A stretch of 14,776 nt of DNA, taken from the UHGV virus genome UHGV-0099190. One strand, written 5' to 3'. Numbering within the stretch: position 1 is the first letter of the stretch; every line of letters starts with the position of its first letter. The stretch is from a virus. Shown here in pieces: positions 1 through 14,776 of the stretch. Below the pieces are notes generated by a model, which saw nothing but the letters and a program-made list of their open reading frames with translations, made no database searches and was not told the origin of the DNA. The position numbers and the translations under genes are program-made.

Positions 1-76
1 CTTCACGGGCGATCTGCTGGTAGTGACGCGCCCAGCTCTGAGCCTCAAGACGATCATGAATGTAATAAGCGTTCAT
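1..76 (-). CDS. gam: Gam (RecBCD inhibitor), short-form N-terminus; partial, continues beyond left edge
   Basis: Minus-strand ATG at 76 preceded by AGGAG; translation [25 protein letters not shown] matches the GamS start of lambda Gam as I recall it; ORF runs off the window edge. Confidence 0.85.
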
Positions 77-151
77 GGCTGAACTCCTGAAAATGGCTGT
101 GAAAAAATCGCCCGCGGAATGCCAGGCTGATTCGGAAAACAGGAAAGGGGA

Positions 152-295
152 TTAGTGAATGCTTTTGCTTGATCTCAGTTTCAGTATTAATATCCATTTT
201 TTATAAGCGTCGACGGCCTCACGAAACATCTTTTCATCGCCAATAAAAGTGGCGATAGTGAATTTAGTCTGGATAACCATAAGTGTTTGATCCAT
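152..295 (-). CDS. kil: Kil (host cell-division inhibitor, 47 aa)
   Basis: 47-aa product [47 protein letters not shown] is near-identical to lambda Kil as I recall it; the six-frame ORF 152-421 is this frame extended upstream; overlaps cIII by 32 nt as in lambda. Confidence 0.85.
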
Positions 296-428
296 TTTTT
301 GGGACTCCTGGCTGATTAAGTATGTCGATAAGGCGTTTCCATCCGTCACGTAATTTACGGGTGATTCGTTCAAGTAAAGATTCGGAAGGGCAGCCAGCAA
401 CAGGCCACCCTGCAATGGCATATTGCAT
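264..428 (-). CDS. cIII: cIII (FtsH/HflB protease inhibitor, 54 aa)
   Basis: Hand translation from ATG 428 gives [54 protein letters not shown] with stop at 264-266; AAGGAG RBS 6 nt upstream; matches lambda cIII length and sequence from memory. Missed by the ORF track (under 60 aa). Confidence 0.85.
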   Translation of the reverse strand: MQYAIAGWPVAGCPSESLLERITRKLRDGWKRLIDILNQPGVPKNGSNTYGYPD

Positions 429-457
429 GGTGTGCTCCTTATTTATACATAACGAAA

Positions 458-480
458 AACGCCTCGAGTGAAGCGTTATT
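458..480 (-). terminator. Weak hairpin plus U-run between cIII and ea10 (possible tL2-type terminator)
   Basis: 5-bp stem AACGC/GCGTT (458-462 / 473-477) with 10-nt loop, followed on the minus-strand transcript by UUUUUCGUU. Stem is short, so confidence is low. Confidence 0.25.
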
Positions 481-500
481 GGTATGCGGTAACGCTGCGC

Positions 501-869
501 TCAGGCGGCTTTGATAGTCATATCATCTGAATCAAATATTCCTGATGTATCGATATCGGTAATTCTTATTCCTTCGCTACCATCCATTGGAGGCCATCCT
601 TCCTGACCATTTCCATCATTCCAGTCGAACTCACACACAACACCATATGCATTTAAGTCTTTCGAAATTGCTATAAGCAGAGCATGTTGCGCCAGCATGA
701 TTAATACAGCATTTAATAAAGAGCCGTGTTTATTTAGTCGGTATTCAGAGTCTGACCAGAAATTATTAATCTGGTGAAGTTTTTCCTCTTTCATTACGTC
801 ATGGTCGATTTCAATTTCTATTGATGCTTTCCAGTCGTAATCAATGATGTATTTTTTGATGTTTGACAT
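501..869 (-). CDS. ea10: Ea10-like early protein (122 aa)
   Basis: 122-aa ORF with GAGGA RBS; same size and position (between cIII and ral) as lambda ea10; sequence agrees with my recollection of Ea10. Confidence 0.7.
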   Translation of the reverse strand: MSNIKKYIIDYDWKASIEIEIDHDVMKEEKLHQINNFWSDSEYRLNKHGSLLNAVLIMLAQHALLIAISKDLNAYGVVCEFDWNDGNGQEGWPPMDGSEGIRITDIDTSGIFDSDDMTIKAA

Positions 870-897
870 CTATTCATATCCTCATAGATAAAAAATC

Positions 898-915
898 GCC
901 CTCACACTGGAGGGC
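898..915 (-). terminator. Intrinsic terminator hairpin upstream of ea10 on the pL transcript
   Basis: 6-bp stem GCCCTC/GAGGGC with 6-nt loop; on the minus strand it is followed by GAUUUUUUAUCU. Confidence 0.4.
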
Positions 916-1042
916 AAAGAAGATTTCCAATAATCAGAACAAGTCGGCTCCTGTTTAGTTACGAGCGACATTGCTCCGTGTATTCACTCGTTGGAATGAA
1001 TACACAGTGCAGTGTTTATTCTGTTGTTAGTGCCAAAAATAA

Positions 1043-1060
1043 AGGCCGACTATGCGGCCT
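1043..1060 (-). terminator. Intrinsic terminator immediately downstream of the 149-aa membrane-protein gene
   Basis: Stem GGCCG/CGGCC (extendable to 6 bp) with 6-nt loop, followed on the minus strand by UUUAUUUUUGG; begins about 5 nt after the stop at 1065-1067. Confidence 0.5.
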
Positions 1061-1064
1061 GAAA

Positions 1065-1514
1065 TTACTTAACCAATGATGCTGCATATTCGATAAGGTA
1101 AAGCTTTGGAGCCAGCAAAATTTTTAACCATGTCATATTGGTTACTGCACTAATAATAAAAATCCCCCACAGAGCCAAAACTCCAACTAATGGCATGATA
1201 AGAAGATTAATATCACCTTTGCTATCCCAAACCATTGTCGGCCTGTATTTGGGATTTCCCTTCTCCCATGAATATCCTTCATCACCGATTTTACCTGTCT
1301 CAACTCTTCGGCACTGCTTCTTCATAAACCAGAAAACCAGTGGGATTGTTAGAATGGCTATTAATGTTTTAATCAGACTGTCAACCATATTCCATAGCAG
1401 CAACTGATGAACAACATCAGGAATCTGCGCCTGGCTGAATGAAACAGCCGTGTCTATTCCATTGCTGGTTTTTTGCAGTAGTTCTACGAGAATCTTGTTT
1501 GCTTGTTCTTCCAT
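1065..1514 (-). CDS. Hypothetical inner-membrane protein (149 aa, two predicted TM helices); moron-like insertion, possible superinfection-exclusion function
   Basis: ORF with AAGGGG RBS; two hydrophobic segments (LIKTLIAILTIPLVFWFM and INLLIMPLVGVLALWGIFIISAV); AT-rich relative to neighbours; own downstream terminator; sits in the ral-ea10 gap, which I recall as short and gene-free in lambda. Confidence 0.65.
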   Translation of the reverse strand: MEEQANKILVELLQKTSNGIDTAVSFSQAQIPDVVHQLLLWNMVDSLIKTLIAILTIPLVFWFMKKQCRRVETGKIGDEGYSWEKGNPKYRPTMVWDSKGDINLLIMPLVGVLALWGIFIISAVTNMTWLKILLAPKLYLIEYAASLVK

Positions 1515-1573
1515 ATATCCCCTTGATTGTAATAAGCATGAAATTATTTACGGCCAAAAAATAAAGGCCACCA

Positions 1574-1774
1574 TCAGGCAGCCTTGTTGTTCTGTTTACC
1601 AAGTTCTCTGGCAATCATTGCCGTCGTTCGTATTGCCCATTTATCGACATATTTCCTATCTTCCATTACAGGAAACATTTCTTCAGGCTTAACCATGCAT
1701 TCCGATTGCAGCTTGCATCCATTGCATCGCTTGAATTGTCCACACCATTGATTTTTATCAATAGTCGTAGTCAT
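1574..1774 (-). CDS. ral: Ral (restriction alleviation, 66 aa)
   Basis: 66-aa product MTTTIDKNQWCGQFKRCNGCKLQSECMVKPEEMFPVMEDRKYVDKWAIRTTAMIARELGKQNNKAA; same size and position as lambda ral and agrees with my recollection of its sequence; preceded by an overlapping 28-aa ORF as in lambda. Confidence 0.7.
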   Translation of the reverse strand: MTTTIDKNQWCGQFKRCNGCKLQSECMVKPEEMFPVMEDRKYVDKWAIRTTAMIARELGKQNNKAA

Positions 1775-1844
1775 ACGGATAGTCCTGGTATTGTTCCATC
1801 ACATCCTGAGGATGCTCTTCGAACTCTTCAAATTCTTCTTCCAT
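1758..1844 (-). CDS. Small acidic protein (28 aa), lambda orf28-like, overlapping the ral start
   Basis: Hand translation: MEEEFEEFEEHPQDVMEQYQDYPYDYDY; strong RBS GAGGTGA 3 nt upstream of ATG 1844; TGA stop at 1758-1760 lies 17 nt inside ral. Absent from the ORF track because it is under 60 aa. Confidence 0.5.
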   Translation of the reverse strand: MEEEFEEFEEHPQDVMEQYQDYPYDYDY

Positions 1845-1902
1845 ATATCACCTCAAATAAGTGGTTTGCTGCCTAATTTTATTTTCTGGCGACCAACACA
1901 AG

Positions 1903-2175
1903 TCACCTTGCTGTCAGTTGTTTTGATTTCCTGTAGCCTGCCGCGTAAAGAGCTACATTTGGAAGACAAGTTGAGCCTTCATATTTTCTGGTCAACGTTG
2001 TCAGTGTTATTACTTCTGCTCTCATTGCTGGTTTGCGCTTGCATTGCAAGACCACTCGAGAGGGGGTTGGTCTGTGTAGCTTGTCGGAGCTAATCGCCTC
2101 CTGACTTTGCAGGTTTGCGCGACGAACTCTACGACGAGAAGCTGAGGTGCCTTTAAATTCTGTTTTTCTGGACAT
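1903..2175 (-). CDS. N: N-like transcription antitermination protein (90 aa), P22 gp24-type
   Basis: Start ATG 2175 with GGGAGG RBS; N-terminal arginine-rich motif GTSASRRRVRRAN; C-terminus LPNVALYAAGYRKSKQLTAR closely resembles the P22 gene 24 C-terminus (LPGVALYAAGHRKSKQITAR) from memory; nutL lies upstream. The 118-aa track ORF (start 2259) has no RBS. Confidence 0.75.
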   Translation of the reverse strand: MSRKTEFKGTSASRRRVRRANLQSQEAISSDKLHRPTPSRVVLQCKRKPAMRAEVITLTTLTRKYEGSTCLPNVALYAAGYRKSKQLTAR

Positions 2176-2273
2176 AGATTCCTCCCGAATAAACTTTGGT
2201 GATGCAATCTCGAAGCTCCTCCTGAGACGGTTGCTTCGGCATTGCATCCCACAGCTCATGTGGTTGGGTGATC

Positions 2274-2320
2274 TGGCTTTTCAGCCACGTAGTCGAGAGT
2301 TCGACGTTGTTTAAAGAGCC
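2274..2320 (-). promoter_or_regulatory. nutL candidate: boxA (2311-2320, GGCTCTTTAA on the transcript), spacer hairpin (2292-2305), boxB hairpin (2274-2287, UGGCU-GAAA-AGCCA)
   Basis: boxA resembles the CGCTCTT(T)A consensus; the whole arrangement (boxA, ACAACG, small hairpin, CUACG, 5-bp stem with GAAA loop) is repeated at nutR (4959-5004). Confidence 0.5.
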
Positions 2321-2365
2321 TGCCAGTCTGTTCCTTTTGGCTTCCAGCGTCCTGCTGACGGTTAA

Positions 2366-2394
2366 ATAGTACGATATGTACTTTATTGGGTCAA
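2366..2394 (-). promoter_or_regulatory. Candidate pL promoter (-35 TTGACC at 2389-2394, 17-nt spacer, -10 TACTAT at 2366-2371)
   Basis: Read on the minus strand: TTGACC-N17-TACTAT about 45 nt upstream of nutL boxA; an inverted repeat AGTAC-N5-GTACT (2368-2382) overlaps the -10/spacer. Confidence 0.35.
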
Positions 2395-2550
2395 TACGAT
2401 TTGTTCTAAAATAGGGTGATTTTTTATAACACTTTGTATTTAATAGTGTTGTTTTTTAGCGTGGGTGTATCGCCTCGGCGATGTAAGGAGAGATCAGAAT
2501 TGCGTGGTTTAGTGAGTTGTATCTATTTATTTTTCAATAAATACATTTGG
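2395..2550. promoter_or_regulatory. oL-type operator region with several inverted repeats
   Basis: Inverted repeats AACACT-N11-AGTGTT (2428-2450), ATCGCC-TC-GGCGAT (2469-2482), TATTTATT-TTTC-AATAAATA (2524-2543); TGTAT/ATACA half-site motifs shared with the oR region. Confidence 0.3.
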
Positions 2551-2582
2551 TTATGTGTCTTTAGGTGGGGGGTGAGGCAAAG

Positions 2583-2609
2583 AAAACCCGGCGCTGAGGC
2601 CGGGTTTTT
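2583..2609. terminator. Bidirectional intrinsic terminator (tIMM-like) closing the cI/orf180/orf258 operon
   Basis: Stem CCCGGC/GCCGGG (2587-2592 / 2599-2604) with 6-nt loop, flanked by AAAA upstream and TTTTT downstream; begins directly after the TAG stop of orf258 (2610-2612). Confidence 0.6.
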
Positions 2610-3386
2610 CTAGGCTACCAGAGACTCAATCCAAGAGTCTCTGGTATGGAATGGCAACACTCGTGCGGTATCATTAAATAGTAATGATAGTTGCTGTAGC
2701 TCAGGTGTTAACCCATCGCTGTCAACTATTACAAATCTATTGTTTATGTCAGGAACGACCTGACTTAAGTCAACAATCTTCCCAACTGTTGAGTGGGCAG
2801 TATTCCATCCCTTACTGCTGGCAAGGCTTACCGTAAACCCGCGTTTTGGTGGTATTAGTCGAGACTCATTCCTTAGCGTTAACGGAACAGTAATGTTATG
2901 CCCACTAATACCTTTCACTTTTTCCTTTAAGACTAGTCGCTTCCCAAGCCCTGCTGATTTTAAGTAACTGATTACACATTTTTCGAACTTATCGTCTTTG
3001 ACCTCAGCATACCAATCAGCAGTTTGGGCGGATGCAAGAATCCCACCACGAATAACATTTGCAGTTACCTGTCCAACGGACGACTCATCTGCCCACGCAG
3101 ATATCTCTCCAGAGTCATTTAATGAAATTCCTTGCGAAGCGAGTGATGACCTGATCAGATCAATTTTCTTTTTAGTCAGGTGGATGCCGCGTGATTCAAT
3201 ATTCATCAATGTATCGCAGTAGTCTGTAACCCTATACTGACCACTCATCTCTTGAACGAATACACTTATCTGCTCACAATCATCGTAGTATGTGAATGGA
3301 CTAATAACGCGCAGCAACGTGTCGCTCATTGGGTGGCATTCAAACCCGAGCTTAGATATGACTGTTGAACACGTTACATTTCCCAT
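2610..3386 (-). CDS. Hypothetical protein (258 aa), second gene of the cI-linked cassette in the rexB position; function unknown
   Basis: ORF whose ATG (3384-3386) overlaps the end of the upstream 180-aa ORF by 13 nt; AT-rich; no TM segments; no family I can recognise. An alternative start at 3329 (MSDTLL) is possible. Confidence 0.65.
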   Translation of the reverse strand: MGNVTCSTVISKLGFECHPMSDTLLRVISPFTYYDDCEQISVFVQEMSGQYRVTDYCDTLMNIESRGIHLTKKKIDLIRSSLASQGISLNDSGEISAWADESSVGQVTANVIRGGILASAQTADWYAEVKDDKFEKCVISYLKSAGLGKRLVLKEKVKGISGHNITVPLTLRNESRLIPPKRGFTVSLASSKGWNTAHSTVGKIVDLSQVVPDINNRFVIVDSDGLTPELQQLSLLFNDTARVLPFHTRDSWIESLVA

Positions 3387-3916
3387 GATAACTGACCTGA
3401 TTTATCTTGATTAGGTAAAGGTGGGCTGCCTTCATATATGATATTAAGCGCCTCGCAAAAATAATTCCAGTAGCCAAAAAAATCATCTGGCTTGATGTTC
3501 GTTTCAAGCTTAAGTGCAATTTCTTCCCCAGCTGATTCGAAGTACATGTGATAGTGAGGACCTCGAGCCACCTCAACAAAATCTGGATGGTTCACTATAG
3601 ATTTATTACGGTGTGGCTTGTTATCCGCAGGGTACGGATCAAGCGCGTAAATGCGCCTGTCATGAAGAAACATCACAAATGAAATCTTCACTATATCCAC
3701 CCCTTCAACGATAGGAGGACGCCAGTGAAGCATAAATCTTATGCCTGTGATTGGGTTGCCAATTTCATCAAAAGCTTTGAGATCCAATTTAAACCAGATT
3801 GGGGTTCGTCCCTCACTTCCGGTCCATGTAACTCCGCTAAAAGTTACTTTTTTCAAGCGAGTAATAGCTTGGTCAACCTCTTTCTGGGTAGGCTTAAAGT
3901 CGCCTTTTTTAGCCAC
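3374..3916 (-). CDS. Hypothetical protein (180 aa), first gene of the cI-linked cassette in the rexA position; function unknown
   Basis: ORF starting at GTG 3916 (in-frame TGA 9 nt upstream; GGTGA SD-like motif 9 nt upstream), 46 nt downstream of the cI stop on the same strand; no recognisable family; no TM segments. Confidence 0.6.
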   Translation of the reverse strand: MAKKGDFKPTQKEVDQAITRLKKVTFSGVTWTGSEGRTPIWFKLDLKAFDEIGNPITGIRFMLHWRPPIVEGVDIVKISFVMFLHDRRIYALDPYPADNKPHRNKSIVNHPDFVEVARGPHYHMYFESAGEEIALKLETNIKPDDFFGYWNYFCEALNIIYEGSPPLPNQDKSGQLSWEM

Positions 3917-3962
3917 TGATTCGTATCACCATGAAAGTTATTGTTAATACCTGTGCTTCTTG

Positions 3963-4622
3963 TCACCCAAACGTCTCTTCAGGCCACTGACTAGCGATAA
4001 CTTTCCCCACAACGGAACAACTCTCATTGCATGGGATCATTGGGTATTGTGGGTTTAGTGGCTGTAGAAACACCTGACCGCTATCCCTGATCAGTTTCTT
4101 GAAGGTAAATTCATCACCACCAAGTCTGGCTATGCAGAAATCGCCGGGCTCAACAGCTTGCTCAGGGTCAACCAGAATTAACATCCCGTCAGGAAAACTG
4201 GGTTTGGAACCTGTTGGTGCGGTCATTGAGTTACCTTCAACCTCAAGCCAGAATGCAGAGTCACTGGCTTTTTTGGTTGTGCTTACCAATCTCTCCGCAT
4301 CGCCTTTGGTAAAGGTTCTGAGTTCTGGAGAGAACATCCCAGCCTGAACATGAGAAAATACAGGGTACTCATATTGTTTTTTAACTGGGGCCGATGAGTA
4401 TTCGCCAACAGGTGAAAATGTCCCGTCGTGGTTGAATGATATGTTATCAATACCAAGGTATTTAAACACCACACCAATATCACTAAGAGATGGATGACGA
4501 GATCCGCGCAACCAGTGTCCAATCCCACCCTGCGTCATACCTAGCTCTTCGGCTAACTTCTCTTGAGTTATGCCGAGCTCTTTCATTCTGGATCTAGCCA
4601 GTTCATACCATTTCATTTTCAT
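3963..4622 (-). CDS. cI: CI-type prophage repressor (219 aa): XRE-family HTH N-terminal domain plus LexA/S24-like autocleavage C-terminal domain
   Basis: Start ATG 4622 (MKMKWYEL) with AAGGA RBS; [24 protein letters not shown]; C-terminal domain from [14 protein letters not shown] to the end, including the Ala-Gly cleavage site, GNSM serine and FTFKKL lysine, matches lambda cI from memory. The track start at 4664 has no RBS. Confidence 0.85.
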
Positions 4623-4732
4623 GTCCTTATTATTACGCTCTGTACTGGAACCATCCATGCACAATGTGTATTTTTGCTTGTATTTTGAAAATACATATTG
4701 TATTTTTTATTCGAGGTTACTATGGAGGGCAT
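4623..4732. promoter_or_regulatory. oR/pR/pRM divergent control region with a perfect 17-bp palindromic operator candidate
   Basis: Perfect palindrome TGTATTTTGAAAATACA at 4679-4695; further TGTAT half-sites at 4667 and 4699 and inverted repeat ATACA-TAT-TGTAT at 4691-4703; lies between divergent cI and cro starts. Confidence 0.5.
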
Positions 4733-4948
4733 ATGAGCAACCTACGAAAATATCGAGAGTCACTGAATATCTCTCAAACAACACTTGCTAAGGCAGTTGG
4801 ATGCACACAGGGAGCTATCGGACATTGGGAATCTGGTCGTCGCTTCCCAGACCTTAAAACATGCCGTGCTCTTGTTGCGTGCCTAAATAAGTTAGGCGCA
4901 AAAGTAAGTCTTGATGACGTGTTCCCGCCGGAACACAAAGCCGCTTAA
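4733..4948 (+). CDS. cro: Cro-type repressor (71 aa, XRE-family HTH)
   Basis: ATG 4733 with GGAGGG RBS; HTH ISQTTLAKAVGCTQGAIGHWESG shares the recognition-helix motif TQGxIGHW with the adjacent cI, as expected for proteins binding the same operators. Confidence 0.8.
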   Translation: MSNLRKYRESLNISQTTLAKAVGCTQGAIGHWESGRRFPDLKTCRALVACLNKLGAKVSLDDVFPPEHKAA

Positions 4949-4958
4949 TAAGCGGAGC

Positions 4959-5004
4959 CGCTCTTTGTAACAACGGACATTCGTCCTACGTCGCTGAAAA
5001 GCGA
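4959..5004 (+). promoter_or_regulatory. nutR candidate: boxA CGCTCTTT (4959-4966), spacer hairpin, boxB hairpin UCGCU-GAAA-AGCGA (4991-5004)
   Basis: Directly downstream of cro; same boxA / ACAACG / small hairpin / CUACG / GAAA-loop architecture as the nutL candidate. Confidence 0.5.
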
Positions 5005-5089
5005 GTTCAAAGATATCTGACCAACTAAGGCCATATGCGTTTCCACGTATACCTTTCAACTAGCTATTCACTATTGGAAATCTTAAGAA

Positions 5090-5386
5090 ATGGAACGAAC
5101 AAGTTACAGCAAACTATCACAGCGCGACGTTGATCGCGCAGAAACAGATTTACTTATCAACCTGTCAACGCTTACTCAGCGCGGTCTGGCAAAGATGATT
5201 GGCTGTCATGAATCGAAGATAAGCAGAACGGACTGGAGATTTATTGCTTCAGTCTTGTGTGCTTTCGGAATGGCATCAGACATCAGTCCGATTAGTAGGG
5301 CTTTTAAGTATGCGCTTGATGGAATCACAAAGAAAAAATCCCCGGTGGCCGCCGGGGACTCTAAGCAAATTGATATGCAATTCTGA
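5090..5386 (+). CDS. cII: CII-like transcriptional activator (98 aa)
   Basis: Same size and position as lambda cII; HTH-like segment and C-terminus ITKKKSPVAAGDSKQIDMQF resemble lambda cII (TNKKRPAATERSEQIQMEF) from memory; clearly diverged. Confidence 0.75.
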   Translation: MERTSYSKLSQRDVDRAETDLLINLSTLTQRGLAKMIGCHESKISRTDWRFIASVLCAFGMASDISPISRAFKYALDGITKKKSPVAAGDSKQIDMQF

Positions 5387-5410
5387 GGGAATTACTGGAT
5401 CAATCCACAG
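5332..5410 (-). ncRNA. oop: oop-like antisense RNA (candidate pO promoter at about 5416-5444; terminator hairpin 5340-5357 plus U-tract)
   Basis: Minus-strand TTGAGT-N16/17-CATAAT in the cII-O junction; minus-strand hairpin CCCCGG/CCGGGG followed by AUUUUUU inside the 3' end of cII; position and about 77-nt length match lambda oop. Confidence 0.35.
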
Positions 5411-5418
5411 GAGTCATT

Positions 5419-6318
5419 ATGACAAATACAGCAAAAATACTCAACTTCGGCAGAGGTAACTTTGCCGGACAGGAGCGTAATGTGGCAGATCTCGATGATG
5501 GTTACGCCAGACTATCAAATATGCTGCTTGAGGCTTATTCGGGCGCAGATCTGACCAAGCGACAGTTTAAAGTGCTGCTTGCCATTCTGCGTAAAACCTA
5601 TGGGTGGAATAAACCAATGGACAGAATCACCGATTCTCAACTTAGCGAGATTACAAAGTTACCTGTCAAACGGTGCAATGAAGCCAAGTTAGAACTCGTC
5701 AGAATGAATATTATCAAGCAGCAAGGCGGCATGTTTGGACCAAATAAAAACATCTCAGAATGGTGTATCCCTCAAAACGAGGGAAAATCCCCTAAAACGA
5801 GGGATAAAACATCCCTCAAATTGGGGGATTGCTATCCCTCAAAACAGGGGGACACAAAAGACACTATTACAAAAGAAAAAAGAAAAGATTATTCGTCCGA
5901 GAATTCTGGCGAATCCTCTGACCAGCCAGAAAACGATCTTTCTGTGGTTAAACCGGATGCTGCAATTCAGAGCGGCAGCAAGTGGGGAACAGCAGAAGAC
6001 CTGACCGCCGCAGAGTGGATGTTTGACATGGTGAAGACCATCGCGCCATCAGCCAGAAAACCGAATTTTGCTGGGTGGGCTAACGATATCCGCCTGATGC
6101 GTGAACGTGACGGACGTAACCACCGCGATATGTGTGTGCTTTTCCGCTGGGCCTGCCAGGACAACTTCTGGTCCGGTAACGTGCTGAGTCCGGCCAAACT
6201 CCGCGACAAGTGGACCCAGCTCGAAATCAACCGTAACAAGCAACAGGCAGTCGTGACAGCCAGCAAACCAAAACTCGACCTGACAAACACAGACTGGATT
6301 TACGGGGTGGATCTATGA
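5419..6318 (+). CDS. O: Replication initiator O (299 aa)
   Basis: 299-aa product beginning MTNTAKILNFGRGNFAGQERNVADLDDGYARL, essentially lambda O as I recall it; AGGAG RBS; contains the ori iterons. Confidence 0.95.
   Translation: MTNTAKILNFGRGNFAGQERNVADLDDGYARLSNMLLEAYSGADLTKRQFKVLLAILRKTYGWNKPMDRITDSQLSEITKLPVKRCNEAKLELVRMNIIKQQGGMFGPNKNISEWCIPQNEGKSPKTRDKTSLKLGDCYPSKQGDTKDTITKEKRKDYSSENSGESSDQPENDLSVVKPDAAIQSGSKWGTAEDLTAAEWMFDMVKTIAPSARKPNFAGWANDIRLMRERDGRNHRDMCVLFRWACQDNFWSGNVLSPAKLRDKWTQLEINRNKQQAVVTASKPKLDLTNTDWIYGVDL
5767..5895 (+). repeat. Replication origin (ori-lambda type): four 18-19 bp iterons (5767-5784, 5787-5804, 5811-5828, 5834-5852) followed by an AT-rich tract
   Basis: Direct repeats ATCCCTCAAAACGAGGGA / ATCCCCTAAAACGAGGGA / ATCCCTCAAATTGGGGGA / ATCCCTCAAAACAGGGGGA, each an internal inverted repeat, then an A-rich stretch; inside the O coding sequence as in lambda. 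Confidence 0.85.
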
Positions 6319-7016
6319 AAAACATCGCCGCACAGATGGTTAACTTTGACCGTGAGCAGATGCGTCGGATCGCCAACAACATGCCGGAACAGTACGACGA
6401 AAAGCCGCAGGTACAGCAGGTAGCGCAGATCATCAACGGTGTGTTCAGCCAGTTACTGGCAACTTTCCCGGCGAGCCTGGCTAACCGGGATCAGAACGAA
6501 CTGAACGAAATCCGCCGCCAGTGGGTTCTGGCTTTCCGGGAAAACGGGATCACCACAATGGAACAGGTTAACGCAGGAATGCGCGTAGCCCGTCGGCAGA
6601 ATCGACCATTTCTGCCATCACCCGGGCAGTTTGTTGCATGGTGCCGGGAAGAAGCATCCGTTATCGCCGGACTGCCAAACGTCAGCGAGCTGGTTGATAT
6701 GGTTTACGAGTATTGCCGGAAGCGAGGCCTGTATCCGGATGCGGAGTCTTATCCGTGGAAATCAAACGCGCACTACTGGCTGGTTACCAACCTGTATCAG
6801 AACATGCGGGCCAATGCGCTTACTGATGCGGAATTACGCCGTAAGGCCGCAGATGAGCTTGTCCATATGACTGCGAGAATTAACCGTGGTGAGGCGATCC
6901 CTGAACCAGTAAAACAACTTCCTGTCATGGGCGGTAGACCTCTAAATCGTGCACAGGCTCTGGCGAAGATCGCAGAAATCAAAGCTAAGTTCGGACTGAA
7001 AGGAGCAAGTGTATGA
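6315..7016 (+). CDS. P: Replication protein P (DnaB helicase loader, 233 aa)
   Basis: 233-aa product MKNIAAQMVNFDREQMRRIANNMPEQYDEK..., essentially lambda P from memory; start overlaps the O stop. Confidence 0.95.
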   Translation: MKNIAAQMVNFDREQMRRIANNMPEQYDEKPQVQQVAQIINGVFSQLLATFPASLANRDQNELNEIRRQWVLAFRENGITTMEQVNAGMRVARRQNRPFLPSPGQFVAWCREEASVIAGLPNVSELVDMVYEYCRKRGLYPDAESYPWKSNAHYWLVTNLYQNMRANALTDAELRRKAADELVHMTARINRGEAIPEPVKQLPVMGGRPLNRAQALAKIAEIKAKFGLKGASV

Positions 7017-7303
7017 CGGGCAAAGAGGCAATTATTCATTACCTGGGGACGCATAATAGCTTCTGTGCGCCGGACGTTGCCGCGCTAACAGGCGCAACAG
7101 TAACCAGCATAAATCAGGCCGCGGCTAAAATGGCACGGGCAGGTCTTCTGGTTATCGAAGGTAAGGTCTGGCGAACGGTGTATTACCGGTTTGCTACCAG
7201 GGAAGAACGGGAAGGAAAGATGAGCACGAACCTGGTTTTTAAGGAGTGTCGCCAGAGTGCCGCGATGAAACGGGTATTGGCGGTATATGGAGTTAAAAGA
7301 TGA
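7013..7303 (+). CDS. ren: Ren (96 aa)
   Basis: 96-aa product MTGKEAIIHYLGTHNSFCAPDVAALTGATV..., matching lambda Ren in size, position and recalled sequence; overlaps the P stop. Confidence 0.9.
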   Translation: MTGKEAIIHYLGTHNSFCAPDVAALTGATVTSINQAAAKMARAGLLVIEGKVWRTVYYRFATREEREGKMSTNLVFKECRQSAAMKRVLAVYGVKR

Positions 7304-7328
7304 CCATCTACATTACTGAGCTAATAAC

Positions 7329-7360
7329 AGGCCTGCTGGTAATCGCAGGCCTTTTTATTT
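7329..7360 (+). terminator. Intrinsic terminator between ren and ninB (tR2-like)
   Basis: 8-bp stem AGGCCTGC/GCAGGCCT with 8-nt loop followed by TTTTATTT. Confidence 0.6.
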
Positions 7361-7376
7361 GGGGGAGAGGGAAGTC

Positions 7377-7817
7377 ATGAAAAAACTAACCTTTGAAATT
7401 CGATCTCCAGCACATCAGCAAAACGCTATTCACGCAGTACAGCAAATCCTTCCAGACCCAACCAAACCAATCGTAGTAACCATTCAGGAACGCAACCGCA
7501 GCTTAGACCAAAACAGGAAGCTATGGGCCTGCTTAGGTGACGTCTCTCGTCAGGTTGAATGGCATGGTCGCTGGCTGGATGCAGAAAGCTGGAAGTGTGT
7601 GTTTACCGCAGCATTAAAGCAGCAGGATGTTGTTCCTAACCTTGCCGGGAATGGCTTTGTGGTAATAGGCCAGTCAACCAGCAGGATGCGTGTAGGCGAA
7701 TTTGCGGAGCTATTAGAGCTTATACAGGCATTCGGTACAGAGCGTGGCGTTAAGTGGTCAGACGAAGCGAGACTGGCTCTGGAGTGGAAAGCGAGATGGG
7801 GAGATCGGGCTGCATGA
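7377..7817 (+). CDS. ninB: NinB (Orf-family recombination mediator, 146 aa)
   Basis: Start at ATG 7377 (MKKLTFEIRSPAHQQNAIHAV...) with GGGGGAGAGGGAAG RBS; matches lambda NinB from memory. The track ORF starts 6 codons earlier. Confidence 0.9.
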   Translation: MKKLTFEIRSPAHQQNAIHAVQQILPDPTKPIVVTIQERNRSLDQNRKLWACLGDVSRQVEWHGRWLDAESWKCVFTAALKQQDVVPNLAGNGFVVIGQSTSRMRVGEFAELLELIQAFGTERGVKWSDEARLALEWKARWGDRAA

Positions 7818-8341
7818 CTATCAAATCAAATACGCCAGCACACGACAAGGACTGCTGGCAAACGCCGCTTTGGCTTTTTGATGCACTGGATATTGAGTTT
7901 GGATTCTGGCTGGATTCGGCAGCGAGCGACAAAAATGCTCTGTGTGCTCACTGGCTAACTGAGGCCGACGACGCGCTCAATTCTGAGTGGGTAAGCCACG
8001 GTGCAATCTGGAATAACCCACCGTACAGCAATATCAGACCGTGGGTGGAAAAAGCCGCTGAGCAGTGCATACAACAGCGACAGACGGTAGTTATGCTTGT
8101 GCCAGAGGATATGTCAGTCGGATGGTTCAGCAAGGCTCTGGAGAGTGTCGACGAAGTTCGTATTATCACTGATGGACGGATTAATTTTATCGAACCATCG
8201 ACAGGGCTGGAGAAGAAGGGAAACAGCAAAGGCTCCATGCTGCTGATTTGGCGACCGTTCATCAGTCCTCGACGGATGTTTACTACCGTATCCAAAGCGG
8301 CATTGATGGCGATCGGGCAGGGCGTCAGGAGGGCGGCATGA
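7814..8341 (+). CDS. Phage Dam-type DNA N6-adenine methyltransferase (175 aa)
   Basis: Start ATG 7814 overlaps the ninB stop (ATGA); contains the N6-adenine MTase motif IV NPPY ([13 protein letters not shown]); size typical of small phage Dam-family enzymes. Confidence 0.8.
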
Positions 8342-8514
8342 GGCGACAGCGACGAAGTTTCACCGACATCATCTGCGAAAACTGCAAATACCTTCCAACG
8401 AAACGCTCCAGAAATAAACGCAAGCCAATCCCAAAAGAATCTGACGTAAAAACCTTCAATTACACAGCTCACCTGTGGGATATCCGGTGGCTAAGATATC
8501 GTGCGAGGAAATGA
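8338..8514 (+). CDS. ninE: NinE (58 aa)
   Basis: Start ATG 8338 ([58 protein letters not shown]) with AGGAGGG RBS, overlapping the MTase stop; agrees with my recollection of lambda NinE. Confidence 0.75.
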
Positions 8515-8858
8515 CAATGGATTATTCACAGTTAAGTGATTTTGAAATTAACAGAATGGTAGGAGACATAATTTTTAAAGGCCTTTGGGCAAGTAAACCG
8601 GAAACATCAGGGAATAACACCAACAAATGGTATTACGGAAATGCTGATACAACTTTTGAGCCATTAAATCATTTGCCTGACTACTGCAATGATCCGAGCG
8701 CTTCATGGCCGATTATTGAGAAATACAGGATTTCTATCTTAGACCAGTTAACTGAATGGTGTGTGGATGCAAAAGGCGTAAGCCCAATATTTGATACCAG
8801 ACCTCTCCGCGCCGCCATGATTGTCTTTCTCCTGATGCAGGAGGCCAATAATGCTTAG
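8511..8858 (+). CDS. Hypothetical nin-region protein (about 115 aa)
   Basis: ORF with GAGG upstream; start ATG 8511 overlaps the ninE stop (ATGA); alternative start at 8517. No family recognised. Confidence 0.5.
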
Positions 8859-9045
8859 CCCATCTCAATCCCTTCAATACCTGAAAGGAAGCATAGAGCG
8901 GGCTTCAATGTGCACAGAGTGGATTCTATCTAGGTTTAGCGCATACAGAAGATTGCCGGTAAAGGGCATGCCAAGCAAGTCGATGCTGCATATGCAAAAG
9001 AATGCGCGCTGGAAGGTATGGCGAGAACACAGGTTATCTGGCTGA
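8851..9045 (+). CDS. NinF-like ORF (64 aa) with divergent C-terminus; possibly a chimeric or decayed gene
   Basis: AGGAGG RBS; N-terminus [21 protein letters not shown] resembles the lambda NinF N-terminus from memory, but the Cys-rich NinF C-terminus is not seen; a second ORF fragment in another frame follows (see findings). Confidence 0.4.
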
Positions 9046-9064
9046 AAGAGGGGGTTATTAAGGC

Positions 9065-9427
9065 GTGAATACCTACAGCATCACATTACCCTGGCCTCCG
9101 AGCAATAATCGCTATTACCGCCATAATCGCGGGCGCACGCACGTCAGCGCAGAGGGGCAGGCATACCGCGATAACGTCGCCCGAATCATTAAAAACGCAA
9201 TGCTGGATATCGGCCTGGCTATGCCTGTGAAAATCCGCATTGAGTGCCACATGCCGGATCGCCGTCGCCGTGACCTGGATAATCTGCAAAAAGCCGCTTT
9301 TGACGCACTCACTAAAGCAGGTTTCTGGCTGGATGATGCTCAGGTCGTTGATTACCGCGTTGTGAAGATGCCTGTTACCAAAGGTGGGAGGCTGGAACTG
9401 ACCATCACCGAAATGGGGAATGAATGA
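9065..9427 (+). CDS. rusA: RusA Holliday-junction resolvase (120 aa)
   Basis: GTG start 9065 with GAGGGGG upstream; product [37 protein letters not shown]... matches E. coli DLP12 RusA as I recall it. Confidence 0.9.
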
Positions 9428-9564
9428 TGTTTGAGTTTAATATGGCAGAACTTCTTCGCCACCGCTGGGGGCGTCTGCGCTTATATCGTTTCCCCGGTTC
9501 TGTTTTGACCGATTACCGAATACTGAAGAATTACGCCAAAACCCTGACAGGAGCAGGAGTATGA
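9424..9564 (+). CDS. ylcG: YlcG-like small protein (46 aa)
   Basis: Hand translation [46 protein letters not shown]; start overlaps the rusA stop (ATGA); position between rusA and Q as in DLP12. Under 60 aa, so absent from the ORF track. Confidence 0.5.
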
Positions 9565-9649
9565 AGTCAGAGATAACAATCAACTAATACTGTTTTGTTG
9601 ATTTTTGCTTGTAATTGGCGTTCTGGTCTGATTTTTGTGGAGTAAGTTG

Positions 9650-10033
9650 ATGCGTGATATTCAGATGGTTCTTGAGCGTTGGGGAGCGTGGGCGGCTAAT
9701 AATCATGAAGATGTGACCTGGTCGTCCATTGCCGCCGGTTTTAAGGGATTAATTCCTTCAAAAGTAAAATCTCGCCCGCAATGTTGTGACGATGACGCGA
9801 TGATCATTTGCGGGTGCATGGCCCGTCTGAAAAAGAACAACAGCGATTTGCACGATTTATTAGTAGATTATTATGTAGTCGGTATGACATTCATGTCACT
9901 GGCAGGTAAGCATTGCTGCTCTGATGGTTATATCGGGAAAAGGTTACAGAAGGCTGAGGGCATAATTGAAGGGATGTTAATGGCATTAGATATCCGGTTA
10001 GAGATGGATATCGTTGTTAATAACTCTAATTAA
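9650..10033 (+). CDS. Q: Late-gene antiterminator Q (127 aa), phage 82 / QuuD type
   Basis: Start ATG 9650 ([24 protein letters not shown]...); 127 aa, matching the DLP12 QuuD / Q82 family in length and recalled N-terminus; followed by the pR'/tR' region. Confidence 0.85.
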
Positions 10034-10072
10034 TATGCCAATTGTTTACTAAAAATTATTAAAAATGGGGCG

Positions 10073-10103
10073 TTGAGACGCCCCCAAAAATAAAGGGTAA
10101 TAT
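10073..10103 (+). promoter_or_regulatory. Candidate late promoter pR' (-35 TTGAGA at 10073-10078, -10 TAATAT at about 10098-10103) with overlapping qut region
   Basis: Located about 40 nt downstream of the Q stop and about 70-100 nt upstream of the strong tR' hairpin; the gggTAATAT context resembles lambda pR' gggTAAATT from memory. The 19-nt spacer is long. Confidence 0.3.
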
Positions 10104-10172
10104 ATAACAGAAGGTTTATATAGTTAGAAGCAAGGTTGTGCTCCTAAAGGAAGTGGCTTGAGGGAGCCACTT

Positions 10173-10212
10173 ATATGTTGGGGAGGCAAAGCCTCCCGCA
10201 ACATATCTTTTT
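10173..10212 (+). terminator. tR'-type intrinsic terminator of the short late leader transcript
   Basis: About 15-bp GC-rich stem with one bulge and AAA loop (10173-10206) followed by CTTTTT; a second 8-bp hairpin (10151-10172) lies immediately upstream. On the opposite strand the same hairpins follow the porin gene stop. Confidence 0.6.
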
Positions 10213-10222
10213 CGTAATCAGA

Positions 10223-11305
10223 TTAGAACTGATACACCAGACCTACAGCGACGATGTCGTCGGTATCAATACCAGCTGTTTTGGTAAACTTACTATCGTC
10301 AATTAAGTTGATTTTGTAATCAACAAAAGTGGACATGTTTTTATTAAAGTAGTAAGTAGCACCGACATCGACATACTTGACTAAGTCTCGGTCACCATGA
10401 ACACCAAGGTCTTTACCTTTTGACTGAAGGTAAGCAACAGATGGTCGCAGACCGAAGTCAAACTGATATTGTGCTACTGCTTCAAAGTTTTGTGCTTTGT
10501 TTGCAATATGGTTATTACCAAAAACGGTCATATTCTGAGTTTCAGAATATGTGGTAGCCAGATAGATATTGTTCGCATCATATTTCAGGCCTGCAGCCCA
10601 TACTTCCGCATTTTTGCCGGAGGCATTGAATTTGCTCTTACCATAGGCGACCTGACCGTCAGTGCGATCTGATTTAGCATAGGTTGCACCCACGCCGAAT
10701 CCTTCATACTCATAAGTAGTGGAGAAACCGAAACCATCACCATTGGCTTCAGTTACGTCAGTGCGGTCATTTTTACCCTGATACTGAGCAGCAAAGTTCA
10801 GGCCATCGACCAGACCAAAGAAGTCGTTGTTACGATAGGTTGCAACACCAGTTGCACGTTTAGTCATGAACACGTCGGTTTGAGTCCAAGTGTCACCACC
10901 GAATTCTGGCAGGACGTCAGTCCACGCACCGATGTCGTATGCTACACCGTAGTTACGGCCGTAATCGATGGAGCCGTAGTCACCGAATTTCAGGCCAGCG
11001 AAGGCAAGACGGGTTTTATCTTTGGAGGAACCTTGAGATTCAGCGCGGTTGCCTTTGAATTCATATTCCCACTGACCGAAACCAGTCAGTTGATCGTTGA
11101 TTTGGGTTTCACCTTTGAAGCCAAGACGGGCATAAGTAGTATCACCATCATCTGCATCATTAGAGGAGAAGTAGTGCTTAGCATTAACTTTCCCGTACAG
11201 ATCCAGCTTGTTACTGTCTTTATTATAAATTTCAGCTGCCTGAGCAGACATCGCCATCAGTACTGATGCAGCTACAGCAGAAATTGCCACTGTTAATTTT
11301 TTCAT
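10223..11305 (-). CDS. nmpC: Outer-membrane general porin, OmpC/OmpF family (NmpC/Lc-like), with signal peptide; intact
   Basis: Start ATG 11305 ([23 protein letters not shown] / AEIYNKD...) with AAGGG RBS; C-terminal VGLVYQF beta-barrel signature; between Q and S as in DLP12 and phage PA-2; antisense to the late operon. Confidence 0.9.
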
Positions 11306-11732
11306 CGTGAGCCCTTTTTTTGAACTATTATTAAAAAATGATGTCACTGCGCGATAAATATTCATCTAATCAATGTGATTATTTCAAGATGTAAGTTTTG
11401 GTTTCTCGTTTGATTTGTGAAGTAGATCTCTATTTTTATCTGAACTTTTTTCTATCGAATCCTATTCATGGCTCTTGGCTGAATAAAAATAAATCTATTA
11501 GTCAATTTGTATTAACGGCTGTTATTTATAAGTGCTCTATAATTTGAAGGTTCAATTTAAACCGGCTAAAAATAACACTGGAAATTATTTGTTGGTTATT
11601 TGTTGAGATTTGCTTATGTATTTGTAGTGGTGTTTTCAATACTCGGTAGCATTCTCGCAAATATCATTTAGTGGTTTACGTACGTAAAAAATTGGTTATG
11701 CTGTTAAGAGTGGTTACTTCGTCACACAGCTT

Positions 11733-11765
11733 AAACCCGCCGTCGAGCGGGTTTTTCCATTTTTT
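11733..11765 (+). terminator. Intrinsic terminator in the porin-S intergenic region
   Basis: 8-bp stem AAACCCGC/GCGGGTTT with 6-nt loop followed by TTTTTCCATTTTTT. Confidence 0.5.
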
Positions 11766-11877
11766 GAGTCTCGATATTAGCTGATAACCCAATACCTGAG
11801 TTATTCACTGACTCCGAGTCTGTTACGTTTCGTAGTATTCCCTCAATTTACACCCGCTTTGTCTGCGAGGTGGGGTT

Positions 11878-12093
11878 ATGAAATCCATGGATAAGTTAAC
11901 AACGGGTGTCGCCTATGGCACCTCAGCAGGTAGTGCCGGTTACTGGTTTTTACAGCTGCTCGATAAAGTCACGCCCTCACAGTGGGCAGCAATAGGTGTG
12001 CTGGGTAGCCTGGTATTTGGCCTGCTGACGTACCTGACAAACCTTTATTTCAAGATTAAAGAAGATAAGCGCAAGGCTGCGAGAGGTGGATAA
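11878..12093 (+). CDS. S: Class II holin / pinholin (71 aa), phage 21 S-type
   Basis: 71-aa product [31 protein letters not shown]... with GAGGTGGGG RBS; two TM segments; closely resembles S21 / EssD from memory. Confidence 0.85.
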
Positions 12094-12590
12094 TGCCTCC
12101 ATCATTACGAAAAGCTGTTGCTGCTGCTATTGGTGGCGGGGCTATTGCTATAGCATCTGTGTTAATCACTGGCCCAAGTGGTAACGATGGTCTGGAAGGT
12201 GTGAGACATAATCCTTACAAAGACATAGTTGGTGTATGGACTGTATGTTACGGGCATACAGGAAAAGACATCATTCCCGGTAAAACGTATACCGAAGCAG
12301 AGTGCAAAGCCCTCCTGAATAAAGACCTTGCCACTGTCGCCAGACAAATTAACCCGTACATCAAAGTCGATATACCGGAAACAACGTGCGGCGCTCTTTA
12401 CTCGTTCGTCTACAACGTGGGTGCTGGCAATTTCAGAACATCGACGCTTCTTCGCAAAATAAACCAAGGTGATATCAAAGGCGCATGTGATCAGCTACGG
12501 CGCTGGACATACGCTGGCGGTAAGCAATGGAAAGGTCTCATGACTCGTCGTGAGATTGAGCGTGAAATCTGTTTGTGGGGTCAGCAATGA
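12093..12590 (+). CDS. R: SAR endolysin (lysozyme, 165 aa), R21-type
   Basis: N-terminal Gly/Ala-rich signal-anchor-release segment ([20 protein letters not shown]) followed by a lysozyme-like domain; start overlaps the S stop. Confidence 0.9.
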
Positions 12591-13045
12591 ACAGAGTAAC
12601 CGCGATTATCTCCGCTCTGGTTATCTGCATCATCGTCTGCCTGTCATGGGCTGTTAATCATTACCGTGATAACGCAATCGCCTACAAAGAGCAGCGCGAT
12701 AACAAGGCCAGTGAACTGGAGAAGGCGAACGCCACCATCGCTGACATGCGGAAGCGTCAACGTGATGTAGCAGAACTCGACGCAAGATACACAAAGGAGC
12801 TTGCTGATGCTAACGCGACTATCGAAAGTCTCCGTGCTGATGTTTCTGCTGGGCGTAAGCGCCTGCAAGTCGCCGCCACCTGTGCAAAGTCAACGACCGG
12901 AGCCAGCGGCATGGGCGATGGAGAAAGCCCAGGACTTACAGCAGATGCTGAACTCAATTATTACCGTCTCCGAAGTGGAATCGACAGGATAACCGCACAG
13001 GTTAACTACCTGCAGGAGTACATCAGGACGCAGTGCTTAAAATAA
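12587..13045 (+). CDS. Rz: Rz i-spanin (about 152 aa)
   Basis: Start ATG 12587 overlapping the R stop (ATGA); N-terminal TM anchor then coiled-coil-like, charged periplasmic domain. Confidence 0.8.
12801..12992 (+). CDS. Rz1: Rz1 o-spanin lipoprotein embedded in the +1 frame of Rz
   Basis: Lipobox LLGVSAC followed by a proline-rich segment ([14 protein letters not shown]); entirely inside Rz in another frame, the typical embedded spanin arrangement. Confidence 0.65.
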
Positions 13046-13084
13046 TTTTAATTTCACTGAAATTTAACAAGTGACTTTCAGGAA

Positions 13085-13112
13085 AATGCCTCGCAGATGC
13101 GGGGCATTTTTG
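13085..13112 (+). terminator. Intrinsic terminator after the lysis cassette
   Basis: About 10-bp stem (AATGCCTCGC / GCGGGGCATT, one G-U pair) with 4-nt loop followed by TTTTTGT. Confidence 0.55.
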
Positions 13113-13263
13113 TACCGGTATTTCACCGCGCACCGCAGCGCACAATAAACACCGAACCTGACCCTTTGGAATGGGCCTTTGAGGATACCAGTTAGTGCTG
13201 GCGAGCCTCGGTGGGCTGGTTTCCTGTGCGGCAAAGGTTCATTTCAAAGAAGCAGGCAACGCC

Positions 13264-13812
13264 ATGAATGAATTAATTGCGAATCATGACTTCGACTTTC
13301 GCCAGTTAGTTACCGCAGCAGAAGGTCAACCGGTAACTGACACCTTCCAGATTGCCAGGGCATTTGGTAAACGCCATCAGCATGTGATTAGGGCTATTAA
13401 ATGTTTGAGATGTTCTGAGGAATTCTCGACAACCCATTTTTGGGCCGTCGAGAAAATCAATGACTTAGGGATTTTTGACAAGAAACAGATTTACTACCGC
13501 ATGGACTTTAGTGGCTTCGTTATGCTGGTTATGGGATTTAACGGAGCAAAAGCCGATGCTGTTAAAGAAGCCTATATCAATGCGTTTAACTGGATGTCAG
13601 CAGAACTCCGTAAGTACAGCGAAAGTTATGAAGCAGAACGTAACGCCGTAATGCTGGAGTACATGAAAGAGAAGGATGTCGCCAGCATGTCAGTCCGTCT
13701 GCTCAATCGCTGGGGGAGAACGAAAAAACCTCAATTGCTTGCAAAGCTGGAACGTCTGGAGAGACAGGGACAGTTTTTATTACCGGGATTCGATAAAGGT
13801 ATTCAAGCCTGA
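13264..13812 (+). CDS. Rha/AntA-like phage regulatory protein (about 182 aa)
   Basis: ORF with probable start at ATG 13264 (MNELIANHDFDFRQLV...); N-terminal region (FQIARAFGKRHQHVIRAI) resembles the Rha/AntA antirepressor-type domain. The track start is an upstream GTG. Confidence 0.5.
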   Translation: MNELIANHDFDFRQLVTAAEGQPVTDTFQIARAFGKRHQHVIRAIKCLRCSEEFSTTHFWAVEKINDLGIFDKKQIYYRMDFSGFVMLVMGFNGAKADAVKEAYINAFNWMSAELRKYSESYEAERNAVMLEYMKEKDVASMSVRLLNRWGRTKKPQLLAKLERLERQGQFLLPGFDKGIQA

Positions 13813-13995
13813 CACATTATGCGCTGTATCGTCGCCGTATTCCCGCATTAACCATGACCGTAGCCCGACGGGGAATTCCTTCTGCGCGAGTGTGCGGGAA
13901 TAATCAAAAACGATGCACACCGGGGTTACCGGGTACACATATTTCATCATGCCAGCGAGTCCGGTTCTGGCACGGAAGAAACCGGACGTTATGAT

Positions 13996-14406
13996 TTAGT
14001 GCGGAAATATTTGTGTAGTGTTCTGAATGTTCTCAGTAAAGAGTAATGAATTATCAAAGGTATAGTAATACCTTTTGTTTTCGTGGATATTTGTAATCCA
14101 TCTGAAAACCCCTGCTGTAGCAAGATTTTTCCTGTATTCGTAAAATGATAACTCTCCTGATTTGAATCCTTTTAAGGTGGCTTCTATAAGGCATTTATTT
14201 TTTGAAAATCTTACATTTACAACCTTACCCTGTCCTTTTATTAAAACCGTATTATCGTTTTCAAGAACAAGATGAATATTCTCTGTGGCTAAATAGTAAA
14301 TGTAATGTGAGACATTGTGACGTTTTAGTTCAGAATAAAACCAGTGATAGTTTAAATTATTTCGCACTTTATCGAATATTTGTTTAAAAATGGCAACCTG
14401 AGCCAT
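13996..14406 (-). CDS. DUF1398-family protein (YbcV-like, 136 aa)
   Basis: Start ATG 14406 ([14 protein letters not shown]...) with GGAAGG RBS; very AT-rich; size, sequence recollection and position after the lysis genes resemble DLP12 ybcV. Confidence 0.55.
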
Positions 14407-14463
14407 TGTAGTACCTTCCATGTGATATGAGGGTACCTAGTCTGCACGATTATCTAAATTGCT

Positions 14464-14697
14464 TCAATCTGGTCTGACCTGCTTTCTGAGCAATTCAGTA
14501 ATGTCACTCTTTTCTTTGTTTGCTTCAGGCGAAACTCTTTTTTCTGAGCACAGTCTTCGGCGGCAGGCTTCAATGACCCAGGCTGAGAAATTCCCGGACC
14601 CTTTTTGATCAAGAGCGATGTTAATTTGTTCAATCATTGGGTTAGGAAAGCGGATGTTGCGGGTTGTTGTTCTGCGGGTTCTGTTCTTCGTTGACAT
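14464..14697 (-). CDS. Small ribbon-helix-helix-like DNA-binding protein (77 aa), possibly YlcI/DUF3950-like
   Basis: Basic N-terminus, then a beta-strand / two-helix pattern (IRFPNPMIEQINIALDQKGSGNFSAWVIEACRRRL) typical of RHH / Arc / CopG folds. Confidence 0.45.
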   Translation of the reverse strand: MSTKNRTRRTTTRNIRFPNPMIEQINIALDQKGSGNFSAWVIEACRRRLCSEKRVSPEANKEKSDITELLRKQVRPD

Positions 14698-14776
14698 GAG
14701 GTTGCCCTGTATTCAGTGTCACTGATTTGTATTGTCTGAAGTTGTTTTTACGTTAAGTTGATGCAGATCAATTAAT

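Follow-up and report, generated by a model that had tools for sequence, protein, structure and literature searches.

Between ral and ea10, where phage lambda has no gene, a lambda-like Escherichia coli prophage carries an open reading frame (ORF) for a small membrane protein, and this raises the question of whether the gene is a moron through which the repressed prophage excludes other phages, or whether its product serves some other role in the infected cell. The DNA analyzed here, referred to as the window, is a stretch of 14,776 nucleotides (UHGV-0099190) that contains the immunity and early region of the prophage; the features concerned are listed in Table 1. A preliminary description of the locus had proposed an AT-rich moron with its own terminator and a candidate exclusion function, by analogy with SieB-type and other small membrane proteins.

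The ral–ea10 gap is 704 bp long in the window and 182 bp long in lambda (33905–34086), where it is gene-free and contains only the tL2a terminator region. The original observation of a gap of about 700 bp with an extra gene, short and gene-free in lambda, is therefore correct, and the possibility that lambda itself has the same gene at this position was checked and did not materialize. The 149-aa ORF, its two hydrophobic helices (around residues 44–65 and 102–126 by Kyte-Doolittle hydropathy), the ribosome binding site (RBS) and the downstream terminator were all confirmed. With full-length homologues in 451 clusters at 90% identity and 1,826 at 50% identity, the coding status of the ORF is beyond chance as judged by homology.

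Table 1. Features of the ral–ea10 interval and of the surrounding early region. Positions are those of the window; a minus sign denotes the minus strand and a point a feature without strand.
Feature	Position	Strand	Remarks
cIII	264–428	-	Minus-strand early gene
Rfam Lambda_thermo element	383–441		At cIII
ea10 / DUF2528	501–869	-	Pfam DUF2528, E=1.6e-46; downstream neighbor of the 149-aa ORF
Right-hand copy of ~29-bp direct repeat	1025–1053	.	Exact core at 1035–1047
Intrinsic terminator of the ORF	1033–1060	-	Stem 1060–1043 (AGGCCG-CATAGT-CGGCCT), then TTATTTTTGG; -9.7 kcal/mol
490-bp insert (RBS, ORF, terminator hairpin)	1054–1543	.	Absent from lambda and from a 97–98% identical E. coli prophage
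149-aa ORF	1065–1514	-	Stop codon 1065–1067; phrog_3054 / Sf6 gene 34 family member
Conserved amphipathic C-terminal segment, codons 127–149	1068–1136	-	Motif W-L-K-I-W-x-A-P-K-L-Y-L-x-E-Y-A-A-S-L-V-K
TM2 hydrophobic helix, codons 102–126	1137–1211	-	Hydropathy, AF2 model
Variable loop, codons 66–101	1212–1319	-	Predicted cytoplasmic; positive-inside rule, alignment
TM1 hydrophobic helix, codons 44–65	1320–1385	-	Followed by K/R cluster KKQCRR; hydropathy
Conserved acidic N-terminal helical segment, codons 1–41	1392–1514	-	Motif F-S-Q-A-Q-I-P-D-V-V-x-Q-L-L-x-W; 53-sequence alignment
Shine-Dalgarno sequence AAGGGG	1519–1524	-	4 nt before ATG; sole upstream element conserved across genomic contexts
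Left-hand copy of ~29-bp direct repeat	1544–1572	.	Exact core at 1557–1569
Lambda tL2a-like terminator	1554–1585	-	Stem 1585–1564 and T-run right after ral; -13.9 kcal/mol
ral	1574–1774	-	Pfam Ral, E=4.9e-47; upstream neighbor of the ORF in the pL operon
N antiterminator homologue	1903–2259	-	PF25694, E=2e-31; first gene of the operon
Two genes in rexAB position	2610–3916	-	
cI-type repressor	3963–4664	-	

The extra DNA can be delimited by comparison with a sister prophage in E. coli strain F5 (L096), which is 97–98% identical to the window on both sides, has a short gap of the lambda type and lacks the gene (blastn). Window positions 1–1053 match F5 positions 1–1051 and window positions 1544–1869 match F5 positions 1023–1345, with a 29-bp overlap; these boundaries define window positions 1054–1543 as a clean 490-bp indel between direct repeats of about 29 bp. 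Each repeat is composed of the 3' arm of a terminator, its T-run and the sequence GGCAYAAA, that is, the tail of a tL2a-type terminator, and the two copies share the exact core AAAAATAAAGGCC. Alignment with lambda, Sf6 and HF4s gives the order on the minus strand as ral, a tL2a-like hairpin, about 40 nt that include the RBS, the ORF, and a second hairpin with its T-run, after which the window returns exactly to the lambda sequence. The ral-proximal terminator aligns with lambda tL2a and is annotated in Sf6 with 'homology to phage lambda; tL2A'; at this same place the Sf6 GenBank record lists a 'terminator, homology to lambda tL2A', the 'bsq4 boundary sequence' and the 'gene 34 protein'. The tL2a/bsq4 position is a known mosaic junction, and the terminator tail duplicated on both sides of the insert has the signature of recombination at such a mosaic boundary. 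The same gene, slot, terminator and boundary sequence are thus already annotated in Sf6, and as a genomic feature the locus is ordinary.

We compared 80 related loci from IMG/VR and found at least six unrelated types of upstream context, including ral with its terminator, another gene with the same terminator, the stop codons of several types of N, and the start region of sieB. Between these contexts similarity starts only at the RBS, and all that the 51 distinct upstream contexts have in common is a (T)TATTTRAGGTGAKAT-ATG-like sequence. On the other side of the gene, the stop codon is followed by a hairpin GGCCGCATAGTCGGCC with a T-run almost without exception in the 80 loci, whichever gene comes next. 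By these comparisons, the mobile unit is the RBS, the ORF and the terminator. That the gene has been added with respect to lambda and brings its own terminator is borne out by the lambda alignment, the 80 loci and the F5 comparison alike, and the locus provides a clean natural case of gene gain in a lambdoid early operon, with a cassette at a terminator tail and a near-isogenic sister prophage without it.

A consensus scan found no sigma-70-like site upstream of the ORF on the minus strand, and the best candidate by eye, TTGGCC-17-TATTAC, is without the invariant final T. In many of the 80 loci the N stop codon and the ATG are no more than about 30 nt apart, and in HF4s the distance from the annotated N gene to the ATG is 8 nt. 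The absence of a promoter is thus judged from a consensus scan together with comparative context, and a promoter that is weak, that is not of the sigma-70 type, or that lies inside ral or N may be present. Terminator-like sites are more frequent than expected between positions 400 and 2700 (six found versus 1.9 expected), and promoter-like sites are not (three found versus 5.4 expected). The ORF also contains two plus-strand sites, one promoter-like (1130–1157) and one terminator-like (1432–1450), both at chance level.

In lambda lysogens the pL promoter is repressed, and terminators of the tL type are passed only with the help of N. The tL2a-like terminator stands between pL and the ORF, and transcripts from pL have to read through it to reach the gene. 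In each of the 80 loci the neighbors, N, ral, ea10 and cIII among them, all point the same way as the gene, and given this orientation, the position behind a terminator and the lack of a recognizable promoter, the gene should be transcribed from pL in lytic growth and be silent in the lysogen, as judged from operon anatomy and lambda biology. In the window's prophage the product should be an N-dependent, delayed-early protein made after induction or infection, because the gene lies behind the ral-proximal terminator; in relatives that have the gene directly after N, with its own terminator as the first stop, the same anatomy predicts that it should be an immediate-early product.

These properties bear on whether the gene is a moron, a class (Juhala/Hendrix) whose members, as defined in Cumby et al. 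2012 (PMC3594210), have both a promoter and a terminator of their own, differ in GC content from the flanking DNA, and are expressed from a repressed prophage. The description of the gene as a moron with its own terminator is supported as regards the added DNA and the terminator, but not as regards the moron label. The gene is extra DNA, a 490-bp indel with respect to both lambda and the 97–98% identical prophage, and its terminator (1060–1033) is tied to it in nearly all of the 80 loci. However, no promoter was found by the scan or by upstream comparison of the 80 loci and HF4s, which stand here in place of a transcript map, and the GC content of the insert (39.4%) resembles that of its flanks (ea10, 37.4%; ral, 41.3%). 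The gene therefore departs from the moron definition on two counts. The composition had been called markedly AT-rich, which is true of the ORF (39.6% GC) with reference to the window as a whole (45%) but not with reference to its neighbors or to the intergenic regions (34–42%); since the ORF has about the GC content of the adjacent genes, composition is no marker of a foreign insert. A comparison can be made with HK97 gene 15, the prototype moron, which is likewise extra DNA relative to sister phages and has a 3' terminator and, as its product, a membrane protein that acts in exclusion, although the class to which it belongs requires a promoter and deviant GC content, neither of which is found here; gp15 was compared by description only. 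A membrane-protein gene that has been added together with a terminator need therefore be neither a moron nor an exclusion gene.

The 149-aa protein matches the PHROG profile phrog_3054 (function unknown; E=6.4e-62), with residues 1–149 aligned to positions 1–137 of the 137 in the profile, and 53 of 53 diverse relatives match phrog_3054 only. The N-terminal motif (…F-S-x-A-Q-I-P-D-V-V-x-Q-L-L-x-W) and the C-terminal motif (…A-P-K-L-Y-L-x-E-Y-A-A-S-L) of the family are present around a core with two transmembrane segments, and on the strength of profile and motifs the protein is a member of the catalogued, uncharacterized Sf6 gene 34/phrog_3054 family. Scans of the protein against Pfam, NCBIfam and PADLOC returned no family, and Pfam and PHROG scans of the 53 relatives gave nothing past phrog_3054 and chance transmembrane matches. 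A sequence-profile search of the PDB produced only chance matches to GPCRs (E ~0.5), and Foldseek with the AF2 model recovered uncharacterized family members in BFVD and nothing in the PDB. We found no functional study of Sf6 gp34, phrog_3054 or membrane proteins encoded between ral and ea10 in the literature.

The family is both large and widespread. The 451 clusters mentioned above come from a word-indexed search for full-length homologues, and the 1,826 representatives at 50% identity were counted at E<=1e-3, 477 of them at E<=1e-10. Of 5,426 complete E. coli genomes, 130 (~2%) carry the window allele at >=80% coverage, always annotated as 'hypothetical protein', and tblastn found a family member in 181 of 50,697 phage records. 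Temperate carriers include lambdoid and P22-like phages (Sf6, CUS-3, HK633, HK639, N7, SPN9CC, Gally, HF4s and two Stx2a phages); P22 is not among the best 60 of the 181 records, nor in a spread of 40 of the matches. The gene is absent from lambda, the sister prophage and most lambdoid phages, and judged by this distribution it is a genuine accessory gene that is non-essential and dispensable.

Full-length members are also present in virulent phages and in phages that are not lambdoid. These include the N4-like Schitoviridae FSL SP-076, Shigella B2 and Vibrio 1.245.O, the phi92-like Justusliebigvirus phages outra, muut and alia, myo- and siphoviruses of Vibrio, the Pseudomonas syringae phage Lyrsu02, and Citrobacter phage K1M. 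In every virulent or non-lambdoid case inspected the gene lies within, or ends, a co-directional run of small and mostly unannotated genes, and such runs adjoin genes for nucleotide metabolism, RNA polymerase or replication, which places the gene among the early or accessory genes. None of the genes nearby was adjacent consistently enough, in the loci inspected, to suggest a partner. A MoxR-type ATPase was considered as a partner, as it occurs within a few kb of the gene in the N4-like phages and Justusliebigvirus; it is neither adjacent nor consistent there, and is missing from the lambdoid, Vibrio and Pseudomonas contexts.

The pattern of conservation within the family is unusual in that the termini are constrained and the transmembrane core is free to vary. 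In the 53-sequence alignment conserved columns are restricted to the first ~41 residues (L9, G19, F26, P32, V34, Q37–L39 and W41) and the last ~23 residues (L130, I132, A135-P136-K137, L140, E142-Y143, A145 and L147), with A135 and K137 invariant. The center, formed by TM1, the loop and TM2, is hypervariable in sequence, and its length also differs among alleles, with a range of 51–110 aa. Among 94 relatives in which the center is less than 30% identical to that of the window protein, mean identity is 54% at the N-terminus and 73% at the C-terminus. The gene 34 protein of Shigella phage Sf6 (AAQ12224.1) is an example: it shares the motifs and the slot behind ral, with a tL2a-type terminator and bsq4 downstream, but it is 48% identical overall and its TM1-loop-TM2 core cannot be aligned with that of the window protein. 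The core has been swapped outright while the flanking DNA is near-identical, and this replacement between close relatives indicates that alleles swap cores by recombination within conserved ends.

Charge distribution provides some guidance as to how the protein is placed in the membrane. In 49 members the eight residues that follow TM1 contain on average 2.7 K/R per protein, compared with 0.4 ahead of TM1, and acidic residues outnumber basic ones in the N-terminal segment (118 K/R versus 300 D/E). With this cluster of positive charge after TM1, the positive-inside rule predicts that the loop is cytoplasmic and that both conserved termini lie on one face of the membrane, the periplasmic one, although the two to three conserved lysines at the C-terminus count against this orientation. 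The AF2 model (53 sequences) is all-helical but mediocre, with a pLDDT of 69.

The suggestion of a SieB-type exclusion gene found no support in comparisons with known systems. Aligned by hhalign, the family gave probabilities of 0.15% with lambda SieB, 0.18% with T4 Imm and 0.11% with P22 SieA, all below 1%. No family in the PADLOC-DB 2.0 defense models matched at E<=0.1, and there was no match to annotated exclusion PHROGs among the 53 family members. Since sieB is absent from the window and present in the 97–98% identical sister prophage, we considered whether the family gene substitutes for it. However, a sieB gene lies immediately upstream of the family gene in 10 of the 80 loci, and the two are thus not alternatives. 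Like the protein described here, SieB and SieA are membrane proteins of lambdoid phages with genes in the pL region or close to it, but lambda sieB is antisense to pL and located between N and ral, whereas this gene is in the sense orientation, downstream of ral, and has no promoter that we could find. SieB has its own promoter. T4 Imm (PF14373), a superinfection-immunity protein, is similar in being a small, early lytic and dispensable protein of the inner membrane and in having two transmembrane segments; the analogy is functional only, as there is no sequence relationship, Imm is without the long conserved N-terminal segment, and variable transmembrane segments are a trait of the phrog_3054 family. 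An exclusion role during lytic growth may still apply.

One member of the family has been included in a functional screen. In the 200-gene accessory library of Silas et al., orf47 (UDP0047) is AEW47744.1 of Salmonella phage SPN9CC, a protein of 121 aa that has the termini of the family around a short core and in which TMHMM predicts two segments. It was chosen by an algorithm as an accessory gene from accessory regions, and the platform detected Imm and Cor as protective. orf47 is absent from the cloning failures, and the text of neither paper names it among lethal, sensitizing or protective genes. This silence is weak negative evidence, and it would also fit a role that is invisible to the screen. 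Other proteins of that screen proved to be unrelated: orf88, a construct next to ral (orf87) in the library that could not be cloned and was suspected to be this gene, and the Gnarl proteins, which are 40–90 aa long.

Taken with the early-region location in both temperate and lytic phages, these observations lead us to favor an interpretation in which the gene is an accessory gene of the pL operon and its predicted product an early protein of the inner membrane with a conserved component of the host envelope as its target; we put the probability of this at roughly 0.55. A promoter-less cassette of RBS, ORF and terminator would have recombined at the tL2a-type terminator behind ral, and the protein would be made early in lytic development and not as an immunity function of the prophage. 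The two-helix hairpin would serve solely as an anchor, free to vary, that holds the conserved termini at the inner membrane, and these termini, probably periplasmic, would bind a component of the host envelope conserved throughout the Gammaproteobacteria. A conserved host target would explain why the same motifs recur in phages with unrelated virions and hosts. The envelope of a cell that is already infected would be modified in this way, for host take-over or to guard the infection, for example against secondary infection, and candidate outcomes are protection from secondary infection, take-over by a block to division or secretion, and counter-defense.

A function in the infected cell is, in our judgment, much more probable than an immunity role expressed by the prophage. 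In the latter, the gene would be a moron-type gene for superinfection exclusion or abortive infection expressed by the repressed prophage, as with SieB, SieA and HK97 gp15, and we consider this quite unlikely. The product is a small inner-membrane protein encoded in an accessory slot of the pL region, the region in which lambda and P22 have sieB, the gene has its own terminator and is dispensable and patchily distributed, and its hypervariable core, with alleles swapped between close relatives, is like that of arms-race genes. Yet the search for a promoter was negative, and many prophages leave no space for one; the gene lies behind a terminator in a repressed operon and has the GC content of its flanks; and the protein is not similar to SieB, SieA, Imm, PADLOC families or annotated PHROG exclusion families. 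Moreover, sieB is also present in 10 of the 80 loci, full-length homologues occur in virulent phages, which form no lysogens, and orf47 is unreported among the protective genes of a screen that detected Imm and Cor. The hypervariable core could also suggest antagonistic co-evolution, with the protein acting as an early membrane counter-defense factor that neutralizes a membrane-acting abortive-infection effector of the host or of a prophage, in the way that T4 rII acts against RexAB. This is unlikely, even though an early-region location in temperate and virulent phages would suit it, as would an accessory region beside the anti-restriction gene ral; from regions of this kind the algorithm of Silas et al. 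picked a family member. Defense effectors are strain-specific and diverse, whereas the termini are nearly the same in Vibrio, Pseudomonas and enterobacterial phages, so a housekeeping target fits better; orf47 is also unnamed among the host-sensitizing genes in the text of the papers.

Two further explanations were considered. A protein that times lysis or permeabilizes the membrane (a holin, antiholin or pinholin-like protein, or a depolarizing toxin) is very unlikely: class II holins do share the architecture of a small phage membrane protein with two transmembrane segments, and the gene is often at the end of a transcription unit, but holin transmembrane segments are conserved and these are variable, no holin profile in Pfam or PHROG matches, and the gene is in an early operon ~11 kb from the lysis genes (essD/rrrD-type, at ~12–13 kb in the annotation of the sister prophage). 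Nor is orf47 among the constructs that failed cloning. That the ORF is a hitch-hiking or decaying sequence with no current function is the most improbable of the explanations considered. Dispensability and the absence of any reported phenotype would fit this, but intact full-length homologues occur in ~1,800 clusters at 50% identity across distant phages and hosts, the terminal motifs are strongly conserved, and the two-transmembrane architecture is preserved.

Returning to an early inner-membrane protein acting on the host envelope, a broader version can be formulated, which is tentative and rather improbable as it stands. The phrog_3054/Sf6 gp34 proteins might be an unrecognized and widespread class of early effectors of temperate and virulent Gammaproteobacteria phages, in which a sequence-free two-helix anchor would show two conserved short helices to the periplasm and so capture a conserved envelope machine; superinfection would then be blocked in general, or the host shut down, by a mechanism unrelated to Imm, Sp, SieA/B and Cor. 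If this were true, the divisome, Sec/YidC, FtsH-HflKC or a DNA-entry component are examples of machines that might be captured. A family of ~1,800 clusters at 50% identity that has no relative in Pfam, NCBIfam or the PDB, combines constrained termini with a variable core, and is predicted to be expressed early in temperate and lytic phages alike is a reasonable target for a host-partner search. Its members include the 'TM helix-containing protein' HF4s_0037, whose gene directly follows N in a phage without ral, and the 'TMhelix containing protein' entries of the Nahant Vibrio phages.

The 149-codon membrane-protein gene that lies between ral and ea10 is itself a mosaic, as seen in a comparison of its core (window 1137–1385) with the corresponding part of gene 34 in the Sf6 record (2750–3000). 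At the DNA level the first ~44 codons and the final ~20 codons are near-identical in the two phages; the intervening core, which comprises the two transmembrane segments and the loop between them, cannot be aligned and is of unequal length. At least four core types are found behind N-termini that are at least 80% identical.

Downstream of this gene, from its terminator to ea10, is a non-coding stretch (886–1034, minus strand), and about 130 nt of it are unchanged in an alignment of the window, lambda, Sf6 and the related phage HF4s. The Sf6 counterpart is annotated as 'bsq4 boundary sequence'. The predicted RNA fold of 886–1034 has an energy of −51.4 kcal/mol (z = −5.3; equalled by none of 200 shuffles), and consists of a longer stem enclosing a perfect 14-bp hairpin, followed by a terminator hairpin (917–896). 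A search of this stretch against Rfam gave no match. It may be a structured element, a processing site or a small RNA within the pL transcript.

The early-left operon also varies between ral and N, where the window prophage, unlike the 97–98% identical sister prophage of E. coli F5, is missing sieB; 33 bp (1870–1902) stand in place of 717 bp of the F5 prophage (1346–2062). Two accessory-gene indels, independent of each other and both lying within 1 kb, thus distinguish the window prophage from that of F5. Farther downstream in the operon, the start of cIII coincides with a full-length Rfam match to the lambda cIII thermoregulator (Table), as is expected in a lambda-like phage, and this sequence match confirms the identity of the operon.

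Table. Features located by database matches or homology
Feature	Position	Strand	Basis
lambda cIII thermoregulator element	383–441	−	Rfam RF01804, full length, 88.5 bits, E = 7e-21
gene, 258 aa	2610–3386	−	DUF1828, phrog_1960
gene, 180 aa	3374–3916	−	DUF6978 (weak), phrog_2017
ompC-type porin gene of related prophages	~10.3–11.6 kb	opposite	position predicted by homology to F5 prophage 10387–11469

Two overlapping genes fill the interval from cI to pL/N that corresponds to the lambda rexA/rexB slot, and the E. coli F5 sister prophage carries the same pair. PADLOC matches them to the candidate defence system PDC-M24 (M24B, E = 6e-7; M24A, E = 4e-4), and the pair looks like a candidate two-gene defence system expressed from the prophage.

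Related prophages have a porin gene of the ompC type that is read from the opposite strand and has a Q-type antiterminator on one side and lysis genes on the other; such an insertion is of the classic lysogenic-conversion type.

Follow-up and report, generated by a model that had tools for sequence, protein, structure and literature searches.

Immediately downstream of the cI repressor gene in the virus genome UHGV-0099190, a lambda-like E. coli prophage (a stretch of 14,776 nt, hereafter the window), two overlapping genes, which we call A and B, occupy precisely the place that rexA and rexB hold in phage lambda. Both genes are real and under purifying selection, as judged from sequence comparison with their homologues (non-synonymous differences, 0.05-0.19 per site; synonymous, 0.59-0.83), and the cassette is best explained as a two-gene accessory module ("moron") in the lysogenic cI operon. 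With regard to function, the comparative evidence inclines us, on balance, to regard A-B as a candidate anti-phage exclusion or abortive-infection system.

Layout and boundaries of the cassette

The features of the locus are as follows.

1903-2259, minus strand: N-type antiterminator ORF, first gene of the early-left operon; start codon uncertain
2366-2394, minus strand: pL-like promoter, TTGACC-17-TACTAT; left boundary of the immunity region
2583-2609, minus strand: intrinsic terminator hairpin, directly 3′ of the B stop codon
2610-3386, minus strand: gene B, 258 aa, ATG start at 3386
3374-3386, minus strand: overlap of the A stop and the B start, 13 nt, sequence ...TCATGGGAAATGTAA
3374-3916, minus strand: gene A, 180 aa, GTG start at 3916
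3917-3962, minus strand: cI-A spacer, 46 nt, with a Shine-Dalgarno sequence GGTGA at 3926-3930
3963-4664, minus strand: cI-type prophage repressor, HTH plus S24 self-cleaving peptidase

The ORF coordinates and sizes, the 13-nt overlap and the 46-nt gap to cI are all as given in the initial annotation of this DNA. The overlap implies translational coupling, and it measures 4-13 nt among homologues. The repressor (Pfam Peptidase_S24, E 1.3e-28; HTH_3, E 2.1e-10) is presumed to be the first gene of the lysogenic operon, and its translation probably begins at the ATG at 4658. Its protein shares 100% amino acid identity with cI of phage ev017, and its C-terminal half (3963-4373), previously described as lambda-like, has 93.7% DNA identity with lambda cI. 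Because the spacer between cI and A has no predicted hairpin or terminator-like site, read-through of the cI transcript would be expected; a cI-A gap of 45-46 nt was found again in 14 related loci. Judging from this layout, cI transcripts begun at the maintenance and establishment promoters would also cover A and B, which would place both proteins at a low level in lysogens. The start codon of A is GTG or TTG, never ATG, in all 80 A genes, a universal feature that would fit tight dosage control.

The hairpin that follows B had been proposed as a strong terminator, and its folding agrees with this: it has the form CCCGGC-ctcagc-GCCGGG, flanked by an A-run and TTTTCTTT, and folds at -22.5 kcal/mol (z = -3.8), with 0 of 200 shuffled sequences folding as well. 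The core of this hairpin is base for base the lambda sequence just past rexB and, by sequence, it is an element of the conserved backbone, the counterpart of lambda's post-rexB terminator. Over 2488-2611 the flank shares 88.7% DNA identity with the oL-rexB interval of lambda. The pL region and N gene said to follow the terminator were both located there, the former as the promoter-like sequence reading from 2394 to 2366 and the latter as an ORF; ev017, 2G7b and the Stx1 phage carry an N annotation in the homologous region. No Rfam RNA family was found within or adjoining the cassette.

As a reference for the joints with lambda we used IMG/VR prophages whose repressor is identical to lambda cI at 234 of 237 amino acids. 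In these prophages, lambda homology ends at the cI stop codon and restarts in the last 7 nt of rexB, and A-B is thus a precise replacement of rexA-rexB. The same precise replacement was seen in lambda-type-cI prophages for both variants of the pair, that of the window and the sister variant typified by ev017, which fills the same slot and shares 40-51% identity with the window pair. The earlier proposal that the rex genes specifically had been replaced is therefore borne out, the replaced segment being bounded by the cI stop codon and the post-rexB lambda terminator. The cassette joints map to 2609/3963 in comparison with phage 2G7b and to 2606/3965 in comparison with the Stx1 phage, and homology to phages with other slot contents stops at 2606-2609.

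The contents of the slot are variable. Together with the same or a lambda-type cI it holds rexAB, HicAB (in mEp234 and HK106), HK97 gp48/49, a 283-aa gene, a 173-aa gene or either of the two A-B variants, and it also carries a DUF3024 gene with a full-length match to the PADLOC candidate PDC-S43 (E 4.4e-37). PADLOC gave no matches for the other occupants searched, namely the 2G7b 283-aa gene, Stx1 ORF b63, HK97 gp48/49 and the mEp234 genes. The exact exchange of rexAB for A-B provides a clean natural experiment on the purpose of the cI-to-pL slot. The cassette had been described as visibly AT-rich, which its composition does not bear out: GC content is 42.9% vs. 46.0% in cI and 45.0% in the window, and falls further, to 41.1%, in the left arm. 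As the GC difference is too small, AT-richness was dropped as a sign of recent acquisition. Another moron in the window is a porin of the lysogenic-conversion type.

Sequence and structural features of the A and B proteins

Both products look soluble and unlike the Rex proteins, as had been noted. Their highest 19-residue Kyte-Doolittle scores are 1.22 (A) and 0.79 (B) vs. 2.39 for RexB, neither contains a transmembrane-like segment, and blastp and family HMMs detected no homology to RexA (279 aa) or RexB, only negative-score, chance-level matches. Like lambda RexA-RexB, A-B consists of two genes in the same slot and orientation, extending from the cI stop codon to the terminator upstream of pL and presumably carried on the cI transcript. 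However, RexB has several strongly hydrophobic segments whereas no 19-residue window of A or B exceeds 1.6, and the folds are different, B being chaperone-like and nuclease-like and A having an orphan fold.

The statement that neither product belongs to a known family needs correction, as B is a DUF1828 protein and A is weakly DUF6978-like. The N-terminal domain of B (residues ~1-125) has the secretion-chaperone/YbjN-like fold of DUF1828 and scores 40.9 bits against the Pfam model (PF08861; gathering threshold 22) over residues 30-112. Its C-terminal domain (~133-257) is of the DUF1829 type and PD-(D/E)xK-like, with the alpha-beta-beta-beta-alpha-beta core of that fold. The C-terminal half alone gave no match to DUF1829 or any other family with hmmscan against Pfam; against DUF1829 (PF08862, clan PDDEXK; threshold 22.2 bits), scores of 23.4 and 29.1 bits were reached by the Burkholderia and Helicobacter homologues, respectively, and HHpred in the DefensePredictor supplement assigns the sister-variant B to DUF1829, clan PDDEXK, at 98.8%. 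A PD-(D/E)xK nuclease had been suspected in B from a motif, ADESS...YAEVK. The fold is present, although elsewhere in the protein; the motif itself is not conserved among homologues, and in the homologue alignment none of the canonical D...(D/E)xK acidic residues is invariant on strands 2 and 3. For want of these conserved residues the nuclease-like domain may be catalytically dead. The residues that are invariant in it are G159, S161, H163 and D206. This lack of a conserved D...(D/E)xK motif distinguishes B from Can2/Card1, NucC and the NgoMIV/PspGI-type PD-(D/E)xK enzymes, and its sensor domain is chaperone/YbjN-like rather than CARF. PDB sequence searches yielded only chance chaperonin matches with the single B protein and nothing with the B-family profile. 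B and A correspond to PHROG 1960 and PHROG 2017, respectively; NCBIfam gave no match.

The structure model of A is confident, and no solved structural relative of it was found. A PDB sequence search with the single protein returned nothing, and domain fusions hinting at function were absent from 42 clusters. Against DUF6978 (PF22398), A scores 23.6 bits, below the gathering threshold of 29.6, and covers the C-terminal 57 of 133 profile positions; this family was matched by 4 of 28 A relatives at E <= 0.001. The invariant residues of A are K22, R88, H121, H123 and F153, and the C-terminal ...SGQLSWEM tail is conserved yet disordered. With an E-value of 0.043, the profile of the A family can be aligned to human FHIT, H121 and H123 falling on FHIT H96 and H98 and an upstream G-x-x-x-x-G-Q-x-V motif being matched as well. 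Of the HIT motif H-x-H-x-H-x-x only H121-x-H123 is invariant in A, and the HIT alpha+beta fold is absent from it.

A and B may form a complex in which the disordered C-terminal tail of A would plausibly be bound by the secretion-chaperone-like DUF1828 domain of B. An infecting phage would disturb this complex and so release an activity that stops phage development. That activity could reside in the PD-(D/E)xK-like domain of B, which would use a non-canonical site formed by S161, H163 and D206 to act on nucleic acid, or in A, through its H121-x-H123 site. It is conceivable, if somewhat doubtful, that B is a nuclease effector and A its partner or regulator. The converse, in which A would be a histidine-dependent, possibly HIT-like nucleotide hydrolase or transferase and B an inactive sensor or scaffold, still within a defense system, seems fairly unlikely to us. 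It is favored by the conservation of H121 and H123, unchanged across 28 diverse A homologues, by their coincidence, along with the upstream motif, with FHIT, by the full HPHLH triad of the Pseudomonas homologue of A, and by the lack of canonical nuclease residues in B.

Relation to candidate and validated defense systems

The pair had been put forward as a candidate novel defense system. The defense part of this proposal is supported indirectly, by PDC-M24, DefensePredictor and the precedent of other immunity-region genes, and the novelty part is weakened, as the A-B family has already been picked out in two published computational screens. In PADLOC, both proteins gave weak and partial matches to the two halves of the candidate system PDC-M24, A to PDC-M24A over residues 98-160 (E 3.8e-4, 18.8 bits) and B to PDC-M24B over residues 5-112 (E 6.4e-7). 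PDC-M24B is covered along its full or nearly full length by B of the ev017 (sister) type, at E 4.7e-10, and by the distant phage B proteins, the whole set ranging from E 4.7e-10 to 4.5e-13; the PDC-M24A models were matched by only 6 of 28 A-family members. PDC-M24 has the same A-then-B order of adjacent, co-oriented genes, and its profiles, 146-148 and 255-256 positions long, are comparable in size. However, its defining loci are not prophage immunity regions: PDC systems are defined by embedding within known defense systems, in this case restriction, BREX, DISARM or Hma loci, and, to judge from the preprint describing it (Payne et al. 2024), PDC-M24 is a prediction only.

In the second screen, DefensePredictor (Science 2026; Tables S5/S10), a 250-aa DUF1828 protein with log-odds of 5.6/6.3 is listed as a "predicted novel defense gene," as is its 185-aa partner with log-odds of 4.9/5.4 (WP_000968518.1 / WP_001062368.1). 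The two lengths and the gene overlap are as in ev017-type A-B, and the representative of the partner's cluster, WP_001074607.1, is the window-type A. The pair is absent from Tables S6-S8, in which tested/validated systems are annotated. Literature searches on DUF1828, DUF6978, PDC-M24 and PhiR phages found no characterization of these proteins, though the pair may already have been validated by experiment, and a search on DUF1829 found only the DefensePredictor paper.

BstA, remAIN and GiPD474 are published precedents for defense genes in immunity regions. Along with mEp234 HicAB they resemble A-B in lying next to the prophage repressor and in being presumably expressed in lysogens. According to the published descriptions, which set both apart from A-B, GiPD474 is a single ATPase-domain protein of different architecture, and remAIN (Gifsy-1 STM14_3218-3220), which we rejected as a counterpart, consists of an ATPase and two small proteins. 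Position alone is no proof of defense, since RexA of lambda has a further role in modulating the switch between lysis and lysogeny.

A further link is to HipAD, a validated defense system whose partner protein DS-6B contains DUF1829. There DUF1829 is fused to DUF3037 and accompanied by a HipA kinase, whereas B fuses its DUF1829-type domain to DUF1828 and is accompanied by an orphan-fold protein. HipAD pairs its DUF1829 protein with a HipA-like toxin, the slot of mEp234 is filled by a true HicAB pair, and A and B are themselves an overlapping gene pair in which a weak start codon limits expression of the first gene; all of this would suit a toxin-antitoxin or addiction module that stabilizes the prophage and has no antiviral role. 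We nevertheless consider such a module very unlikely, as no DNA-binding antitoxin domain was detected in A or B with Pfam, and both proteins exceed the usual size of type II toxins and antitoxins. Moreover, this alternative hardly excludes defense, because many prophage toxin-antitoxin pairs prove to be defense systems. If A-B does act in defense, it would be a mechanistically unexplored addition to the prophage defenses expressed with the repressor, in which an orphan-fold component works with a partner that joins a secretion-chaperone-like sensor to an atypical nuclease fold.

Distribution and linkage to the repressor

Gene A lies directly upstream of B and overlaps it in 80 of the 80 IMG/VR loci kept, in 7 loci from species genomes and in 3 distant phages, of Pseudomonas, Burkholderia and Helicobacter (gamma-, beta- and epsilon-proteobacteria, respectively). 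In all related loci examined, a repressor gene is found upstream of the pair. The upstream same-strand gene sorts into 25 clusters, and HTH and S24 domains were present in 8 of the 9 representatives tested. In all, the pair is preceded by at least 25 different types of repressor.

That a repressor gene always shares the operon, with 25 repressor types represented in IMG/VR and phages from three proteobacterial classes, is also what one might expect if A-B modulated the lysis-lysogeny switch or the induction of its own prophage instead of defending it against other phages. An influence on the CI/Cro switch is reported for RexA, which occupies this slot in lambda, and the DUF1829-bearing partner protein of HipAD is predicted to bind DNA. 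However, the same cI functions with quite different slot contents, and the PDC-M24 relatives were defined outside prophages, inside restriction or BREX-type systems. The presence of one cassette beside unrelated repressors and operators further argues against specific recognition of an operator or repressor, and we consider a role in the switch quite unlikely. Returning to defense, a more far-reaching form of our preferred reading is that A-B constitutes a new two-component immune module in which the fold of A is without precedent and its active site is built on histidines, and that its attachment to the repressor operon is functional and not the mere use of a hotspot; taken as a whole, we think this unlikely. 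As an example of such a functional attachment, the pair might guard lysogeny by detecting a superinfecting phage or a disturbance of the repressor and then triggering a non-canonical nuclease.

Within E. coli the cassette is accessory, single-copy and chromosomal, with counts of 61 and 241 among 5426 complete genomes, and the family reaches a frequency of ~5.6% in complete genomes of this species. The window-type pair is present in the O104:H4 outbreak lineage and the sister type in Nissle 1917 and the E. coli type strain. Its occurrence in pathogenic lineages such as O104:H4, and the presence of other such morons in the window, for example the porin, might suggest lysogenic-conversion genes that act on the physiology or virulence of the host and have nothing to do with phages. 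This is highly improbable given that the commensal/probiotic Nissle 1917 and the type strain have the pair just as well, as do phages of unrelated hosts, and that its proteins are cytoplasmic with a nuclease-like fold. At the frequency observed in E. coli, O104:H4 and Nissle 1917 included, the pair, if defensive, could bear on phage therapy and phage typing in medically relevant strains, and on competition among their prophages.

Layout of the cassette

The window comprises the immunity and early region of a lambdoid E. coli prophage. Genes A and B lie between the repressor and the pL region, arranged as follows.

3963-4664, minus strand: cI-type repressor (HTH_3 and Peptidase_S24)
Between cI and gene A: 46-nt spacer
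3916 (GTG) to 3374, minus strand: gene A, 180 aa
3386 (ATG) to 2610, minus strand: gene B, 258 aa, sharing 13 nt with A
2583-2609: hairpin following gene B
2394-2366, minus strand: pL-like promoter, 3′ of the hairpin
After the pL-like promoter, minus strand: N-type ORF

The ORF coordinates, overlap, 46-nt gap, hairpin and protein solubility described in the initial annotation were all borne out by the sequence, with no transmembrane-like segment in either protein. The hairpin has a folding energy of -22.5 kcal/mol (z = -3.8) and was overlooked by a simple terminator scan because its A/T extension consumes the T-run. The same annotation considered the cassette visibly AT-rich, a description that the figures do not support: its GC content (42.9%) is only 2-3 points below those of the window (45.0%) and cI (46.0%), and GC drops even further, to 41.1%, in the left arm. 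Judged from sequence comparison, A and B are real genes; against homologues at 74-91% amino acid identity, non-synonymous changes amounted to 0.05-0.19 per site and synonymous changes to 0.59-0.83 per site. Gene A starts with GTG in 57 and TTG in 23 of the 80 loci retained from IMG/VR, and never with ATG (GTG at 3914-3916 in the window). These starts recur in the two variants of the cassette, with several unlike sequences preceding them, and their universality suggests that low translation of A is under selection.

Replacement of rexAB and linkage to the repressor

The proposal that the cassette occupies the rexA/rexB slot was upheld, the flanks being lambda-like and A-B standing exactly in place of rexAB. 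In DNA, window positions 3963-4373 share 93.7% identity with the part of lambda cI for the C-terminal half, and 2488-2611 share 88.7% with the lambda stretch that separates oL from the rexB end, every base of the terminator core being as in lambda. In ten IMG/VR prophage loci, A-B follows a repressor identical to lambda cI at 234 of 237 residues. In one of them, L018, lambda homology spans cro and cI, breaks off precisely at the stop codon of cI and restarts within the last 7 nt of rexB, so that the cassette takes the exact place of both rex genes together with the spacer that precedes them. The sister variant, found in phage ev017 (185 and 250 aa), makes the same substitution in locus L070, whose background is otherwise 97-99% lambda-like. 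Comparison with phages carrying the window's own cI placed the joints at 2609/3963 (2G7b) and 2606/3965 (Stx1 phage).

Slot contents among phages with the window's cI or a lambda-type cI
Lambda: rexAB
mEp234 and HK106: hicAB and one further gene
HK97: gp48/gp49
2G7b: 283-aa gene
Stx1 phage: 173-aa ORF
A-B pair: two variants, 40% (A) and 51% (B) identical to each other

O104:H4 outbreak strains carry the window-type cassette with a repressor that has a different DNA-binding domain. In an O104:H4 prophage (L003, 7354-8067 compared with window 3963-4664), homology to the window takes in the cassette but, of cI, only the C-terminal (cleavage/dimerisation) half, to 4373, the DNA-binding half being different. 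By alignment, this looks like a recombination joint within the repressor gene that switched immunity specificity and kept the cassette.

A scan of genome collections yielded seven full loci (Pantoea, two Providencia, Yersinia, Xenorhabdus, Thorsellia and Izhakiella), in all of which the end of A coincides with the start of B and an ORF for an HTH and S24-type repressor lies just upstream on the same strand. The IMG/VR scan found 141 relatives, and in each of the 80 loci kept A directly precedes and overlaps B. The upstream same-strand ORFs of these loci form 25 clusters (at least 80% identity); HTH and Peptidase_S24 were recorded in eight of nine representatives tested, HTH only in one and no match in one. 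A Pseudomonas phage, Burkholderia phage phi644-2 and a Helicobacter prophage encode more distant B homologues, at 21-29% identity, and in all three a small gene lies upstream and shares 4 nt with B. The A-family HMM matched these genes at E-values of 6e-11, 6e-6 and 2e-3, respectively, in a search space of only six sequences. A CI-like repressor precedes the pair in two of them, the Pseudomonas phage and the Helicobacter prophage; gp49, the gene upstream in phi644-2, had no Pfam match, and the region there is marked only by a CII-like activator. In the Pseudomonas phage, VB_PaD_phPA-G, the A homologue is an unannotated ORF (L013 2420-3004) with a complete HPHLH histidine triad, and a 216-aa protein with a weak match to the PADLOC candidate PDC-S48 (E 3e-6) lies between it and the repressor. 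A role of A-B in the phage's own switch, as has likewise been described for RexA, seems improbable to us.

Identities of A and B fall in parallel (88/91, 78/83, 65/74 and 40/51%), A always being the more diverged. Among 5426 complete E. coli genomes, 61 carry the window type and 241 the sister type, always chromosomally and in single copy; carriers include O104:H4 (window type), Nissle 1917 and the E. coli type strain (both sister type). We regard a pure addiction module as slightly less probable again than a switch function. A 518-nt contig of an actinomycete assembly, labelled Actinomadura rugatobispora (L011), contains an A-B junction that shares 47-57% identity with the pair from enterobacteria, and is probably contamination rather than a genuine actinomycete locus.

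Protein folds and possible anti-phage function

By sequence, the A family lies just outside Pfam DUF6978, which four of its 28 members match; A itself scores 23.6 bits, below the 29.6 threshold. The family profile aligns to human FHIT (E 0.043), placing H121/H123 over the catalytic H96/H98, but we treat this likeness as a lead only because a fold search with A gave it no backing. The fold of B matches the PD-(D/E)xK nucleases Can2 (10.2), NgoMIV (9.2), PspGI (9.1), BstEII and NucC (7.3), yet their canonical acidic residues are missing. Residues invariant across eight diverse B proteins are C6, C17, D36, D55, D58, G93, E94 and I95 (N-terminal half), together with G159, S161, H163 and D206 (C-terminal half); the ADESS/YAEVK motif initially suggested as nuclease-like is not conserved. 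In the searchable literature, DUF1828 and DUF6978 are uncharacterised, and DUF1829 is mentioned solely as one domain of HipAD's partner protein, a predicted binder of its kinase and of DNA.

Lysogen-expressed accessory defence beside the repressor is of a well-known kind, and the literature locates BstA, remAIN and GiPD474 within the immunity regions of prophages. The A-B family has already been flagged twice, both times by computation. Window A and B match PDC-M24A (E 3.8e-4) and PDC-M24B (E 6.4e-7), the halves of one PADLOC candidate system, and the B proteins of the sister variant and of the distant phages match PDC-M24B over the full length. PDC systems were put forward on the strength of their position inside Hma, BREX, DISARM or type I restriction loci, and are candidates, not validated systems. 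The DefensePredictor supplement (Science 2026) lists WP_000968518.1 and WP_001062368.1, a pair with the lengths and arrangement of the sister variant, as "Predicted novel defense gene", and clusters WP_001062368.1 under WP_001074607.1, the window-type A annotated in O104:H4. Neither accession of the pair is included in Tables S6-S8, which annotate the paper's tested and validated systems.

The slot attracts defence-type cargo; that of mEp234 holds HicAB. In some loci a 113-aa DUF3024 gene, a full-length match to the single-gene PADLOC candidate PDC-S43 (E 4.4e-37), lies between repressor and A, so the slot can stack two defence candidates. Its positions in the comparison loci are:

L005: 4052-4393
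L006: 4053-4394
L010: 4044-4385
L062: 2552-2893
Four further IMG/VR loci: L063, L064, L066, L067

Location, coupling of A and B, conservation and folds are established here, and we lean modestly toward an anti-phage function of some kind; an unrelated conversion function is the least probable reading, and very unlikely. In the mechanism we favour, cI, A and B would share one transcript ending at the lambda-type terminator, giving low levels of both proteins in lysogens. The conserved floppy tail of A may be held by a chaperone-like domain of B, and infection would perturb the complex and release an activity directed against phage growth, residing either in the atypical nuclease-like domain of B or in the HxH site of A. 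New here are the exactness with which rexAB is replaced, the strict linkage to repressors, which extends to distant phages, the orphan fold of A and the atypical architecture of B. The value of A-B is mainly as a well-defined candidate that is easy to test.

Other genes in the window

Between the Q antiterminator (9635-10033) and the lysis genes, and on the strand opposite to theirs, stands a complete Gram-negative porin gene (10223-11365, minus strand; Porin_1, E 1e-151). Its flanks are very AT-rich (31-34% GC), and it looks like a classic lysogenic-conversion moron. A DUF1398 gene (13996-14421, minus strand), located past the lysis cassette in DNA of 31% GC and adjoining a Rha-family regulator (13195-13812), is a further AT-rich accessory gene. 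An ORF of 149 aa (1065-1514, minus strand), which has hydrophobic segments and matched nothing in Pfam or PADLOC, separates ral (1574-1774) from a DUF2528 gene (501-869). The sieB-type gene that ev017 has between ral and N is missing from the window, 1869-1903 standing against about 720 nt in ev017. The sole Rfam family in the window is Lambda_thermo, the cIII thermoregulator RNA element (383-441, minus strand; 88.5 bits). The nin region encodes a phage Dam-type N6-adenine methyltransferase (7754-8341, plus strand; Pfam Dam, E 9e-65), which could shield the phage genome from restriction.

Follow-up and report, generated by a model that had tools for sequence, protein, structure and literature searches.

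A known mosaic cI in the VT2-Sakai/Stx-phage immunity group: a DNA-binding domain of different specificity on a C-terminal domain of the lambda type

The cI gene in the window, the whole 14,776-nt stretch of the virus genome UHGV-0099190 that was analysed, very probably encodes a functional prophage repressor of the VT2-Sakai/Stx1-phage/Nil2/ev207 immunity group, whose two-part make-up arose by homologous recombination. Sequence comparisons support the joining, within the linker and by natural recombination, of an N-terminal domain of different specificity to a C-terminal domain of the lambda type. The window represents the early region of an Escherichia coli phage or prophage of the lambdoid kind, with its best phage matches in ev207, 2G7b and PhiR11_1 (96–97% over ~76%) and the gene order N, OL, two cargo genes, cI on the minus strand, cro on the plus strand, then cII, O, P and ren.

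The cI gene occupies 3963–4622 on the minus strand (219 codons and a stop) and starts at ATG 4622 with MKMKWYEL, in a reading frame whose stop side lies at 3963 and which is open as far as TTG 4664. In the database it is annotated as 231 aa starting at ATG 4658, 12 codons upstream of ATG 4622. The lengths of the homologues (217–219 aa) favour ATG 4622, a start which, by analogy with lambda, would fit a short-leader or leaderless PRM transcript. ATG 4658 falls within putative OR2, and the 12-codon extension crosses OR3. Residues 1–83 (4374–4622) comprise the immunity-specific HTH DNA-binding domain and the first part of the linker, and residues 84–219 with the stop codon (3963–4373) form a lambda-homologous block that takes in the S24 C-terminal domain as well as the region of the cleavage site. 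Pfam searches assigned residues 11–58 to HTH_3 (PF01381, E = 2e-10) and residues 87–209 to Peptidase_S24 (PF00717, E = 1e-28).

The Ala-Gly autocleavage site proposed in a preliminary description of this DNA can be read directly in the gene. The codons GCT GGG of Ala94-Gly95 (4338–4343, minus strand) correspond to lambda Ala111-Gly112 in both the raw sequence and the alignments, and the pair lies within the motif VQAGMF, as in lambda. The Ser132 codon (4227–4229, minus strand) corresponds to the nucleophile Ser149 of lambda and the Lys175 codon (4098–4100, minus strand) to its general base Lys192, both by raw sequence and alignment. The two features that characterize self-cleaving S24 repressors, a Ser-Lys dyad and an Ala-Gly site in the linker, are therefore both present in cI.

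Global alignment with the translation from NC_001416 showed that residues 84–219 (YEYPVF...EETFG) are identical to lambda cI residues 102–237 at 135 of 136 positions, without a gap, so that the almost complete match claimed for the C-terminal ~135 residues holds. A sequence search of the PDB returned the lambda repressor 3BDN as the top match (E = 3e-96), and over the same residues the alignment with the C-terminal fragment of lambda (8GMU, 2HO0, 1F39) is free of gaps. The sole amino-acid change in the block is Leu112 (4287–4289, minus strand), where lambda has Trp129 in mature numbering. Leu112 adjoins the cleavage-site region and is common to the Stx-phage and ev207 alleles, and Trp is kept at this position in the Br54 variant and in the compared relatives from other genera. 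The Trp-to-Leu change beside the cleavage-site region could alter the kinetics of cleavage or oligomerisation.

At the nucleotide level, BLASTN of the window against lambda 33000–42000 gave five blocks, one of which pairs window 3963–4373 with lambda 37227–37637 at 93.7% identity (26 mismatches in 411 positions, no gaps). The edges of this block coincide exactly with the Tyr84 codon and the stop codon, and identity falls to noise level beyond both. The joint, whose mapping the preliminary description had proposed along with an alignment to lambda cI, is thus placed at the Tyr84 codon by alignment and BLASTN alike. By the Nei-Gojobori method the 26 differences comprise 25 synonymous and one non-synonymous change (dS 0.35, dN 0.003), with about 28% of silent sites differing from lambda; the dN/dS of 0.009 places the block under very strong constraint at the protein level. 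The neighbouring lambda-like modules of the window, at 97–98% nucleotide identity, are closer to lambda than this block.

Upstream of the joint the resemblance to lambda drops abruptly. The 249 nt before Tyr84 are 27% identical to lambda, which is the random level, and the encoded domain is 18 residues shorter than its lambda counterpart and has no lambda N-terminal arm. The N-terminal ~80 residues had been described as unrelated to those of lambda; this was rejected, given that both domains belong to Pfam HTH_3 and pairwise comparison found 30% identity over 50 aa (E = 8e-8; about 20–30% overall). Judged from sequence, the N-domain is a distant homologue of that of lambda with the same fold. 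Its closer relatives occur in Citrobacter and other genera (68–83%), and more distant ones in Salmonella P22-like phages (~50%).

The repressor itself is an already known, very common and catalogued allele of the VT2-Sakai/Stx-phage immunity group. Its protein is 100% identical over 219 aa to the cI proteins of the Stx1-converting phage AP005153 and of ev207. Megablast against 50,697 phage records found the full-length gene in 62 of them at 98.5–99.2% nucleotide identity, isolated temperate phages among them; the carriers include AP005153, Stx2 phage II, Nil2, 1717, 2851, YYZ-2008 and the PA series, and ev207, ev017, 2G7b and PhiR11_1 are carriers of the non-Stx kind. The cI of AP005153, Stx2 phage II, Nil2, 1717, 2851, YYZ-2008, ev207, ev017, 2G7b and PhiR11_1 is the same protein as that of the window, apart from a few silent substitutions in the gene. 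For the N-domain alone, identity reaches 100% in 56 phage records and stands at 98.8% in VT2-Sakai (Sp5), which has the same N-domain type. A further 40 phage records, lambda and its relatives, match the C-terminal part only, at 90–95%. Among 5426 complete E. coli genomes the full-length gene was found in 776, about one in seven, and the C-terminal block alone in roughly 430 others; those of the latter matches that were listed all begin at query nt 250, the Tyr84 joint. Uniform similarity to a single known repressor had been named beforehand as a result that would refute a chimera. The comparison with AP005153 and ev207 gave exactly this result, so that the two-part make-up is no peculiarity of the window, yet the core of the domain swap is still supported, as the relationships of the two domains show.

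The identities of 120 homologues were scored separately on each side of the Tyr84 joint. Relatives with the same N-domain from other Enterobacteriaceae (P0002–P0007) are uniformly diverged, with 77–83% identity in the N-domain and 79–85% in the C-domain, and others combine the same N-domain type (68–78%) with a clearly different C-domain (57–63%; P0028, P0031 and P0036–38). Relatives with the lambda-type N-domain are 63–70% identical to lambda in the N-domain and 80–86% in the C-domain. The C-domains of the window and of lambda, at 99%, are mutually nearest to the exclusion of their own N-domain families. Lambda-like C-domains (at least 79%) were found joined to at least four N-domain types, namely those of the window and of lambda, a ~50%-identical type from Salmonella and Enterobacter, and the type of 212–215-aa repressors. 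Such incongruence between the two domains requires recombination inside the cI gene.

A mosaic comparison of window 3963–4373 with E. coli loci (L001, L004, L005 and L006) refined this picture. The window block is 95.6% identical to the lambda-immunity allele of O121, 93.7% to lambda, 90.3% to the same-immunity allele Br54 and 86% to the lambda-immunity allele JEB8. The O121 allele equals the window over the 3' third, but its 5' part is like that of lambda and Br54. Interleaved and patchwise in this way, the C-domain alleles behave as a common pool open to recombination, which indicates repeated exchange instead of one swap. As for the natural domain swap at the linker that had been proposed, the sharp joint and the incongruent N- and C-domains bear it out, but more than one exchange is involved, a recent date does not apply, and lambda need not have been the source.

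A single recent swap, the model implicit in the preliminary description, would have brought the C-domain directly from lambda into this phage or its immediate ancestor. It would account for the 135/136 amino-acid identity and would suit the other parts of the window that are 97–98% identical to lambda. It is nevertheless improbable, since the C-terminal block at 93.7% and dS 0.35 is much more diverged than those flanking modules, and with this silent divergence the block is not a recent copy of lambda itself. The same gene is moreover spread across hundreds of genomes and unrelated Stx phages, the wild lambda-immunity allele of O121 comes nearer to the window than lambda does, the alleles form a mosaic, and the donor could be either lineage. 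Silent divergence and the interleaving of mosaic alleles together led to the rejection of a single recent transfer from lambda.

Even less credence is given to an origin free of recombination, with the C-domain kept by purifying selection and the N-domain diverging fast in place under immunity selection. The dN/dS of the C-domain does reveal intense purifying selection, and the two N-domains are distant homologues of the same fold. However, a block with only about 28% divergence at silent sites directly adjoins upstream DNA of random identity (27%), and an 18-codon length difference lies upstream of the joint. Each N-domain type, furthermore, has its own deep family elsewhere with C-domains of 57–86% instead of 99%, and the C-domain alleles interleave between immunity types in a patchwise mosaic. 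An assembly or sequencing chimera at the junction can be dismissed, because independent projects yielded the identical junction, which is present in 62 phage records and in 776 complete genomes.

The cro gene (4733–4948, plus strand) encodes a 71-aa HTH_3 protein whose recognition region TQGAIGHW resembles TQGGIGHW of the cI N-domain, as the preliminary description had noticed in the form TQGxIGHW; the two proteins share 35% identity over 62 aa (E = 9e-13). AP005153 also has an annotated cro-type gene in this place. The divergent cI and cro genes flank three putative 17-bp operators (4631–4705) in the usual lambdoid arrangement, and three more (2367–2441) lie upstream of the N gene (1903–2259, PF25694). 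The annotation of AP005153 likewise lists six putative 17-bp operators, half of them at OR and half at OL; three of the six recur unchanged in the window, and the others deviate by 1–2 bases. Putative OR3 (4631–4647, TATTACGCTCTGTACTG) is identical to a putative operator of AP005153 and has a TAC-N5-GTA core, and putative OR2 (4657–4673, ATGCACAATGTGTATTT) is also identical to an AP005153 site. Putative OR1 (4689–4705, AAATACATATTGTATTT) has the TAC-N5-GTA core, is one base off the AP005153 operator, lies within a perfect 19-bp palindrome at 4688–4706 and overlaps the likely PR -10. On the left, putative OL1 is located at 2367–2383 (TAGTACGATATGTACTT), putative OL2 at 2392–2408 (CAATACGATTTGTTCTA, one base off the annotated AP005153 operator) and putative OL3 at 2425–2441 (TATAACACTTTGTATTT, two bases off).

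The assignment of these putative operators is based on position, 17-bp spacing and the match to the annotated AP005153 sites. The TAC-N5-GTA core is present in most of the six and is only weakly enriched in the window (5 matches against 1.9 expected, with 10 of 200 shuffles reaching 5), and for the latter reason the core alone was rejected as a strong operator signature. As had been claimed for the operators, lambda-type 17-mers are missing: no lambda-type operator (TATCACCGCNRGNGGTA, up to 3 mismatches) was found anywhere in the window. The combination of the lambda N-domain with TATCACCGC-type 17-mers, which defines the lambda immunity group, does not occur here, where the N-domain is 19–23% identical to that of lambda, and the gene instead shares with the VT2-Sakai/Stx1-phage/Nil2 group the same N-domain, the same cro type and the same or nearly the same operators.

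A scan of the window for consensus promoters found PL and neither PR nor PRM, with a total count at chance level. The leftward promoter-like site TTGACC-17-TACTAT (2394–2366) overlaps putative OL1 and OL2. The likely PR, read by eye only, has TTGCTT at 4674–4679. Two overlapping perfect palindromes were observed at 4679–4706, one of the form TGTATTTT-G-AAAATACA (4679–4695) and the other AAAATACA-TAT-TGTATTTT (4688–4706). The former is not among the annotated operators of AP005153 and overlaps the spacer of the likely PR.

A working scheme for the repressor can be proposed from these features. The HTH_3 N-domain would bind the six putative 17-bp operators of OR and OL (three each), sites that differ from those of lambda, and by analogy this binding would shut off PR and PL and establish an immunity distinct from that of lambda. 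The different N-domain and operators thus predict heteroimmunity to lambda and homoimmunity with the VT2-Sakai/Stx1-phage/ev207 group. The C-terminal 136 residues would provide dimerisation of the lambda style together with the cooperative tetramer and octamer contacts of OL-OR looping. Self-cleavage at Ala94-Gly95, stimulated by RecA* and carried out by the Ser132/Lys175 dyad, is expected from the near-identity to the lambda C-domain and would lead to SOS induction, and for the prophage as a whole an induction behaviour similar to that of lambda is suggested by the same analogy. Placement of the prophage in the VT2-Sakai immunity group also makes superinfection immunity against many Stx phages predictable.

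The DNA encoding the C-domain is a conserved segment common to heteroimmune lambdoid phages and very probably serves as the left-hand homology arm of an exchangeable immunity module consisting of the N-domain, OR and cro, with variable cargo at the rex position bordering its other side. A conserved cI C-domain that bounds an exchangeable immunity module in this manner is a textbook case of lambdoid modular evolution. It is further conceivable, albeit rather doubtful, that near-identical C-domains let heteroimmune repressors form mixed dimers, tetramers or octamers in polylysogens or during co-infection and thereby couple prophage stability and induction, including that of Stx prophages, while the C-domain DNA acts as a crossover arm. 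If mixed oligomers did form, otherwise 'independent' prophages, Stx prophages included, would be coupled; if the shared C-domain DNA did act in this way, it would be a crossover arm creating new combinations of immunity and cargo.

Lambda cI (P03034; PDB 3BDN, 1F39, 2HO0) and the cI of the window have the cleavage region and C-domain in common (135/136), both consist of HTH_3 and S24 domains, and both genes are situated between the rex-position cargo and OR/cro. The window differs from lambda in encoding a Cro of the HTH_3 type instead of lambda Cro and in having neither rexA nor rexB. The phages of the AP005153 type share with the window the cro type and the same or nearly the same OR and OL operators, whereas the cargo downstream of cI is a DUF6978/DUF1828 pair in the window and consists of other ORFs in Stx phages.

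The joining of lambda-like C-domains to different N-domains is a pattern already in the literature. Repressors of the epsilon34 gp46, SPN9CC and ST64T/L types resemble that of the window in combining a lambda-like C-domain with a distinct N-domain of the same broad class, but their N-domains are ~50–55% identical to that of the window and their C-domains ~80–86% rather than 99%, and their immunity is presumed from sequence to be different. The VT2-Sa and Stx-phage immunity papers by Miyamoto in 1999, Fattah in 2000 and Sato in 2003 reportedly discuss similarity to lambda CI. For the epsilon34 repressor, a C-terminal protease domain resembling those of lambda and HK97 has been described together with an N-domain closest to those of L, VT2-Sa and Nil2 (PMC2629481), and the operators proposed for epsilon34, WTACRAWWTGTAT, have a TAC...GTA core similar to that in the window (PMC2629481). 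Llarena et al. assigned to Clade I a CI that is identical between Eru2 and Eru3 Stx phages, with VT2-Sakai as the Eru3 representative, and gave 61% overall identity to lambda CI (PMC8951638), which is the value expected from a chimera of the kind seen in the window; the AP005153/ev207-type cI corresponds to this 'Clade I' CI. Experiments on the binding of lambda CI have also made use of VT2-Sa operators (PMC10742460, PMC9803871). In the full texts searched, the statements that bear on a lambda chimera are indirect (PMC2629481, PMC8951638), and none names this repressor explicitly as one.

Several further observations concern the genes around the immunity region. Two overlapping co-directional genes on the minus strand (2610–3916) occupy the place of lambda rexA/rexB. 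The first (3374–3916) encodes 180 aa with a weak DUF6978 match (phrog_2017) and the second (2610–3386) 258 aa with DUF1828 (phrog_1960), and the two show weak matches to a candidate defence pair of PADLOC, PDC-M24A (E = 4e-4) and PDC-M24B (E = 6e-7). Other alleles of the rex-position locus carry NYN-domain or DUF6932 cargo instead, and the full arrangement N, OL, cargo pair, cI, cro and cII was found in only 13 of the 5426 complete E. coli genomes. An ORF at 1065–1514 (minus strand, 149 aa, phrog_3054), for which neither Pfam nor PADLOC gave a match, lies within an insertion of ~490 bp that separates the lambda-homologous blocks of ea10 and ral. Another ORF at 10223–11365 (minus strand, 380 aa), between Q and the lysis genes, aligns with the annotated porin (OmpD/OmpC/NmpC) of ev207, 2G7b and 434 and is, by this resemblance, a predicted cargo gene of the lysogenic-conversion type.
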